A stretch of DNA of 64,000 nucleotides from Amylibacter sp. Its GTDB lineage: Bacteria > Pseudomonadota > Alphaproteobacteria > Rhodobacterales > Rhodobacteraceae. Positions 1 to 64,000 of this stretch are shown here, piece after piece. Every line of letters begins with the position of its first letter. The stretch's first letter is position 1. The notes under the pieces are model-generated. The model saw only the letters and a program-made list of their open reading frames with translations. It did no database searches and had not been told where the DNA came from. The position numbers were made by a program, and so were the translations under genes. The stretch lies in assembly GCA_034670045.1 (NCBI GenBank), contig JAXMOF010000011.1:12121-76120 (forward strand), read 5' to 3'.

Positions 1-372
1 GCCTTGTTCGGGGCGCTGCACGGGCAGGGGATCAAGCTGGGTCTGGTGACCAATGATTACGAAGACAGTGCGGTGGCGCAGTTGCAGCAGGAAGGCATCG
101 TCGAACTGTTTGACTTTATTGCGGGATTTGACAGCGGACACGGGATCAAACCGGGCGCTGGGCCTTTGCTGGCATTTGGCACGGCGACAGGGCTGTCCAT
201 GGCTGAAATCGCGATGGTTGGCGACAGCACCCATGATCTGGGCGCAGGGCGTGCCGCCAAAGTTGGCCTGAACATCGGCGTTCTGACGGGCCCTGCCGAA
301 TCCGGAGACATCAACCATCTGGCGGATGTGATTCTGGACGATATTTCAGGCATCCCTGCCGTTTTGATGTGA
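1..372 (+). CDS. HAD-superfamily hydrolase (phosphoglycolate phosphatase-like), 5' truncated by window edge
   Basis: Open frame from base 1. Carries HAD motif II (LGLVTND), KP (GIKPGAG) and motif IV (MVGDSTHD). Confidence 0.85.
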   Translation, partial: ALFGALHGQGIKLGLVTNDYEDSAVAQLQQEGIVELFDFIAGFDSGHGIKPGAGPLLAFGTATGLSMAEIAMVGDSTHDLGAGRAAKVGLNIGVLTGPAESGDINHLADVILDDISGIPAVLM

Positions 373-373
373 T

Positions 374-1360
374 TTAGGTCAGGGCCGAGCGGCCTTTGCG
401 ATCCTCTGACGGTTTCAAGCCGAATTCGGTTTGATACAGCCGCGACAGGTGGGACGGGCTGGGAAAGCCGGTCATCAATGCGATTTCCAGAATCGACAGA
501 TTGGTGTGCCACAACAACTGGCGCACCTTTTCCAGCCGCAATTTGCGATAATACCGCGCGGGCGAGGTATCAAGGTGGCGCGCAAACATCCGTTCCAGCG
601 AGCGCACGGTTTTGCCCGCCGCACTGGCCACTTTGGGGATCGGCAAGGTCAGTTCCATATTGGCGATCATTGCGGTGATGGCTTGCTGCATGGGCTTTGG
701 CAGGGTTTCGTACTGGTTCAGCGAATAGGGCCGCTGCCCGACCGAAGCGCCACGAATCCGGTCGATCTGATACTGGTTGCCCACCGCATTGGCGATGCCG
801 ATGCCGTTGTGTTCCGCAATAATATGCAGCGCAATATCCATAGACGACAGCCCGCCCGATCCCGTCCAGCGATCCCGGTCCATCACATAAAGGTTCGGGG
901 AAATCTCCAACTCGGGGAATTCTTCGGAAAAGGCGGGTTGGTTTTCCCAGTGCAGGGTGAATTCATAGCCGTCGAGAAAGCCCGCGCGTGCCAGCATGAA
1001 GCTGCCGATACACAGGGCGCCGAAAACTTTTGACTGTCGCGCAAACCGCTGCATGGTTGAATTCAACGCCGCGCGATTGGGTGGATCGGACTGCATCCCT
1101 GCGCAAACAAAGAAATAGTCAAACTTTCGGGCTTCTTTGCTGGACAGTGTCGGCAGGACCGATAACCCGTCAGAGGCCTTTACAGGTTTGTCGTCCACCG
1201 AAACAAAATCCCACGCATAAACCTCGGCGCCAAGTTCACGGTTGGCGGAGCGAAACGGACCCGTCATCGCAGTGACACACAGGGATGAAAACTGGTCGAT
1301 CAGCAGCACTCCGATACGAATCTGTTCGGGTTGGTCGGGGGTGGGGCGCTGATTGGGCAT
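374..1360 (-). CDS. GlxA-family (DJ-1/PfpI + AraC HTH) transcriptional regulator
   Basis: GALCIGSFMLARAG and FTLHWEN in the DJ-1 domain; C-terminal AraC HTH (RSLERMFARHL...GFPSPSHLSRLY). Start trimmed from the 501-aa ORF; 1375 and 1432 are alternative starts. Confidence 0.9.
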   Translation of the reverse strand: MPNQRPTPDQPEQIRIGVLLIDQFSSLCVTAMTGPFRSANRELGAEVYAWDFVSVDDKPVKASDGLSVLPTLSSKEARKFDYFFVCAGMQSDPPNRAALNSTMQRFARQSKVFGALCIGSFMLARAGFLDGYEFTLHWENQPAFSEEFPELEISPNLYVMDRDRWTGSGGLSSMDIALHIIAEHNGIGIANAVGNQYQIDRIRGASVGQRPYSLNQYETLPKPMQQAITAMIANMELTLPIPKVASAAGKTVRSLERMFARHLDTSPARYYRKLRLEKVRQLLWHTNLSILEIALMTGFPSPSHLSRLYQTEFGLKPSEDRKGRSALT

Positions 1361-1526
1361 TCGGTCTGTCCACATATTTGGCTGGGGCCATTTAAGAACG
1401 GTTTTCGGTGATTGCCTTGCTGAAATCGACATCAAATGTCGTAATCTTAACACTAAAAACGACAAAGCGCTGCCACAGTGCTCAGGCTGGCGCAAAAGTG
1501 ACAGCCTATCAGCACGGGAGACCCAC

Positions 1527-3071
1527 ATGGCAGCACGGATCAGAAGCGGAGGCCGCGCCGGCAATACGCGCCGCTCTTCAACCCATGCGATCGAGCAGAT
1601 GCCCTGGCGCAACATCAGGAATATCGACCGACCGACAGAACCGCTGGATGCTGACGGGGTGCAGGCAATCCATAAAGGGGCCATGCATATTCTGTCGCAA
1701 ATCGGGATCAAGATGCTGAACCCCGAGGCCTTGCTGATCCTGAAGGCGGCAGGGTGCAAGGTGGTGGATGAAACCGTTTTTATGGACGAAGATTTCGTGA
1801 TGGAAATGGTTGGCAAAGCGCCCGCTGAATTCACCATCACACCGCGCAATCCTGACAGGCAGGTAACGGTGGGCGGCAATAATCTGGTCTTTGTGAATGT
1901 GTCGTCGCCGCCAAACTACTGGGATTTGGAATCCGGCAAGAAAACCGGTGATTTTGAAAGTTTCCGCAATTTGATGAAATTGACGGGGTATTTCAACTGC
2001 ATCCACGTGGCGGGTGGCTATCCGGTGGAGCCGGTGGATATCCACGCCTCGGTGCGGCATCTGGACTGTGTGCAGGAAAAGCTGTTGCTGACAGATAAGG
2101 CGGTTCATGCCTATTCGCTGGGCAAAGAGCGGGTCGAAGATGTGATGGAAATGGTCCGCATTGCGGGCGGATTAAGTCATGAAGAATTTGACGCCGCTCC
2201 CCGTATGTACACCAATATCAACTCGGTTTCGCCTTTGGTGCATGACTATCCCATGCTGGACGGTGCCATGCGTATGGCACGGCGCAGCCAGCCTGTGGTG
2301 GTGACGCCCTTTACGCTGGCAGGGGCCATGGCCCCCGTCACTATGTCTGGGGCTGTCGCGCTAAGCATTGCCGAAGGTCTGGCCGCGATTGTGCTGTTGC
2401 AGATCATCAATCCGGGCTGTCCCGTGGCCATTGGCACATTCACATCGAATGTTGATATGAAATCCGGCGCGCCTGCTTTTGGTACACCTGAATATATGCG
2501 CGCAACGCAGATGACGGGGCAGATGGGGCGGTTTTACGGGCTGCCGATCCGATCCAGCGGGGTGTGTACGGCAAATGTGCCAGACGGGCAGGCCATGTGG
2601 GAAACCTCAAACAGTCTTTGGGCGGCGGTGCAGTCAGGGTCAAATTTTGTATACCACGCAGCGGGTTGGCTGGAAGGCGGGCTGATTGCCAGCCCTGAAA
2701 AATTCATCATGGATTGCGAAGTCCTGCAAATGATCCAACGCTATATGGAGCCTGCCATCACCAAGACCGGCCCCGAAGAAATCGCCTTGGATGCCATCGC
2801 AGAGGTCGGCCCGCAGGGGCATTATTTTGGCGTACAACATACGCAGGACCGCTATGAAACCGCATTCTACAGCCCGATTGTCAGCGATTGGCGCAATTAC
2901 GAAGCCTGGGACCTGGACGGGGCAAAATGGACGGTCGAGCGGGCGCATCAGACCTATAGAGACATCCTGAACGAATTCACCCCGCCACCGATGGATGACG
3001 CCCTGCGCGAGGAACTGGCGGCGTTCGTGACCAAACGCAAAGCCGAAGGCGGCGCGCCCACGGATTTCTGA
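1527..3071 (+). CDS. Trimethylamine methyltransferase (MttB) family protein, non-pyrrolysine, glycine-betaine methyltransferase-like
   Basis: Motifs TNINSVSPL, PFTLAGAMAP, SGAPAFGTPE and HAAGWLEGGL; no in-frame UAG. GGGAG RBS before ATG at 1527. Confidence 0.9.
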   Translation: MAARIRSGGRAGNTRRSSTHAIEQMPWRNIRNIDRPTEPLDADGVQAIHKGAMHILSQIGIKMLNPEALLILKAAGCKVVDETVFMDEDFVMEMVGKAPAEFTITPRNPDRQVTVGGNNLVFVNVSSPPNYWDLESGKKTGDFESFRNLMKLTGYFNCIHVAGGYPVEPVDIHASVRHLDCVQEKLLLTDKAVHAYSLGKERVEDVMEMVRIAGGLSHEEFDAAPRMYTNINSVSPLVHDYPMLDGAMRMARRSQPVVVTPFTLAGAMAPVTMSGAVALSIAEGLAAIVLLQIINPGCPVAIGTFTSNVDMKSGAPAFGTPEYMRATQMTGQMGRFYGLPIRSSGVCTANVPDGQAMWETSNSLWAAVQSGSNFVYHAAGWLEGGLIASPEKFIMDCEVLQMIQRYMEPAITKTGPEEIALDAIAEVGPQGHYFGVQHTQDRYETAFYSPIVSDWRNYEAWDLDGAKWTVERAHQTYRDILNEFTPPPMDDALREELAAFVTKRKAEGGAPTDF

Positions 3072-3183
3072 ACGGGGTTGAGGCGGATTTTAAGGATTAA
3101 GATTGGCCTGCCGCCGTTCATCCTAGCGCTTTGTTAACATTCTACGCCTATTTCGAAGGGATAGTCTTTGAATAGGTGTATGG

Positions 3184-3777
3184 ATGCATGGAACAATAAA
3201 TCGCGGATTGCAGGGCTATGTCTGCGAAATTTTTGGCGCAGAAACATGGGAAGATGCCTGCGCTTTGGCGGAACTGGCCAATTTCAATTTCGAAACCATG
3301 TTATCCTACGATGATGTCCTGACGGATCGGATCATCAGTGCGCTGACCCAGTTATTGGGCCGTGATCGGGCTGATTTACTTGAAGATTTCGGCACTTTTG
3401 TGGTGTCTGAAAACCATCTGCAATCGGTTCGAAAGTTGCTGCGGTTCGGGGGCGAAACCTATGTGGAATTCCTGCAATCCCTGGAAGATGTGCACGACCG
3501 CGCCAAAATCGCGCTGCCTGATCTGGATGTCCCGTTTTTTGAACTGGAAACCCAATCGGACAGTCAGTTCATTCTGCACTACGAATTTGACAAACTGGGC
3601 TTTGGCGCGGTGTTTCTGGGGTTGCTGCGGGGTATGGCCGATGATTACGGGGCACTGATCCTGATCGACCACATTCCCGTTGCCGCAAACGGCAAGGATT
3701 TGGACAGGTTTGAAATTTCTGTCCTGCAATTGGGCTGGCCGGATGCCGTTCAGGACACGGCGGTGATGCCAGCATGA
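3184..3777 (+). CDS. H-NOX (heme NO-binding) protein
   Basis: N-terminus MHGTINRGL, a YDD motif, LLEDFG, proximal His in FLQSLEDVH, and ADDYGAL. Stop overlaps the downstream GGDEF start (ATGA). Confidence 0.85.
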   Translation: MHGTINRGLQGYVCEIFGAETWEDACALAELANFNFETMLSYDDVLTDRIISALTQLLGRDRADLLEDFGTFVVSENHLQSVRKLLRFGGETYVEFLQSLEDVHDRAKIALPDLDVPFFELETQSDSQFILHYEFDKLGFGAVFLGLLRGMADDYGALILIDHIPVAANGKDLDRFEISVLQLGWPDAVQDTAVMPA

Positions 3778-4808
3778 ATATTGTAACCTTTCCCGACCAT
3801 AAATCCGACGATACCAAGGGGGCTGCAGAAAATGTGATCGCGCAACATTCCGATTTGCTGGATACAATGATGCCGTTTCACGTTTTGGCCAACCGTGATG
3901 GCCAGATCCTGCACGCCGGCCCCAGTTTTCACAAATTGATGCCTGATGAAAAGGTTGTGGGGGCGTCCTTGTTTGATCTTCTAACGGTAAAGCGCCCTGC
4001 AGGTCTGGCTGTCGTTGCTGATATTCTTGTCCATCAAAAGGAAAAACTGTCCATAAACCTGACTGCTTTGCCGGGGCACAACCTGAAAGGCGTGGCCGCA
4101 GGGCTGGGTCAGGGCCATGTGCTGATAGACATCTCGCTTGGCGCGGGGGTGATGGATGTGGTCAGCAAATGTAACCTCAAGAACAAGGATTTTTCACCTG
4201 CCGACCCCACGGTGGAAATGATCTATATGATTGAAGTACAGTCTTTTGTGTATCAGCAGCACAAAAACCAAAGCCATAAATTGCAGGGCGCCAGAGTCCA
4301 TGCAGAGGAGCAGGCTTTCACCGATGCATTGACCGGATTGGCAAACCGGCGCGCGCTGGAAAATCACATGGCGCGATTGTTACGCCGTACCAAAGGCAAC
4401 GGGTTTGCGCTGATGCAGATTGATCTGGATTTCTTTAAGGCGGTGAATGATACCCACGGCCATGCCGCAGGGGATTTTGTCTTGCAGCAAACGGCCCGAA
4501 CCTTGCAAAAGCAAATGCGGGCAACCGATCTTGTGGCGCGGATTGGCGGGGATGAATTTGTAATAATCATGTCCGAATTTGGCAATGAAGCCGCCTTGGA
4601 AGCCGTCGCAAACCGGATAATCGAACAAGTGCGCATCCCCATCCCGTTCGAAGGAGTGGAATGCCAGATCGGTGCCAGTATCGGCGCGACCGTTGTTGAA
4701 AGCGGGGCAGAGCGGACACCGGATGCCATTCTTTCCGACGCAGACCGCGCGCTATATGCGTCAAAAGCCAAGGGGCGCGGGATGTTTCATCTGGATCGGG
4801 ATTTGTAA
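3774..4808 (+). CDS. Diguanylate cyclase with N-terminal H-NOX-associated (HNOBA/PAS-like) region
   Basis: DALTGLANRR, DLDFFKAVNDTHGHAAGD, intact GGDEF and an RxxD I-site (RATD). The N-terminal MPFHVL...DFSPADPTVEM region resembles HNOBA. Confidence 0.92.
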   Translation: MNIVTFPDHKSDDTKGAAENVIAQHSDLLDTMMPFHVLANRDGQILHAGPSFHKLMPDEKVVGASLFDLLTVKRPAGLAVVADILVHQKEKLSINLTALPGHNLKGVAAGLGQGHVLIDISLGAGVMDVVSKCNLKNKDFSPADPTVEMIYMIEVQSFVYQQHKNQSHKLQGARVHAEEQAFTDALTGLANRRALENHMARLLRRTKGNGFALMQIDLDFFKAVNDTHGHAAGDFVLQQTARTLQKQMRATDLVARIGGDEFVIIMSEFGNEAALEAVANRIIEQVRIPIPFEGVECQIGASIGATVVESGAERTPDAILSDADRALYASKAKGRGMFHLDRDL

Positions 4809-5068
4809 CAGGTTGTATGCCACAATTGGGTCATATTTCCCCCTGGAATTAGCCTGAAATTGCTGGTTTCCCTTGGGGAAGTCAGAGGGTTTTAGCCCGT
4901 AATCAGGCCGAAATAGGGCAGTTTGAACGGGATGAACAGAGTGTTTCCAGATGTAGGATAATCCAAATTTGGGGACAGGTGCTTTGCCAAAAAACAATGG
5001 CCTGATTCTAACCTATCCAAATGGACGGCTTTTTCAGTTTAGTAGTTATTTTTTGAGATGTGTTTTTA

Positions 5069-5084
5069 TTAACAGTATGTTACA
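5069..5084. promoter_or_regulatory. Imperfect CtrA-type box (TTAA-CAGTATG-TTAC)
   Basis: One mismatch to TTAA-N7-TTAA, in an AT-rich intergenic region where such matches arise easily. Confidence 0.3.
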
Positions 5085-5126
5085 GGCTAATCTTGAAACC
5101 GATTTCAGAATTTATCCCACTCTCAG

Positions 5127-5214
5127 GTGAATTAAATTCACTTAAATTCGCATCGAAAATACAGTGATTTTCCCACTAAATTCCTGCCAAATTATCACCA
5201 AATTTTATGAAAAT
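5127..5214. promoter_or_regulatory. Palindrome GTGAAT-TAA-ATTCAC followed by helically phased A/T tracts
   Basis: Tracts start at 5134, 5144, 5156, 5167, 5178, 5189, 5200 and 5210, about 11 bp apart. Confidence 0.55.
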
Positions 5215-5374
5215 AGGGCTGGTTTGACGCCGCACCTCCCAAATGTGCAAAAATCATGTTCCTAGGACTCGGTTAATTTGGTAAATATAGGGCATCGTCA
5301 TGTTGGCGATTGTAACCAATCCGCGGTTCATCTGTTCGTTCCGAACCGCCAGATTAAACGAGTGTGAGAGTAAA

Positions 5375-5596
5375 ATGGGCAAGGCCGTAAAACCAGAAGC
5401 TATCGTATCAAATCGTCGTTTTGTGTTGGCCGATAACCTGCGTCCGCGGGCTTGGCACGAACTACAAAAAACAGAATCCGGTTTCGGAGCACCGACCCCG
5501 GTCACACGCCATTTCGATGGTCGTGATGACGGGATGACAGCGGATCCGGAATTGCAAAGCGCAATCAAACAAGCCCTGTCAGGTTTGAACTCCTAA
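5375..5596 (+). CDS. Small hypothetical protein (73 aa)
   Basis: GAGAG RBS at 5366-5370 then ATG at 5375. Followed by a hairpin with a U-tract. No recognised domain. Confidence 0.55.
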   Translation: MGKAVKPEAIVSNRRFVLADNLRPRAWHELQKTESGFGAPTPVTRHFDGRDDGMTADPELQSAIKQALSGLNS

Positions 5597-5647
5597 TTCA
5601 AAACACAAGGGCGCGACAAAAGCTGCGCTGGCGACTGGAAGATATAC

Positions 5648-5700
5648 ACCCCGCATTCGCTACGTTCTCACTCGCGTTGCTCGGCGGGGTTTTGTTTTTC
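5648..5700 (+). terminator. Probable intrinsic terminator
   Basis: Outer stem ACCCCGC...GCGGGGT followed by TTTGTTTTTC, between the convergent small ORF and receiver gene. Confidence 0.5.
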
Positions 5701-5728
5701 AGAGTTGCTTGCCGGGGTAGGGCAGTGG

Positions 5729-6124
5729 TTATTCAGCGCCGCTACACCGAGACTCCCATATTTCGGTTAGCTGTGCTGCCAATGTCATCGGATTGAACGG
5801 TTTTGGGATAATTTCCAACGCATCGGTGTTTTTCATCAGCATTTCAGAAGCAACTGCCGATTGTGCGGTCATGAATACAGCAGGTGTTTTCTGGAAGGCG
5901 GGCATTTTGCGCAAATGTTGCAGAACCTCTTCGCCGGTCATGATCGGCATCATTTGATCCAGCAAGATAAGATCAGGTTGAAATCCCTCGATGCTTTCCA
6001 GCGCCTTGGGGCCGTCGAAAAACTGTGCCAATTCCATGCCGCCGACCACTTCCAGGGCCAAACGGGTGATTTCTTGGATATCTTCGTCGTCTTCCACGTG
6101 GAGAACGCGTTTTAAACCAGTCAT
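5729..6124 (-). CDS. Single-domain response regulator (CheY-like receiver)
   Basis: Acidic pocket VEDDEDI, phospho-Asp in LILLDQMMP, FMTA and KPF. AGGTGG RBS. No output domain. Confidence 0.92.
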   Translation of the reverse strand: MTGLKRVLHVEDDEDIQEITRLALEVVGGMELAQFFDGPKALESIEGFQPDLILLDQMMPIMTGEEVLQHLRKMPAFQKTPAVFMTAQSAVASEMLMKNTDALEIIPKPFNPMTLAAQLTEIWESRCSGAE

Positions 6125-6313
6125 TGCGCCACCTATCTCTTGCTTCGTGATTGCGCCAATCGCGCAGGGTTTCAAGCGTAAGTTGTGTTTGTATCAAAAA
6201 TGCAACCAATTCCACATCAATTTAATGTATTAAGAGTTGCTTCATAAATAACCATAGCGTGTATTGTCCGGTAAAGTACATAATCATCCCAAAAAAATGA
6301 GGCGCGTGTTTTC

Positions 6314-8386
6314 ATGATGGGTATGAAAAAAAACGTGTTTGCAGTGACGAAAACAGGTCTGTTGCAGGCAGCAATACTTTTGGTTGGCTTCGGGTGCATC
6401 ACCTATACGATCGAAGTGTACAACCTTCAAACCGAAGTTTCCGATCTTCGCGGGGAATTAAGCGAAGTCGGGGATTTGAAACGGGCAAAGATCGAGCAGC
6501 AGTTGAATGCTGCCCTGTTGTTGTCCCGCGCGCTTAGTGTGGCCATCGAACTGGAACCCGATACCATTGATCAGGCCCGATATTCCAAGATCGCGGCCAA
6601 AATGATCGAGAATAATTCGAGTGTCATTAATGTGGCGGCCGCACCTGACCTGATTGTAAAATTCGTCCATCCGGTGAAAGAGAATGCCTCTGTTATCGGT
6701 CTGAATTATCGGGAAAATGAAGCACAATATGCTGCGGCCAAACAGACGATGGATTTGGGAAAACCCGTTCTGGCAGGACCATTAAATCTGGTTCAGGGCG
6801 GTGAAGCCTTTATTCTGCGTAACGTGATCCACGGCCCCGAGGATCAGGGCGCCCCCGCTACAGAGCTGGGGATCGTTTCGGTTGTGCTGGATAAAGGCAA
6901 GTTTCTAGCAAGCCTGCATTCTGAAGCGGATGAAACCATCCAGAATATTGCCATTCGAAAGGTGACTGCGGATTCCGGCGGCAATAGCTCCTTTGTTGCG
7001 ATCTCGGGGGATCAGGGGCTGTTTGACGGCGACCCTGTGATCATGGACGTCAATGTGCCATCGGGGAAGTGGCAGCTGGCATTGCAGCCCGTCAATGGTT
7101 GGCCTGTGGTCTCTGAATATTTCTTGCGTAATCTGTTGGCTTTTGTGCTGGTTCTTGGCTCCGTTCTGGCGCTGTTTACCATTCTAAACCGCATCCGCAG
7201 CAGCAAAGAAGTTGCAGAAGTGCGCTTGCGCACAGCTTTGGAAGCCTGCGATCAGGGCTTTGCACTTTATGACGCCGAAGACAGGCTGGCCCTGTGCAAT
7301 ACCCGCTTTATGCAGGATAATAATCTGTCATCCGCGCAGGTCAAACAACGCCCCTTGTTTGAAGAAATTCTGCGGTCCGGAATAAGCGAAGGCAGGTATC
7401 ACACGGGCGAGGATCAGGATGAAAACTGGATAAAACAGCGGCTTGAAACCCATAATCAACTGGCTTCGGTGCAGCATCTTAAATTGCCGGATCAAAGGTG
7501 GTTAAAGGTTTCCAATAAAAAACTGCCGGATGGTGGTGTGATTTCTTTTGCTGTGGATATTTCCGAAATTATCAAGGCGAAAGAACTCGCTGAATCGTCG
7601 GAAAAGGCCAAAATGCGCTTTATGGATGCGGTCAGTCACGAGCTGAAAACGCCTCTGAGCATCTTGTTGGGCTACACCGCGTTTCTGGAAAATCCCGAGC
7701 ATTTAAAATCTGTCGCCGCGCTGAAAAAGCAAGCTGGCGACAATGAAACATTCCAAACCAATCTTGAGCATGTGGACGCAGTGACCAGCGAAGTGAAGGG
7801 CCATGCAGGGCGGATCAAAACGGCTGGATTGCAACTGCAAACGCTGATTGAAAAGGTGCTGGAATTCACATCGCCCAAAGCAGAAACGCCAGTGGTTCAG
7901 GATAAAACCATTCGCGCAGGGCAGGTTATCGGGCCTATTGCGGAACGGTTTCGCACCGAAGCTTCGCAAAAAGGGTTGGAATTTTCGGTTATTATCGAAG
8001 AAACCACACTTCAGGCCGACCCGCTGCATGTGGAACGGGTGCTGTGCCGGATGATTGAAAATGCCATTCAGACCACAGAGGTCGGGTCGATCAAAATTTC
8101 GGTCAAACCCAGTGGCGATTTCGTGAAGATCATGGTGCGTGACACCGGGTCCGGATTTCACAGAGAAATTGACGGGCCTGAGGAAGACGCGCAAAGCTTC
8201 CAGTCTGATCTGGTTGATTTCATCAAATCGGACGGGTTTGTGGCAGGACCAGCCGAGTTGGAAACCGCGAGCGGTGACGTGACGGTTGATTTTGATCGGG
8301 GGCACGGGAAATTGGTAACGTTCACGTTGCCCATTCTACGTGACAGCCGAAAAGCAGTGGCCAAGAACGTGGAGGCGGCTGAGTAA
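6314..8386 (+). CDS. Membrane CHASE-PAS sensor histidine kinase with degenerate ATP-binding domain (pseudokinase-like)
   Basis: Two TM segments flank a CHASE-like region (HPVKENASVIGLNY...VLAGPLNLVQGG). PAS-like LEACDQGFALYD. H-box SHELKTPL and DTGSG are present, but there is no G2 GxGLGL. Confidence 0.8.
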   Translation: MMGMKKNVFAVTKTGLLQAAILLVGFGCITYTIEVYNLQTEVSDLRGELSEVGDLKRAKIEQQLNAALLLSRALSVAIELEPDTIDQARYSKIAAKMIENNSSVINVAAAPDLIVKFVHPVKENASVIGLNYRENEAQYAAAKQTMDLGKPVLAGPLNLVQGGEAFILRNVIHGPEDQGAPATELGIVSVVLDKGKFLASLHSEADETIQNIAIRKVTADSGGNSSFVAISGDQGLFDGDPVIMDVNVPSGKWQLALQPVNGWPVVSEYFLRNLLAFVLVLGSVLALFTILNRIRSSKEVAEVRLRTALEACDQGFALYDAEDRLALCNTRFMQDNNLSSAQVKQRPLFEEILRSGISEGRYHTGEDQDENWIKQRLETHNQLASVQHLKLPDQRWLKVSNKKLPDGGVISFAVDISEIIKAKELAESSEKAKMRFMDAVSHELKTPLSILLGYTAFLENPEHLKSVAALKKQAGDNETFQTNLEHVDAVTSEVKGHAGRIKTAGLQLQTLIEKVLEFTSPKAETPVVQDKTIRAGQVIGPIAERFRTEASQKGLEFSVIIEETTLQADPLHVERVLCRMIENAIQTTEVGSIKISVKPSGDFVKIMVRDTGSGFHREIDGPEEDAQSFQSDLVDFIKSDGFVAGPAELETASGDVTVDFDRGHGKLVTFTLPILRDSRKAVAKNVEAAE

Positions 8387-8545
8387 CGGTTGGCACGGCG
8401 GAACTTTGACGGTGCGTAATGATTTATTGAATTCCAAGTAATTACCTAATTTATGACAATATCGAGAGATATTGTGAAACGAGGCAGCGTTGGCGTCCTG
8501 AGAAAACAGGGCATTTCAACGTTTTGGAAGGGGTAGGGGAGTCAG

Positions 8546-10195
8546 ATGGGTGTCTCTGAGTATAACAAAAGGGCAAAAGCCGGTAATCTAGTGGTTGCCG
8601 TGGCAATTCTTGTCTGTGGTATTTCGTTTTTGTTGTATCGGGTGGGCCTGCTGACAAAAATGGTTTCGCTGAATGATATGGCGTCGGGGCTGGTGATTGT
8701 GGTGCTGGTGCTGCTGTTCGGGTTGGTGGTGGCCTATCAATGGCACATCAATGCACAGCGCAAAGAGATCATGGATCGGGATCGGGAAATCTCATTTGTG
8801 CAATCTGCGATGGATCTGCATAACATTGTAACGGTAACAGGGGCGGATTCGACCATCGTGTCGGTGAACGATAAGTTCTTGAAAGTATTCGGATATTCCA
8901 AATACGAAGCGGTCGGCAAGAAGATGGATCTGATCTATTCCGATCTGGGGGAAGACTCGGTTTACAGCGAAATTCTGGAATTCACTTCGCAGGGTAAAAT
9001 CTGGGAAGGCCGGCATCCCGCGCGTACGAAATCCGGTGAAATCCGCTATTTCCGCGCAACGATTGTGCCGCAATTCGATGATCGCGGAAAGCACATCAGC
9101 AATGTTTCGATCCGCCACGACATCACCGATTTGCGCAAGGCAGAACAGACCAAGCGGACTAATGCGATTCTCAGCAAGTTGCACGACGAGATCTATATCT
9201 TTGATTCGGTCACCCTTGATGTGGTCTATATGAACGAGCGGGCCTTGGAGCGGTGTGAATGGACGGCCGAGGAAAGCACCACCAAGCGGATTGTCGATAC
9301 GGATAAAAATTTCCACGAACCGGCGTTTCGTGCCCATGTGCGGCCCTTGTTTGACGGGTCCAAAAGTTCTGTTGTGATTTCGGTCAAACAGGCCAAAGGC
9401 TATGTAGAGGTTCACACAAGCCTGTTGGAACAGCTTGATGGCACCACGGTTTTTGTGTCGATTCTGCGCGATATCAATGATCGTATGGAACTTGATAAGG
9501 CGAAAATGTCGTCTGTTTCTGTGGTCAGCCACGAATTGCGCACGCCGATTACCTCGATCAAGGGCTCTTTGCAGTTGTTGCAGGCGCAGACGGCAGGGGT
9601 GCTGAACGAAAGCTCTGAATCCATGGTGGCTATTGCGCTGCGCAACTGTGACCGGTTGATGTTCATTGTGAATGACATTCTGGACATGGAGAAAATCCAT
9701 TCCGGTAAAATGGAATATGACCGCCAGAGTCATAACCTGCGCGCCCTGTTGGAAGAATCACTGGATGTAAACAAAGGGTATGGCGATCAGCATGACGTCA
9801 GCTTTGAATATGTCGCCAACGAGGACGAAGCCCATGCGGTTTGTGATCGGGACCGGATGATTCAGGTTATGTCGAATTTGATGTCCAACGCGGTAAAATT
9901 CTCGCCCAAGGGCGGCGTGGTGGAGATCGGTTTGCAGGACAACGTTAAGAATTGGTGTATTTCGGTGGCGGACCGCGGGCCGGGAATCAATCCCGAGGAC
10001 CAAAGCCGTCTGTTTGAAAGCTTTTCACAGGCGAAACCTGCGGATGGGAAGAAACGTGCTGGCACGGGGCTGGGGTTGGCAATCACCAAGAAAATTGTCC
10101 AGCATCACGGCGGCACATTGGGCCTGAAAAGTGAAGTGGGTAAGGGGACGACCTTTTATGTGTACCTTCCAAAGCCTGAAAAACTGGCGGCTTAG
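8546..10195 (+). CDS. Membrane PAS-domain sensor histidine kinase
   Basis: Two N-terminal TM segments, PAS-PAC, H-box SHELRTP, N-box NLMSNAVKF, G1 DRGPG, F-box LFESF and G2 GTGLGL. GGGGAG RBS. Confidence 0.93.
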   Translation: MGVSEYNKRAKAGNLVVAVAILVCGISFLLYRVGLLTKMVSLNDMASGLVIVVLVLLFGLVVAYQWHINAQRKEIMDRDREISFVQSAMDLHNIVTVTGADSTIVSVNDKFLKVFGYSKYEAVGKKMDLIYSDLGEDSVYSEILEFTSQGKIWEGRHPARTKSGEIRYFRATIVPQFDDRGKHISNVSIRHDITDLRKAEQTKRTNAILSKLHDEIYIFDSVTLDVVYMNERALERCEWTAEESTTKRIVDTDKNFHEPAFRAHVRPLFDGSKSSVVISVKQAKGYVEVHTSLLEQLDGTTVFVSILRDINDRMELDKAKMSSVSVVSHELRTPITSIKGSLQLLQAQTAGVLNESSESMVAIALRNCDRLMFIVNDILDMEKIHSGKMEYDRQSHNLRALLEESLDVNKGYGDQHDVSFEYVANEDEAHAVCDRDRMIQVMSNLMSNAVKFSPKGGVVEIGLQDNVKNWCISVADRGPGINPEDQSRLFESFSQAKPADGKKRAGTGLGLAITKKIVQHHGGTLGLKSEVGKGTTFYVYLPKPEKLAA

Positions 10196-10253
10196 CACCT
10201 ATTTCCTTTGCGGCGCGTTACCAGCGCCAACGTACCTTCGGTGACGTACAAAC

Positions 10254-10284
10254 AAAAGCATAGCGCGGCTTGCGCTGTGCTTTT
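10254..10284. terminator. Bidirectional intrinsic terminator between the kinase and tRNA-His
   Basis: AAAAGCATAGCGC-GGCTT-GCGCTGTGCTTTT. Confidence 0.8.
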
Positions 10285-10301
10285 GGTTTTAAAGGGGGGG
10301 A

Positions 10302-10378
10302 TGGTACCAGCGCCCCGGCTCGAACGGGGGGCCTCTTGATCCACAATCAAGCGCTCTAACCTACTGAGCTACGCCGGC
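10302..10378 (-). tRNA. tRNA-His (GUG)
   Basis: Minus strand reads GCCGGCGTAGCTCAG...CTTGA-TTGTGGA-TCAAG...GTTCGA...CGCTGGT-A-CCA. CCA is encoded. Confidence 0.97.
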
Positions 10379-10482
10379 ACTGGGGCTGCGTTTAAACATC
10401 TAAACTATGGAATGCAAGACTGATCTGGCTTGAAAATGCATGGAATTTACGTTAGCGCCAGATCAATCATGAGGAGTGTGAC

Positions 10483-10671
10483 ATGGGTATCAATACCGAA
10501 CGGGATTTAGAGGCGAATTTGCAGATCGGGCCAACCACAGACGGGATGGTTCGGTTGTTCATTGAAGGCAATGGCGTGGAAATCCCGCTGGACTTTGATC
10601 CGGAAGAAGCCTTGGAAATCGCAGAAGAAATCAAAGCGGCCGCAGCACAGGCGTCGGCTGTTTCCAAATAG
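10483..10671 (+). CDS. Small conserved hypothetical protein (DUF6324-like from memory)
   Basis: GAGGAG RBS; acidic 62-aa ORF (LQIGPTTDGMVRLFIE...DFDPEEA). Confidence 0.7.
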   Translation: MGINTERDLEANLQIGPTTDGMVRLFIEGNGVEIPLDFDPEEALEIAEEIKAAAAQASAVSK

Positions 10672-10729
10672 GCCTTTGCGGCGGATCACAGATTGACAGC
10701 AGGGGCGCAGACTGTCCAATGTCCGATCT

Positions 10730-11590
10730 ATGAAATATCCGCCGCAAAACCCCGCCCCCGCAGATGCCGCCGCACGGCGTGCCATCGCCCCGACAGTCTG
10801 CTATCCGATCGAGACCCTGCCAAAGCCTGACATGGCGCTTTATAGCGCTGCACGGGCCGCGTTAACCAAGGTGGATGAGCTGATAATTCCGCCTCGAGAC
10901 GCCCGCTGCTGGGTCCTGCCAGCAGGCCATTTCTGCCGTATTGTCAGCATTGAAGGCCCACAGGTCGGGGATTTGAACCTGTGGAGCCAGCATGATCTGA
11001 ACGAACGGTTTTATTCGGGTAAAACAAGGGCTTTACACGGAACCCATGTGTCCACAGGCGATCAGTTATGGTCCACAATCCCGACAGTGCGCCCGCTGGC
11101 GACTGTGACCCATGATACGCTGGACTGGTATGGCTGGGATGAATTTGGCGGCTCTGTGCATGATGTGATCGGGACGCGATGTGACCCTTATACCAATCAT
11201 GTGTTGAATGGTACGGATTACCACTATTGCTGCCATTCCAACCTTAGCCGAGCGCTAGCGGAATTCACCGGAACACCCGTGACCCAGGCCGAGCTGTTGG
11301 TTCATGACGTGTGTAACGTGTTTATGGCCACGGGGTTCATGCCCGATACAAAACAGTACTTCATGAAGGCCAGCCCTGTGCGGCCGGGGGATTATTTCGA
11401 ATTCTTCGCCGAAACCGATTTGATCGGCGGGCTGTCCGCCTGTCCGGGCGGGGATTGTTCGGCGCAGCATTCCAGCGACACTGCAGCCTGTTATCCGCTG
11501 AAAGTTGAGGTGTTCAAACCTGCAGAAGGCAGTTTGGACGGGTGGTCGCCCGCGTCGGTGAACGGGTATTCGCGCACCCACGGGGTTTGA
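10730..11590 (+). CDS. Urea-carboxylase-associated family protein (DUF1989-like)
   Basis: GPQVGDLNLW, HDVIGTRCDPY, CCHSNL, SACPGGD. Confidence 0.85.
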   Translation: MKYPPQNPAPADAAARRAIAPTVCYPIETLPKPDMALYSAARAALTKVDELIIPPRDARCWVLPAGHFCRIVSIEGPQVGDLNLWSQHDLNERFYSGKTRALHGTHVSTGDQLWSTIPTVRPLATVTHDTLDWYGWDEFGGSVHDVIGTRCDPYTNHVLNGTDYHYCCHSNLSRALAEFTGTPVTQAELLVHDVCNVFMATGFMPDTKQYFMKASPVRPGDYFEFFAETDLIGGLSACPGGDCSAQHSSDTAACYPLKVEVFKPAEGSLDGWSPASVNGYSRTHGV

Positions 11591-11641
11591 CCCCTCTTGC
11601 AGAGGGGGCCTGCAGCTTTTGGATATTTGACCCAAAAAGAG
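11591..11641. repeat. Hairpin plus GGATATTT...AAAAAGAG element between convergent genes
   Basis: CCCCTCT-TGC-AGAGGGG hairpin followed by a tail that resembles 22970-23014. Confidence 0.35.
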
Positions 11642-11655
11642 CCGTTGGGGCGGGG

Positions 11656-12642
11656 TTATGCGTATTTTTCCGGTGCGACCCATTGCGATGCCGAGTATCT
11701 GTCGCCCCATGCCCAGCCTACGGGCAGGATACGTTCGATTTCCTCCATATCGGCGCTGGTTAAGGTGATGTCACAGGCGTTTTGCCATTCGGCCAGATGT
11801 GCGGCGGTGCGGGTCGCGGGGATCGGTATCATATGCGGTCCACGGTGCAGCAGCCAAGCCAGTGCCGTGGCGCTGGTGGTCCAGCCGCGCGATTGTGCGA
11901 AGGCTTGGAATTTGGCGATCTGGCGGATGTTGTCCGAATAATTGGGTTCCATAAAGCGGGGGTTTTCGTTTCGAAAGTCCTTTTGCGCAATGTCCTGCCG
12001 TTGGATCGGCTGATCCGCGAACATGCCCCGCGCGATGGGGGAGAAGGGTACAAATGCCACGCCAAGGCGCGCGCAATCCTGCACCAGACCCAGTTCCGGT
12101 GAGCGGGTCCAGAGCGAATATTCCGATTGCACTGCTGTACAGGGATGGATGGCATGGGCGCGGCGCAACGTGGTCGGAGAGATTTCGGACAGGCCATAGC
12201 CGCCGATTTTGCCCTCTTTGATAAAGGTTTGCAGAGTGTCGATCAGCTCCTCTATCGGGCGATCCTGTTCACGGCGATGGATGTAATACAGCGTCACGTG
12301 ATCTGTGTTCAGCCGTTTCAGCGAGCCTTCGAGAGCGGAGCGCAGGTATGCACCGTCGTTATCGATTCTACGTCCGTTTTCATCAATCCGAATGCCGCCT
12401 TTGGTGGCAATGTGAAACCGGTCAGGGTGTTGTTTGCGGTAGCTGCCGATGATGGATTCCGACAGGCCGAGGCCATAAAGCTCGGCTGTGTCCAGAAAGG
12501 TGATCCCAGCCTCCCAAGCGGCATCAAGACAGGCATGGCTGGTGGCTTCGTCTGTGGGGCCGAAGGCGCCTGCGAAGGACATGCAGCCAAGGCCGATGGC
12601 GCTGACGTTCGGGCCGTTCCGGCCGAGTTGACGGGTTTTCAT
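11656..12642 (-). CDS. Aldo/keto reductase
   Basis: IGLGCMS, FLDTAELYG, IATKGG, LYYIHR, GLSE, AVQSEYSLW, IPAT. Confidence 0.93.
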   Translation of the reverse strand: MKTRQLGRNGPNVSAIGLGCMSFAGAFGPTDEATSHACLDAAWEAGITFLDTAELYGLGLSESIIGSYRKQHPDRFHIATKGGIRIDENGRRIDNDGAYLRSALEGSLKRLNTDHVTLYYIHRREQDRPIEELIDTLQTFIKEGKIGGYGLSEISPTTLRRAHAIHPCTAVQSEYSLWTRSPELGLVQDCARLGVAFVPFSPIARGMFADQPIQRQDIAQKDFRNENPRFMEPNYSDNIRQIAKFQAFAQSRGWTTSATALAWLLHRGPHMIPIPATRTAAHLAEWQNACDITLTSADMEEIERILPVGWAWGDRYSASQWVAPEKYA

Positions 12643-12705
12643 CGGGTGTCCTTTCGCGCAGGGGTGTCCTGCGCAAAAGAACGGGGATTGAGACCGGACG
12701 CAAGG

Positions 12706-14670
12706 CTATTCTGCGGCCACGGCCTTGGTGTCCAGCAGGGCGACGATGTCCATCATGATGGTGTTCAGTTCAAAATCTTTCGGGGTATAGACTTTGGCCA
12801 CGCCTATGGCACGCAGGTGTGCGGCGTCGTCGTCAGGGATAATACCGCCTACAATCAAGGGGATATCCGAAATGCCAGCAGCCTGCATGCGTTTTAGAAC
12901 GTCTTCGATCAGGGGCACGTGGGACCCTGACAGGATCGACAGGCCGATCACATGGGCATTTTCGTTCAACGCGGCATTGACGATTTGTTCAGGGGTCAGG
13001 CGGATGCCTTCGTAGGTGATATCCATGCCGCAATCGCGCGCGCGTACGGCAATTTGTTCGGCCCCGTTAGAGTGACCGTCCAGCCCTGGTTTACCCACGA
13101 CAAATTTCAACCGGCGGCCGAGTTTATCGGAAACAGCGTCAACAGCCTCGCGGATGTGATCCAGTCCCTGGGTCTGGTTCGACACCGATTTACCAACGCC
13201 GGTCGGGGCGCGGTATTCGCCGAATACGGCGCGGATGGCGCTGCCCCATTCGCCTGTGGTGGCACCTGCTTTTGCCGCCGCGATAGACGCAGGCATGATG
13301 TTTGTGCCATCTTTGGCTGCTTGGCGCAGATCGGTAAGGGCGGCTTGAACAGCGCCTTCGTCACGGGACTTGCGCCATGCGTCCAGGCGTTGGATCTGGT
13401 CCGCTTCGGCGGCTTTATCCACCACCATGATTGCGCCGTCCCCCGCAGTCAGCGGGCTATCTGCGCCTTCGGTGAATTTATTCACGCCGATGACTGTGGT
13501 GTCGCCGTTTTCGATGCGGCCAAGGCGGGCGGAATTGGAATCAACCAGTCGGCCTTTCATATATTCAATGGCGGCAACGGCGCCGCCCATGCCGTCGATC
13601 TGGGCCAACTCGTCGCGCGCGCCCTGTTTCAGGGCCTCGACCTTGCGATCCACGGCGGGGTTGCCGTCGAACAGGTCGTCGTATTCCAGCAGGTCGGTTT
13701 CAAAGGCGAGGATTTGTTGCATGCGCAGGGACCATTGCTGGTCCCAAGGGCGGGGCAGGCCCAAAGCCTCGTTCCAGGCGGGCAATTGCACGGCGCGGGC
13801 GCGGGCGTTTTTGGACAGGGTAACCGCCAGCATTTCGATCAGAATGCGGTAGACGTTGTTTTCGGGCTGTTGTTCGGTCAGACCGAGCGAGTTCACCTGC
13901 ACCCCGTAGCGGAATCGGCGCATTTTGGCGTCCGTGACACCGTAGCGGTGTTCGCAGATTTCATCCCACAGATCCACAAAAGCGCGCATTTTGCACATTT
14001 CAGTGACGAAGCGGATGCCTGCGTTCACAAAGAATGAAATGCGCCCCACCACTGTGGCGAAATCCTCGGCGGGGACTTTGTTGCGCACGTCGTCCAACAC
14101 GGCTGTGGCTGTGGCCAGCGCAAAGGCAAGTTCCTGTTCCGGTGTCGCGCCGGCCTCTTGCAGGTGATAGGAACAGACGTTCATCGGGTTCCATTTGGGC
14201 ACGTTTGTATAGCAATAGGCGGCCACGTCGGTGATCATCCGAAGCGATGGTTTTGGCGGGCAAACATAGGTGCCACGGGACAGGTATTCTTTGATTATGT
14301 CATTCTGAACAGTGCCTTGCAGGTTTTTCACATCTGCGCCCTGTTCTTCAGCCACCGCGATGTATAGCGCCAGCAGCCAGGGTGCTGTGGCGTTGATCGT
14401 CATGGATGTGTTCATCTTTTCCAGCGGTATATCGTCAAACAGCGCCCGCATGTCACCAAGGTGGGACACGGGCACGCCGACTTTGCCAACCTCGCCGCGG
14501 GCCAGTTCGTGGTCGCTGTCATAGCCTGTCTGTGTGGGCAGATCAAAGGCCACGGACAGCCCTGTCTGGCCCTTGGCAAGGTTGCCGCGATACAACGCGT
14601 TACTGTCTTTGGCGGTGGAGTGGCCCGCATATGTGCGGAACAGCCAAGGGCGGTCTGGTGTGTTTGTCAT
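12706..14670 (-). CDS. ecm: Ethylmalonyl-CoA mutase (B12-dependent, MeaA)
   Basis: RTYAGHS, GLSVAFDLPTQTGYD, B12-binding KPGLDGHSNG and GLSILSG; ccr lies nearby. Confidence 0.92.
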   Translation of the reverse strand: MTNTPDRPWLFRTYAGHSTAKDSNALYRGNLAKGQTGLSVAFDLPTQTGYDSDHELARGEVGKVGVPVSHLGDMRALFDDIPLEKMNTSMTINATAPWLLALYIAVAEEQGADVKNLQGTVQNDIIKEYLSRGTYVCPPKPSLRMITDVAAYCYTNVPKWNPMNVCSYHLQEAGATPEQELAFALATATAVLDDVRNKVPAEDFATVVGRISFFVNAGIRFVTEMCKMRAFVDLWDEICEHRYGVTDAKMRRFRYGVQVNSLGLTEQQPENNVYRILIEMLAVTLSKNARARAVQLPAWNEALGLPRPWDQQWSLRMQQILAFETDLLEYDDLFDGNPAVDRKVEALKQGARDELAQIDGMGGAVAAIEYMKGRLVDSNSARLGRIENGDTTVIGVNKFTEGADSPLTAGDGAIMVVDKAAEADQIQRLDAWRKSRDEGAVQAALTDLRQAAKDGTNIMPASIAAAKAGATTGEWGSAIRAVFGEYRAPTGVGKSVSNQTQGLDHIREAVDAVSDKLGRRLKFVVGKPGLDGHSNGAEQIAVRARDCGMDITYEGIRLTPEQIVNAALNENAHVIGLSILSGSHVPLIEDVLKRMQAAGISDIPLIVGGIIPDDDAAHLRAIGVAKVYTPKDFELNTIMMDIVALLDTKAVAAE

Positions 14671-14689
14671 GGTTCGCGACTCCGATCTG

Positions 14690-14704
14690 TGCTGCGCCGC
14701 AGCA
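14690..14704. promoter_or_regulatory. PhaR-type operator upstream of ecm
   Basis: Perfect palindrome TGCTGCG-C-CGCAGCA containing CTGC-N3-GCAG, 20 bp from the start codon. Confidence 0.5.
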
Positions 14705-14824
14705 TAAGTTATAAAATTACCCTAATGCAACCTTTTGTATAATATTCGTGCGCGGAAATTTTAGGCAGTCGCCTTTATCGGGTGCAATCAGCCCCGTTGG
14801 AACCAAGCTTTTGCCTTTTCTGTA

Positions 14825-14843
14825 TTGCACAAAAACAGTGCAA
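14825..14843. promoter_or_regulatory. Inverted repeat TTGCAC-N7-GTGCAA, candidate operator
   Basis: Perfect 6-7-6 dyad about 45 bp upstream of the acyltransferase ATG. Confidence 0.3.
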
Positions 14844-14888
14844 CTAATCAATTGGCGGGGGGCGTGAAACAGGTTACATCTGATCGTC

Positions 14889-16268
14889 ATGTTTGAGACA
14901 TTGGAAATCAAGGTTTGGGTTGTTTGGGTGGCAGGGCTGTTGGCGCTGGCAGGCTTGCTGGATCGAATCCTGATGCCTTCGGTTCGCTGGTATTTGCGGC
15001 GGCGGTTCAACAAGGCGATCGAGCAGTTGAACACGCGGCTGCAATTGCAGATCCAGCCCTTCAAACTGACCGAGCGGCAGGTGATGGTAGACCGGCTGGC
15101 CCATGATCCCCAAGTGATGGAGGCCGTGTTGGAGCATTCCAACGCAGAGGGCATTCCCTATCATGTGGCCGCTGACATGGCGATGCGCTACGCCCGCGAG
15201 ATCGTTCCTTCGTTTTCGGCTTTTGCCTATTTCGGCTTTGGCATCCGCTTTGCCCGCTGGCTCAGCCGCGCCTTGTACCGCGTTCGGCTGGGCTATGTGG
15301 ATGAAACCGCGCTGCAAAATATGGACCCGAATGCCACAGTGGTTTTTGTGATGAACCACAGATCCAACATGGATTACGTGATCGTCACCTTTCTGGCGGC
15401 ACAGCGCTCTGCGTTGTCTTATGCCGTAGGGGAGTGGGCGCGGGTTTGGCCGTTAAAGCAGTTGATCCGCTCGACGGGGGCGTATTTTATCCGCCGTAAG
15501 TCGCGTAACCTGCTGTATCGGCGTGTTTTATCGCGCTATGTTCAAATGGCCACGGCTGCGGGCGTCACGCAGGCTGTGTTCCCCGAAGGCAGCCTGTCAC
15601 GGGATGGCAGCCTGAAACCAGCCAAACTGGGGCTGCTGAACTATATCGTTTCCGATTTTGATCCCGCACAGGACAGGGACGTGGTGTTTGTGCCTGTGGG
15701 CGTGAATTATGACCGCGTGTTAGAAGACCGTGTGTTGCTGGCAGCCCATCGGGGGGAAAAGACCGGTATCTGGTTCAAACTATGGACGTTCTTGCATTTC
15801 ATGGTGCGCCACCTCTGGCTGCGTCTGACTGGCCGGTTCTATAAGTTCGGATATGCCAGCGTCAGTTTCGGGGTGCCGATTTCCCTAAAGGGCTTTCTGT
15901 CAGGTCAGGAGGCCATGTCCCATGAACGGATGACGGCCAATCTGGGGCGGGAGCTGATGCAACAGGTGGGGCTGGTGGTGCCGGTTTTGCCGGTTTCGCT
16001 GATCTCGACCGTGTTGTTGGATCACGGGGAAACCCCGCTTGGACAAGAACAGGTGCAAACTCTGGCGCGCGAAGAACTGGACAGGCTGATGGCCAAAGGC
16101 GCGCATATGCATATACCGCGCAAGAATCTGGATTACGCGGTGGAGATCGGTCTGCGGATGCTGATCCTGCGCCGTGCCTTGGTTCTTAAGGACGGGTTGT
16201 ACCATTTTAAACCCGACCAGTTGCAGTTGATCCAGTATTACGCCAACGCCATCGCCCATTTGCGCTGA
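14889..16268 (+). CDS. Glycerolipid acyltransferase (PlsB/PlsC superfamily)
   Basis: NHRSNMD (HX4D) and FPEG motifs; N-terminal TM segment. Confidence 0.85.
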   Translation: MFETLEIKVWVVWVAGLLALAGLLDRILMPSVRWYLRRRFNKAIEQLNTRLQLQIQPFKLTERQVMVDRLAHDPQVMEAVLEHSNAEGIPYHVAADMAMRYAREIVPSFSAFAYFGFGIRFARWLSRALYRVRLGYVDETALQNMDPNATVVFVMNHRSNMDYVIVTFLAAQRSALSYAVGEWARVWPLKQLIRSTGAYFIRRKSRNLLYRRVLSRYVQMATAAGVTQAVFPEGSLSRDGSLKPAKLGLLNYIVSDFDPAQDRDVVFVPVGVNYDRVLEDRVLLAAHRGEKTGIWFKLWTFLHFMVRHLWLRLTGRFYKFGYASVSFGVPISLKGFLSGQEAMSHERMTANLGRELMQQVGLVVPVLPVSLISTVLLDHGETPLGQEQVQTLAREELDRLMAKGAHMHIPRKNLDYAVEIGLRMLILRRALVLKDGLYHFKPDQLQLIQYYANAIAHLR

Positions 16269-16362
16269 ACGCAGACGAGCATTGCACTGCGCGCTAGTGA
16301 CAGGTGCAAATCCCCCCGCTATAAGCGCCGCGAACACCTTAAATTGCATGGAAAAGACAAAA

Positions 16363-17280
16363 ATGATCCAAGTTTTTGGCCATCTGGCCCCCGATACAGA
16401 CGCAACCGGCTCCGCTATTGTGTGGTCTTGGTATCTGAACGAAGTCAAAAGTCGGGCTGCTGCGCCAAAACTGTTGGGCACGCCGAACACCGAGGCCGCT
16501 TTTGTTCTGACCCGCTGGGGCTTTGATCAGCCGGAAATTATTGCCGATGTGGCCGAGGGTGATGACGTTGTGATCGTGGATACCAACAACCCTGCGGAAT
16601 TGCCGCCGTCGATCAATGATGCGAATGTTCTGGAAATCATCGACCACCATATGCTGGTTGGCGGGCTGAAAACCAAAGGCCCGATCAATATCACCGTTCG
16701 TCCGCTGGCGTGTACTGCGACGGTCATGGCCAATCTTATGGGCGACGATCTGGCCAAAGCGCCTGAAGGCATCAAAGGTGTGATGCTGTCGTGTATTCTT
16801 TCGGACACGCTGGAATTCCGCTCCCCCACCACAACAGAGGCGGATGTGGCATGTGCCAAGGCGCTGGCCACTGAACTGGGTGTGGATATTTCCGAATATG
16901 CCGCTGAAATGTTCGCAGCCAAATCCGATGTATCCGCCTTTTCCGACGCGGAACTGCTGCGGATGGATTCCAAGAAATACGAAGTGGGCGGCAAGAATTT
17001 CCGCGTGTCGGTTCTGGAAACAACCACACCTGCAATCGTTCTGGACCGCAAAGCCAGCCTGATGGACACAATGACAACTGTCGCTGCCGAAGACGGCGTC
17101 GATCAGGTTTTGTTGTTTGTTGTGGACATTCTGAACGAAGAATCAACGTTGCTGGTGGCCAATGATCTGGTGAAAACAGTGGCTGAAAAATCTTTCGGCG
17201 CCACAGTTTCCGGCGATACCGTTGTTTTGCCGGGCGTTGTCAGCCGCAAAAAACAAATCATCCCGCAATTGGCCGTTTAA
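16363..17280 (+). CDS. ppaC: Mn-dependent inorganic pyrophosphatase, family II (DHH)
   Basis: GHLAPDTD, VIVDTN, IIDHH, ILSDTL, MDSKKY, GVVSRKKQIIP. Confidence 0.93.
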   Translation: MIQVFGHLAPDTDATGSAIVWSWYLNEVKSRAAAPKLLGTPNTEAAFVLTRWGFDQPEIIADVAEGDDVVIVDTNNPAELPPSINDANVLEIIDHHMLVGGLKTKGPINITVRPLACTATVMANLMGDDLAKAPEGIKGVMLSCILSDTLEFRSPTTTEADVACAKALATELGVDISEYAAEMFAAKSDVSAFSDAELLRMDSKKYEVGGKNFRVSVLETTTPAIVLDRKASLMDTMTTVAAEDGVDQVLLFVVDILNEESTLLVANDLVKTVAEKSFGATVSGDTVVLPGVVSRKKQIIPQLAV

Positions 17281-17320
17281 CACCGGTTCGAAACAGGGGA
17301 TGCCCCCGTTAGATCACGTT

Positions 17321-17361
17321 AAGGGTCGGGCTGGCGTTAATACGCTGCCCGACCCTTTTTT
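17321..17361 (+). terminator. Intrinsic terminator after ppaC
   Basis: GGGTCGGGC...GCCCGACCC followed by TTTTTT. Confidence 0.8.
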
Positions 17362-17444
17362 CTGGCGTGTTCAGATTGCAGATGTGTTGACGGATTGGGT
17401 TCAACGGTTCAGGATTGCCCATATCCGGACTAAGGAGATCGGGA

Positions 17445-17816
17445 TTGGACGCCAAAGAAATGTACGAAGATTTCTGCGTCAGCTTTCCTGAGGCGGGCCA
17501 AGCGACCGATCAAAGGCATGCAGAGTTTTTTGGCGTCGAAGACGATACCCCCATTCTGTGGTTTGAAAGCCTTGCAATCGTTTTGAACGCACAGATGGGA
17601 GCGCAGGGTAAAGGCCCTGAACTGGCTGCGATTTTCAAATTTTTTGAAGAAAAATACAAAAGCGGAAGTCAGGAGATCAGGAAAACCATCGACGCTGGTT
17701 TTGTCGAGAATCTGTTCTGGGAGGTTCCCCCGTCGCGGGCAGAACCTGTGTGGGCCAGCCTGCCTCGGGTTTTGCAACACTTGTATCTTGGCTTTCATGG
17801 ACGCCCGCCAATTTAG
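17445..17816 (+). CDS. Hypothetical all-helical protein (DUF7674-like from memory)
   Basis: TAAGGAG RBS then TTG at 17445. Motifs WFESLA and IDAGFVENLFW...LQHLYLGFHG. Confidence 0.65.
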   Translation: MDAKEMYEDFCVSFPEAGQATDQRHAEFFGVEDDTPILWFESLAIVLNAQMGAQGKGPELAAIFKFFEEKYKSGSQEIRKTIDAGFVENLFWEVPPSRAEPVWASLPRVLQHLYLGFHGRPPI

Positions 17817-18077
17817 GGGGAACGGGCAGGGACGCCGCGCCTTGGTTGTGTGTCTGCCCTTTCGTAACAGCGAGGCAGCTCTGACGCAGTCAGGCCGTTA
17901 GGGCCGCCCGAAGGATTCTGTTCAATCTATCAAACGGGCATTGCTTGCGTGTGGTTCAGCCCTGCGGACGCGTGCGTGTGACTTGGGGGAAGGTGTAAAA
18001 AAATGCTTCAAAACCCGCCGCGCAATTAAATTTCGTCCAGAGGGTGCATTTTTTATGATTATTGCTATTGCGATTTT

Positions 18078-18092
18078 TGCTGCGTTGCGGCA
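18078..18092. promoter_or_regulatory. PhaR-type operator upstream of ccr (imperfect)
   Basis: TGCTGCG-T-TGCGGCA, 12/15 identical to the ecm palindrome. Confidence 0.4.
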
Positions 18093-18158
18093 TTTAAAGT
18101 GCGAACGTAGCGAATAGAAGACTCGCTACTCGTATTGTCTAACGCAGGAGAAATGATC

Positions 18159-19442
18159 ATGGCCCCACTCGACGCTGGATATGAAGCCCCCGAAAAAGAT
18201 CTCTACGAGGTCGGGGAAATCCCTCCAATGGGTCACGTGCCCAAACAGATGTACGCATGGGCGATCCGCCGCGACCGTCACGGCGAGCCGGACAAGTCAT
18301 TTCAAGTGGAAGTGGTGGACACGCCAACGCTGGACAGCAACGAGGTTCTGGTCTTCGTAATGGCGGCAGGGGTGAACTATAACGGGGTCTGGGCCGGTCT
18401 TGGCATTCCGATTTCCCCGTTTGATGTACATAAGGCCGATTACCACGTGGCCGGTTCTGATGCCTCGGGCATTATCTGGGCTGTCGGGGATAAGGTAAAA
18501 CGCTGGAAAGTCGGCGATGAGGTGGTGATCCACTGCAATCAGGACGACGGTGACGACGAAGAATGTAACGGCGGCGATCCTATGTTCTCGGACAGTCAAC
18601 GCATCTGGGGTTATGAAACGCCGGACGGATCATTTGGGCAGTTCACCCGCGTGCAGGCGCAACAGTTGATGCCGCGCCCGCAGCACCTGACTTGGGAAGA
18701 AAGTGCCTGTTACACGCTGACACTGGCGACGGCGTACCGCATGTTGTTCGGGCACCGCCCCCATACGCTGAAGCCTGGTCAAAACGTGCTGGTTTGGGGC
18801 GCTTCGGGTGGTCTGGGATCGTTTGCGATCCAGTTGATCAACACAGCAGGGGCCAATGCTATCGGTGTGATTTCCGAAGAAGACAAGCGGGAATTCGTGA
18901 TGTCTTTGGGCGCCAAAGGCGTGATCAACCGCAAGGATTTCAACTGCTGGGGCCAATTGCCGGAGGTGAACACCGACGAATATAAGGCGTGGTTCGCGGA
19001 AACCCGCAAATTCGGCAAGGCCATCTGGGACATCACCGGCAAGGGCAACAATGTGGATATGGTGTTTGAACACCCGGGCCAGGCCACGTTCCCTGTATCG
19101 ACCTTTGTATGTAAAAAAGGCGGTATGGTTGTGATCTGCGCAGGCACCACAGGCTATAACCTGACCATGGACGCGCGCTATATCTGGATGCACCAGAAAC
19201 GTGTACAAGGCAGCCACTTTGCGCACCTGAAACAAGCGGCCGCGGCCAACAAACTGATGATGGAACGCCGTCTTGATCCCTGCATGTCCGAGGTTTTCCC
19301 TTGGGAGCAAATCCCGGCCGCCCACGTGAAAATGCGCAAAAACGAGCATAAGCCGGGCAATATGGCTGTGTTGGTCAGCGCGACGCAAACAGGTCTGCGC
19401 ACCTTTGAAGATACCCTAGAGGCGAGTAAGGCCAAGTTTTAA
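18159..19442 (+). CDS. ccr: Crotonyl-CoA carboxylase/reductase
   Basis: MAAGVNYNGVWA, WGYETPDGSF, VLVWGASGGLG, FEHPG, WMHQKRVQGSHFA. AGGAG RBS. Confidence 0.96.
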   Translation: MAPLDAGYEAPEKDLYEVGEIPPMGHVPKQMYAWAIRRDRHGEPDKSFQVEVVDTPTLDSNEVLVFVMAAGVNYNGVWAGLGIPISPFDVHKADYHVAGSDASGIIWAVGDKVKRWKVGDEVVIHCNQDDGDDEECNGGDPMFSDSQRIWGYETPDGSFGQFTRVQAQQLMPRPQHLTWEESACYTLTLATAYRMLFGHRPHTLKPGQNVLVWGASGGLGSFAIQLINTAGANAIGVISEEDKREFVMSLGAKGVINRKDFNCWGQLPEVNTDEYKAWFAETRKFGKAIWDITGKGNNVDMVFEHPGQATFPVSTFVCKKGGMVVICAGTTGYNLTMDARYIWMHQKRVQGSHFAHLKQAAAANKLMMERRLDPCMSEVFPWEQIPAAHVKMRKNEHKPGNMAVLVSATQTGLRTFEDTLEASKAKF

Positions 19443-19449
19443 GGCCTGA

Positions 19450-19493
19450 AATAAAAAACTTTAGCGTGCAATTTCGGTGGAAGTTGCACGCTA
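19450..19493 (-). terminator. Long hairpin whose U-tract is on the minus strand
   Basis: TAGCGTGCAATTTC-GGTG-GAAGTTGCACGCTA, preceded on the plus strand by AATAAAAAACTT. Confidence 0.55.
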
Positions 19494-19626
19494 CTTCACA
19501 GGGCCTGATGCCTGAAAAAATCCAAAAATCTTGTAAATTCAAAGGGGTCTTTTTCAAGAACTCCCTATTTCTGGCTAGTTTACTCAGGCGAGTGTTTTGT
19601 GTCAGAATACTCGTGGTATAGTTGTA

Positions 19627-19643
19627 TTAATAATCTGTTAACC
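19627..19643 (+). promoter_or_regulatory. CtrA binding site
   Basis: Exact TTAA-N7-TTAAC (TTAA-TAATCTG-TTAACC), 20 bp upstream of the small ORF that precedes luxR. Confidence 0.8.
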
Positions 19644-19662
19644 TTTGTAAACGAGAGTGCTT

Positions 19663-19866
19663 ATGTCACAAGAGTGGATTGTTAACGTACTTCAAGATCT
19701 TCGGAATTTTGCAAACCAGAACCAGCTTGATAAACTGGCGGAACATCTGGACGACACCATCCACGTTGCTGTGGCAGAGACAACAGCAAAGGCCCGCATT
19801 CTTGCGGCGACGGAGGGCAATGCAAAGTCACATCGAGGCGTTTCTGGAACGCGTAGAGCAATGTAA
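19663..19866 (+). CDS. Small hypothetical protein (67 aa) overlapping the luxR start
   Basis: GAGAG RBS. MSQEWIVNVLQDLRNFA...LAEHLDDT resembles a small Rhodobacteraceae family I recall. Overlaps luxR by 47 bp. Confidence 0.65.
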   Translation: MSQEWIVNVLQDLRNFANQNQLDKLAEHLDDTIHVAVAETTAKARILAATEGNAKSHRGVSGTRRAM

Positions 19867-20533
19867 AACACTGGTTGCGTTAAATGAGGTGGTCAGCGAG
19901 TTACGCAATATTTTTCAGGTGAACCATGTCGTTTATCATTCGGTCAACAGTTTAGGCGAACCCTACGCATTGGCGACCTATGCGGAGGATTGGGCGGAGC
20001 ATTATGAAAACGAAGAACTGTACCGGATAGACCCTGTGGTTCTGGGCGCGTTTCAACGGTTTCACCCCTATAACTGGAAGTCATTAAGCTGGGAAAAGAA
20101 GCCCGCGCGGCGGTTCTTCAAAGAGGCGTTGGACGGTGGTGTCGGGAACCAGGGGGTTTCGGTTCCCATTCGCGGCCCGCACGGCGAATTCGCGCTGTTT
20201 TCCGTCAGCCATGTCTGTTCGGACGAGGTGTGGACCCGGTTTTTGGCAAATCACATGTCGAATCTTTTGCTGATCGGTCATTATATTCACGCCAGTATCC
20301 GTACCTTGGAAAATGCCGGTGAACCCGCGAATTATGTGGCTTTGTCACCGCGTGAAACAGATGCGTTGCGTCTGCTGGGGGCGGGGATGAATCGGGGCAA
20401 TGCAGCAGAGTTCTTGCAAATTTCCGAACATACGCTGCGCGTCTATATTGAATCGGCGCGGTTCAAACTGGGCGCTTCCAACACCACCCACGCAGTTGCC
20501 AAGGCAATGGCGCAGGGGTTGATTAGTATTTAG
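19820..20533 (+). CDS. luxR: LuxR-family AHL receptor
   Basis: Autoinducer-binding residues W...Y (WAEHY), IDP, W (PYNW) and G; C-terminal LuxR HTH (LSPRE...ISEHT). GGAGGG RBS before ATG at 19820. Confidence 0.93.
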   Translation: MQSHIEAFLERVEQCKTLVALNEVVSELRNIFQVNHVVYHSVNSLGEPYALATYAEDWAEHYENEELYRIDPVVLGAFQRFHPYNWKSLSWEKKPARRFFKEALDGGVGNQGVSVPIRGPHGEFALFSVSHVCSDEVWTRFLANHMSNLLLIGHYIHASIRTLENAGEPANYVALSPRETDALRLLGAGMNRGNAAEFLQISEHTLRVYIESARFKLGASNTTHAVAKAMAQGLISI

Positions 20534-20711
20534 ATACAGTATGTTACGGTGTCTTGGTAATCCTTAATAAAACCTCACCTCAAAGTGCGGTCATAAATTG
20601 TTAACCACGGCCCGCGAAGGCTCGGCGCAGTTAATCTTGAAACAGAGATTGCCTGCCCAACGGCCTCTTTGCCACTGGAATACAGGCGATCCAGCGCACG
20701 GAGCCGCCTGA

Positions 20712-21359
20712 ATGCTATCATATATCTACGCCAACGACATTGCTGCCTTCCCCTTGCTACAGGAGACCATGTTCAGGGATCGTAAGGTGCAATTCTTTGA
20801 CCGGCTTGGTTGGGATGTGGACATTGACGCAGCAGGTCAGGAGCGGGACGAATATGACGCCATGAACCCGCTTTATGCAATCTGGCAACTGCCCGATGGC
20901 AGCCACGGCGGGTCGATGCGGGCACTGCCCACCACGGGGCGGTGTATGACAAATGACCATTTCGCTGACATTACCGGCGGAGCGATTACCAGCCCGCTGA
21001 TCTGGGAAAGCACACGGTTTTGCCTGTCTCCGCGGGCGGATTATGCGGCGGGCCAGATTTCTGCGGCCGTCATGTTGGCGGGCTGTGAAATTGGCCTGAA
21101 CTTCGGGCTGCGCCATGCTGTCGGGGTGTTTGATGCCCGCATGGAGCGGATTTATCGAAAACTTGGCTGGTCGCCAGAGGTTCTTGGCAGCAGAGGTATG
21201 GGGCGGGCCCGTATTTCGGTGGGGCTGTGGGAATTTTCACAGGATATCCGACACAGCCTGTGTCAGGCAGCACAAGTGACGCCAGCCCAGTCCACAGGCT
21301 GGTTCGAAGACTCCTTCGGGCCGGCATCCGCTTTGCAGCAAACATCGCAAAGGGTTTAA
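20712..21359 (+). CDS. luxI: Acyl-homoserine-lactone synthase
   Basis: MFRDRKVQFFDRLGW, ERDEYD, GSMRALPT, WESTRFC. Confidence 0.95.
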   Translation: MLSYIYANDIAAFPLLQETMFRDRKVQFFDRLGWDVDIDAAGQERDEYDAMNPLYAIWQLPDGSHGGSMRALPTTGRCMTNDHFADITGGAITSPLIWESTRFCLSPRADYAAGQISAAVMLAGCEIGLNFGLRHAVGVFDARMERIYRKLGWSPEVLGSRGMGRARISVGLWEFSQDIRHSLCQAAQVTPAQSTGWFEDSFGPASALQQTSQRV

Positions 21360-21444
21360 GTTTTGCGGTTTTGGGGGCAGAAAGCCGTTCAGATTGGCAC
21401 GGGCTTGGGCTATGTTGGCGCGAAACAAGACCGGACCCGAGGCT

Positions 21445-22962
21445 ATGCAGTTTTCCGAAGATCAAGCCAGCGCCTATGATGCTGTATCCGAGGTGCTGAA
21501 AGCCTCGGGTGTGGATCTGGAAAACGGGATGCTGATCCCTGAGTCCACGGGGAAACAGCAGACTTTGGCGGTTTTGGGCAAGGCGGGGTCGGGTAAAACC
21601 TTGCTGCTGGCCAAAATTGCCGATGCGCTGACCGAAGCCGGTGTCGATACGATCAGCGGTGACTACGAGGGCCGTGCCCGCAAGGAGCGCCGCACATTGG
21701 CGATCCTTGCCCCCACCAACAAAGCCGCCAGTGTGCTACGCAATCGGGGGGTGGCGGCAACTACGATTCACCGGATTTTATACACGCCGATGTATGATCC
21801 CGAATATGAAAAGATCGCCGAATGGCTGGCTGGCAATGCTGAAAAGCCCGAAATTGAAGGACTGACGGATGTGGCGCTGGATCGGGCGATGGAATTTTAT
21901 CAATCCAACAAATCCATCCCCGGCGCCTTGGCTGTTGCAGGGCTGCGCGGGTCGGATTTCATTACGGGGTGGAAACGCCGCGAGGACCCGCTGGATGTGG
22001 GGTTTGTGGATGAATCCTCAATGCTGGACGACAAGCAGCTTGGGGATTTACAAGAGATTTTTTCGACCCTGATCCTGTTTGGTGATCCTGCACAATTGGC
22101 CCCCGTCGGGCAATCCGGCAGCATGGCATTTGATGGTCTGCCAGCGCCGCGAAAGCTGTACCTGAGCCGCGTACACCGTCAGGCACAGGACAACCCGATC
22201 CTTGATCTGGCCCATGCTTTGGCAGATCCGGCCTTGGCATTTCATGACTTTGAACAGATGATCGAAGAGGCTGCACGCAAAGACGAACGGGTCATTGTGA
22301 CCCCGCGTGTCAACGCCACCGCAATGGCCCGCGCACCGGTTCTGGTCTGGCGCAATGCCACGCGCATCCGCCTGATCCACGCTTTTCGCAACGCCTTTGG
22401 CGCCCCTGCAGAAATGTTGTTGCCGGGGGAGCCGTTGATTTGTGACGGGCTGGAACTGCCGCTGAAACACCGTAAGAAACGCATTGATCTAGAGGCCCGC
22501 GGGCTGATCAAAGGGGCGCAGGCCGTCTATCTGGGCGAAGGCCGCAAGCCCGGATTTTCCCGTTTGCATGTGATCGGTGCCGAAGATCCGCAGGTTTCAG
22601 CCGCGACAATTATCAAGATTGAATTGCCCGATCAGGACGAGCCGTTTATCCCCTCTGCAGCGCGGATGGGGGCGGCGTTTGTGCATGGGGCGGCTTGTAC
22701 GATCCATAAGGCCCAAGGGTCGCAATGGTCAGACGTGCAGGTGTTTGCACCCGATATTTATGCCGCCAGTCGGGCAGGGCGCACAGAGGCGGGAATCGCC
22801 TTGTGGAAGCGGTTGGCCTATGTGGCGATCACACGAGCCGAGCATCGCCTGTTCTGGGTGACGCGCTATATGTTGGCCAAACCCACCGAGGCACTGGGGG
22901 TTGATGACCTGCGTACAGTGGCGGCGCCCGTGCTGGAGCTGGCAGCACCCGAGGCTGAGTAA
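21445..22962 (+). CDS. RecD-like superfamily 1 helicase / ATPase
   Basis: Walker A GKAGSGKT, LAPTNKAA, TIHR, Walker B VDESSM, GDPAQL, HRQ and TIHKAQGSQW...YVAITRA. Confidence 0.9.
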   Translation: MQFSEDQASAYDAVSEVLKASGVDLENGMLIPESTGKQQTLAVLGKAGSGKTLLLAKIADALTEAGVDTISGDYEGRARKERRTLAILAPTNKAASVLRNRGVAATTIHRILYTPMYDPEYEKIAEWLAGNAEKPEIEGLTDVALDRAMEFYQSNKSIPGALAVAGLRGSDFITGWKRREDPLDVGFVDESSMLDDKQLGDLQEIFSTLILFGDPAQLAPVGQSGSMAFDGLPAPRKLYLSRVHRQAQDNPILDLAHALADPALAFHDFEQMIEEAARKDERVIVTPRVNATAMARAPVLVWRNATRIRLIHAFRNAFGAPAEMLLPGEPLICDGLELPLKHRKKRIDLEARGLIKGAQAVYLGEGRKPGFSRLHVIGAEDPQVSAATIIKIELPDQDEPFIPSAARMGAAFVHGAACTIHKAQGSQWSDVQVFAPDIYAASRAGRTEAGIALWKRLAYVAITRAEHRLFWVTRYMLAKPTEALGVDDLRTVAAPVLELAAPEAE

Positions 22963-22969
22963 TGCTTTA

Positions 22970-23014
22970 GGGGCGCTGCCCCTAAGACCCCGGGATATTT
23001 TCAGAAAGAAGAAG
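22970..23014. repeat. Short intergenic repeat-like element
   Basis: GGGGC-GCT-GCCCC hairpin then GACCCCGGGATATTTTCAGAAAGAAGAAG, between convergent genes. Resembles a dispersed Rhodobacteraceae element I recall. Confidence 0.45.
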
Positions 23015-23044
23015 GTGGCCGGCGGTTTTTCTGGTCGCTGCTTT

Positions 23045-24928
23045 TTAGAAGACGAGATTCATCATGATCATAGAAACGATCAGGAAGAGGACCGTCATAA
23101 TGCCGCCCGTGCGCAGGAAATCCACCACGCGGTAGCCAGCAGGGCCCATGATCAGCGCGTTGACCTGATGGGTTGGGATCAGGAACGAGTTGGAAGTCGA
23201 AATCGCTACGGTCATCGCAAAGATCGCGGGATCACCGCCCGATGCCACAGCAATTGAAACCGCAAGCGGGACCAGCAGGACAGTGGCGCCTACATTGGAC
23301 ATCACAAGTGTGAAGATGGTTGCAAGGATCGCAACGCCCGCCTGCAGTGACCAGATCGGCCAGCCGTCGAGCACGGCCAGAACCCCTTGGGCAATCCATT
23401 CGGCGGTGCCGGTCATTTGCACGGCCTGCCCAAGCGGGATCAATGAGGCGAGCAGGAACACCGTATTCCAGCCCACCGCGTTATAGGCATCGTCGATGTC
23501 GATCACGCGGGTAACGATCATGCCCGCCGCGCCAGTCAGCAGGCACAGGGACAGGCGCATGTCGGTAAAGAGGATCAGGCCAAGTGCGACAATAAAAAAC
23601 ATCACGGCCCAGCCGACTTTTTGCGGGCGCAGTTCTTCTTGGGGGAAGTCGGTGGTGACCACGACGAAATCGCGGCCCTTTTTGATGCGGGTCAGGTTTT
23701 CCCACAGGATATGAACCACAAGTGTGTCGCCTGCGCGCAGAGGCACGCTGCCGATGCGTGTGGCCTCGTGGTCTTCGTGTTCTACATGGCTCATGGTGTC
23801 ATCGCCGCGGTGGATGGCCAGCATGGACATGCCATAGGTTTTGCGCAGGGCCAGATCTTGGGCGGTTTTACCGATGACCTGGCTGTCTGGCGGCACAACG
23901 ATTTCAGCAACACCGGATTTTGTCGGGGCGAATTCTTCGGCGAAGATGTCTAGGTTGGGCTTGATTTCCAGACCGTAGATATCGGCCATTTCCTCAATCA
24001 CTTTGCGGCGTCCCAAAATGGCAAGGCGGCAGGGGGTGGTGATTTCGGTGGTGACCACAGGGGCGACCCAGCGGTGGCCCTGAAAATAGCTGCCGATGAT
24101 ATAGCAGTGGTGGACTTCCATCAGGTCGTTGAAGGTTTGCCCGAGCAGGATGTTGCCTTCGGGGATCTCGACCTCGACAATATCGGCTTTCAGACCGTAG
24201 AGCCGTTTCAGATAGGCATTCATTGACTGGCCAGAGGCCCCGTCGCCTTTGGCGGTGTTGCCCGGCAGGACCCAGCGTCCAAAGAAGGTGAAATAGCAGA
24301 TACCAGTCAGCACCAGTGCGATGCCGACAGGAGCGACGGAAAACAGCGAAAAAGCCTCCATCTGGGCAGTGGGCGGCAGGTCTTTATTGGCGGTTTCGAT
24401 CAGATCATTCAGCAGGATCAGGGGCGAGGAGCCGACCATGGTCATGGTGCCGCCAAGGATTGCGCAAAAGCCCATAGGCATCAGCAGGCGGGACATGGAA
24501 ATATTGGTGCGCGATGAAATCCGCGACACAACAGGCAGGAACAGGGCGGCAGCGCCCACATTCTGCATGAAACTTGAAATAAACCCGACGGTGGCCGAGA
24601 TGATCGGAATAATCCGCCCCTCGCTCGCGCCGCCGTATTTCAGGATGGCCGAGGCAACGCTGGACATCAGCCCCGTTTTATCCAGACCTGCGCCCAAAAT
24701 CATCACTGCGATAATGGATATGACCGCGTTCGAAGCAAAGCCGTCGAACAGGTGGTTGATATCGGTCAGGCTGCCAAGACCGGGCAAGTAGCTTAGCGCG
24801 CCCAGCATGACCATCACGATGATTGCGGCCACATCGACGCGCACCACTTCTGATATGAACAACACCACTGTGAACCCTAAAAGGGCCAGTACAACGATCA
24901 TGTCGGGGGTTAGTGTGATTGGGTCCAC
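23045..24928 (-). CDS. SLC13/DASS-family permease with two TrkA-C (RCK_C) domains
   Basis: Hydrophobic N- and C-terminal halves, GGTMTMVGSSP and PTHQVNALIMGPAGY; central soluble RCK_C-like repeats. Confidence 0.88.
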   Translation of the reverse strand: MDPITLTPDMIVVLALLGFTVVLFISEVVRVDVAAIIVMVMLGALSYLPGLGSLTDINHLFDGFASNAVISIIAVMILGAGLDKTGLMSSVASAILKYGGASEGRIIPIISATVGFISSFMQNVGAAALFLPVVSRISSRTNISMSRLLMPMGFCAILGGTMTMVGSSPLILLNDLIETANKDLPPTAQMEAFSLFSVAPVGIALVLTGICYFTFFGRWVLPGNTAKGDGASGQSMNAYLKRLYGLKADIVEVEIPEGNILLGQTFNDLMEVHHCYIIGSYFQGHRWVAPVVTTEITTPCRLAILGRRKVIEEMADIYGLEIKPNLDIFAEEFAPTKSGVAEIVVPPDSQVIGKTAQDLALRKTYGMSMLAIHRGDDTMSHVEHEDHEATRIGSVPLRAGDTLVVHILWENLTRIKKGRDFVVVTTDFPQEELRPQKVGWAVMFFIVALGLILFTDMRLSLCLLTGAAGMIVTRVIDIDDAYNAVGWNTVFLLASLIPLGQAVQMTGTAEWIAQGVLAVLDGWPIWSLQAGVAILATIFTLVMSNVGATVLLVPLAVSIAVASGGDPAIFAMTVAISTSNSFLIPTHQVNALIMGPAGYRVVDFLRTGGIMTVLFLIVSMIMMNLVF

Positions 24929-25116
24929 GGAGCCTTAACCTCTTGTCGTTCAGGTCTTTATTTGTATACGCGGGCAAGGCGTGTCGGGCAACCAGCCAGT
25001 TGGCATTATTCAGCCTTAGTGTTTGGACTTATGCAGCTTTGGCGCATTGCAAGTTTGCATGACGGATGCGGAGCCGCTAGATTTTAGCAAGCAAATCTAT
25101 TGGGGACGGTCGGGCT

Positions 25117-25854
25117 ATGGCGCAGACAATTGTTATCACAGGGGCGGGCAGCGGTATTGGCGCTGCTACGGCGGAAACGTTTTTAAAGGCGGGGTGGAAT
25201 GTCGGGCTGATCGGTCGCCGCGCAGCACCATTGGAACAGGTGGCGGCGGGGCGGAACGCGGCGCTGGCTTTGCCTTGTGATGTGTCGGACGAGGCGCAGG
25301 TCGAAGCGGCATTTGACGCCGTTGCAGCGCATTTTGGCCGCGTGGATGCGCTGTTTAACAATGCAGGCACAGGTGTGGCGGGGTCAAGCATTGACGAAAT
25401 TGATGTGGCGGCGTGGCGCAATTGTGTGGAAATCAACCTGACGGGCAGCTTTCTGTGCGCGCGTGCCGCGTGGCGGATCATGCGGGCGCAATCCCCGCAG
25501 GGCGGGCGGATTGTGAACAACGGGTCGATTTCAGCCACCACGCCGCGACCCGGAACCGCGGCTTACACAGCTACCAAACACGCGATTACTGGATTGACCA
25601 AGACTTTGGCGCTGGACGGGCGGGCGGTGAATATCGCGTGCGGGCAGATTGACATCGGCAATGCCCATACCGAAATGGTTGCCCCGATGATTGCAGGGAT
25701 TGTGCAGGCGGACGGGTCCATGCGACCGGAATCCACCATGGATGTGCAGCATGTGGCCGATGCGGTGTTGCATATGGCAAGCCTGCCGCTGGATGCGAAT
25801 GTGCTGTTTATGACCGTGATGGCCCGCGACATGCCCTTTGTCGGGCGCGGTTAA
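25117..25854 (+). CDS. Short-chain dehydrogenase/reductase
   Basis: [16 protein letters not shown] and YTATK (YxxxK). Confidence 0.93.
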
Positions 25855-26261
25855 AGCAGCTTGCGCATCACGAGGGCGGAGGATTTTTGCCCTTTGGGTC
25901 CGGTGTAATAATCCTTGCGGATCGCGCGGTTTTCAAACCCGGCGCTGTGGTAAAGCTGAATGGCTGCAGTGTTGTCGTTCACAACTTCGAGGAAGATTTC
26001 TTCGCAGTTGCGGGACTTCAGATCTGCCATAAGGTCAGTCAACAGGCTGCGTGCCAGTCCTTGACGGCGGGCATCTGGGTGAACGGCGATGGTCAGTAAT
26101 TCGGCCTCGGGTCCGGCAAGGCGCATGATTGCAAAGCCTTGATCCGCTGTCCGAATGATACACAGCGGGGAGGCCGCCAGCTCTGCGAATTCCGCTTCGG
26201 ACCACGGGCGGGGCTGGGTGAAGCAAGCCTCATGGATTGCTGCCATTTGGGCAGGGGTCAT
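25851..26261 (-). CDS. rimI: RimI-like GNAT N-acetyltransferase
   Basis: [21 protein letters not shown]...N..AIQLY..AGF; directly downstream of tsaB. Confidence 0.8.
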
Positions 26262-26890
26262 GGCAGGATCAGCGGAGGTTGCTCGGACGGGAGAGCGGCA
26301 TCGGGCGCGCGTACATACAGCGGGGCGGGGCGCGGCTGCGCGCTTTCCAGACGCTGGGACGCCAGTATCGCCATGTTTTGCAACAGCCGTTCTGGGGTGA
26401 TTTGCGTCAGGCGGGGCAGCTCGATCGGGGCATCTGATACAAAAGACTGGTCCGTCGGCACATCTGCAATTTCGGACAGGGCCACATCAGTTTGCGGGAG
26501 TCCAGCGTCAAAGTGCTGATGATACATCCGGTTCTGGCGGGCATCCACAACGGAAACCTGCTTTGCCTTTGTGCCATAGGCGATTGCTTCTAAACGGGAA
26601 ATTCCGATTGCAGGAATCTTCAGGGACAGGGCCAGCCCCCGTGCGGCGGCCACGGAAATGCGGATGCCCGTGAAATTTCCAGGACCAATGCCAACGGCGA
26701 TGGCGGTCAGGTCTGGCCAGTCTTTTCCAGCTTCTGCCAACACGCGGTCCAGAATCGGGAACAACTGTTCGGCCTGTCCCTTGCTCATCGGTTCTATCGC
26801 GGTGGAAAGAACGGTGTCCCCTTGAAACAGGACAGCCGCGCAATGCGCGGCTGCTGTATCAAAGGCCAGAATTAGTGGTTTAGGCGGCAA
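26258..26890 (-). CDS. tsaB: tRNA threonylcarbamoyladenosine biosynthesis protein TsaB
   Basis: LAFDTA, GQAEQL, GIGPGNFTGIRI, DAR. Confidence 0.93.
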   Translation of the reverse strand: MPPKPLILAFDTAAAHCAAVLFQGDTVLSTAIEPMSKGQAEQLFPILDRVLAEAGKDWPDLTAIAVGIGPGNFTGIRISVAAARGLALSLKIPAIGISRLEAIAYGTKAKQVSVVDARQNRMYHQHFDAGLPQTDVALSEIADVPTDQSFVSDAPIELPRLTQITPERLLQNMAILASQRLESAQPRPAPLYVRAPDAALPSEQPPLILP

Positions 26891-27440
26891 CAGGGCGCAC
26901 CTCGGTCACTTCGGGGATATAATGGCGCAGCAGGTTTTCGATGCCCATTTTCAACGTGATGGTGGACGACGGGCAGCCCGCGCAGGCACCCTGCATGTGC
27001 AGGTAGACAATGCCGCGATCAAAGCCGTGAAAGGTGATGTCGCCGCCGTCTTGGGCCACAGCAGGGCGCACCCGTGTATCCAGCAAATCCTTGATTTGCT
27101 GAACGATTTCACCGTCTTCGCCTGTGTGTTCTTTGTGCCCGGTGTTTTCCGCATCCGCGCCCATGACAGGCTGGCCGGATTGGTAATGTTCCATGATCAC
27201 ACCCAGAATCGCGGGTTTGATATGGTTCCATTCGATGTTTTCCTGCTTTGTGACGGTCACAAAATCAGGGCCAAAGAAAACCCCTGTGACACCAGAAACC
27301 CGAAAGATCATCTGCGCCAGAGGCGAGGCTTGGGCGGCGTCTTCGGTTGGGAAATCAGCGGTGCCGGTGGCCAGAACAGCCTGACCGGGCAAGAATTTCA
27401 AAGTGGCCGGGTTCGGCGTGCTTTCGGTTTGAATAAACAT
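26880..27440 (-). CDS. Nfu/NifU-C family Fe-S carrier
   Basis: MFIQTESTPNPATLKF and RPAVAQDGGDI...GACAGCPSS. Confidence 0.93.
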   Translation of the reverse strand: MFIQTESTPNPATLKFLPGQAVLATGTADFPTEDAAQASPLAQMIFRVSGVTGVFFGPDFVTVTKQENIEWNHIKPAILGVIMEHYQSGQPVMGADAENTGHKEHTGEDGEIVQQIKDLLDTRVRPAVAQDGGDITFHGFDRGIVYLHMQGACAGCPSSTITLKMGIENLLRHYIPEVTEVRPVAA

Positions 27441-27470
27441 GTCTCATACATCCTTTTGGAAGGTTGCCCT

Positions 27471-27501
27471 AGATATGCGCTTGGATCGGCGCTCTGTCAA
27501 G
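27471..27501 (-). promoter_or_regulatory. Candidate promoter (RpoH- or RpoD-type) for the nfu-tsaB-rimI operon
   Basis: Minus strand reads CTTGACA-N17-CATATCT. Confidence 0.45.
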
Positions 27502-27509
27502 ATTTAGAA

Positions 27510-28718
27510 TTATTCTAAAGATGCGGTAATCTGGCGGAAGACCTCAATATTCATTTGTGCGATAGCCCCGTCGCCGTCGCGAAAACGGGTGTCGCCTGCG
27601 TTCACCGCGATCACCACGCGGCTTTGGCTGTTCACATAAATATACTGGCCGTAAATGCCGATAGCAAAGAATTCGCCATCGGACGCGTTATGGGGGCGCC
27701 ACCATTGATACCCATAGCCATGCGCGCCTTCAGGCGTGGTGGCGTTTTGCGGGTCGGGGGGCGGGGCGGATTGTTCGGTAGAGGCTTTGACCCATTCCGC
27801 AGAGACAATCTGCTGCCCGTTCAGCCACCCGTTCTGGGCGAACATCAGGCCAAAGCGGGCGTAGTCCCGTGTGGTCATGTTCAGCCCGCCCAGAACAAAC
27901 GGCTCGCCCAGACTGTCGGTCAGGAAATAGGGCGTTTGTTCCAATCCCATGGGTTGGAAGACCAGTTCCGACACCAGTTCATTGGTGCCGCGTCCTGACA
28001 CCGCGCGCATGACCATGCCGATCACATGGGTGTCGATGGATACATAGTGGTTATAGGTGCCCGCAGGCCATTGTTGTTCAGTCAAGCCCGCCGCAAAAGC
28101 GTCCATTGATCCGCCAATGGCCAGAATACGGCCCATGCGGTTGATGTCGGAATGATAGTCGAGGTAATCTTCGTTAAAGGCGACGCCGCTGGCCATGTTC
28201 AGCACATTGCGAATGGTCGCCGTTGCATAGGCGGAGCCTTGCAACTGCGGCACCAGATCACCGATTTTCGTGTCAAAATCCGGCATCATCCCGCGATCCA
28301 CCATCACGCCAAAGGCGGCTGAAAGGATGCTTTTGGACATGGACCACGAAATGCGCCGGTCCTGTGCTGTGGTGCCGTTGAGGTATTGCTCATGTGCAAC
28401 CGCGCCGTCTTTCAACACGACCAGCGCGCTGATGTTGCGTTCTGCCTGCCAAGTGTCCAGATCAAAGCCGCGACCCTGATGGGTGAAACTGCGTTGGATG
28501 TCACGGGGGGCAGCGGGTAAGGGGCTGGCCGTTTGCGGTGTAATCTGTGCGTCCTGATTGAAAAACAACGACCGCATGTCTGTGAAGTTTTTGGTGATAT
28601 TCTTTGGATCGAACAGTGTTCCGACTTTTGCTACGCGCTGTATCCCTTTGAAATCAAGTCTAAATAACAAACGGCTTAGAATTTTGGCGGTATCGCCAAG
28701 TTCAGCAAAATCGGGCAT
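27510..28718 (-). CDS. Serine hydrolase (beta-lactamase / 6-aminohexanoate-dimer hydrolase family)
   Basis: SxxK (SMSK), YxS (YVSID), LNMTTRDYARFG, YGYQWW, GIYGQ. Confidence 0.88.
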   Translation of the reverse strand: MPDFAELGDTAKILSRLLFRLDFKGIQRVAKVGTLFDPKNITKNFTDMRSLFFNQDAQITPQTASPLPAAPRDIQRSFTHQGRGFDLDTWQAERNISALVVLKDGAVAHEQYLNGTTAQDRRISWSMSKSILSAAFGVMVDRGMMPDFDTKIGDLVPQLQGSAYATATIRNVLNMASGVAFNEDYLDYHSDINRMGRILAIGGSMDAFAAGLTEQQWPAGTYNHYVSIDTHVIGMVMRAVSGRGTNELVSELVFQPMGLEQTPYFLTDSLGEPFVLGGLNMTTRDYARFGLMFAQNGWLNGQQIVSAEWVKASTEQSAPPPDPQNATTPEGAHGYGYQWWRPHNASDGEFFAIGIYGQYIYVNSQSRVVIAVNAGDTRFRDGDGAIAQMNIEVFRQITASLE

Positions 28719-28733
28719 TTTATCTATCCAGTT

Positions 28734-29408
28734 TTAAGAAAACTTATCCATCAAACGTTGTAACGGGCTGCGCGTGTCGGGTTCGGGCGCCGCAGGCTCT
28801 GCCGGTTTTGTGGTCTTCTGGGCGGGTTTGGACGGGCGTGGAGGCACCACCCGCAGGGCGACGGCGTTCATAAACCGCCCGCTGTCGCCTGACGCAAGGT
28901 CCTTGGCCCCGTCCGAAATACCGCGCAACAGATCGTCGATCCAGACTTCATCCGCTTTTGAAAAATCATGCAAGACATAGCCCGCGACGGCCTCTTTGCG
29001 GCCGGGGTGGCCGATGCCGATGCGCACGCGGGCGTAGGTTTCGCCGATGTGTTGGTGAATGGAGCGCAACCCGTTGTGACCCGCATGGCCGCCGCCCTGT
29101 TTGACGCGGCATTTGCCGGGGGCAAGGTCAAGTTCGTCGTGGAAAACGGTGATGTCGTCAGGGGTGGCTTTGTAAAACCGCATGGCTTCGCCCACGGATT
29201 GGCCCGAAAGGTTCATAAAGGTTTCGGGTTTGATCAGAATGACCTTTTCGCTGCCCAGACGGCCTTCGGATACTTTGCCCTGAAATTTGCTGCGCCACGG
29301 GGCAAAGCCGTGGTCCTGGGCAATGCGATCAAGGGCCATAAAGCCGATGTTGTGGCGGTTGTTGGCGTATTTTGCGCCCGGGTTTCCAAGGCCGACAAAG
29401 ATTTGCAT
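28734..29408 (-). CDS. pth: Peptidyl-tRNA hydrolase
   Basis: GLGNPG, RHNIGF, KPETFMNLSG, HDELDL, GHNGLRS, YVLHDF. Confidence 0.97.
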   Translation of the reverse strand: MQIFVGLGNPGAKYANNRHNIGFMALDRIAQDHGFAPWRSKFQGKVSEGRLGSEKVILIKPETFMNLSGQSVGEAMRFYKATPDDITVFHDELDLAPGKCRVKQGGGHAGHNGLRSIHQHIGETYARVRIGIGHPGRKEAVAGYVLHDFSKADEVWIDDLLRGISDGAKDLASGDSGRFMNAVALRVVPPRPSKPAQKTTKPAEPAAPEPDTRSPLQRLMDKFS

Positions 29409-29486
29409 GGGGTCTGGTCCTATTGGCGAGTGTTCGATTCGCTGGCTTTATAACGGGTATCTGCGCGTGATGCCAAAAGCGCAAAG

Positions 29487-29522
29487 AAAAACCCCGCGTG
29501 TTCCAATGAACCCGCGGGGTTT
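29487..29522 (-). terminator. Intrinsic terminator after rplY
   Basis: AAAACCCCGCG...CGCGGGGTTT stem; U-tract on the minus strand. Confidence 0.75.
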
Positions 29523-29544
29523 CAATTTTTCAAACGCGACAGAT

Positions 29545-30180
29545 TTATTCTTCTGCTGCGTCTTCTGTGGCTTCATCTTCTGCTCCGTCGTCAGCATCCG
29601 AAGATTTCAGGCTGGACGGTGCAGAGATGTTTGCAATCACGAAGTCACGATCTGTGATCATCGGGCGCGAACCTTCTGGCAGGGTAACGTCAGAGATATG
29701 TACGATATCGCCCACATCCAGATTGGCTAGATCGATTTGGATCGCGTCAGGGATATTGCCCGCAGTCACTTTCAATTCGATCTCGTTGCGTACAACAGTC
29801 AGAACACCGCCGCGTTTCAGGCCAACGGATGTTTCTTCGTTGATAAACTCAACAGGCACAAACAGGTTCACACGGGACGTACGACGCAGGCGCATCAGGT
29901 CGAGGTGAACAGGAAGGTCTTTGACAACGTCCCGTTGAACGTTGCGGCAGATCACGCGTACGTCTTCCTGGCCTTCAACCTTCAGGTTGAACAGGGTGGA
30001 CAAGAAACGGCCGGCTTTCAGCTGTTTGAGCAGTTCGTTGAATTTTACGTTGATTGCGATAGGCTCTTCGCCACCGCCGTAAACCACACCTGGTACAAGT
30101 CCGTCGCGACGGGCTTGACGGGCGGCCCCCTTGCCGGTCCCCGTACGTGGTGTGGCGTTGATGTTTGGCATCTCGGCCAT
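29545..30180 (-). CDS. rplY: 50S ribosomal protein L25/Ctc (long form)
   Basis: [35 protein letters not shown] and a C-terminal Ctc domain. TGGAG RBS. Confidence 0.96.
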
Positions 30181-30399
30181 GATATTCTCCAATATGTAAA
30201 AGGCGGCAATCCTCCAAGGGTGTAAGTGCCGCGTGAAGCGCTGCATTAGGCCAGAATTGGCAAAAGGGCAAGGTGGAAAATGCCTGTTTTTACCAGTCAA
30301 ACGGGGGCAGGGCAGGCTTTGGGGCCTGCCGGATCGGTGCAATCCACCCGCGCTATCTGCAAGCGGGTGGTTGGTCAGCCTCGGCGTTCAAGATAAGGG

Positions 30400-31563
30400 T
30401 TATTCCCACTCTCCGCGAAAATCTTTTGGGATCAGCAGGTTATTGCGCCCCATATTGTTCAGATCCCGCTCTCCGCATAGGGCCATTGTGGTATCCAGCT
30501 CTTTTTGGATCACTTTTAGCGCGGTTGTTACACCTTCGCGCCCCATTGCGCCCAATCCGTGTACGAAAGAGCGCCCAATCATTGTGCCTTTGGCCCCCAG
30601 CGAAATAGCTTTCAGAACGTCCTGACCCGAGCGAATACCGCCATCCACATGGACTTCGATCTGGTCGCCAACCGCATCGACAATATCAGGCAGCATCCGG
30701 ATCGAGGACATGGCCCCATCCAGCTGCCGTCCGCCGTGGTTGGATACGATCAGCGCATCCGCGCCAACTTCGACAGCGCGTTTGGCGTCTTCGACGTCCA
30801 GAATGCCCTTGATGATCAAAGGCCCGCCCCAGCGTTCCTTGATCCATGCCACATCCCCCCAGTTCAGCGTCGGGTCAAACTGTTCAGCCGTCCACGCACC
30901 AAGGTTCGCCATATCGGTGACGCCTTTCACATGGCCCACAATATTGCGGAATTCGCGGCGTTTGGTGTTAAGCATGTTATAATCCCATTTGGGCTTGGTC
31001 GCGATGTTCAGGATGTTCGGAACGGTCAAACGTGGCGGAGCGGTCAATCCGTTTTTGATGTCTTTATGGCGCTGCCCCAGAATTTGCAGATCATATGTCA
31101 GCACCAAAGCGGAACATTTCGCTGCCTTTGCGCGATCAATTAACCTGTTAATAAAGTCACGATCCCGCATCACGTAAAGCTGGAACCAGAAGGGTTTGGT
31201 GGTGTTTTCGGCCACATCCTCGATGGAACAAATGGACATGGTGGACAGGGTGAAGGGCACGCCGAATTCCTCGGCGGCCTGAGCCGCGAGGATTTCCCCG
31301 TCAGGGTGCTGCATCCCCAACATGCCGATGGGGGCCAGTGACACGGGCATTGCGTATTCCTGCCCTAGCAGCGGCATTTTGGTGGTGCGGTTGGTCATAT
31401 CCACCGCAACTTTTTGGCGCAGCCGCAGCCGCGAGAAATCATCTACATTGTCGCGAAAGGTTTGTTCGCTCCACGATCCGCTTTCGGCATAGTCATAAAA
31501 CATCCGCGGCGTGCGCCGTTTGTGGAGTGCTTTCAAATCGTAGATGTTGGTTATCGGTGCCAT
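30400..31563 (-). CDS. lldD: FMN-dependent alpha-hydroxy-acid (L-lactate) dehydrogenase
   Basis: WFQLY, IIKGI, SNHGGRQLDG, DGGIRSGQD. Confidence 0.9.
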   Translation of the reverse strand: MAPITNIYDLKALHKRRTPRMFYDYAESGSWSEQTFRDNVDDFSRLRLRQKVAVDMTNRTTKMPLLGQEYAMPVSLAPIGMLGMQHPDGEILAAQAAEEFGVPFTLSTMSICSIEDVAENTTKPFWFQLYVMRDRDFINRLIDRAKAAKCSALVLTYDLQILGQRHKDIKNGLTAPPRLTVPNILNIATKPKWDYNMLNTKRREFRNIVGHVKGVTDMANLGAWTAEQFDPTLNWGDVAWIKERWGGPLIIKGILDVEDAKRAVEVGADALIVSNHGGRQLDGAMSSIRMLPDIVDAVGDQIEVHVDGGIRSGQDVLKAISLGAKGTMIGRSFVHGLGAMGREGVTTALKVIQKELDTTMALCGERDLNNMGRNNLLIPKDFRGEWE

Positions 31564-31711
31564 GCCAGACCTCTTGTGGAAATTCTGGGCCAGAATAGGG
31601 GCAAGGGGAGGCGGTTCTCAAGTGGGGAAACGCGAAAACTGGTCAGTCGAGTTGACCAGAGAGGTCGATTTCCGCCTGCGGGAGCATAGGGAGAGGGCTT
31701 CGGGCGAACCG

Positions 31712-32926
31712 CTACCGCTTTCGACGGAGCAAACGGCCCACCAGATAGGACGTGCGTGGCACGTAATTATAACGGGTTTTTGTACCGCTGGTCGGGCGGG
31801 CGGTCATACGGGCCAGACCGAAGATGACAAGAAACACATGGGCGGCGGAAATAAACAGGAAAAGGGCCGAAGGGCCGAAGCTGCCGATCAGGGCTGCTGC
31901 GATGATCGGGCTGAAGATCGCACCGATGGCATAAAGAAACATCAGGGATGCGTTCACTTCAACGATGTTTTCAGGGCTGGCAAAATCGTTGGCATGGGCC
32001 GCAGAGACGGAAAAGATCGGAAAGGTGGTGATGCCAAACAGGGCGGCCATGACAAACACGCCGCCAAAATTGGCAGGGCCGACAAAAGAAAACCCGACGC
32101 AGACAATGATAGAGGTCACCGACAGGCCGATCAGAACATGGCGGCGATCGTATTTATCCGCCAGCCAGCCCACCGGAAACTGCGCCACCGCGCCGCCAAC
32201 CAGAACGGTCGCCAGAAAATAGCCGATTTGTTGTGCGCTCAGTCCCACTTCCTGCCCGTAGATGGGCGACACCATCCGAAAGGCGGCAGAGGTTGTGCCA
32301 GCCACCATAACACCCGCTGCCCCGAGGGGGGACAACAGCGCAGTGCGGATCGGGTGCAGCCGTGGGGCGGCTGGGGTTTTGGGTTGTTCGGTCTTGGACA
32401 GGGTCAGGGGAAACAGGCAGGCGCAACAGAAAATCGCCAGCAAGTTGTAAGACATATAAGACCCCGGCTCCAGCACGCCGATCATCAACTGCGCCATGGA
32501 TGACGCGCTGATATCCACCACGCGGTAGGTGCCCATTACGCGGCCACGGGTCTGGTTGGTCAGTTTGGCCTGCATCCAGGCTTCGACCACAGTGTAACAG
32601 CCCGCTACACACAGCCCCGTCATAATCCGCATGATCGCCCAAGCGGTGGGATCGACCATCATCGGATGGGCAATCGCCCCGATGGCCCCGAAAGCGGCAA
32701 AGGCAGCAAAGGCGCGGGTATGGCCCACCGATCCCATCAGGCGCGGCGACCACCAGCAGCCCACAAAGAACCCCAGAAAATGGGCCGACCCCAACAGGCC
32801 GATCTGTGTTTGGGTAAATCCGAGTTTTAGGCCCGACAAAGCATCCAATGGCCCGATAGCACCCGAGGATAACTGCAAAAACGTAATCGAGAGAAAAAGG
32901 GCGGCAAAGGAAATCAACAAACGCAT
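31712..32926 (-). CDS. MFS transporter (YcaD-like)
   Basis: About 12 hydrophobic segments; EAW...RGRVMGTY and GWLADKYDRR motif A. Confidence 0.9.
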   Translation of the reverse strand: MRLLISFAALFLSITFLQLSSGAIGPLDALSGLKLGFTQTQIGLLGSAHFLGFFVGCWWSPRLMGSVGHTRAFAAFAAFGAIGAIAHPMMVDPTAWAIMRIMTGLCVAGCYTVVEAWMQAKLTNQTRGRVMGTYRVVDISASSMAQLMIGVLEPGSYMSYNLLAIFCCACLFPLTLSKTEQPKTPAAPRLHPIRTALLSPLGAAGVMVAGTTSAAFRMVSPIYGQEVGLSAQQIGYFLATVLVGGAVAQFPVGWLADKYDRRHVLIGLSVTSIIVCVGFSFVGPANFGGVFVMAALFGITTFPIFSVSAAHANDFASPENIVEVNASLMFLYAIGAIFSPIIAAALIGSFGPSALFLFISAAHVFLVIFGLARMTARPTSGTKTRYNYVPRTSYLVGRLLRRKR

Positions 32927-33078
32927 CGGGAGCTTTCAACTGTGTATGTCTGCCACTTTGGCGCAGCGCTGTCGTAAAACCTGTTAGTTTTACGACAGTC
33001 CCATGCCGTTTTTGGGGAATAGCAAATCTAAGTTGTCAGTCGCTTCAAAGCGGTCGCACCCGCCAAGCCCCAATCAGG

Positions 33079-33540
33079 TCAGAAATTTTGGGGCTGCAAG
33101 GCCCGCGCCATGTGATCCAGCACCGCGTTCACAAATTTGGGTTCGCGCCCGTCAGGGAAAAACGCTTTGGCCACGTCAACATATTCGGAAATCACAACTT
33201 TTGGCGGTGTCGGTTCGCAAACCAGTTCTGCGCCAGCGGCACGAAACAGGGCCCGCAAGGTGGGGTCGATCCGCTTCAACGGCCATTTTTCCACCAGCGC
33301 CTGATCGGTGTGTTGGTCAACCTTGGCCTGATTGCTGACAGCCGCCGTCAATAGGCGTTCAAAGAAATTTCCGTTGCCTTCCAGCCATTCGTGGCTTTCT
33401 TCCTGAGCACCGAAACGGTGGGTCAGGAATTCTTCGGTCACGGTTTCCACGTCTGAATCCGAGGCTTCCATCTGGAACAGGGCCTGAACCAGATACAACC
33501 GCGTGGCGGATTTGATTTGTCGTTTGTCCGCCGGTTTCAT
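33079..33540 (-). CDS. nusB: Transcription antitermination factor NusB
   Basis: RLYLVQALFQME, RIDPTLRALFRAA, VISEYVDVA, FVNAVLD; follows ribH. Confidence 0.95.
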   Translation of the reverse strand: MKPADKRQIKSATRLYLVQALFQMEASDSDVETVTEEFLTHRFGAQEESHEWLEGNGNFFERLLTAAVSNQAKVDQHTDQALVEKWPLKRIDPTLRALFRAAGAELVCEPTPPKVVISEYVDVAKAFFPDGREPKFVNAVLDHMARALQPQNF

Positions 33541-34094
33541 GCTGTTGTATCGTCCTTGTTGTTGCCCGCCATCAAGATGTGTTCGGACGCGGGTTTGAAC
33601 CCTATGCTTTTGGATGTGTTCATAAACCGCCGGGAAATGGCGATCAAATGGAGCGCGGCTTCGGCTGCGCCGCCGCCTTTGTTCTGGCCGTCTGAATCTG
33701 CGCGGACCTCGGCTTGGGTGCGGTTTTCGACGGTTAAGATGCCGTTGCCAAGGCAAAACCCTTCGATGCCCAAACGGCTAAGCGCGCGGCTGCTGTCATT
33801 GCAGACCGTTTCGTAATGGGTTGTTTCACCGCGAATGACGCAGCCCAGGGCAACAAACCCGTCAAAATCATTGGAACGGCTGGCCAGTCGGATTGCCGTT
33901 GGCACTTCTAATGCACCGGGCACTTCGATAACTTCGCAGGTTGCTCCTGCGGCTTTGATCGCGGCTTTCGCGCCTGTAACCAGATTGTCGGCGATGTCTT
34001 TGTAGTAGGGCGAGACCACGATCAGCAGATGCGGGGCGTCGGTGTCTTCAAATTTCGGGCTTGGCAGCACGTAATGGGTTTCAGAACCGGCCAT
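33537..34094 (-). CDS. ribH: Lumazine synthase
   Basis: VPGALEVP, ALGCVIRGETTHY, NGILT, NKGGGAA. Confidence 0.95.
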   Translation of the reverse strand: MAGSETHYVLPSPKFEDTDAPHLLIVVSPYYKDIADNLVTGAKAAIKAAGATCEVIEVPGALEVPTAIRLASRSNDFDGFVALGCVIRGETTHYETVCNDSSRALSRLGIEGFCLGNGILTVENRTQAEVRADSDGQNKGGGAAEAALHLIAISRRFMNTSKSIGFKPASEHILMAGNNKDDTTA

Positions 34095-34097
34095 GGG

Positions 34098-35195
34098 TTA
34101 TGCTTTCGTAATGGGGCGGGTGCCCACGATGTTCAGGTCATAGGCTTCCAGCCCGATGATTTTGGGTTCGGGAGAATCCGTTAACAGGATAAAATCCCGC
34201 AGTCCCAAGGATGACATGATTTGCGATCCCAGCCCAGTATACCGCAATTGCCGCGGGGTCGAGCCTTCGTCGAGCTGTAATTTCGCATGCAGGTCGCGAA
34301 ACAGGATCACAACGCCGCGACCCTCGGCGGCGATGGTTTCCATAGCGCGGGCCAATTCACCCGCAGGGGCAGGGCCAAGACCAAGCAGATCTTCGAGCGG
34401 GTTCATCGCATGGGTGCGCACCAGAACGGGCGCGGCGGTGGTGATGTCGCCTTTGACCAGAACCACATGTTCGGTTTCATTGGTCTTATCGGTGAAAATC
34501 CGCAGGTTCCAGTCTCCGCCATAGCTGGAGGTGACGGTCCGGCTGGCGGTTTCATTCACCAGATTGTCATAGCGCAGGCGATAGGCGATCAGGTCGGAAA
34601 TCGTGCCGATTTTCAGACCGTGCAATTGCGCATAACCGATCAGATCGGGCAGGCGGGCCATAGTGCCGTCGTCATTCATGATTTCACAGATCACACCTGA
34701 CGGGTTCAGCCCCGCCAGCCGTGATACGTCAACGGCGGCCTCTGTGTGGCCGGCGCGCACCAGAACGCCGCCTTCGCGGGCGCGCAGCGGGAACACATGG
34801 CCAGGGGTTGCGATATCTTGTGCGCCGCTGGTGCCATCAATGGCCACAGCGATGGTTTTGGCGCGGTCATGGGCGGAAATACCGGTGGTCACGCCTTCGC
34901 GGGCTTCGATCGACACGGTAAAGGCTGTTTCATGACGCGAGGAATTGGCCGTGGCCATCATCGGCAGTCCAAGCGCGTTCAGGCGTTCGGATTCAAGGGA
35001 CAGACAGATCAGCCCGCGCCCGTGGGTTGCCATAAAGTTAATCGCCTCGGGCGTGGCCATTTCTGCGGGAATAACCAGATCGCCTTCGTTTTCGCGGTCT
35101 TCATGATCCACCAGAATGAACATCTTGCCCGCTTTGGCGTCGGCGATGATGTCCTCGATCGGGGAAATCATGTCGTGAAAGGATTCGTCGGTCAT
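34098..35195 (-). CDS. ribB: DHBP synthase fused to a degenerate GTP cyclohydrolase II-like domain (RibBX-type)
   Basis: [34 protein letters not shown]. The C-terminal domain lacks the zinc-binding cysteines. Confidence 0.92.
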
Positions 35196-35205
35196 ACTAG
35201 CAGCC

Positions 35206-35811
35206 CTAAGCGTTGGTCATTTCGGCAAGACGGGCCACATAGCGTGCCAGCGTGTCGATTTCCAGATTGATTTGATCGCCCAGCGAAACATTGCCCCAAG
35301 TGGTGTGCTGTTTGGTGTGGGGAATGAAATTGATGTCAAAATCTGTGTTGTTCACCCCGTTGACCGTCAGTGACGTACCGTTCAACGCCACAGACCCTTT
35401 GGGCGCGATGAATTTTGCCAAAGCAACGGGCGCGCGCAGGGTGACGCGGGTGCTGTCGCCCTCATCATGGATTTCAATCACCTCGGCCAGACCATCCACA
35501 TGGCCAGACACGATATGCCCGCCCAATTCATCCCCGACCTTTAAGGCGCGTTCCAGATTGATCGGCCGATTGACCGCCCAAGTGCCAAGGTTTGTTTTGG
35601 ACACGGTTTCAGCGGAAATTTCCACATCGAACCAATTGGTGTTCTGCGTGGTGCCGGACTCGATCACGGTCAGGCACACGCCTTCGCAGGCAATAGAAGC
35701 ACCCAGATCAATGGTGGCTGGATCATATTGCGTAGTAATGCGCGCGCGCAGATCGCCGCGCTGTTCCAGTTCGGCAACCGTGCCAATGTCGGTAATGATA
35801 CCTGTGAACAT
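35206..35811 (-). CDS. ribE: Riboflavin synthase alpha chain
   Basis: MFTGII, SIACEGVCLTV, NLERAL, GGHIVSGHVDG, SVALNGTSLTV. Confidence 0.96.
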   Translation of the reverse strand: MFTGIITDIGTVAELEQRGDLRARITTQYDPATIDLGASIACEGVCLTVIESGTTQNTNWFDVEISAETVSKTNLGTWAVNRPINLERALKVGDELGGHIVSGHVDGLAEVIEIHDEGDSTRVTLRAPVALAKFIAPKGSVALNGTSLTVNGVNNTDFDINFIPHTKQHTTWGNVSLGDQINLEIDTLARYVARLAEMTNA

Positions 35812-36027
35812 GTTTTTCACCTGTTTTTTGCTCCTTTGCACCTAGCTCTTGTGTACAAATTGAGCAAGTCCAACTATGGTTTTCTGCGGGTCTGACGGGG
35901 GACTCTTGCAAAGTTTGGTGATGCAAATAGGCACTTATCTGGTTGAAAACTGTGTTTGCAAAGTCACACGATGGGATTATGCGTGGCTATTAAGTCTATT
36001 TAACAATATATCACGCAGGCGGGGGCG

Positions 36028-37338
36028 TTGGGCCAAAAGGTCAACGGGATACTAGAGTTGCGCCAGGAAAAGAAGTCGTTTTTATTTTTACAGGGTCCGC
36101 ACGGCCCGTTTTTCTATGAGCTAGGCAAAGCCATTGCCCAGTCCGGCGCGGATGTGACGAAAATCGGCTTTAACGAAGGTGACCGTTTTTTCTGGCGCAA
36201 TCGCAGCACATTTGTGGCTTATACCAAACCCTATGAACAATGGCCGCAATATCTCGAAGATTTTCTGAAAACAGGCATTACCGACCTTGTGATCTATGGC
36301 GATACCCGTCCTTTGCACAAAACCGCTGTTGAGGTGGCCAAAAGTCTGGGCATTCGGGTGCATTGCTTTGAAGAAGGCTATTTGCGTCCCTATTGGGTCA
36401 CTTATGAACGGGGGGGCGTGAACGGATTTTCCCGCCTGATGGACCTTAGCGTGGCAACCATGCGCGAAGCGTTAAGCCATGTGGATAATGACCAGCCAGA
36501 GGCTCCGGCCCGTTGGGGCGATATGCGCCAGCACATTCTGTTGGGGGCGATTTATCACTGGCATATTCTGTTCCGCAATCGGCGCTTCATCAATTATAAA
36601 ACCCACAGGGACAGCCCTGTAAGCCATGAATTCTGGTTACATTTCAAGCGCTTGATCACCCGTCCTGCCCATGCCTACCGGCGCTGGCGGGCGACGCAGT
36701 CAATCAAGCGCAACGGGTTTGTCTATCATCTTAGCTTGCTGCAACTTAGCCATGATGCGTCAATCCGCAGCCATTCGCAGTTTACGGGCATGGCCGAATT
36801 CATGCGCATTTGCGTAGAGGCTTTTGCCCGCAAAGCCCCCAAACACCACCATCTGGTGTTCAAATCCCACCCGCTGGAAGACGACCGGCAGCCCTTGTCC
36901 TTGGTGGCCGAACAACTGGCCAAAGAATTCGACCTGACGGGGCGTATCCATTTTGTGCGCGGGGGAAAGCTGGCCGAATTGCTGGATTATGCCCGCTCGG
37001 TTGTCACCATCAATTCCACCGCCGCGCAACAGGCGCTCTGGCGGGGGCTGCCCGTCAAGGCGCTGGGGGCAGGGGTGTTTTGCAAGCCTGAATTCACCTC
37101 GGAACAGCCGCTTGATGCGTTTTTTGCGGCGCCAAAGAAACCGGACCTGACAGCCTATCGCGACTATCGCCAGTTCTTGTTGATGACATCCCAGATCACT
37201 GGCGGGTTTTATTCCCGCAGGGGGCGCGTGCGGCTTGTGCGGCAGGTGGTGGATATGGTCCTGTCAGAACAGGACCCCTATGAAGCCCTGGAGGCGGCAA
37301 ACGCGTCTCCATTGCAACAGTTTCAGGTGGTGAAATAG
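36028..37338 (+). CDS. kpsS: Capsular polysaccharide export protein, KpsS family
   Basis: LFLQGP, FEEGYLRPYWVTYE, LVFKSHP, VTINST. Confidence 0.88.
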   Translation: MGQKVNGILELRQEKKSFLFLQGPHGPFFYELGKAIAQSGADVTKIGFNEGDRFFWRNRSTFVAYTKPYEQWPQYLEDFLKTGITDLVIYGDTRPLHKTAVEVAKSLGIRVHCFEEGYLRPYWVTYERGGVNGFSRLMDLSVATMREALSHVDNDQPEAPARWGDMRQHILLGAIYHWHILFRNRRFINYKTHRDSPVSHEFWLHFKRLITRPAHAYRRWRATQSIKRNGFVYHLSLLQLSHDASIRSHSQFTGMAEFMRICVEAFARKAPKHHHLVFKSHPLEDDRQPLSLVAEQLAKEFDLTGRIHFVRGGKLAELLDYARSVVTINSTAAQQALWRGLPVKALGAGVFCKPEFTSEQPLDAFFAAPKKPDLTAYRDYRQFLLMTSQITGGFYSRRGRVRLVRQVVDMVLSEQDPYEALEAANASPLQQFQVVK

Positions 37339-37408
37339 GCGCACGAATCAAAAGGCTTTGATTTCCTTGCGCTATGTGCCACCCTAAAAGAAAAAAACTG
37401 AGGCAGTT

Positions 37409-38557
37409 TTGACAAAAGGGGCAGAAACTTTGTCAAAAGTTAACACACCTAAAGCCGGGTTAATGGCTCTTTTCGTTGTGGCGTTCGCCGTGTCATCCTG
37501 TGGATTGCCGCGACCTGGACCCAATAAACGGGAAATTTTCGCAGGCAGCGTCCAACAACAGGGCAACGCCTACATTGTTTCCGTGAATGATCGTGTGGTT
37601 CAGGCAACGGCGGATGCGCCGAATGCCGGTTTTGACTCGGAATTCCTGAAAGCGGGCAACATCGGCGCGGATACAATCCGGCGCGGTGATAAACTGCTGC
37701 TGACGGTCTATGAAAACGTCGAAGAGGGGCTGTTTGGCACCGCCGGCGCGCCCTCGACCCTGACGGAATTGCAAGTGGACCAGACGGGCCACATCTTTAT
37801 TCCTTACGCGGGCCGCATTCGCGCTGCTGGTAACACGCCCGAGGCGTTGCGCCAGATCATCACGCGCAAGCTGGACGCACAAACTCCTGACCCGCAATTC
37901 ATCGTCGCCCGCGCGGCAGGGGACGGATCAACCGTTTCCATCGTTGGCGCTGGTGGTCAGGGCGTTTTCCCGATCGAGGCTTCGACCAGCACGCTGTCAA
38001 CTATGATCGCAGCGGCAGGGGGTGTGACCACCGATCCAGAAAACACCCGCGTCAGTGTGATCCGTGGCTCCCATAAGGGCACCGTCTGGCTGGAAGACCT
38101 GTTTGCCAGCAACGAACAAGACATCGCCCTGCGCCCCGGCGATCGTATCCTGATTCAGGAAGACACCCGCCGTTTCACCGCTCTTGGTGCCATGGGCGGG
38201 CAATCCCTTGTCGAATTCCCCCAACCCACGATGAATGCAATCGAAGCCATTGCCTTTATGGGCGGTTTGAACAGTAATCTGGCCGACCCGACGGGTATTT
38301 TCATCTTCCGCGATGAATCCGCCGAATATGCAAACCGTGTTTTGGGGCGCAATGATTTCACAACACCAAAGCGGTTTGCCTATGTTTTGGATCTGACAGA
38401 ACCAACAGGCGTGTTTTTGGGGCGTGATTTTGAAATCCGTGACGGCGACACGATCTATGTGACCGAGGCACCTTACGTGCAATGGACCAAAACACTGTCT
38501 GTCCTGACATCCAGCGCGGGTGCTGCAAATTCACTTGCAGCGGCAACAGGTGGCTAA
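37409..38557 (+). CDS. Outer-membrane polysaccharide export lipoprotein (Wza/KpsD family)
   Basis: Lipobox AVSSC, PES motif (VDQTGHIFIPYAGRI), SLBB-like repeats and DGDTIYV. Exact start uncertain. Confidence 0.88.
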   Translation: MTKGAETLSKVNTPKAGLMALFVVAFAVSSCGLPRPGPNKREIFAGSVQQQGNAYIVSVNDRVVQATADAPNAGFDSEFLKAGNIGADTIRRGDKLLLTVYENVEEGLFGTAGAPSTLTELQVDQTGHIFIPYAGRIRAAGNTPEALRQIITRKLDAQTPDPQFIVARAAGDGSTVSIVGAGGQGVFPIEASTSTLSTMIAAAGGVTTDPENTRVSVIRGSHKGTVWLEDLFASNEQDIALRPGDRILIQEDTRRFTALGAMGGQSLVEFPQPTMNAIEAIAFMGGLNSNLADPTGIFIFRDESAEYANRVLGRNDFTTPKRFAYVLDLTEPTGVFLGRDFEIRDGDTIYVTEAPYVQWTKTLSVLTSSAGAANSLAAATGG

Positions 38558-38575
38558 GGCCGCCCACCCGAACCT

Positions 38576-40642
38576 ATGAAACGCCAAAGACCCGCGCATT
38601 TGCCTGAAAACAGCACGCGGGTCTTTGGCTTTTCGTTAAGCTTCTTTTTCAACAGACCTTTGCGAACGGCTTTAGCTGGCGCAGGATTAAAGCCGCGCTT
38701 TGGCTGGCCGCGATCGGGGGATAACGTGTTGATTTGGGGGCGAAAACCCACATCAAGCCGCGGCATCCGCATGGCCCGGGCCACGGGTGCGCACCTTATA
38801 ACGGCCGAGGACGGGTTCCTGCGATCCGTGCAAACGGGGCGTCAGGGGGATGCGCCTTTGTCGCTGATTGCGGACCGTCAGGGCATCTATTTCGAACCCG
38901 ACCGCCCAAACGATCTGCGGGATCTCTTGCGCGATGGTCCCGTTCTGGACAAGGCGCAAACCCAAGCGGCCTCTGAAGGAATTGCGCTTCTGCGTGAGGC
39001 CCATTTATCGAAATACAATGATTTTGATCTGGCGGTGCCTGACTTGCCGGACCCGTTTGTACTGGTTGTGGATCAAACCTTCGGGGATGCCTCGATCAAA
39101 GGGGCGGGGGCGGATGCGGGGGTGTTCCAACAGATGCTGGACGCAGCACTGGCCGCGCATCCTGACGCGACAATCCTGATCAAGACCCATCCCGAAACGC
39201 TGGCGCAAAAACGCCGTGGCTATTTTGACATTGGCGATCAATCCGAACGGGTTGTTCTGTTCACCGAACCTGTGTCACCGTGGATTCTGCTGGATCGCGC
39301 CCGCGCGGTTTATTGCGTGTCTTCGCAAATGGGGATGGAAGCGATATTCGCAGGCCACCGCCCCGTGGTTTTTGGCAATGCGTTTTATTGCGGATTGGGT
39401 CTGACCGAGGATCGCCATCCGGATGTGATCCAAATCGGTCATCGCAGCACGGAGCAGTTGTTCCACGCGGTCTATATTAACTATTGTAACTGGATTGATC
39501 CCTATACAAACCGCGCGTCGGATTTCACCGCAACCGCGCAGTCATTGGCGGCCATGGCAGGGTTCAGGCGTGCCCATTCCAAGGCGAAAATCTTTGTCGG
39601 TATGCGCCTATGGAAGCGCGGGTTCTTGCGCGGTTTTTTCGATCAGGGCAGCGGTGCGCCGCAGTTTATCGAAAACGCGGTTCAGGCGGCGCAGGCTGCG
39701 AAACAGAAAAACGGCAGCGTTTATGTCTGGTCCGGCAAGGAAACCGTGCAATTGGCGCAGGCTTGTGCCGACGCAAAGGTTCCACTGGTGCGGGTTGAGG
39801 ACGGTTTTTTGCGCTCTGCGGGCTTGGGGGCTGCGCTTGTTGCGCCCGTGTCTTTGGCGCTGGATGATCTGGGAATTTACTATGACCCGACCCGTGAAAG
39901 CCGTTTGGAAAGGCTTATAGCGCGCAACGCAAAGCTGTCCGAAGGCAAGCGTACGCGGGCAGCGGCGTTGCGGCAGGCAATTACCGCGCTTGGCCTGTCA
40001 AAGTATAACCTGAAGGCAACAGGGCAGGTCGATTTACCCAAAGACCGCCATCTGGTTCTGGTACCGGGTCAGGTGGAGGATGATCAATCCATCCTGAAAG
40101 GCACCTCTACTGTCAGCAATAATCTGGCCCTGCTACAGCAGGCGCGCCAGCGGTTTGGCGACAGTTTTATCCTCTATAAACCCCATCCGGACGTGTTGGC
40201 GGGGCTGCGGGACGGCGGGGAAGCCATGGCGGAAATCGCGCAGATTGCTGATCTGGTGGTAGAGCAAGCCGATATCTCCGCACTGCTGGATCAGGTGGAT
40301 TGCGTGGCCACGATGACTTCGCTCACAGGGTTCGAGGCGTTGCTGCGTGGCAAAGACGTCGTCTGTTACGGCGCACCGTTTTACGCAGGCTGGGGGCTGA
40401 CCGAAGATTTGGGCGACGTGCCTGAACGGCGGGTCGCACGGGTGAGCATCGAAGGTCTGATCCATGCGGCATTGGTGGATTATCCGCTGTATTGGGACCC
40501 GATAACAGGGCGGCCTTGTGCGGTGGAAACCGTGTTGGGACGTTTCGCAACAGGGCAGGTGACGGGAAAGAAACGGTTCGGGATCAAGGCTTTGGCCAAG
40601 GTGCAGGGGGTCTTTGCCAGCTACGCCCATTTGTGGCGCTGA
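38576..40642 (+). CDS. kpsC: Capsular polysaccharide export protein, KpsC family (beta-Kdo transferase, two domains)
   Basis: Duplicated EDGFLRS, KYN, K(T/P)HP, SQMG/SLTG and FY(C/A)G(L/W)GLT motifs. Confidence 0.92.
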   Translation: MKRQRPAHLPENSTRVFGFSLSFFFNRPLRTALAGAGLKPRFGWPRSGDNVLIWGRKPTSSRGIRMARATGAHLITAEDGFLRSVQTGRQGDAPLSLIADRQGIYFEPDRPNDLRDLLRDGPVLDKAQTQAASEGIALLREAHLSKYNDFDLAVPDLPDPFVLVVDQTFGDASIKGAGADAGVFQQMLDAALAAHPDATILIKTHPETLAQKRRGYFDIGDQSERVVLFTEPVSPWILLDRARAVYCVSSQMGMEAIFAGHRPVVFGNAFYCGLGLTEDRHPDVIQIGHRSTEQLFHAVYINYCNWIDPYTNRASDFTATAQSLAAMAGFRRAHSKAKIFVGMRLWKRGFLRGFFDQGSGAPQFIENAVQAAQAAKQKNGSVYVWSGKETVQLAQACADAKVPLVRVEDGFLRSAGLGAALVAPVSLALDDLGIYYDPTRESRLERLIARNAKLSEGKRTRAAALRQAITALGLSKYNLKATGQVDLPKDRHLVLVPGQVEDDQSILKGTSTVSNNLALLQQARQRFGDSFILYKPHPDVLAGLRDGGEAMAEIAQIADLVVEQADISALLDQVDCVATMTSLTGFEALLRGKDVVCYGAPFYAGWGLTEDLGDVPERRVARVSIEGLIHAALVDYPLYWDPITGRPCAVETVLGRFATGQVTGKKRFGIKALAKVQGVFASYAHLWR

Positions 40643-40703
40643 CTATTGTTGCTGGCTTGAAATAGGTGTTCAGATTTTGGAAAGCCGATGGGAGCGGGTT
40701 GCT

Positions 40704-41807
40704 TTAGGCGCTTGGGGTCCAGATTGACAAAATGTCCGGACCGAGCGGGGTGACGGATATGCGGGTGAACCTTGGCGCATCGGCAAGCGCGTCGGTGCCG
40801 AGACTGGCAAGGTTGGCCAGCCCGTCCGAACCGATGGCGACCCCTGCAGTGAACAGGGCCAGTTGATCCACGAGCCCTGCGCGCAAAAGCGAGGCTGCAA
40901 CCTGCCCGCCACCCTCGACAAACAGGCGCGTGATGCCACGATCCGCCAATGTGGAGAGAACGTTTTCGATTTCGACACGCCCTTGCGGATCGGTGGTGCA
41001 GGCCAGTGGAACCGCACCTGTTTGAAGCCATTTTTCAGTGGCTTTTGCGTGTTCCGAATGGCAAATCCACAAGGGAAATTGCGCGGCGCTGCTTGCCAAA
41101 CGGCCCGTGGCAGGCAGGTTCAGGCCACTGTCCAGAACCACGCGCACGGGCGATTGATGGGCCAGGCCCATATCGCGCACGGTCAGGTCTGGATCGTCTT
41201 GTGCGACCGTGTTGCGCCCCACCAGAATGGCGTCATGTTGCGCGCGCATCAAGTGAACGGCGCGGCGGGACTTCGGGCCGGTAATCCAGCGGCTGTCGCC
41301 GGTTTTTGTGGCGATCCGCCCGTCCAGACTGCTGGCGAGTTTGAGGGTGACAAAGGGGCGGTTATTCTGAACGCGGCTAAAAAAACCCGCATGTGCGGCA
41401 TCTGCCTGATCTTTCAGGATGTTTTGGGTCAGGGGAATGCCCGCGGATTTCAGGATTTCGTAACCTTTACCTGATACGCGTGTGTCCGGATCCTGTGTGG
41501 CGCTGACCACGCGGGTCACGCCTGCTGTGATCAATGCCTTGGCGCAGGGGCCTGTTTGCCCCTGATGGGCGCAGGGTTCAAGCGTGACATAGGCCGTGGC
41601 CCCTTTTGCGGCCTCTCTTGCTTGGGACAGGGCGTGGATCTCTGCATGGGGGCGACCGCCGGGTTGGGTCCAGCCGCGCCCGACCACGCGACCGTTTTTG
41701 ACAAGGACACATCCGACCGCAGGATTGGGCCAGACATTGCCCAATCCGCGCTGGCCCAAAGTCAGGGCCAGACGCATCCACCGTTCATCCACTGCTGTCA
41801 GGGTCAC
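40704..41807 (-). CDS. ribD: Riboflavin biosynthesis deaminase/reductase
   Basis: PNPAVGC, HAE, TLEPCAH..PC, SLDG, WITG, VEGG. Confidence 0.96.
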
Positions 41808-42277
41808 TTTTCTTCTTCACCTGCAGCAGGCGGACGCAGTTCGTGCACAAAGTCTTCAAAATCATCAGCGGCTTGGAAGTTCTTGTAAACACTGGCAAAA
41901 CGGACATATGCGACAGTGTCGATCCGGGCCAGAGTATCCATCACGATTTCACCGATTTTGTCAGAGGCAACGTCGCTTTCGCCCATGCTTTCCAGCCGCC
42001 GCACGATGCCTGAAATCATCTGGTCCACCCGTTCCGGATCAATCGGCCGTTTCTGCATGGCCATCCGGATAGAGCGTTCCAGCTTGTCGCGGTCGAAATC
42101 TTCGCGTTTGCCGTTTTTCTTAACCACAACCAGATCGCGCAACTGCACCCGTTCGTAGGTTGTAAACCGCCCGCCACAGGAAGGGCAGAACCGCCGCCGA
42201 CGAATGGCGACATGGTCTTCTGCCGGTCGGCTGTCTTTCACTTGGGTGTCTGTGTTACCACAAAATGGGCATCTCAT
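41804..42277 (-). CDS. nrdR: Transcriptional repressor NrdR
   Basis: Zinc ribbon MRCPFC...VKDSR...RRRR.C..C..RFTTYE, ATP cone, [17 protein letters not shown]. Confidence 0.97.
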
Positions 42278-42355
42278 GGGCCTGTACCTCAAATTTTGTT
42301 CTTATTTTCCTCAACTATACCAGTCTTACAGCATTTGGGTAGAAGAAATCGTTAA

Positions 42356-42371
42356 ACCCTAGATACAGTGT
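42356..42371. promoter_or_regulatory. NrdR box
   Basis: ACCCTAGATACAGTGT matches acaCwAtATaTwGtgt at 13/16 positions. Confidence 0.55.
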
Positions 42372-42456
42372 TGTATTCGGCATCTTGTGTCGCCTTGGTT
42401 GACGGATGCGATGGGAAATTGATAGTCTGAAACCTACTGTTTCATTGGGGATTGTA

Positions 42457-42999
42457 ATGCTGGGAAAAGCGCTGGACTGGGTTGGTCTGCGGGCAAATCT
42501 GTTTGTGACTATTTTGGCGATCTTGGTCGCCGTTAACGTACCTTTTCAACTATACCTTCATAAAACCACGCCTTTGCTGGCCTGGAAGGGGGGTGGATTT
42601 GGCATGTATACCGAACCCCATGCCGAAGATCGCGCTGTTTGGCTTCATCTGGAAGGGGAGGGCGGGACGGCGTTCCTGCAACTCTGGCCTGAAACAACGG
42701 ATTTTTCGGAATGGCGTCAAACAGCCCGCGTCAGTGGCGGCGCTTATCTGGCGGCACTGACGAAAAACGCAGAGCGGTTCAGGTTCTATCCCAAGGATGT
42801 ACAAGCTGCCCGTTTGATCAACCAATTGTCCCGTGTGCGGTGGCCAGAGACACTGGTTGGGCAGGTTTCCCCTGAAAATGACGCCACTTTTGCGCCGGAA
42901 AGGTTAACAATCGAGGTTTATGAAAACCGCTACGATCTTGAAAGCAATATAGTCACGCGGAACAGTGTGTACAAATACTCTGGTTTGAGGACGGAATGA
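42457..42999 (+). CDS. Hypothetical single-TM protein with a WKGGGFGMY motif (partner of the HTTM-like protein)
   Basis: N-terminal TM helix then WKGGGFGMYT. Stop overlaps the next ATG. Alternative start at 42406. Confidence 0.7.
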   Translation: MLGKALDWVGLRANLFVTILAILVAVNVPFQLYLHKTTPLLAWKGGGFGMYTEPHAEDRAVWLHLEGEGGTAFLQLWPETTDFSEWRQTARVSGGAYLAALTKNAERFRFYPKDVQAARLINQLSRVRWPETLVGQVSPENDATFAPERLTIEVYENRYDLESNIVTRNSVYKYSGLRTE

Positions 43000-43895
43000 T
43001 GGTTGCTTTTCGAGATCGCAAATTCATTTCCCCCATCGCGCGGTTTGTAAGTGACGAATATATCCCCACGTTACTTTCTCTTTTTGCGGCAATAGTGTTC
43101 GTTTTCTTTACGTCAAAAGAATACATCCCGTTTGGTGCACGTTTTTTCATGCCGTTTCTTCTCTTGCTACTGGTGACAGCAACCGAGATGCGGACGCGCG
43201 CAATCCTGTTGTTCTGGATTGTGCTGGGTTTGGCCCTGAATGTGGGGATGAATTACTATGTGGTCGCCAACCACGGGTTTATGATCACTTACATTGGCCT
43301 TGCCCTGATGATTGCTTGTGCCTCTGGTAACACGGCGCCCGCTGTAATGTCCCGCGCTGCCGTTTTGTTGATTAGCATCCTTATGGGGCTGGCTTTGATC
43401 CAGAAAATTGTGTCGGCCCATTACATGAGCGGGGCCTTGGTGGGCGGGTATCTGGCGAATGGTTATATGTTCAAGACGTTGATTTCGCTATTTTATTCGG
43501 ATTGGCCTGAAGTGGTGAAACAAAATCTGGATCCGCAGAAAATGCTGCTGGCGCAAACGCCCGGACTTGGCGCCACGGTATCGCTGACGGTCCCGCCCTT
43601 GATCCAACTGCTGGCAATTGTTTTGACCTATGCTGCGCTTGCCTCGCAGACGCTGATCGAACTGTTTATATTATTCCGAAACCGTTTCGGAATTTGGACA
43701 CATTATGCCGTGTTGCTGTTTGTGTTGATTATCTATTCGACACGGAATGAAAATATTTTTCTGTCGATGAACCTGATCCTGGGCTATGCGATTACAGACG
43801 AGCATACCAAACAGGCGCGCCTGTGGTATGTGCTCGGGATTGCCTATCTTTTGAGTATGGAGATGATGGGGCTGCGCCCCGGGATTATCGGTTGA
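42996..43895 (+). CDS. Polytopic membrane protein, HTTM / vitamin-K-dependent-carboxylase-like
   Basis: About 8 TM segments; NHGFMITY and ALIQKIVSAHYMSG resemble the HTTM motifs NH-x-Y/F and K-L-x4-W/Y-x-x-G. Confidence 0.6.
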   Translation: MMVAFRDRKFISPIARFVSDEYIPTLLSLFAAIVFVFFTSKEYIPFGARFFMPFLLLLLVTATEMRTRAILLFWIVLGLALNVGMNYYVVANHGFMITYIGLALMIACASGNTAPAVMSRAAVLLISILMGLALIQKIVSAHYMSGALVGGYLANGYMFKTLISLFYSDWPEVVKQNLDPQKMLLAQTPGLGATVSLTVPPLIQLLAIVLTYAALASQTLIELFILFRNRFGIWTHYAVLLFVLIIYSTRNENIFLSMNLILGYAITDEHTKQARLWYVLGIAYLLSMEMMGLRPGIIG

Positions 43896-43944
43896 GCCGA
43901 ACATTTTGTGCAGCGCTGAACGAGCAGCAAAGCGAGCATTGGCA

Positions 43945-44712
43945 TCAGTTTGCAGGCTCGATTTGTGTCACAGCGTTGCCGCCTATGATCGAATTCGCTT
44001 TGGCGTAGTCTTCTGTGAAGGCGGCGACAACATCCCTTAGGGCTTCCATCGCGCCGTATTCGATGTCGGATTCACTTTGGCGGGCGCTTCCACTCCATGT
44101 GGTGGTGTTAAGCATTATGGACGTGTCGCGGGTTAAAACCACCAACTGTGTCAGGCCCAAAGAAACTGACCAGGGTTTACAGCCCACGACCTCGACAGAA
44201 TAGCGCAGGGTTAATGTGGGTTTGCCGGGGGTGGTCTCAACCTCTTCCTTTGTTAACAGGGGGATGCCAGCTTGTTGCAATTGGCTAATCACATAGGAAT
44301 GAACGGTTTCCCCGAAATTTCCGGTAAACGTACGGGGGCCGCGGACAGCGCGAAAATCGACGAAAACGCCATTTAACCCACCTAAAGTCGCCACCTTATC
44401 TGCGAGCGTTAGAGGCGTTGTGTCGATTGAGGTCAACTCCTTTGGGGGCGGCTGGGACAGGCATAATGGGGATGTTTCATGGCTTACATTGGCAGCTCCG
44501 TAAGTCTGCGCAGAAGGGGCTAAATTGTTGAAAAATGTTTGGGCTTCCGCCGGCGGAACATCCAATAACAAGTGACTGCGGAACTGTGATTTCGGCTGGC
44601 CGTTAACCACACGTTCCCACATAACCCACAGGTTATTATGCTCTTGCGAGTGAGCAGTGGCCGTCCAGATCAGACAGACCCACAACAGCAATGAAAGGCG
44701 TAAGCAGCGCAA
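43945..44712 (-). CDS. Secreted hypothetical protein
   Basis: GGAGGA RBS and TTG start; signal peptide ending TATAHS; no recognised function. Confidence 0.7.
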   Translation of the reverse strand: MRCLRLSLLLWVCLIWTATAHSQEHNNLWVMWERVVNGQPKSQFRSHLLLDVPPAEAQTFFNNLAPSAQTYGAANVSHETSPLCLSQPPPKELTSIDTTPLTLADKVATLGGLNGVFVDFRAVRGPRTFTGNFGETVHSYVISQLQQAGIPLLTKEEVETTPGKPTLTLRYSVEVVGCKPWSVSLGLTQLVVLTRDTSIMLNTTTWSGSARQSESDIEYGAMEALRDVVAAFTEDYAKANSIIGGNAVTQIEPAN

Positions 44713-44746
44713 AACACATCCTCCTGCCTCCTTTTACCGGTGAAAT

Positions 44747-44763
44747 GGTTAAGGCGAGGTTAG
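44747..44763. promoter_or_regulatory. Near-consensus CtrA box
   Basis: Minus strand reads CTAA-CCTCGCC-TTAACC, one mismatch to TTAA-N7-TTAAC. Confidence 0.5.
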
Positions 44764-44845
44764 CCCGAAGGCTGTCAAATGCAATCCTTCGTTGCAGCCG
44801 CTGAATTCCGTTGATTTTCAGGTGTTTCGCCCGCATCCTATTCGG

Positions 44846-45511
44846 ATGCGAATGCTTCTTCTTTTACTATGCCTGACGGCTTGTGGCCGCCCGATGTCCG
44901 AAAGCGAGGTGGCTTTTGCGTCCAAATTTCACGGTGCAGGACTGGACGTGACCAAGGTTCGTCTGATCGACAATGCGCCGGTGCGGTCCTATACGTTAAA
45001 GGCCCCCAAGCGCCCGCGTATCGCCTGTACAGAGCGGGTCTATCCTCCTCCGAAGACACAGATCGTGACGGGGGCGCCATCTGCTGTGGCACTGTTTAAC
45101 CGAATATTCGTAAATCCGGACTACTATTTGGAAAACTACACGCCGCAATACCCGGAAAGGTTACATCTATATCAGGCAATGTTTCTGGCCCATGAACTGA
45201 CCCATGCATGGCAGTGGCAGAACCGCAAAATCACGGGCTATCACCCGATCAAGGCCGCACGTGAACATCAGTCAAAAGCGGATCCCTATTTGATTGATCC
45301 GGATACGGGAGGGGATTTCCTGTCCTATGGCTATGAACAGCAAGGAAGGATTGTTGAAGAGTATCTGTGTTGCGCAACGCTTGATCCCACAGCGCCCAGA
45401 ACTCTACGTTTGCGCAAGATGTTGGGGGCATATTTTCCACTGGAAAAGTTGCCTGTAAGGGAGGTTATCGTGGGGTGGAGAGATGTAAAAATTGAGGGGA
45501 TTTGTCGGTAG
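44846..45511 (+). CDS. Lipoprotein with HExxH zincin-like motif (DUF4157-like from memory)
   Basis: Lipobox LTAC; AHELTHAWQWQ; distal YGYEQQG. Confidence 0.75.
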   Translation: MRMLLLLLCLTACGRPMSESEVAFASKFHGAGLDVTKVRLIDNAPVRSYTLKAPKRPRIACTERVYPPPKTQIVTGAPSAVALFNRIFVNPDYYLENYTPQYPERLHLYQAMFLAHELTHAWQWQNRKITGYHPIKAAREHQSKADPYLIDPDTGGDFLSYGYEQQGRIVEEYLCCATLDPTAPRTLRLRKMLGAYFPLEKLPVREVIVGWRDVKIEGICR

Positions 45512-45522
45512 GTTGGGTGGAA

Positions 45523-46161
45523 ATGGTCAAAAATAGGAAAAAGAAATCTGCTCATTCATTGGAAGATTGGGCAGATTTAATCAAATCTAAAGGAATGGCA
45601 GGGGAACTAGCCTCAAATACCGATGTGGAGCGCGCGGTTGTTGAGGAAAGTGTTTGTAGGGAGTGGGTTCAAGCCATGCGGTTGAAGTGGGCGGTCAATT
45701 TGGATCTTGCGGGACCAAGTGAAAGTGACCCACCTGATTATTACGTATTCAGCAATGGAACAAAAAAGTCTGTTGAACTAACCGAACTCAAAGATGGTCT
45801 TTTCGAGAAGAAATTTTCTCTCGCCAAAATGAAATTGGAATCTTACTCGGCTTATGGTGGAGAGGGATTTTCTGAAACCCAATGGGATCAGAACAGGTTC
45901 GAAAACGAAATCAAAAACAGAATTTCGAAGAAGGATATGAAATACACTGCAAAAGGCTACTATTTTGATGTCTTGCTCATTTATTCAGGTGAGCAGTGGT
46001 TGTTGCCGACGGATGTTCTAAACTGGCTGGAAAGGATTGCGATCGATAGTCCGAACGCGTTTGCCTCTGTGTATTTTCTATTGAAATATTCACCCGGCTT
46101 TTCAAACGAACACTGGCCGATTTTTCACCTTGCGGGGAAAAAGATCGGCCAGCATCTGTAG
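45523..46161 (+). CDS. Hypothetical protein, possible PD-(D/E)XK nuclease-like fold
   Basis: AT-rich ORF with DPPD-x11-ELTEL. Confidence 0.55.
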   Translation: MVKNRKKKSAHSLEDWADLIKSKGMAGELASNTDVERAVVEESVCREWVQAMRLKWAVNLDLAGPSESDPPDYYVFSNGTKKSVELTELKDGLFEKKFSLAKMKLESYSAYGGEGFSETQWDQNRFENEIKNRISKKDMKYTAKGYYFDVLLIYSGEQWLLPTDVLNWLERIAIDSPNAFASVYFLLKYSPGFSNEHWPIFHLAGKKIGQHL

Positions 46162-46182
46162 ATTTCGCGAATTTATTTAGCC

Positions 46183-48177
46183 TTACTGATCCAGGAAACT
46201 CCGCAGTTTCCGGCTGCGGCTTGGGTGTTTCAGCTTCCGCAGTGCTTTCGCCTCAATTTGGCGGATGCGTTCGCGGGTTACGCTGAACTGTTGGCCGACT
46301 TCTTCAAGCGTGTGGTCGGTGTTCATGCCGATCCCGAAACGCATACGCAGGACACGTTCTTCCCGTGGGGTAAGGGAGGCCAGAACCCGCGTGGTTGTTT
46401 CCTTCAGGTTGCCCTGAATCGCGGAATCCAGTGGCAGGATCGCGTTTTTATCCTCGATGAAATCGCCAAGCTGGCTGTCTTCTTCATCCCCGATGGGAGT
46501 TTCAAGGCTGATCGGTTCTTTGGCGATTTTCATCACCTTGCGGACTTTTTCCAAAGGCATTTGCAGTTTTTCTGCCAATTCTTCGGGGGTCGGTTCGCGG
46601 CCGATTTCGTGCAGCATTTGACGACCGGTGCGCACCAGCTTGTTGATGGTTTCGATCATATGGACCGGAATACGGATCGTGCGGGCCTGATCGGCAATGG
46701 ACCGGGTGATCGCCTGACGGATCCACCATGTGGCATAGGTCGAGAATTTATACCCGCGACGGTATTCGAATTTATCCACAGCCTTCATCAGGCCGATGTT
46801 GCCTTCCTGAATCAAATCAAGGAATTGCAGGCCGCGGTTGGTGTATTTCTTGGCGATCGAGATAACCAGACGCAGGTTGGCTTCGACCATTTCCTTTTTG
46901 GCAAGACGGGCTTCTTTTTCACCCTTTTGCACTTGGTTCACGATGCGGCGGAATTCGGTGATGTCCACGCCGACGTATTGACCAACCTGGGCCATTTCGG
47001 CGCGGATGTCTTCGGCTTTGTCGCGGAAACGGTCGATGAACTGGCTCCAGCCACGTCCGTCCCGTTCGGCGATATTGTCCAGCCACATCGGATCGAGTTC
47101 TTGACCACGGTAGGCTTCGATGAATTCGCGGCGGTTGATGCGCGACTGGTCGGCCAGTTTCACCATGCCACTGTCCAGTGACATGATCTTGCGGTTAATG
47201 CCGTACAACTGGTCGATCAAGGCTTCGATACGGTTGTTGTGCAAGTGCATCGCGTTCACTTGTTCCACAAGAGAGGAGCGCAGCTTTTGATAGGCCTTCT
47301 CTTCTTTGGCGGAATAGCTTTCGTCTTCGTTCAGCGTCGCCGAGATCCGAATATCCTGCATGGCGGCAAGGGCTTCGTAGTCGTGGGCGATTTTTTCGAG
47401 TGTCTCAAGGACCTGCGGTTTCAGCGCTTCTTCCATCGCGGCGAGCGACATGTTTGCCGCTTCGTCTTCATCCTCGTCGTCGTCATCTTCGTGGATCGGG
47501 TTTCCGTCTGCGTCCACTTCGGGCTGTTTTTCGGCAGCGGGTGCCGCCGTAACAGGGGCGCCGCCCACGGGTTTCAGACCTGCGACAACGCTTTCTACGC
47601 CGTCTTCTTCCATGGAATTGCCAAATGTGGTTTCCAGATCAATCACATCGCGCAGCAGAATGTCTTCTTCAAGAAGTTCCTCGCGCCAGATGGTGATCGC
47701 CTGAAAGGTCAGAGGGCTTTCGCACAGGCCGGCAATCATCGTGTTACGGCCGGCTTCGATCCGCTTGGCGATGGCGATTTCGCCTTCGCGCGACAGCAGT
47801 TCAACACTGCCCATTTCGCGCAGGTACATGCGAACCGGATCGTCGGTGCGATCCAGCGTGTCTTTACCGGTTTCAGCCAGCGCCAGTTGTTTGGCACTGC
47901 TTTCGACGACGGCTACTTCTTTGGAGCTGTCGTCTTCCAGTTCTTCTTCTTCGATGATGTTGATGCCCATTTCGGACAGCATCGACATCACATCTTCGAT
48001 TTGTTCAGAGGAAACCTGATCGGGCGGCAGCACCTGATTAAGCTCGTCATAGGTGATATATCCGCGTGAACGGGCACCCGAGATCATTTTTTTGACCGCG
48101 GCCTGGCTCATGTCGTTCATCGGGCCTGCGTTTTCAGGATCGTCGGTTTTCGCCGCGTCGTTGTCTTTCGCTGCCAT
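46183..48177 (-). CDS. rpoD: RNA polymerase primary sigma factor
   Basis: Region 1.1, [57 protein letters not shown]. Confidence 0.98.
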
Positions 48178-48302
48178 GTTAGCCTCCAAAATCTCCATGT
48201 GCCGTTGGCCTTTGGCCTATTTCGGCAGTGTGTTCAACCGAATACGGCGAATCACCTAGCTTGTTTCGAATCAATAGAACGAATCGCTGATTCGCAATGG
48301 TT

Positions 48303-50258
48303 CTACCGCTTTTTCTTTACCCAAATCTGGTCATCGATCAGTTTTTGCAGCTGTTGTGACAAATTCTCCCGATCTTCCGAGCCTTCACCGCCCGGATTCA
48401 CGCTGGCCTTTGTTGCCTCGGCCCGCGCTTCGGACGCTTGCTGGATGCGCCAGGTCAGACCTTCGTCCGCCAGACCTTCCATGTCGCGCTCTGCTTCGCG
48501 CAGCTCTGCTTCGGCACCTTTGTTGGCGGCATGTTTTACCAGTTCTTCGCTTAGGGTCAGTGCAATCAATTCCGGGTCCGCATCGGGTTTCAGGTGCGGG
48601 TGTATGCGCACGGGGGCCAGCGTCATAAGATGGTCCATCGGGTTGAACCCGAGTCTGTCTGTCATTGCTGAAATAAGCCGCCCCGACGCATCCTCTCCAG
48701 ATAGGTCCAAATGCAGCGAAGCCAAGAGGGCCGATTGAATTTTAATTAAATCGGGGGCGGAGATCGGGGATTTTTCAAGCGCGGTTTCACGCAGCAGCGC
48801 GGCTTTGGGGTTTCTTATGGCGGCGGCGAGGATCAGGGCTTCGCGCAGGCGGAAGGTATCGGATTCGGCGGTTTGCCCCAGAATTGACATTTTGGTGCCG
48901 CTGGTCGCCGCTTGGGGTGTTTTCTTGCCCCAATTGCCTTTGCCTGGCTGCCAGGGGGCGTCGCGACGGTTTTTCGGGGCGAATAATTCGGCGCGCAATT
49001 CTTTGATGGCTGCGGTGTAATGGGTGCGCAACGAGGGGTCTTTGATGGTGGCAAGGGTGGCGCGCAGGCTGGTATCAAGGGCGGCGCGGCGTTCGGGGCT
49101 GTCAAACACCTTGCCCTCGATCTCCCGTTCCCACAGCAGTGTGACCATGGGCTGGGCGGTGTCGAGCAGGGCTTGCATGGCTTGTGGACCTGCCGCTTTG
49201 AGCAGGTCATCGGGGTCCTGGCCTTCGGGCAGCACCACAAAACGCAGGGATTTTCCCGCCTCCATCAGGGGCAGGGCCAGATCAATCAGGCGGCGTGCTG
49301 CGCGGATGCCGGCTGTATCCCCGTCAAGCGCGATGATCGGTTCCGGCGTAATCCGCCACATCAGGTGTAGCTGGTTTTCGGTGATGGCCGTGCCAAGGGG
49401 GGCGACAGCGTGGTTGAACCCTGCCTGCGCCAGCGCGATCACGTCCATATAGCCTTCGGCCACAATCAGGCTCTGGGCTTTGCCTGCGGCTTCCCGTGCG
49501 GGGCCGTGGTTGTAAAGGCTGCGGCCTTTGTCAAACAGGGGTGTTTCTGGGCTGTTGAGGTATTTGGCCCGTGCATTCGGGTCCATTGCGCGGCCCCCGA
49601 AGGCGATGCAGCGGCCTCTTGCGTCACGGATCGGAAAGATAATGCGACCCCGGAATCGGTCAAACGGTGATCCGCCGTCATCGGGTTTCACGCAGAGGCC
49701 TGCTTCGTCCAGATCTGCCGCGGAAATCCCTTTGCCTGTCAGATGTTGAAACAGGGGCGCGCGGGCGTCCGAAGCATAGCCGATTTCAAACCGGTCCTGA
49801 ATATCCAGCGGCATGCCCCGTTTTTCCAGATAGTCCCGCGCTGATGTGGCCAGATTGGTTTTCAACTGCATACGGTAAAATTGCAGCGCCTGCTCCATGA
49901 TGTCCGCAAGAATCGTGCGTCTGTCGGCCCTTTTCTGCGCCACGGGATCCTGTTTTGGCACGGGCATACCTGCCTCGCGGGCGAGGATTTCGACGGCTTC
50001 CATAAAGCCGACATTTTCGGTTTCACGCACAAAGGTCAGCGCGTCGCCTTTGGCGTGGCAGCCAAAGCAATAGTAAAAGCCCTTGCGGTCATCCACATGA
50101 AAAGACGCAGTTTTTTCCTGATGGAAGGGGCAGGGGGACCAGTAATCGCCCTTGCCGATGTTGGATTTGCGCGTGTCCCATGTGACTTTGCGGCCCGCGA
50201 CCTGTGCAATGGACAGGCGGGTGCGCAATTCTTCGAGAAATCCGTCTGGCAGGCTCAT
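48303..50258 (-). CDS. dnaG: DNA primase
   Basis: Zinc finger CPFHQEKT...CFGC, KYLNSPET, TOPRIM AEGYMDV and DGDTAG. Confidence 0.97.
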   Translation of the reverse strand: MSLPDGFLEELRTRLSIAQVAGRKVTWDTRKSNIGKGDYWSPCPFHQEKTASFHVDDRKGFYYCFGCHAKGDALTFVRETENVGFMEAVEILAREAGMPVPKQDPVAQKRADRRTILADIMEQALQFYRMQLKTNLATSARDYLEKRGMPLDIQDRFEIGYASDARAPLFQHLTGKGISAADLDEAGLCVKPDDGGSPFDRFRGRIIFPIRDARGRCIAFGGRAMDPNARAKYLNSPETPLFDKGRSLYNHGPAREAAGKAQSLIVAEGYMDVIALAQAGFNHAVAPLGTAITENQLHLMWRITPEPIIALDGDTAGIRAARRLIDLALPLMEAGKSLRFVVLPEGQDPDDLLKAAGPQAMQALLDTAQPMVTLLWEREIEGKVFDSPERRAALDTSLRATLATIKDPSLRTHYTAAIKELRAELFAPKNRRDAPWQPGKGNWGKKTPQAATSGTKMSILGQTAESDTFRLREALILAAAIRNPKAALLRETALEKSPISAPDLIKIQSALLASLHLDLSGEDASGRLISAMTDRLGFNPMDHLMTLAPVRIHPHLKPDADPELIALTLSEELVKHAANKGAEAELREAERDMEGLADEGLTWRIQQASEARAEATKASVNPGGEGSEDRENLSQQLQKLIDDQIWVKKKR

Positions 50259-50328
50259 GGCTGTAATATGCTGTCGAAAAGGGCCTGCGGCAAGGTGCGG
50301 GATTTGGATATTTGGACCAAAAAGAGGC

Positions 50329-50637
50329 TCATGGTTGGGATTCGATCTGCACGGTTTGGCGCAGCTTGCCTGTGGTGCGATCAAGGATCAGGATGGTATT
50401 GTCGGTGGTCACAACTGCATACCAGTCGGGGCCTTGGGTGAAGGCTGTGGCGGTTGTGCCGTCGGGCAGCGTCAATCTGTCGGGGAGCGCAGGGCCGCTG
50501 TCTGTCGAGAAACGCATGACAAGCAGGGTGAAGATGGCTAGAAGCCCGAAGATCATGGTTGCGGTCAAGATCGTAACCAACCGTCGCAGGAACCGCAGGT
50601 TTGCAGGTTCCGCAATTTGGGAATCGTTGTGATCCAT
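50329..50637 (-). CDS. Small membrane protein (DUF6476-like from memory)
   Basis: LRFLRRLVTILT TM helix and LPDRLTLPDG. Confidence 0.75.
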   Translation of the reverse strand: MDHNDSQIAEPANLRFLRRLVTILTATMIFGLLAIFTLLVMRFSTDSGPALPDRLTLPDGTTATAFTQGPDWYAVVTTDNTILILDRTTGKLRQTVQIESQP

Positions 50638-51673
50638 GTCTGACACTATTCAAACCCTTGTATTGATCCTTGGCGAAACGCCGCCTGCGCGTCTTGATAA
50701 GGCACTGGCCGCGGTTGTGCCAGAGGGCGTGAGCCTGAGCCGTTCGCGTATTGGTAAATTGATCGAGGAAGGCGCCGTATCGCGGGTTGCGGGGGGCGAT
50801 CCTGTTGTGGTGTTGAAGACCCAAGGGGTTGAGGGTGAAGAATGGCGGGTGGATATTCCTGTTGCGACGACCCTTGAGGCGGTGGCGCAGGATATTCCTA
50901 TTGATGTGCTGTATGAGGATGCGGAGCTGATCGTGGTGAACAAGCCTGCGGGCATGGTGGTGCATCCCGCGCCCGGGTCCGAGGATGGCACATTGGTCAA
51001 CGCTTTGCTGTTTCATTGTGCTGACAGTCTGTCAGGCATTGGCGGCGCTAAACGGCCCGGAATTGTTCATCGTATTGATAAGGATACCAGCGGTGTCTTG
51101 GTGGTGGCAAAGACCGATGCGGCCCATCAGGGGCTGGCCGCGCAATTTGCCGACCATTCGATCAACCGCCGCTATGTGGCCTATTCGATTGGTGCCCCCT
51201 CTGCGGCTGATCCCCGCTTGCTTGGTTTGCCGGGTGTGGGGTTTGAAACCGGTGCGGTGTTGCGGGTTGCGACCAATATCGAACGTCACAAGACAGATCG
51301 CAAGCGGATGGCGGTGGCGTCAAATTCGGGCAAACATGCGATCACCCGCGTGCAGGTGCTAGAGAATTTTGCCGATCGTGCTGCAAAGGTGGAATGCTGG
51401 CTGGAAACCGGCCGGACCCATCAGATCAGGGTTCATATGTCCCATATCGGGCATGGTTTGATCGGCGATCCCGTTTATGGCACCCGTCGCCGTGTGAAAA
51501 CTGCGGGGCTTGATGCGGAAGATGCCGATTACATCAGCGCATTTCCGCGCCAGGCCTTACATGCGGCGAAACTGGGGTTTGTGCATCCCGTAAGCGGCGA
51601 GTATGTTGAGTTTGAAGCTGATTTGCCGAATGATTTGAAGGCTTTGGATGCAGCGTTGCGCAATATGACGTAA
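50636..51673 (+). CDS. rluD: RluA-family 23S rRNA pseudouridine synthase (RluD-like)
   Basis: S4-like RLDKAL, NKPAGMVVHP, catalytic HRIDKDTSG, ETGRTHQIRVH, RQALHA. Confidence 0.92.
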   Translation: MSDTIQTLVLILGETPPARLDKALAAVVPEGVSLSRSRIGKLIEEGAVSRVAGGDPVVVLKTQGVEGEEWRVDIPVATTLEAVAQDIPIDVLYEDAELIVVNKPAGMVVHPAPGSEDGTLVNALLFHCADSLSGIGGAKRPGIVHRIDKDTSGVLVVAKTDAAHQGLAAQFADHSINRRYVAYSIGAPSAADPRLLGLPGVGFETGAVLRVATNIERHKTDRKRMAVASNSGKHAITRVQVLENFADRAAKVECWLETGRTHQIRVHMSHIGHGLIGDPVYGTRRRVKTAGLDAEDADYISAFPRQALHAAKLGFVHPVSGEYVEFEADLPNDLKALDAALRNMT

Positions 51674-51731
51674 GCTGCGGTCCGTTTTTTTATTCAAATG
51701 CGGCGGAACTTTTTATTCGGTTCGGCGTTAT

Positions 51732-51760
51732 CTTGAAACATCTTGACTGAATTCCTAAGT
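51732..51760 (+). promoter_or_regulatory. Candidate RpoH-type promoter of rpoH
   Basis: CTTGAA-N16-CCTAAGT, similar to the alphaproteobacterial sigma32 consensus CTTGAA-N15/16-CCTATAT. Confidence 0.4.
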
Positions 51761-51797
51761 CATTATTAGCGAATTGGGTCGAAAAGGAGCTGTGTTC

Positions 51798-52697
51798 ATG
51801 AGCTATACCAATCTTCCAGCACCCAGTCCCGAGCAGGGATTGAACCGATATATGCAGGACATCCGCAAGTTTCCGATGCTGGAACCGGATGAAGAATATA
51901 TGCTGGGCAAAGCCTGGATCGACCATGAAGACACAGAAGCGGCACATAAACTGGTGACAAGCCATCTGCGTTTGGCTGCCAAAATCGCCATGGGCTATCG
52001 CGGTTACGGCCTGCCCACATCCGAAGTGATTTCCGAGGCCAATGTGGGCTTGATGCAGGCAGTAAAACGGTTCGAGCCTGACAAAGGGTTTCGTCTGGCC
52101 ACCTATGCCATGTGGTGGATCAGGGCGAGCATTCAGGAATATATCCTGCGCAGTTGGTCTCTGGTGAAAATGGGCACCACAAGTGCGCAAAAGAAGCTGT
52201 TTTTCAACCTTCGCAAAGCCAAAAACCGCATTGGTGCGTTGGAGGAGGGGGATTTGCGCCCTGAAAACGTGCAGCGGATCGCAAATGATCTGAACGTGAC
52301 CGAGGATGAGGTGATTTCCATGAACCGCCGCATGTCGGGGGGCGATGCCTCGTTGAATGCGCGGGTCGGCGGTGATGACGGCGAAGGTGCTGCGGAATGG
52401 CAGGACTGGTTGCAGGATGAAACTGCGGATCAGGCCCACAGCTATGCCGAAAGCGATGAATTGAAAGCCCGCCGTGCCTTGATGGTTGATGCGATGGATG
52501 TGCTGAACGATCGTGAAAAAGACATCCTGATGCAGCGCAAGTTGCAGGATCGGCCGACCACTTTGGAAGATCTGAGCAGCGAATATAACGTCAGCCGTGA
52601 ACGCATCCGTCAGATCGAAGTGCGGGCCTTTGAAAAGCTGCAGGAAAAAATGCGCGATCTGGCGATTGAAAAAGGGATGATGAAAGGGGCGGTTTAA
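51798..52697 (+). CDS. rpoH: Heat-shock sigma factor RpoH (RpoH1-type)
   Basis: RpoH box QKKLFFNLRKAK and YRGYGLP; adjacent to rluD. AAGGAG RBS. Confidence 0.96.
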   Translation: MSYTNLPAPSPEQGLNRYMQDIRKFPMLEPDEEYMLGKAWIDHEDTEAAHKLVTSHLRLAAKIAMGYRGYGLPTSEVISEANVGLMQAVKRFEPDKGFRLATYAMWWIRASIQEYILRSWSLVKMGTTSAQKKLFFNLRKAKNRIGALEEGDLRPENVQRIANDLNVTEDEVISMNRRMSGGDASLNARVGGDDGEGAAEWQDWLQDETADQAHSYAESDELKARRALMVDAMDVLNDREKDILMQRKLQDRPTTLEDLSSEYNVSRERIRQIEVRAFEKLQEKMRDLAIEKGMMKGAV

Positions 52698-52883
52698 CAC
52701 TGCCCCTGACGTTTTTACCCTGTGATATCAGGATCGTATGCGGTTTCTGATCGCTGCTGCGTCTGGCATAGCCTTTTATGGGACGCGTGATCCGGAATAT
52801 CGTTGAAAACCTTTGATACCGCTGGCACAGATTTACGTGCCTTTTGTTTAAGCGCATCAGGTTGGGCGATTGGAAATCGGCAT

Positions 52884-52909
52884 AAAAAAAGCCGCGGAAT
52901 GCGGCGTTT
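52884..52909 (-). terminator. Intrinsic terminator for the RTX gene
   Basis: AAAAAAA-GCCGC-GGAAT-GCGGC. Confidence 0.6.
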
Positions 52910-52969
52910 CGGGGCGAGGGGGCTGTCGGGCGAGCAGTGCCGCCCGACAATATTTTGTTCGAATTCGGT

Positions 52970-54172
52970 TTACCCGAAGAATTTGAAATCACGGAACGTG
53001 AAGTCATCGATCAGAGTGTCCTGAACCAGAACCAATGCGTTATCCAGTTCGATTTGAACATCGTCGCCAATTTGTGTCATGGCGTCTTTCACATCAGAGA
53101 AGCGGTCAAACACATCGTAAAACTTCATCTTGTCTTCACGATGGGTGAAGTCGGTGATTGTGAGGTCGTAGTTGTCGCTGTGGAAAATAAACTGGTCTTT
53201 CCCTTCGTCGCCTGTGGCTGTGTGTGTGCCGGCCAAAACGTCGAATTTGTCACGACCACCGCCACCTTCGGCAATATTCGATCCGCGATACAGACGGATT
53301 TGGTCGTTGCCATGGCCACCGTAGTATTCGTCGTTGCCCCAGTTGTCCTGGATGTTGTCGCGGCCGCCGCCACCGTAGATAACGTCATTACCCAGATCGC
53401 CAGACAGACCGTCATTGCCCGCGCCGCCATAGATCAAATCGTCGCCGTCGATCCCTGCGATTTTATCGCGACCGTTCCCACCATAAAAGGTGTCGCTGCC
53501 TTTGGACCCGATGATATCATCGGCAAAATCTGTGGCGACAACAGCTTCGATGCCTTTAAAGGTGTCGCCTGCGCCCACGCCTGTTGACGTGCCCGAGCTT
53601 GCGAAGAGGCTTAGAACCACACGACCTTCTGCACTTGAATAGTCGACAACATCATAGCCGTTGCCGCCATCATATACGTCTGCACCCGCGCCGAAATAGA
53701 ATATGTCGTCGTCATCGCCACCCTCGTAGATGTCGTCGCCGTCACTGCCCAGGAATACGTCATTGCCAGCACCGCCGTAGGAAATGTCATCGCCTAGGCC
53801 ATCAAGGAAGGTGTCATTGCCGTTCCCACCATCCAGAACGTCATCTGAAGCGCCACCGTCCAATGAGTCCGATCCATCACCACCAATCAAAGAGTCAGAG
53901 CCAAGTCCGCCATACAATTCGTCACTGCCGTCGCCGCCGTCCAGAATGTCAGCTTTAGCACCGCCGTCTAGATAGTCTGAATTTGCGCCACCATAAAGAG
54001 AGTCAGCTGACTCGCCGCCGTAAAGGATATCGTTGTCATCGCCGCCGTAAATTTCATCGCTGCCGTCGTCACCTTCAATTTGGTCGACGCCTTCCAGCCC
54101 GAAGACCACGTCATCTGCCACTGTGCCTGTAATAATATCGTCGCCAGACGTGCCGTTGATCGTATTCGCCAT
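52970..54172 (-). CDS. RTX / hemolysin-type Ca2+-binding repeat protein, type I secretion substrate
   Basis: About 30 GGxGxDx(L/I/Y)x nonapeptides and a C-terminal ITDF...DF.F signal-like tail. GAGGA RBS. Confidence 0.9.
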   Translation of the reverse strand: MANTINGTSGDDIITGTVADDVVFGLEGVDQIEGDDGSDEIYGGDDNDILYGGESADSLYGGANSDYLDGGAKADILDGGDGSDELYGGLGSDSLIGGDGSDSLDGGASDDVLDGGNGNDTFLDGLGDDISYGGAGNDVFLGSDGDDIYEGGDDDDIFYFGAGADVYDGGNGYDVVDYSSAEGRVVLSLFASSGTSTGVGAGDTFKGIEAVVATDFADDIIGSKGSDTFYGGNGRDKIAGIDGDDLIYGGAGNDGLSGDLGNDVIYGGGGRDNIQDNWGNDEYYGGHGNDQIRLYRGSNIAEGGGGRDKFDVLAGTHTATGDEGKDQFIFHSDNYDLTITDFTHREDKMKFYDVFDRFSDVKDAMTQIGDDVQIELDNALVLVQDTLIDDFTFRDFKFFG

Positions 54173-54591
54173 TTGTGTATTCCTCGTCCTAATGTTCACA
54201 AAATTGTTTGCTTCGGCCCTGATCTGATACGTGACAACAGCCGAATTGCGGTAAACCTAGCAGAGAAATTTTTGCGTTATCACGATGCCGTGAAATGACC
54301 TTATTTGTAGAGGTAGACGCGACATTTCGGTCGCAGTTCCCAGTCACAACGGGAAACAACCCCGCCTTAAAGGCTGAATTGTTACTGGATTATGAATAAA
54401 TTCGGGCGATTTGTGGCGGGATTGTGGCGAAATGGCCTGTCTGGACAGTAAAGCTGTCCAAATTCACAAGTATCTAAATCGAAAATGTTAAATATTTCAG
54501 GTGTATGACTTGGGAAAGCCGGTCGATTGGCTTTTGGTGATTCAAGGGGGCGCGCAGCGCCAGAACGGGCGGCGCTGCGCGGTTTCTTTGT

Positions 54592-56421
54592 TTAGTCTTC
54601 CATGGCTTCCAGTTCGTCGATCATCGAACTGATCAACGACAGGCCTTTGTCCCAGAATTTGGGATCGCTGGCATCAAGCCCGAAGGGCGCTAGAAGGTCC
54701 GAGTGATGCTTTGATCCGCCAGCGCGCAGCATTTCAAAGTATTTGTCCTGGAAATCCGGATTGCCTTCTTCGTAAACCGCATAAAGCGCATTCACCAACC
54801 CGTCGCCAAAGGCATAGGCATAGACGTAGAAGGGCGAGTGGATGAAATGGGGGATATAGGACCAGAAGGTTTCATAGCCGTCCATGAAATTGAACACAGG
54901 GCCAAGGCTTTCGCCCTGCACGGACATCCAGATGTCGTTAATCTGATCCGGTGTCAGCTCACCTTGGGCGCGGGCGGCGTGCAGTTTGCATTCAAAGTCG
55001 TAAAACGCGACCTGGCGCACGACGGTATTGATCATATCCTCGACCTTGCCCGCCAGCAGTCGTTTGCGTGCGGCTTTGTCAGGGGCTGCATCCAGCAGTT
55101 TGCGGAAGGTGAGCATTTCGCCAAAGACGGATGCCGTTTCGGCCAGTGTCAGCGGGGTGGAGGACAGCATTTCCCCTTGATCCGCTGCCAGAACCTGATG
55201 CACACCGTGACCCAGTTCATGGGCCAGTGTCATCACATCGCGCTGTTTGCCAAGATAGTTCAGCATCACATAGGGGTGGACATCGGTCACCGTGGGGTGG
55301 GCAAAGGCGCCCGGTGCCTTGCCCGGTTTCACGGCGGCATCAATCCAGCCTTGGGTGAAAAACGGCTCTGCCAGTTCAGCCATCTTTGGCGAGAAATCAG
55401 CATAGGCTTCGGACACGGTTTTGCGCGCGTCATCCCAGTGGATCGTTGCTTCGTCACTGCCGGGAAGCGGGGCGTTACGGTCCCACACTTCCATTTTTTC
55501 CAGCCCCATCCATTTGGCTTTCAGCGCGTAATAGCGGTGCGAGAGTTTGGGGTAGGCGGCCACAACCGCATCGCGCAGGGCCTGCACCACTTCGGGTTCC
55601 ACATCATTGGCCAGATGGCGGCCCGATTGCGGTGTGGGCAGCTTGCGCCAGCGATCTTCGATCTCTTTTTCTTTGGCCAGCGTGTTGGTGATCCGCGCGA
55701 ACAGCGTGATGTTATCCCCCAGCGTTTTGGCAAATGCCTCGGCTGCGGTTTTGCGGGTCTCGCGGTTTGGGTCGGACAGCAGGTTTGCAGTGGCTTCAAG
55801 GCTGAGCATCTCCCCGTCCACATCAAATTCCAGCGCGGCGCAGGTCTCGTCAAACAGGCGGTTCCATGCGGTTGCGCCGATAACGGATTGATCGTGCAGG
55901 AATTTCTCCAGCTCGTCGGACAGTTGATAGGGCTTCATCGCCCGCATGCGGTCCAGCACGGGTTTATAGCGCGCCAGATCGGTGTTGGCGTCCAGCATAC
56001 CATCCAGAACCGCGTCTTCGATCCGGTTCATTTCCAATGAAAAGAACACCAGAGGGGTGGAGAAATCAGTAATCTGCCCCTGCATATCCGCGATGAATTT
56101 TGCGCGGTCCGGATCGGTGGTGATCTGGTAATAGCGCAGGCCAGCATAAGACATGATACGGCCTGAAATCGACTGGATTTTTTCATAGCGGGTGATGCAG
56201 GTCAACATTTCAGCGGCAGACAACCCTGCCAGTTTGCCTTCGTAATCCGTGGCAAAGGCAGCGCATTCACCTTTCAACCAATCCATATCCCGCAGCAATT
56301 CAGGGCTGTCCTGAGCGGGGTAAAGATGGGTCAGATCCCATTCCGGCAAGTCCCCCAATGATGCGCCTGAAGCGGAATCGCGGTGGTCGCGGGGCAGGTC
56401 GGGGGCGGTGGGTCTGAACAT
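54592..56421 (-). CDS. pepF: M3B oligoendopeptidase F
   Basis: TLAHELGHGVH (HExxH), AETAS, HSPFYVYAY. Confidence 0.92.
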   Translation of the reverse strand: MFRPTAPDLPRDHRDSASGASLGDLPEWDLTHLYPAQDSPELLRDMDWLKGECAAFATDYEGKLAGLSAAEMLTCITRYEKIQSISGRIMSYAGLRYYQITTDPDRAKFIADMQGQITDFSTPLVFFSLEMNRIEDAVLDGMLDANTDLARYKPVLDRMRAMKPYQLSDELEKFLHDQSVIGATAWNRLFDETCAALEFDVDGEMLSLEATANLLSDPNRETRKTAAEAFAKTLGDNITLFARITNTLAKEKEIEDRWRKLPTPQSGRHLANDVEPEVVQALRDAVVAAYPKLSHRYYALKAKWMGLEKMEVWDRNAPLPGSDEATIHWDDARKTVSEAYADFSPKMAELAEPFFTQGWIDAAVKPGKAPGAFAHPTVTDVHPYVMLNYLGKQRDVMTLAHELGHGVHQVLAADQGEMLSSTPLTLAETASVFGEMLTFRKLLDAAPDKAARKRLLAGKVEDMINTVVRQVAFYDFECKLHAARAQGELTPDQINDIWMSVQGESLGPVFNFMDGYETFWSYIPHFIHSPFYVYAYAFGDGLVNALYAVYEEGNPDFQDKYFEMLRAGGSKHHSDLLAPFGLDASDPKFWDKGLSLISSMIDELEAMED

Positions 56422-56505
56422 GAATAAGGCTCCAGTGTAGGTTTTGATGCCAAGACTTAGGACGTCAGGCACGAAAGGGAAAGGGCAGGTTTAGGGGGCA
56501 GGTGG

Positions 56506-56895
56506 TTACAGATCAATGATCGGTTTATCGGGCTGGATCGCCTCTGGCTCGGGCTTTAGCTCGGGCACAGGTGCGGGCTCGGGCGTCAGCGGCTGTTTGC
56601 GGCGGATCAGAATATCGCCGTTTTCCAGCACTTCTGGCGCGTGAAAGGCAGACATATCACCAAGACGGTCGATCATTTCGCCAAGTGCAGGGCCGATTTC
56701 GTCCAGTTTGGGGCCAATTTCCTCTTTCCAGCCTTCCAGCAGGGTCTGCGCATTGTCCGACAGCTTTCCAAACCGTTTTTTGAAGTCGGAGATACTGTCG
56801 TTTTGCGTGTTGTTCTGTGTGTCGTCCTGCGCAGCGGCAGGTGCGGCCATGGCCAGCGCGACCAGAAGGGGGGCAAGGGGGACGATGTGTTTCAT
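56506..56895 (-). CDS. Secreted small hypothetical protein
   Basis: Signal peptide ending AAPAAA; PEVLENGDILIRRK; acidic, proline-rich tail. Confidence 0.7.
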   Translation of the reverse strand: MKHIVPLAPLLVALAMAAPAAAQDDTQNNTQNDSISDFKKRFGKLSDNAQTLLEGWKEEIGPKLDEIGPALGEMIDRLGDMSAFHAPEVLENGDILIRRKQPLTPEPAPVPELKPEPEAIQPDKPIIDL

Positions 56896-56927
56896 AACGG
56901 TCAATATAGTCTGCCTTGTAAGGGATT

Positions 56928-57971
56928 TCAGCCCTTCGTTGAAAAATCCAGATCAATAGTCACGGGAAAATGATCCGAGGCGGTCAAAAGCGCGTCGCAG
57001 AAGGGTTTGTCGGCAAAACACTGGGGGTGGTCGAACGGGTGCCAGATTTTCCACTGCGGGTTGGTTTTACGGCGCAATTCAGGGGAAATCATGATGTAAT
57101 CCAGCAGTGCATTCAAGTAGGTTTTGGTGGTGTGGTTGTAAAACCGCGCCGTGGTCGGTGTCGCGGTGCGCGGGGTCAGTTTCTTGCTGGCATGGGGGTC
57201 AAACAGGGTTTGTTCGGGCGGTTTGTTGACGCCCAGTACCACCTCGATGCCGGATTGGCCGAACAGGCGTTCATATTCATCAAGCCCGGGACCATCGTTG
57301 AAATCCCCCATCACCAGCAAATCATCACCCGCCGCCAGATGGTCGTCAATCCGCTGGCGCAGCCAGATGCACTGGGCCAGTTGTTTGCGCCGGTTGTCGA
57401 TGGAAATACGCACCTCTTGGGTGTGATTGCGCGCGCCGTGGGGGGCTTTGGATTTGGTATGCACTCCGATGATGCGAAACGGCGGGCCGCCTTTGGGCTG
57501 AAACGCCAGTTCCAGCGGCGGTTTGGAAAAAATCACCGTGTCGGGTTGGTTGTCTACGTCCAGATCAATCTTGAACATCCCGTCAAAGCGGGGGGCTTTG
57601 GGGGATCCGTCGGGGCTGCTTTCCAGCCCTTGCGGGTCGTGGCGCACGTCAATCTGTGTGGGGTCGTAGAGGAAGGAAATTTCCTGCTGCGTGTCGTTTT
57701 CAAAGCCGGTGATCGCGGTGTTCTGGCGCAGGTTGAAATGGGCGGCAAAGGCTTCAAGGGCCAGCTTGCTGGATTGGGTGCCGCCGGAATCCGGTGCCTC
57801 GATCACCATGATCCCGTCGGCGTCAAGTGTTCGGAACACAAGGCCAAGGGCGGCGAGCTGTTCGGCTTTGGTCACATTGTAGCGTCCTGACCAACTGGCA
57901 TCGTTGATTAGGGCGTTATGCTGATCAAACAGACTGGCGAACCATTCGACGTTATATGTGGCAATGCGCAT
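56928..57971 (-). CDS. Endonuclease/exonuclease/phosphatase (EEP) family protein
   Basis: ATYNVEW, GVHTKS, MGDFND, LLDYI, SDHFP. Confidence 0.9.
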   Translation of the reverse strand: MRIATYNVEWFASLFDQHNALINDASWSGRYNVTKAEQLAALGLVFRTLDADGIMVIEAPDSGGTQSSKLALEAFAAHFNLRQNTAITGFENDTQQEISFLYDPTQIDVRHDPQGLESSPDGSPKAPRFDGMFKIDLDVDNQPDTVIFSKPPLELAFQPKGGPPFRIIGVHTKSKAPHGARNHTQEVRISIDNRRKQLAQCIWLRQRIDDHLAAGDDLLVMGDFNDGPGLDEYERLFGQSGIEVVLGVNKPPEQTLFDPHASKKLTPRTATPTTARFYNHTTKTYLNALLDYIMISPELRRKTNPQWKIWHPFDHPQCFADKPFCDALLTASDHFPVTIDLDFSTKG

Positions 57972-58003
57972 GTTGTGTCCGTTTCAGTCTGCTATCGTTC
58001 GTT

Positions 58004-58690
58004 TCAGTCGGGGGCGTGTTTTTCCGACAGGGTTTCCCAAGCCAGATTAACGGCAATCATGTGTTTGGTGGCAAGGGTTATGGCCTCTTCCGGCAGACCG
58101 CGGGCCAGCAGGCGATCGGGGTGGGTATCGCGGATTTTGGCGCGCCATGCCTTGCGGATGTCTTCAAACGGGGTGTCAGGGGTGACGCCCAGCACGTCAT
58201 AGGCATCCGGTGTGGCATCGGGTACGAACTGGGCACGCAGGCTGTGGAAACTGCGTTCGCTTATGCCGAAAATATTGGCCACAGAATGGATGAAATCATT
58301 TTCCGAGGGGTGGTACTGCCCGTCGGCCATTGCGATGTAAAACAGCCCCTCGATCAGGTTTTCCAGCGTGGCGCTGTCGTGGCGGAACATTTTGGCGATG
58401 GTGCCTGCATAGACTTCATACCCCGCAACATCCTGACGGGCGAGGTTATAGACACGGGCGGCCTGAGACTCGTCCCGTTTGTGGATTTGAAACACCTGAC
58501 GAAAGGCAGCGACCTCGTCCTTGGTGACAAGCCCGTCGGCCTTGGCCATTTTTGCGCCCAGTGCGATCACGGCAATGGTAAAGGCAACCGACCGTTCCGG
58601 CGGGGTTTTCAGCCGCTCAAAAACATCGGCAAGGCTTTCGCCTTTGGTCAATGCCGACAAAGCCTCGGCAATTCGGGTCCAGATTGACAT
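58004..58690 (-). CDS. djlA: DjlA-like co-chaperone (TerB + J domain)
   Basis: AKMAKADGLV, ADGQYHPSE and a J-domain HPD motif. Confidence 0.88.
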   Translation of the reverse strand: MSIWTRIAEALSALTKGESLADVFERLKTPPERSVAFTIAVIALGAKMAKADGLVTKDEVAAFRQVFQIHKRDESQAARVYNLARQDVAGYEVYAGTIAKMFRHDSATLENLIEGLFYIAMADGQYHPSENDFIHSVANIFGISERSFHSLRAQFVPDATPDAYDVLGVTPDTPFEDIRKAWRAKIRDTHPDRLLARGLPEEAITLATKHMIAVNLAWETLSEKHAPD

Positions 58691-58722
58691 GGGCCGTCCT
58701 TTTGTGTGCGCTTGGGGGCTGG

Positions 58723-59211
58723 TTACAGCAGTTTTTGTAACAAAACCAGATCAAGCCATTGGTCGAATTTACGTCCAACCTGCGGCAATGTGGCAATTCG
58801 GGTGAAACCGCGTTGGATGTGAAAGGCGATTGCGGCGGGATTGGCGGCGCTGACCCCTGCGATCAACGCGTGAATCTGTGCGGTTCTGGCATGGGCTTCA
58901 AGGGCCTGCATCAAGGCGGTGCCTGTGCCGTGCCCCCGTGCTTGTGGCGCCAGATTGATCGAATGCTCCATAGTCTGCGCATAGCCGGGACCCGCGCGGA
59001 ACGGGCCGTAACAGGCAAAGCCGAGGATGGTCTGGTCCAGATCGGCAACTAGAAACGGCCAGCGGTTTTCGCTGTGGTTTTTTAGCATCTGCACAATCAT
59101 GTCGGGCGTTTTTTCATCGGTGGTAAAGGTGATCAGCGTGTCACGGATGATCGGGTTCCAGATGGCGCAGATGTGCGCGGCGTCGGCAGGGGTGGCGGGG
59201 CGGATTTTCAT
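58723..59211 (-). CDS. GNAT acetyltransferase (phosphinothricin acetyltransferase / YncA-like)
   Basis: GFACYGPFR..GY..T.EHSI, GRKFDQWLD. Confidence 0.9.
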   Translation of the reverse strand: MKIRPATPADAAHICAIWNPIIRDTLITFTTDEKTPDMIVQMLKNHSENRWPFLVADLDQTILGFACYGPFRAGPGYAQTMEHSINLAPQARGHGTGTALMQALEAHARTAQIHALIAGVSAANPAAIAFHIQRGFTRIATLPQVGRKFDQWLDLVLLQKLL

Positions 59212-59264
59212 GAAACGACCTTGCCCGCTGGGCCTGTGCTGTCAAGGCGGAGCTGCACCGGCGA

Positions 59265-59879
59265 TTATTCAGCGGCGATGTTTGGCGCAGGCTCGGCGTG
59301 AACCTGCGCCTGTTTTTTGTGCCAGCCCAGCGTCCATGCGGCAGGCGGGGCCATGCGGGCGCGGCGGCGTTGCAACAGCCAGCGGCTTTCGTCGCCTGTG
59401 TGACGGGGGGCCATGTGCCAGCGGGTTTCGATGCCTTGCGCCCCCCCATCCCCCGGAGTCAGCAACAGGGGCAGGATTTTGATCTTGCCCATGTCCGCCC
59501 CCGTTTCAGCCGCAAGGTGCAGGCGGCGGATCGGGGTCAGGGGCGGGGGGGCATCACATTCCGCAATCACAAGCGGGATACAGCCCGCACGCAGGGATTC
59601 TTCCATACACCACAAGATGTCTTCGGCCCGTCCGGGGCGCACAAAGGTCAGGCGGCCCGGATCAATGAACCGCAAAATGCCCTGCGGGTTCAGCCCGTCC
59701 GGATGCCACCGGGGCTTTATCCACAGAACCGGCGTATCCGTGGCGCTGGCGATCATCAGGGCCAGCGTGCGCCGCGCAGGGCCACACAATTCATGGGCGC
59801 GGTTATAGGGCAGGGTGATGTCCGCCGCGATTTGATGGGCGGTTTCGGTTTTATGGGGGCGTCGGGACAAGGTGCTCAT
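59265..59879 (-). CDS. imuA: ImuA-family protein (RecA/SulA-like)
   Basis: HELCG, VLWI, DPGRL, DILWCMEESLR, RRLHLAAE; LexA box upstream. Confidence 0.85.
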   Translation of the reverse strand: MSTLSRRPHKTETAHQIAADITLPYNRAHELCGPARRTLALMIASATDTPVLWIKPRWHPDGLNPQGILRFIDPGRLTFVRPGRAEDILWCMEESLRAGCIPLVIAECDAPPPLTPIRRLHLAAETGADMGKIKILPLLLTPGDGGAQGIETRWHMAPRHTGDESRWLLQRRRARMAPPAAWTLGWHKKQAQVHAEPAPNIAAE

Positions 59880-59895
59880 GAAGGGAGATTACCGT

Positions 59896-59910
59896 GTTCT
59901 CTTTTTGTTC
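59896..59910. promoter_or_regulatory. Alphaproteobacterial LexA (SOS) box
   Basis: Exact GTTC-N7-GTTC (GTTC-TCTTTTT-GTTC), 16 bp upstream of imuA. Confidence 0.88.
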
Positions 59911-60000
59911 TCAAGATATTTTTGCGGTTTTCGCCGTTGACAGCAGGGGAAATCCGCCCATGTTCCGCGTAACTTCAATAGACCGACAGGACAGCAGCCT

Positions 60001-61047
60001 ATGCGCTATCGCCAGCTTAGCACCACCGACCTTAAAATCAGCGAACTTGCCCTAGGGTCGATGACATGGGGCACCCAAAATACCGAGGCCGAAGGCCATG
60101 CCCAAATCGACCGCGCGCTGGAGCGGGGCGTTAATATCATCGACACCGCTGAAATGTATCCAACCAATCCACTGTCCAAAGAAACCCAAGGCGATACGGA
60201 ACGGGTGATCGGCAGTTGGAACGCTCAAAACAAGGCGCGGCGCGGGGATTACGTCCTGGCCACCAAAGTTTCGGGCAGCGGCTATAAAAACGTGCGCGAC
60301 GGGGCGCCGATCAGCCGTGAAACGATCCACACGGCGCTGAACGCCTCGTTACAATCCTTGCAGACGGATTACGTGGATATTTACCAGCTACACTGGCCCA
60401 ATCGCGGGTCGTATATGTTCCGCCAGAACTGGACCTATGACCCGACAGGACAGGACACAGCCGAGGTGGACCGCCATATGGCAGAGGTTCTGGAAACCGT
60501 CGGTGAATTGGTAAAAGCGGGTAAAATCAGGCACTTTGGCCTGTCTAACGAAAGTGCTTGGGGCTGTGCGCGCTGGGTGCGGATGGCCGATGACATGGGG
60601 CTGCCGCGGGTGGTATCCGTGCAGAACGAATATTCGTTGATGTGCCGCATGTTTGATACGGATATGGCGGAAATGGCCCATCATGAAAAGGTGGATCTGC
60701 TGTCGTTCTCGCCGCTAGCAGCGGGCTTGCTAAGCGGGAAATATCAGGGCGATGTAACGCCGGAAAAATCGCGGCGCAGCTATGTGAAAGACCTTGGCGG
60801 GCGAATGACACCGCGCACGCTGCCGATTGTGGCCGAATATCTGGGGGTGGCAAAAAAACACGGGCTGAACCCTGTGCACATGGCGCTGGCATGGTGCCGC
60901 ACGCGGCCCTTTATGGGCACAGCGATCTTTGGGGCAACCACAATGGACCAGCTTGATCTGGCACTGGGATCGGTGGAGGTAGAACTGTCAGACGAAGTGC
61001 TGGCCGATCTGAACACCGTCCACAAAGCCAATCCGATGCCCTATTAA
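60001..61047 (+). CDS. Aldo/keto reductase (Tas-like)
   Basis: LGSMTWG, DTAEMYP, YQLHWPNR, GLSNE, SVQNEYSL. Confidence 0.92.
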   Translation: MRYRQLSTTDLKISELALGSMTWGTQNTEAEGHAQIDRALERGVNIIDTAEMYPTNPLSKETQGDTERVIGSWNAQNKARRGDYVLATKVSGSGYKNVRDGAPISRETIHTALNASLQSLQTDYVDIYQLHWPNRGSYMFRQNWTYDPTGQDTAEVDRHMAEVLETVGELVKAGKIRHFGLSNESAWGCARWVRMADDMGLPRVVSVQNEYSLMCRMFDTDMAEMAHHEKVDLLSFSPLAAGLLSGKYQGDVTPEKSRRSYVKDLGGRMTPRTLPIVAEYLGVAKKHGLNPVHMALAWCRTRPFMGTAIFGATTMDQLDLALGSVEVELSDEVLADLNTVHKANPMPY

Positions 61048-61063
61048 TCAGCCAATTACGCTT

Positions 61064-61096
61064 AAGAAGGCGGCTTACAGGTTAAGCCGTCTTTTT
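61064..61096. terminator. Bidirectional terminator
   Basis: AAGAAGGCGGCTTA-CAGGT-TAAGCCGTCTTTTT. Confidence 0.7.
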
Positions 61097-61966
61097 GCCA
61101 CGCCACAGGATGAACAGGCCCGACAGCACGATCAGGCCGGAGCCGAGGATCATTGACGAACTCAGGCTCTCGCCAAAGACCAGAACGCCGAGGCCGATGC
61201 CAAACAGCAGGCGGGTGTAGCGGAAGGGGGTGACGGCGGACACATCGCCGGTGCGCATGGCCTTCATCAGGCAGGAATAGGCGCCTGCACCTGCCAAAGC
61301 GGCGGCGGTCATGCTGAGGGTGGCAGGGGTGTCGGGCCAGACAAAGGCTGCGCCTTCCCATATGGCAAAGGCGATACCTGCGACCACAACTGACAGAAAT
61401 CCGTAGAGCCCCAACAGCGATGTGCTAAGCGTTGCGGGCGCTGCGCGGCTGGCCAGATCGCGCCCCGCAAAGCCCAGCATCCCGATGATTGCGAGGATCG
61501 ACAGCAGGGAAAAGCTTTCAGCGCCCGGGCGGATCAGGATAATCACGCCGAACAGGCCGACAAAAATGGCAGTCCAGCGCCGCCAGCCCACGGCTTCGCC
61601 AAACACCAGCGCCGCGCCTGCGACCACCACCAATGGGGTGGCCTGCAGGATCACCGTGGCAGCAGACAGCGGGGTCAGGGTGATGGCCAGTACATAGAAC
61701 AGGCGGCCCATGATTTCAAAGCCGACGCGGATGCGCATGGGGCGGGAAATCACGTCTTTGGTGTAAAGTGGCTCTCCTCGCACAAGAGAGATCGCGGCGA
61801 AAATCACCGCGCCGCCAAGCCCGAAAAGGATCAGGATTTCGCCCACGGGCAGGCTGGCCCCTGCGGCTTTCAGTAAGGAATCCTCTACCGCAAAAATCGC
61901 CATGGCAGCCACCATGAACAGGCCCCCGATCAGGTTGGCCGAGTGGCCTTGAGCGCGTGATGTCAT
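61082..61966 (-). CDS. DMT/EamA-family transporter
   Basis: About 10 TM segments; FGEAVGWRRW, VTPFRYTRL. Confidence 0.9.
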   Translation of the reverse strand: MTSRAQGHSANLIGGLFMVAAMAIFAVEDSLLKAAGASLPVGEILILFGLGGAVIFAAISLVRGEPLYTKDVISRPMRIRVGFEIMGRLFYVLAITLTPLSAATVILQATPLVVVAGAALVFGEAVGWRRWTAIFVGLFGVIILIRPGAESFSLLSILAIIGMLGFAGRDLASRAAPATLSTSLLGLYGFLSVVVAGIAFAIWEGAAFVWPDTPATLSMTAAALAGAGAYSCLMKAMRTGDVSAVTPFRYTRLLFGIGLGVLVFGESLSSSMILGSGLIVLSGLFILWRGKKTA

Positions 61967-62082
61967 GGGGTTTCCAGTGTTCTTAGGGGCTTGGATCTGG
62001 GTTCGGGTGCAAAAACGCACCCTTGCAATCGGGCTGTTCCTGACGGGATTGGGCGGGCTTGTCAATTGGGGGCAGGGCGTGG

Positions 62083-63084
62083 CTAGGGCGCGCGCAAACC
62101 ACTGGGCGCGGCCCCGAAGGTTTCCTTGAACGCCCGCGAAAACGCCGCGAGAGAGTTGAAACCGCAGCGCACGGCGATGTCTTGCAGGGGGGCGCGGGTG
62201 TCGATGACCATGCGGTGGGATTCCGCCAGCCGCAAAGCCCGAAAGGTTTTGCCGGGGCTGGTGCCCAGTTCAGCAGCGAACAGCATTTCAAGGCGGCGCA
62301 CCGACAGGCCGCAATGGCGGGCGATGGCGGCGGTGGGGATCGGGTCCTCGATATGCTGTTCCATCAGTTGCAAGGCACGTGCCACGGGGGGCGAGCGGCG
62401 TTTCAGGCGGGATACCGTCACCAGCGATTGCGGGTCCGATCCCGCGTGAACCGGATCATACAGAAAGGTCCGCATGACGCTTTCGGCCAGTGACCGGCCG
62501 TGGTGGGTCTGGATCAGATGCAGCATCATGTCGATGCAGGGACTTGCCCCGCCTGTAGTGATGAACTTGCCCGATTGCACAAAACGGTCGCGCACCACTT
62601 CGGTTTCGGGAAAGTCCCGTTCCAGTTTTTCCAAGTCTTCCCAGTGGGTTGTGGCGCGGTGTCCGTGAAGCACGCCGCAGCGGGCCAGCACTTCGCCGCC
62701 GCCGTCAATGGCGCAGACAAGCGGTGTTTGATGGATGGCGGCCAGCAATCTGCGGCGGTTGTCTCGGGTGGTGTGTGCCGCAATATCAAACCCCGCGATA
62801 ATGGCGAGCATGTGGGCTGGCGGCAGATCAGCGGCAGGGTTCGCGGGCAGGTCTACGCCTGTTGTCAGGCGCACGGGGGCGTCGGTCAGGGTGGCGATGT
62901 CCCATGTGTAAACCTCGGCCCCGGCGGCGCGGTTTGCGGCGCGTAACGGGTCCAGCACTGCGGCAAGGCAGAGCATATTGCTGTGGGGCATGACCAGAGC
63001 GCGGGTGTGAAACGGGCGCAGGGGCGCGCGTGAATTCTGGCCAAAGCTGTTGTGTTTTGCGGGCGGAATTTTTGCGGTATTCAT
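62083..63084 (-). CDS. GlxA-family AraC regulator (CdhR/GbdR-like)
   Basis: DPLRAANR, RATTHWE, TTGGASPCIDMML and an AraC HTH; divergent from the BKACE gene. Confidence 0.9.
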   Translation of the reverse strand: MNTAKIPPAKHNSFGQNSRAPLRPFHTRALVMPHSNMLCLAAVLDPLRAANRAAGAEVYTWDIATLTDAPVRLTTGVDLPANPAADLPPAHMLAIIAGFDIAAHTTRDNRRRLLAAIHQTPLVCAIDGGGEVLARCGVLHGHRATTHWEDLEKLERDFPETEVVRDRFVQSGKFITTGGASPCIDMMLHLIQTHHGRSLAESVMRTFLYDPVHAGSDPQSLVTVSRLKRRSPPVARALQLMEQHIEDPIPTAAIARHCGLSVRRLEMLFAAELGTSPGKTFRALRLAESHRMVIDTRAPLQDIAVRCGFNSLAAFSRAFKETFGAAPSGLRAP

Positions 63085-63165
63085 CAAATATGCTTCGTAA
63101 ACTGTAAAGCGCGACCCTGCAAGGGGCGGCACACTGGCCCCAACACACGAATTTGGGAGCAGATC

Positions 63166-64000
63166 ATGCCTTTGGAAATGAACACCGACGTCTTTATCAC
63201 TTGTGCCGTGACAGGGGGCGGGGGCACGCAGGACCGCAGCCCCCATGTGCCCCGCTCCCCTGAACAAATCGCCAACAGTGCGATTGCGGCGGCCAAAGCG
63301 GGCGCGGCGGTGGTGCATTGCCACGTGCGCGACCCTGAAACCGGTGCGCCGCGCCGAGACGGGCATCTGTACCGCGAAGTGACCGAACGGATTCGCGCTG
63401 CTGACGTGGATGTGGTGTTGAACCTGACCGCAGGCATGGGCGGGGACATTGTCTTTGGCGATGTGGAAAACCCCATGGACCTAAGCAAGACAGGCACCGA
63501 CATGGCTGGCGCGACGGAACGCATGGCCCATGTGCTGGACTGTCGCCCCGAAATCTGCACGCTTGATTGTGGCACCATGAATTTTGCCGAAGCCGACTAT
63601 GTGATGACCAATACGCCGGGCATGTTGCGCGCCATGGGGCAGATGATGACGGATTGCGGTGTGAAGCCTGAAATCGAGGCGTTTGACACGGGGCATCTCT
63701 GGTTTGCCAAACAACTGGTAAAAGAGGGTGTTCTGGACAGCCCTGCCTTGGTGCAGCTTTGCATGGGGGTGCCTTGGGGGGCGCCGGACGATCTGAATAC
63801 CTTTATGGCGATGGTAAACAATGTGCCCGAGGACTGGAACTGGTCCGCCTTTGCGCTGGGCCGTCATCAACAGCCTTTTGTGGCGGCTGCGGTACTGGCA
63901 GGGGGCAATGTTCGCGTAGGTCTAGAGGACAACCTGATGCTGGGGCGCGGTAACCTTGCCACCAATGAAATGCTGGTGGAAAACGCCGTTGGCATCATTG
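63166..64000 (+). CDS. Beta-keto acid cleavage enzyme (BKACE/DUF849), carnitine-catabolism type; 3' truncated and absent from the ORF track
   Basis: Read directly from sequence: MPLEMNTDVFITCAVTG...AAVVHCHVRDPETG...LNLTAGMGG...PEICTLDCGTMNF...KPEIEAFDTG...VRVGLEDN. GGGAG RBS. Confidence 0.9.
   Translation, partial: MPLEMNTDVFITCAVTGGGGTQDRSPHVPRSPEQIANSAIAAAKAGAAVVHCHVRDPETGAPRRDGHLYREVTERIRAADVDVVLNLTAGMGGDIVFGDVENPMDLSKTGTDMAGATERMAHVLDCRPEICTLDCGTMNFAEADYVMTNTPGMLRAMGQMMTDCGVKPEIEAFDTGHLWFAKQLVKEGVLDSPALVQLCMGVPWGAPDDLNTFMAMVNNVPEDWNWSAFALGRHQQPFVAAAVLAGGNVRVGLEDNLMLGRGNLATNEMLVENAVGII

Follow-up and report, generated by a model that had tools for sequence, protein, structure and literature searches.

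A candidate split two-subunit membrane enzyme of the HTTM superfamily in Amylibacter sp.

The locus described here lies within a 64-kb stretch of Amylibacter DNA (the window, at its full length) and consists of two coupled genes, a small one for a single-pass membrane protein and a large one for a multi-pass membrane protein. An initial annotation had described two genes joined by an ATGA overlap; both reading frames are indeed present on the plus strand at the stated coordinates, as are all of the motifs that it quoted: WKGGGFGMY at residues 43-51 of the small protein, and NHGFMITY and ALIQKIVSAHYMSG at residues 92-99 and 133-146 of the large one. The features of the locus are as follows.

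42399..42426, plus strand: candidate sigma-70-like promoter, TTGACG-16-GATAGT (consensus scan, 9/12 matches; weak evidence)
42457..42999, plus strand: small subunit gene, 180 aa (ORF list and sequence)
42493..42561, plus strand: transmembrane (TM) helix of the small subunit, about residues 13-35 (helix 13-35 in the AlphaFold2 model; N27 and Q31 invariant)
42574..42621, plus strand: juxtamembrane loop L40-H55 of the small subunit, LAWKGGGFGMYTEPH (invariant in 18 small-protein homologues, alignment A2)
42996..42999, plus strand: ATGA start/stop overlap, translational coupling (sequence)
42996..43895, plus strand: large subunit gene, 299 aa (ORF list and sequence)
43266..43280, plus strand: ANHGF motif of the large subunit (N92, H93), TM3-TM4 periplasmic junction (invariant in alignment A1)
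43380..43433, plus strand: LMGLALIQKIVSAHYMSG motif of the large subunit (K137, Y143, G146), periplasmic end of TM5
43740..43784, plus strand: TRNENIFLSMNLILG motif of the large subunit (R250, E252, N253, F255), periplasmic TM7-TM8 turn (invariant in A1)
43888..43900, plus strand: weak terminator-like hairpin at the operon end (pattern scan, 5-bp stem)

The ATGA at 42996-42999 supplies both the ATG of the large gene and the TGA of the small one, and overlaps of 1-4 bases between the paired genes recur at six other loci (L017, L018, L019, L026, L027 and L029). A longer reading of the small frame would begin at an ATG at 42406; the start at 42457 is favored on the basis of the homologue alignment and the promoter-like site at 42399-42426. 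Evidence for a terminator is weak, as the pattern scan gave a hairpin count in the region no higher than in shuffled sequence, and Rfam gave no match near the locus. Both genes are under purifying selection: compared with five orthologous loci, the dN/dS of the pair is 0.07-0.22 wherever dS is unsaturated (0.1-0.2 for the small gene), which argues that the genes are real.

The large subunit was modelled by AlphaFold2 (pLDDT 86, pTM 0.81) as a bundle of nine membrane-length helices, rather than the eight or so proposed at the outset, with its N-terminus in the cytoplasm. This orientation is accompanied by a positive-inside bias, the density of lysine plus arginine being 0.195 in cytoplasmic loops versus 0.067 in periplasmic loops, and it places all three polar motifs at the periplasmic membrane interface. 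ANHGF and LMG.A..QK are invariant motifs of the large subunit. Retention of the histidine and the lysine, a central element of the initial annotation, extends across the superfamily: H93 and K137 are unchanged in 24 of 24 close homologues, and among 101 diverse members at ~20% identity N92 is invariant, while H93, K137 and G146 are each conserved at ≥90%. N92, H93 and K137 are in fact the most conserved residues of the protein in this diverse set. The family also carries Tyr or Phe at position +6 from K137; F255 is nearly invariant, and an R-x-E is common superfamily-wide. Neither alignment A1 nor the 101 diverse members contain a conserved cysteine.

The small subunit is predicted to consist of a short cytoplasmic N-terminus, one TM helix, and a periplasmic domain of roughly 125 residues with a beta-beta-alpha-alpha-alpha-beta-beta order (AlphaFold2, pLDDT 83). 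Q31 of the helix is invariant among the homologues in A2, and distant partners have Gln at the same position of their TM helix. After the helix, the partners encoded in eight distant lineages carry the loop in the form W[KRQ]G[GA]G[FY]GM[YF]. Residues 37-50 have a pLDDT below 50 when the small subunit is modelled alone, as would be expected of a loop that forms an interface, and we propose that LAWKGGGFGMYTEPH forms a cap over the large subunit's active site. A proposed resemblance of WKGGGFGMY to the GYSWDMM of human gamma-glutamyl carboxylase (GGCX) found no statistical support, since the small-protein profile aligned with the HTTM C-terminal/lumenal region at an hhalign score of 19.1, within the nulls (maximum 20.5). 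The small protein also matched nothing in Pfam and NCBIfam at E≤1, including SdpA (PF17418/TIGR04034), DUF5819 and VKGC-lumenal, and seven diverse small partners likewise gave no SdpA or DUF5819 match in Pfam at E≤1. A PDB profile search returned a weak match to an MbtH-like protein (E 0.005), which we rejected as a chance match on an LWPE..W stretch.

The large protein is a member of an unannotated superfamily, with 47 close homologues and, at E≤1e-3, at least 569 clusters formed at 50% identity; the small protein has 27 homologues at the same threshold. The two genes co-occur at every examined locus with readable upstream DNA. The small gene lies directly upstream of the large one at 15 of 15 such genome loci and 5 of 5 metagenome loci, which together comprise 19 loci of the Amylibacter clade and one other (L035), and a small partner occupies the same position in the eight distant lineages, at ~20-25% identity. 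At a ninth distant locus (L028), a miscalled start hides the small-partner motif. The pair is tandemly duplicated at L017 and L018, and none of the 150 best-scoring representatives, which span 63-341 aa, is a fusion of small and large proteins. Metagenome scans with subclass profile A6 recovered six loci, mostly of the Amylibacter clade, and those with subclass profile A5 recovered none. A tblastn search of plasmids with the large protein gave no match.

The only recurrent neighbor of the pair is a gene for a DCC1-like protein (PF04134, E about 1e-26), which adjoins the large gene as a separate, convergent gene in 17 related locus entries (L006-L016 and L030-L035). At L017, in a distant genome, a small-type partner carries a fused DCC1-like domain (E 8e-4), which tblastn matches to the Paracoccus DCC gene at E 1e-8. 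A genuine HTTM gene of Paracoccus likewise has a DCC1-like neighbor. No such gene is found next to the pair in the window or at L001-L005, nor anywhere else in the 64 kb. Apart from the DCC1-like gene, no third gene is conserved with the pair; in particular, no sdpC-like substrate or toxin gene and no immunity gene adjoins the pair at the loci examined. Flanking genes in the window clade are nrdR, ribD and rpoD, and flanks elsewhere are unrelated: the pair sits within glycosyltransferase and sulfotransferase clusters at L026 and L027, beside an epimerase gene at L017, and beside aromatic-catabolism genes at L018 and L023. In the window, the pair lies ~1.8 kb downstream of capsule-export genes. 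A role in defense was considered and set aside, as PADLOC was silent and the pair occupies a housekeeping syntenic slot.

Does this family belong with the HTTM enzymes, as first proposed? Direct searches gave no sign of it. Neither window protein matched any Pfam or NCBIfam model at E≤1, HTTM (PF05090) included, and a search of both proteins and three neighbors against Pfam, NCBIfam and PADLOC returned nothing relevant. The 101 diverse members of the large family gave no HTTM match at E≤0.1, the NCBIfam SdpA and SdpB models gave no match, and reciprocal hmmsearch between family and HTTM sets reached at most 7.7 bits, barely above the 5.2 of reversed nulls. When profiles A1, A2 and A3 were run against the sequences of the PDB, which include many GGCX entries, none returned a GGCX match. 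Structural similarity to HTTM or GGCX, which the earlier proposal had anticipated, was not found either: when both confident AlphaFold2 models were compared by Foldseek with the PDB (dated to April 2026), there was no GGCX match, the best E values were 0.08 and 0.01 with TM-scores below 0.25, and the hits were ABC-transporter and proteasome noise only.

Profile-profile comparison, for which reversed and within-block shuffled profiles served as local nulls (permutation of block order being invalid, as it keeps the motifs), is where a weak signal appears. Profile A3 aligned locally with the HTTM profile at a score of 28.0 (P 0.008, probability 5%), versus 20.7 and 21.5 for reversed nulls and 11-20 for shuffled ones, and globally at 24.5 (P 1.2e-4, probability 28%), versus nulls of 0.7-10.3 and one of 19.7. 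The global alignment places NH on NH, K on K and TM1 on TM1. The NH of the family pairs with the YLNHFY of HTTM when the full profile and two subclass profiles are used, and K137 pairs with the Lys of HTTM AGLVKLTPDWLAG, equivalent to GGCX K218, with three of the subclass profiles as well as with the full one. For three non-overlapping subclass profiles, moreover, the best local alignment is in the NH-NH and/or K-K register. Global alignment fails for every subclass profile, the window's own subclass gives no signal alone, and an hhalign comparison with one GGCX sequence fell short of significance. Two features of HTTM, the long loop between TM1 and TM2 and the invariant Arg in TM1, are also missing from the family. 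The idea that the two reading frames rebuild an HTTM-type enzyme is upheld in part: indirect evidence, in the form of a collinear, weak but above-null profile alignment, the number and topology of the helices and the DCC1-like association, speaks for it, and the negative HMM and Foldseek searches speak against it. On balance we favor, with a probability of roughly 0.6, the view that the pair is a deeply divergent, Pfam-invisible member of the HTTM superfamily, split into two subunits of a membrane enzyme.

How might such an enzyme work? Both genes would be expressed as one operon, giving a two-subunit integral membrane enzyme in which the helix of the small subunit would pack against the bundle of the large one, and the loop WKGGGFGMYTEPH, on the periplasmic face, would close the active-site pocket. 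This closure is modelled on the linker of GGCX between its transmembrane and lumenal domains (GLYGYSWDMM) and on the role predicted for the DUF5819 partner of split bacterial HTTM proteins. Purely by analogy, K137 might be the general base that acts on a hydroquinone in the membrane, the substrate group might be held by N92/H93, and the substrate to be modified might be a periplasmic or envelope component. The DCC1-like CxxC thiol-disulfide protein, found beside the pair in most relatives, probably serves the same redox cycle. Rhodobacterales contain ubiquinone-10 and no menaquinone, and a vitamin-K-type cofactor is, therefore, doubtful.

It is also conceivable, but in our judgment unlikely, that the two proteins make up a thiol/quinone redox module in the membrane and not an enzyme of the carboxylase or epoxidase type. 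The large subunit would then be a quinone-binding scaffold of the DoxX/MauE/HTTM kind, moving electrons between the quinone pool and either the CxxC (DCC1-like) protein or a periplasmic client, and the small subunit would be a client-docking piece, for which SdpAB-dependent maturation of a disulfide-containing peptide is the nearest functional analogue. That the only recurrent neighbor is a DCC1-like thiol-disulfide oxidoreductase, fused to the small partner at L017, fits such a module, as do the labelling of a genuine HTTM protein (P0278) as DoxX/SURF4 family by JGI, the lack of a carboxylation substrate gene near the pair, and the Pfam matches among the 101 diverse members (five to MauE, one to DoxX and one to DoxX_3; best E 0.005). 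Those matches, however, fall far under gathering thresholds in a few members, and the window protein has none. In addition, the near-invariant Asn-His and Lys are the catalytic signature of GGCX, conserved cysteines are absent from the large subunit, and the window subclade retains the pair under purifying selection without an adjacent DCC1-like gene.

If the uniformly negative HMM and fold searches against HTTM and GGCX are instead taken at face value, the pair could be a two-subunit enzyme or transporter of the envelope with no kinship to HTTM, acting for example in the modification or flipping of lipid-linked polysaccharides, and its NH and K motifs would be like those of HTTM through convergence alone. 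The glycosyltransferase/sulfotransferase clusters (L026, L027), the epimerase (L017), the capsule-export genes ~1.8 kb from the window pair and a weak PMT_2 match in one member would all suit such a role. We nevertheless regard it as quite improbable: neighborhoods are inconsistent, ranging from aromatic catabolism (L018, L023) to housekeeping (nrdR, ribD, rpoD); the NH and Lys registers of HTTM are chosen time and again, in the correct order, when the profiles are aligned with each other; and the DCC1-like association parallels that of HTTM systems. The NCBI SdpA and SdpB models carry export-protein names, and to our knowledge no biochemical activity has been reported for any split HTTM pair; both points could be read in favor of a non-catalytic membrane scaffold, or an export or maturation chaperone, whose secreted client is encoded elsewhere in the genome. 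Near-invariant Asn, His, Lys, Arg and Glu buried at the membrane interface, even in relatives at ~20% identity, are typical of catalysis, and a conserved client gene is absent, so that a purely structural role seems very improbable indeed.

Taking a divergent, split HTTM enzyme as the preferred reading, it is tempting to speculate that the family represents an unrecognized clade of HTTM-like enzymes with two subunits, invisible to HMMs and maintained both in marine Alphaproteobacteria that have ubiquinone only and in many other bacteria, a tentative extension that we think somewhat unlikely in its full breadth. If it were true, the lysine-driven quinol/O2 "strong base" chemistry of the vitamin-K-dependent carboxylase would reach other quinols and envelope or small-molecule substrates, and the DCC1-like CxxC protein would be a recycling partner, as VKOR is for GGCX.

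Bacterial HTTM proteins are numerous, and we know of functional data only for MloH, SdpAB and the Leptospira epoxidase. With the present family come several hundred further clusters, whose proteins remain hypothetical under current HMM libraries, and in it the Asn-His and Lys of the reaction center of the carboxylase are retained in a minimal format, with subunits of 299 and 180 aa and an optional CxxC protein of 140 aa. This clean, minimal architecture makes the pair a tractable system in which to explore ancestral HTTM chemistry and the choice of quinol. Knock-outs and point mutants are feasible, as the pair occurs in cultured strains of Neptunicoccus and Amylibacter. The small and large families merit profile models of their own, and annotation as a linked pair.

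Several known systems offer points of comparison. In Bacillus subtilis, SdpA and SdpB (TIGR04034/TIGR04033) similarly come from one operon, in which the gene for a multi-pass HTTM-type membrane protein follows a small gene, and both are required together to mature the SdpC toxin; the present pair differs in matching neither model and in having no adjacent sdpC-like or immunity gene. SdpA is not known to have a clear membrane anchor. The fused HTTM plus VKGC-lumenal proteins, such as Paracoccus albus WP_271073465 and MloH of malonomycin biosynthesis, are single chains of ~460 aa that match PF05090 and PF22777 strongly, whereas the pair is split, small then large. Their motifs nonetheless run in the same order (NH, K-L-x-x-D-W-x-x-G, and a TM-Gln ... 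W-x-G-x-G ... F-S-W-R-M), and they too have a DCC1-like neighbor.

GGCX itself has nine TM helices, and N159/H160, K218 and the linker between its TMD and PBD form a reaction center on the lumenal side (10.1101/2025.02.09.637231). Unlike the pair, it is a single chain of 758 aa with large propeptide-binding and Arch lumenal domains. Features that its structures (PDB 9BUM, 9L54, 13IB and others) have in common with the pair are the nine TM helices, the cytoplasmic N-terminus and an extracytoplasmic reaction center. In both, Asn-His precedes TM4, the Lys at the extracytoplasmic end of TM5 has an aromatic residue and then a Gly after it (K218...W223..G226 in GGCX), and a TM helix bearing a conserved Gln leads into a Gly/aromatic-rich linker, which enters the active site in GGCX and is proposed to cap it here.

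A further parallel comes from Melghirimyces thermohalophilus, in which the AF3 model of a single-TM DUF5819 protein with an HTTM-DCC1 fusion resembles the whole of GGCX, and in which Leu59 and Phe60 of the partner, just past its TM helix, touch the pocket predicted for the quinone (10.64898/2026.08.19.745780). That system belongs to Bacillota rather than Alphaproteobacteria, and the window proteins match neither the DUF5819 nor the HTTM Pfam model; the large subunit here has nine helices of its own, and the DCC1-like domain, fused to the large subunit in Melghirimyces, is separate or carried on the small partner in our family and absent from the window. In both systems, however, the genes are adjacent, the partner begins with a TM helix and continues into a domain of ~150 aa, and a DCC1-like CxxC domain accompanies the two proteins (here, in the loci of relatives). 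The conserved Lys has an aromatic residue at +6 in each case (K189/W195 there, K137/Y143 here), and the invariant loop of the small subunit lies in the same place as Leu59 and Phe60 of the DUF5819 partner.

The gene pair and its flanks comprise the following features.

Features in the window
10305-10378, reverse strand: tRNA gene, the sole Rfam match in the window
42399-42426, forward strand: sigma-70-like site near the small-gene start
42457-42999, forward strand: small-subunit gene, 180-aa ORF
42601-42783: MbtH-like match region of the small protein (aa 49-109; E 0.005)
42996-42999, forward strand: small/large gene overlap, ATGA
42996-43895, forward strand: large-subunit gene, 299-aa ORF
43945-44712, reverse strand: orf255, secreted-looking, no family match
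44792-45511, forward strand: orf239, with LTAC lipobox and HELTH zinc-peptidase motif

The initial annotation described two ORFs joined by an ATGA overlap, and both are present on the forward strand with every motif quoted for them; its count of about eight transmembrane (TM) segments in the large protein gives way to nine membrane-length helices in the AlphaFold2 model. The small ORF can also be read from 42406; 42457 is the better start, since homologues begin there and the sigma-70-like site occupies 42399-42426. Purifying selection acts on both genes (dN/dS 0.07-0.22 against five orthologous loci, where dS is unsaturated), and both predicted structures are confident (pLDDT 86 and pTM 0.81 for the large protein, pLDDT 83 for the small). 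The model of the small protein opens with a single N-terminal TM helix; the loop after it, predicted with low confidence, coincides exactly with the invariant WKGGGFGMYTEPH block and leads into a beta-beta-alpha-alpha-alpha-beta-beta domain. In the large subunit, K+R density is 0.195 in loops that the model places in the cytoplasm versus 0.067 in other loops, a bias that points to an N-in topology. In this orientation four elements face the periplasm: N92-H93 where TM3 meets TM4, K137 at the end of TM5, the 60-residue segment between TM5 and TM6, and R250-x-E-N in the TM7-TM8 turn. The small-subunit loop and domain lie on that side too. Conserved Asn-His, Lys and Arg/Glu residues are found at the periplasmic interface, and the partner's juxtamembrane loop is invariant.

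An exhaustive profile search recovered 569 representatives (50%-identity clusters) of the large-protein family at E<=1e-3, of which 160 pass E<=1e-10; some shorter fragments aside, most measure about 260-315 aa. Close homologues, from Amylibacter, Neptunicoccus and Roseobacter sp. N2S, are all unnamed "hypothetical proteins". Across 101 diverse members (~20% identity), only N92, H93, K137, G146 and F255 are invariant or nearly so, and the family signature reads [AP]NH.[FY]L..Y ... FA..[QH]KL.SP.[YF].[DS]G ... R.E..F; the proposed retention of a His and a Lys is thus borne out. Pfam and NCBIfam gave neither window protein a match at E<=1, PADLOC gave no match of note for either, and none of the 101 members matched Pfam HTTM (PF05090, the vitamin-K-dependent carboxylase superfamily) or the NCBIfam SdpB model, with a few touching MauE or DoxX far below threshold. 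Profile searches of the PDB with both families matched no chain save MbtH-like 6ea3, weakly hit by the small-protein profile around LWPE..W (E 0.005), which is probably a chance match.

In the Amylibacter/Neptunicoccus clade the slot is constant (kpsC, ribD, nrdR, small, large and, further on, rpoD), and small adjoins large in 15/15 loci with readable upstream DNA. Taken alone, this adjacency could be explained by vertical inheritance. Nine sampled distant lineages, however, have wholly different neighbourhoods, and all nine carry a small ORF (~130-220 aa) abutting or overlapping the large-gene start; in eight it encodes an N-terminal TM helix with a Gln and, ~12 residues past the helix, W[KRQ]G[GA]G[FY]GM[YF]. 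In the ninth (L028, 342-728), the called start (MYSDPHP...) cuts off the helix and the W.GGGFG motif, so that the true start must lie upstream of a gene-calling error in the source. Because distant members keep the small partner in such differing settings, the two-gene module is real and ancient, its small and large membrane proteins being obligately paired, as the co-occurrence first proposed would have it. No fused small+large protein was found among the top 150 representatives, and tandem pairs, two each, occur in L017 and L018. In L017, a very distant genome, the second pair (within 2764-5858) has a DCC1-like domain at the N-terminus of its small partner, and its large paralogue, with Asn-Asp in place of Asn-His, may be a diverged or inactive copy. 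In L016, an Amylibacter MAG, the large gene (3233-6423) is cut in two by ~2.2 kb of IS elements; the copy probably represents a pseudogene or else the assembled form of a polymorphic insertion.

Features in related loci
L016, 3771-4136 and 5452-5934: IS5-like fragments inside the split large gene
L016, 4038-5428: IS3-type orfA/orfB inside the split large gene
L016, 6420-6851, reverse strand: DCC1-like CxxC gene
L035, 4420-4821, reverse strand: DCC1-like CxxC gene

A DCC1-like gene is recurrently associated with the pair; the majority of relatives have it next to the large gene. In L016 it is a 143-aa ORF with FDGTCILCNGF, convergent to the large gene and overlapping its end, and this ORF type is a full-length DCC1-like domain (DUF393, PF04134; Pfam E about 1e-26). 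By tblastn, the gene holds the equivalent position in L006-L016 and in 6/6 metagenome loci (L030-L035), among them L035, in which the large protein shares only 38% identity with that of the window. The DCC1-like fusion of L017 (PF04134, E 8e-4) has as its best tblastn match (E 1e-8) a DCC1-like gene beside a genuine Paracoccus HTTM gene. No such gene lies beside the large gene in the window or L001-L005, where unrelated genes (orf255 and orf239) follow instead, nor did tblastn find one anywhere in the 64 kb window.

No conserved neighbouring gene in the compared loci hints at a substrate. The product of orf239, judged from its sequence, looks like a lipoprotein; the gene comes after the pair in L001-L006, and both orf239 and orf255 are conserved with the pair only in the closest relatives. 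Between orf239 and rpoD lies a 219-aa ORF (45502-46161, forward strand) for which tblastn gave no match in the related loci, and L001, the closest relative, has an equal-sized gap there; this region may be a small variable cassette. Capsule-type polysaccharide export genes (37409-40642, forward strand; Wza-like 382-aa and KpsC-like 688-aa proteins) lie ~1.8 kb upstream of the pair, past ribD and nrdR.

Kinship with HTTM was assessed against human GGCX (gamma-glutamyl carboxylase; identical to PDB chain 13ib_A) and bona fide bacterial HTTM proteins, gathered by tblastn against plasmids and by a database search seeded with a Paracoccus albus protein, every one from the latter search with PF05090 and PF22777. 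Foldseek with both models returned no GGCX from a PDB set that includes many GGCX entries (best E 0.08 and 0.01, TM-scores <0.25). Local hhalign of the 101-member profile against 20 sequences (the bacterial HTTM set plus GGCX) scored 28.0 (P 0.008, probability 5%; reversed profile 20.7 and 21.5, shuffled 11-20), beginning at the Lys motif and continuing across three more TM helices. Global alignment scored 24.5 (P 1.2e-4, probability 28%), versus ~3.5 for reversed profiles and 0.7-10.3 for 30 block-order permutations, one at 19.7. The extended alignment is collinear, placing TM1 on TM1, ANH on LNH, QKL.SP.Y..G on VKL.PDW..G (whose Lys is the counterpart of GGCX K218) and the last TM on that preceding the HTTM lumenal domain. 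Robustness is mixed: three non-overlapping subclass profiles gave the NH-NH (best P 0.004) and/or Lys-Lys register (78-112 columns, P 0.02-0.1) as top local alignments, global alignment failed for 4/4 subclass profiles, the window's own low-diversity subclass gave no hhalign signal, and neither did reciprocal HMM-sequence searches. The large subunit is therefore probably, at about 0.7, homologous to HTTM, though this is not proven. Homology of the small-subunit domain is unproven; a forced alignment sets TM-Gln on TM-Gln and W43 on an invariant HTTM Trp, and its score against the HTTM lumenal region (19.1) lies inside the null range (maximum 20.5), so the suggested small-subunit motif match to GGCX lacks statistical support. 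The split HTTM-like reading is partly supported: it holds for architecture, residue conservation and co-occurrence, with a plausible HTTM kinship, and falls short on Foldseek and the small-subunit motif. Separately, Chondrinema carries a canonical HTTM gene of the fused type within a cluster at L021, 453-6777 (imelysin / di-haem oxidoreductase / imelysin / HTTM / TonB-dependent receptor), a setting suggestive of an iron-related function in this HTTM branch.

Probably the two subunits assemble as one enzyme, in which the partner helix and loop would complete a pocket within the large-subunit bundle. There, a membrane hydroquinone would meet K137 as its base while N92/H93 hold the substrate in place, and the redox cycle would be served by the DCC1-like CxxC protein; by taxonomic description, Rhodobacterales are ubiquinone-10 organisms. 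Alternatively, the pair with its recurrent CxxC gene could work as a thiol/quinone redox module, with no base-driven chemistry involved, a reading we consider unlikely beside the near-invariant K137. Somewhat less likely again is an unrelated envelope enzyme whose motifs are convergent; the Foldseek result would suit it, and the collinear alignment would not. A non-catalytic scaffold, to be set against the few strictly kept polar residues, seems very improbable.

The probable split HTTM-like enzyme has a close parallel in Melghirimyces, described in a 2026 preprint (10.64898/2026.08.19.745780). There, the gene for a DUF5819 protein whose TM helix is N-terminal adjoins that for an HTTM protein fused to a DCC1-like domain. 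In the AF3 complex, which is similar to GGCX as a whole, the partner helix replaces a GGCX helix, residues directly past it touch the pocket predicted for vitamin K, and the conserved K189 and W195 line that pocket. The Lys-to-aromatic spacing (+6) equals that of K137/Y143 here. GGCX itself has nine TM helices; K218, N159/H160 and the TMD-PBD linker (Y395, M401) make up its reaction centre (10.1101/2025.02.09.637231). Given these features and the DCC1-like association, the window family reproduces the three-part HTTM system and its placement of conserved residues. Split HTTM enzymes with a single-TM partner and a DCC1-like protein are a kind already known (SdpAB, the DUF5819 prediction); the window family, unrecognised by current profile libraries, is a new, highly divergent and widespread variant of it.
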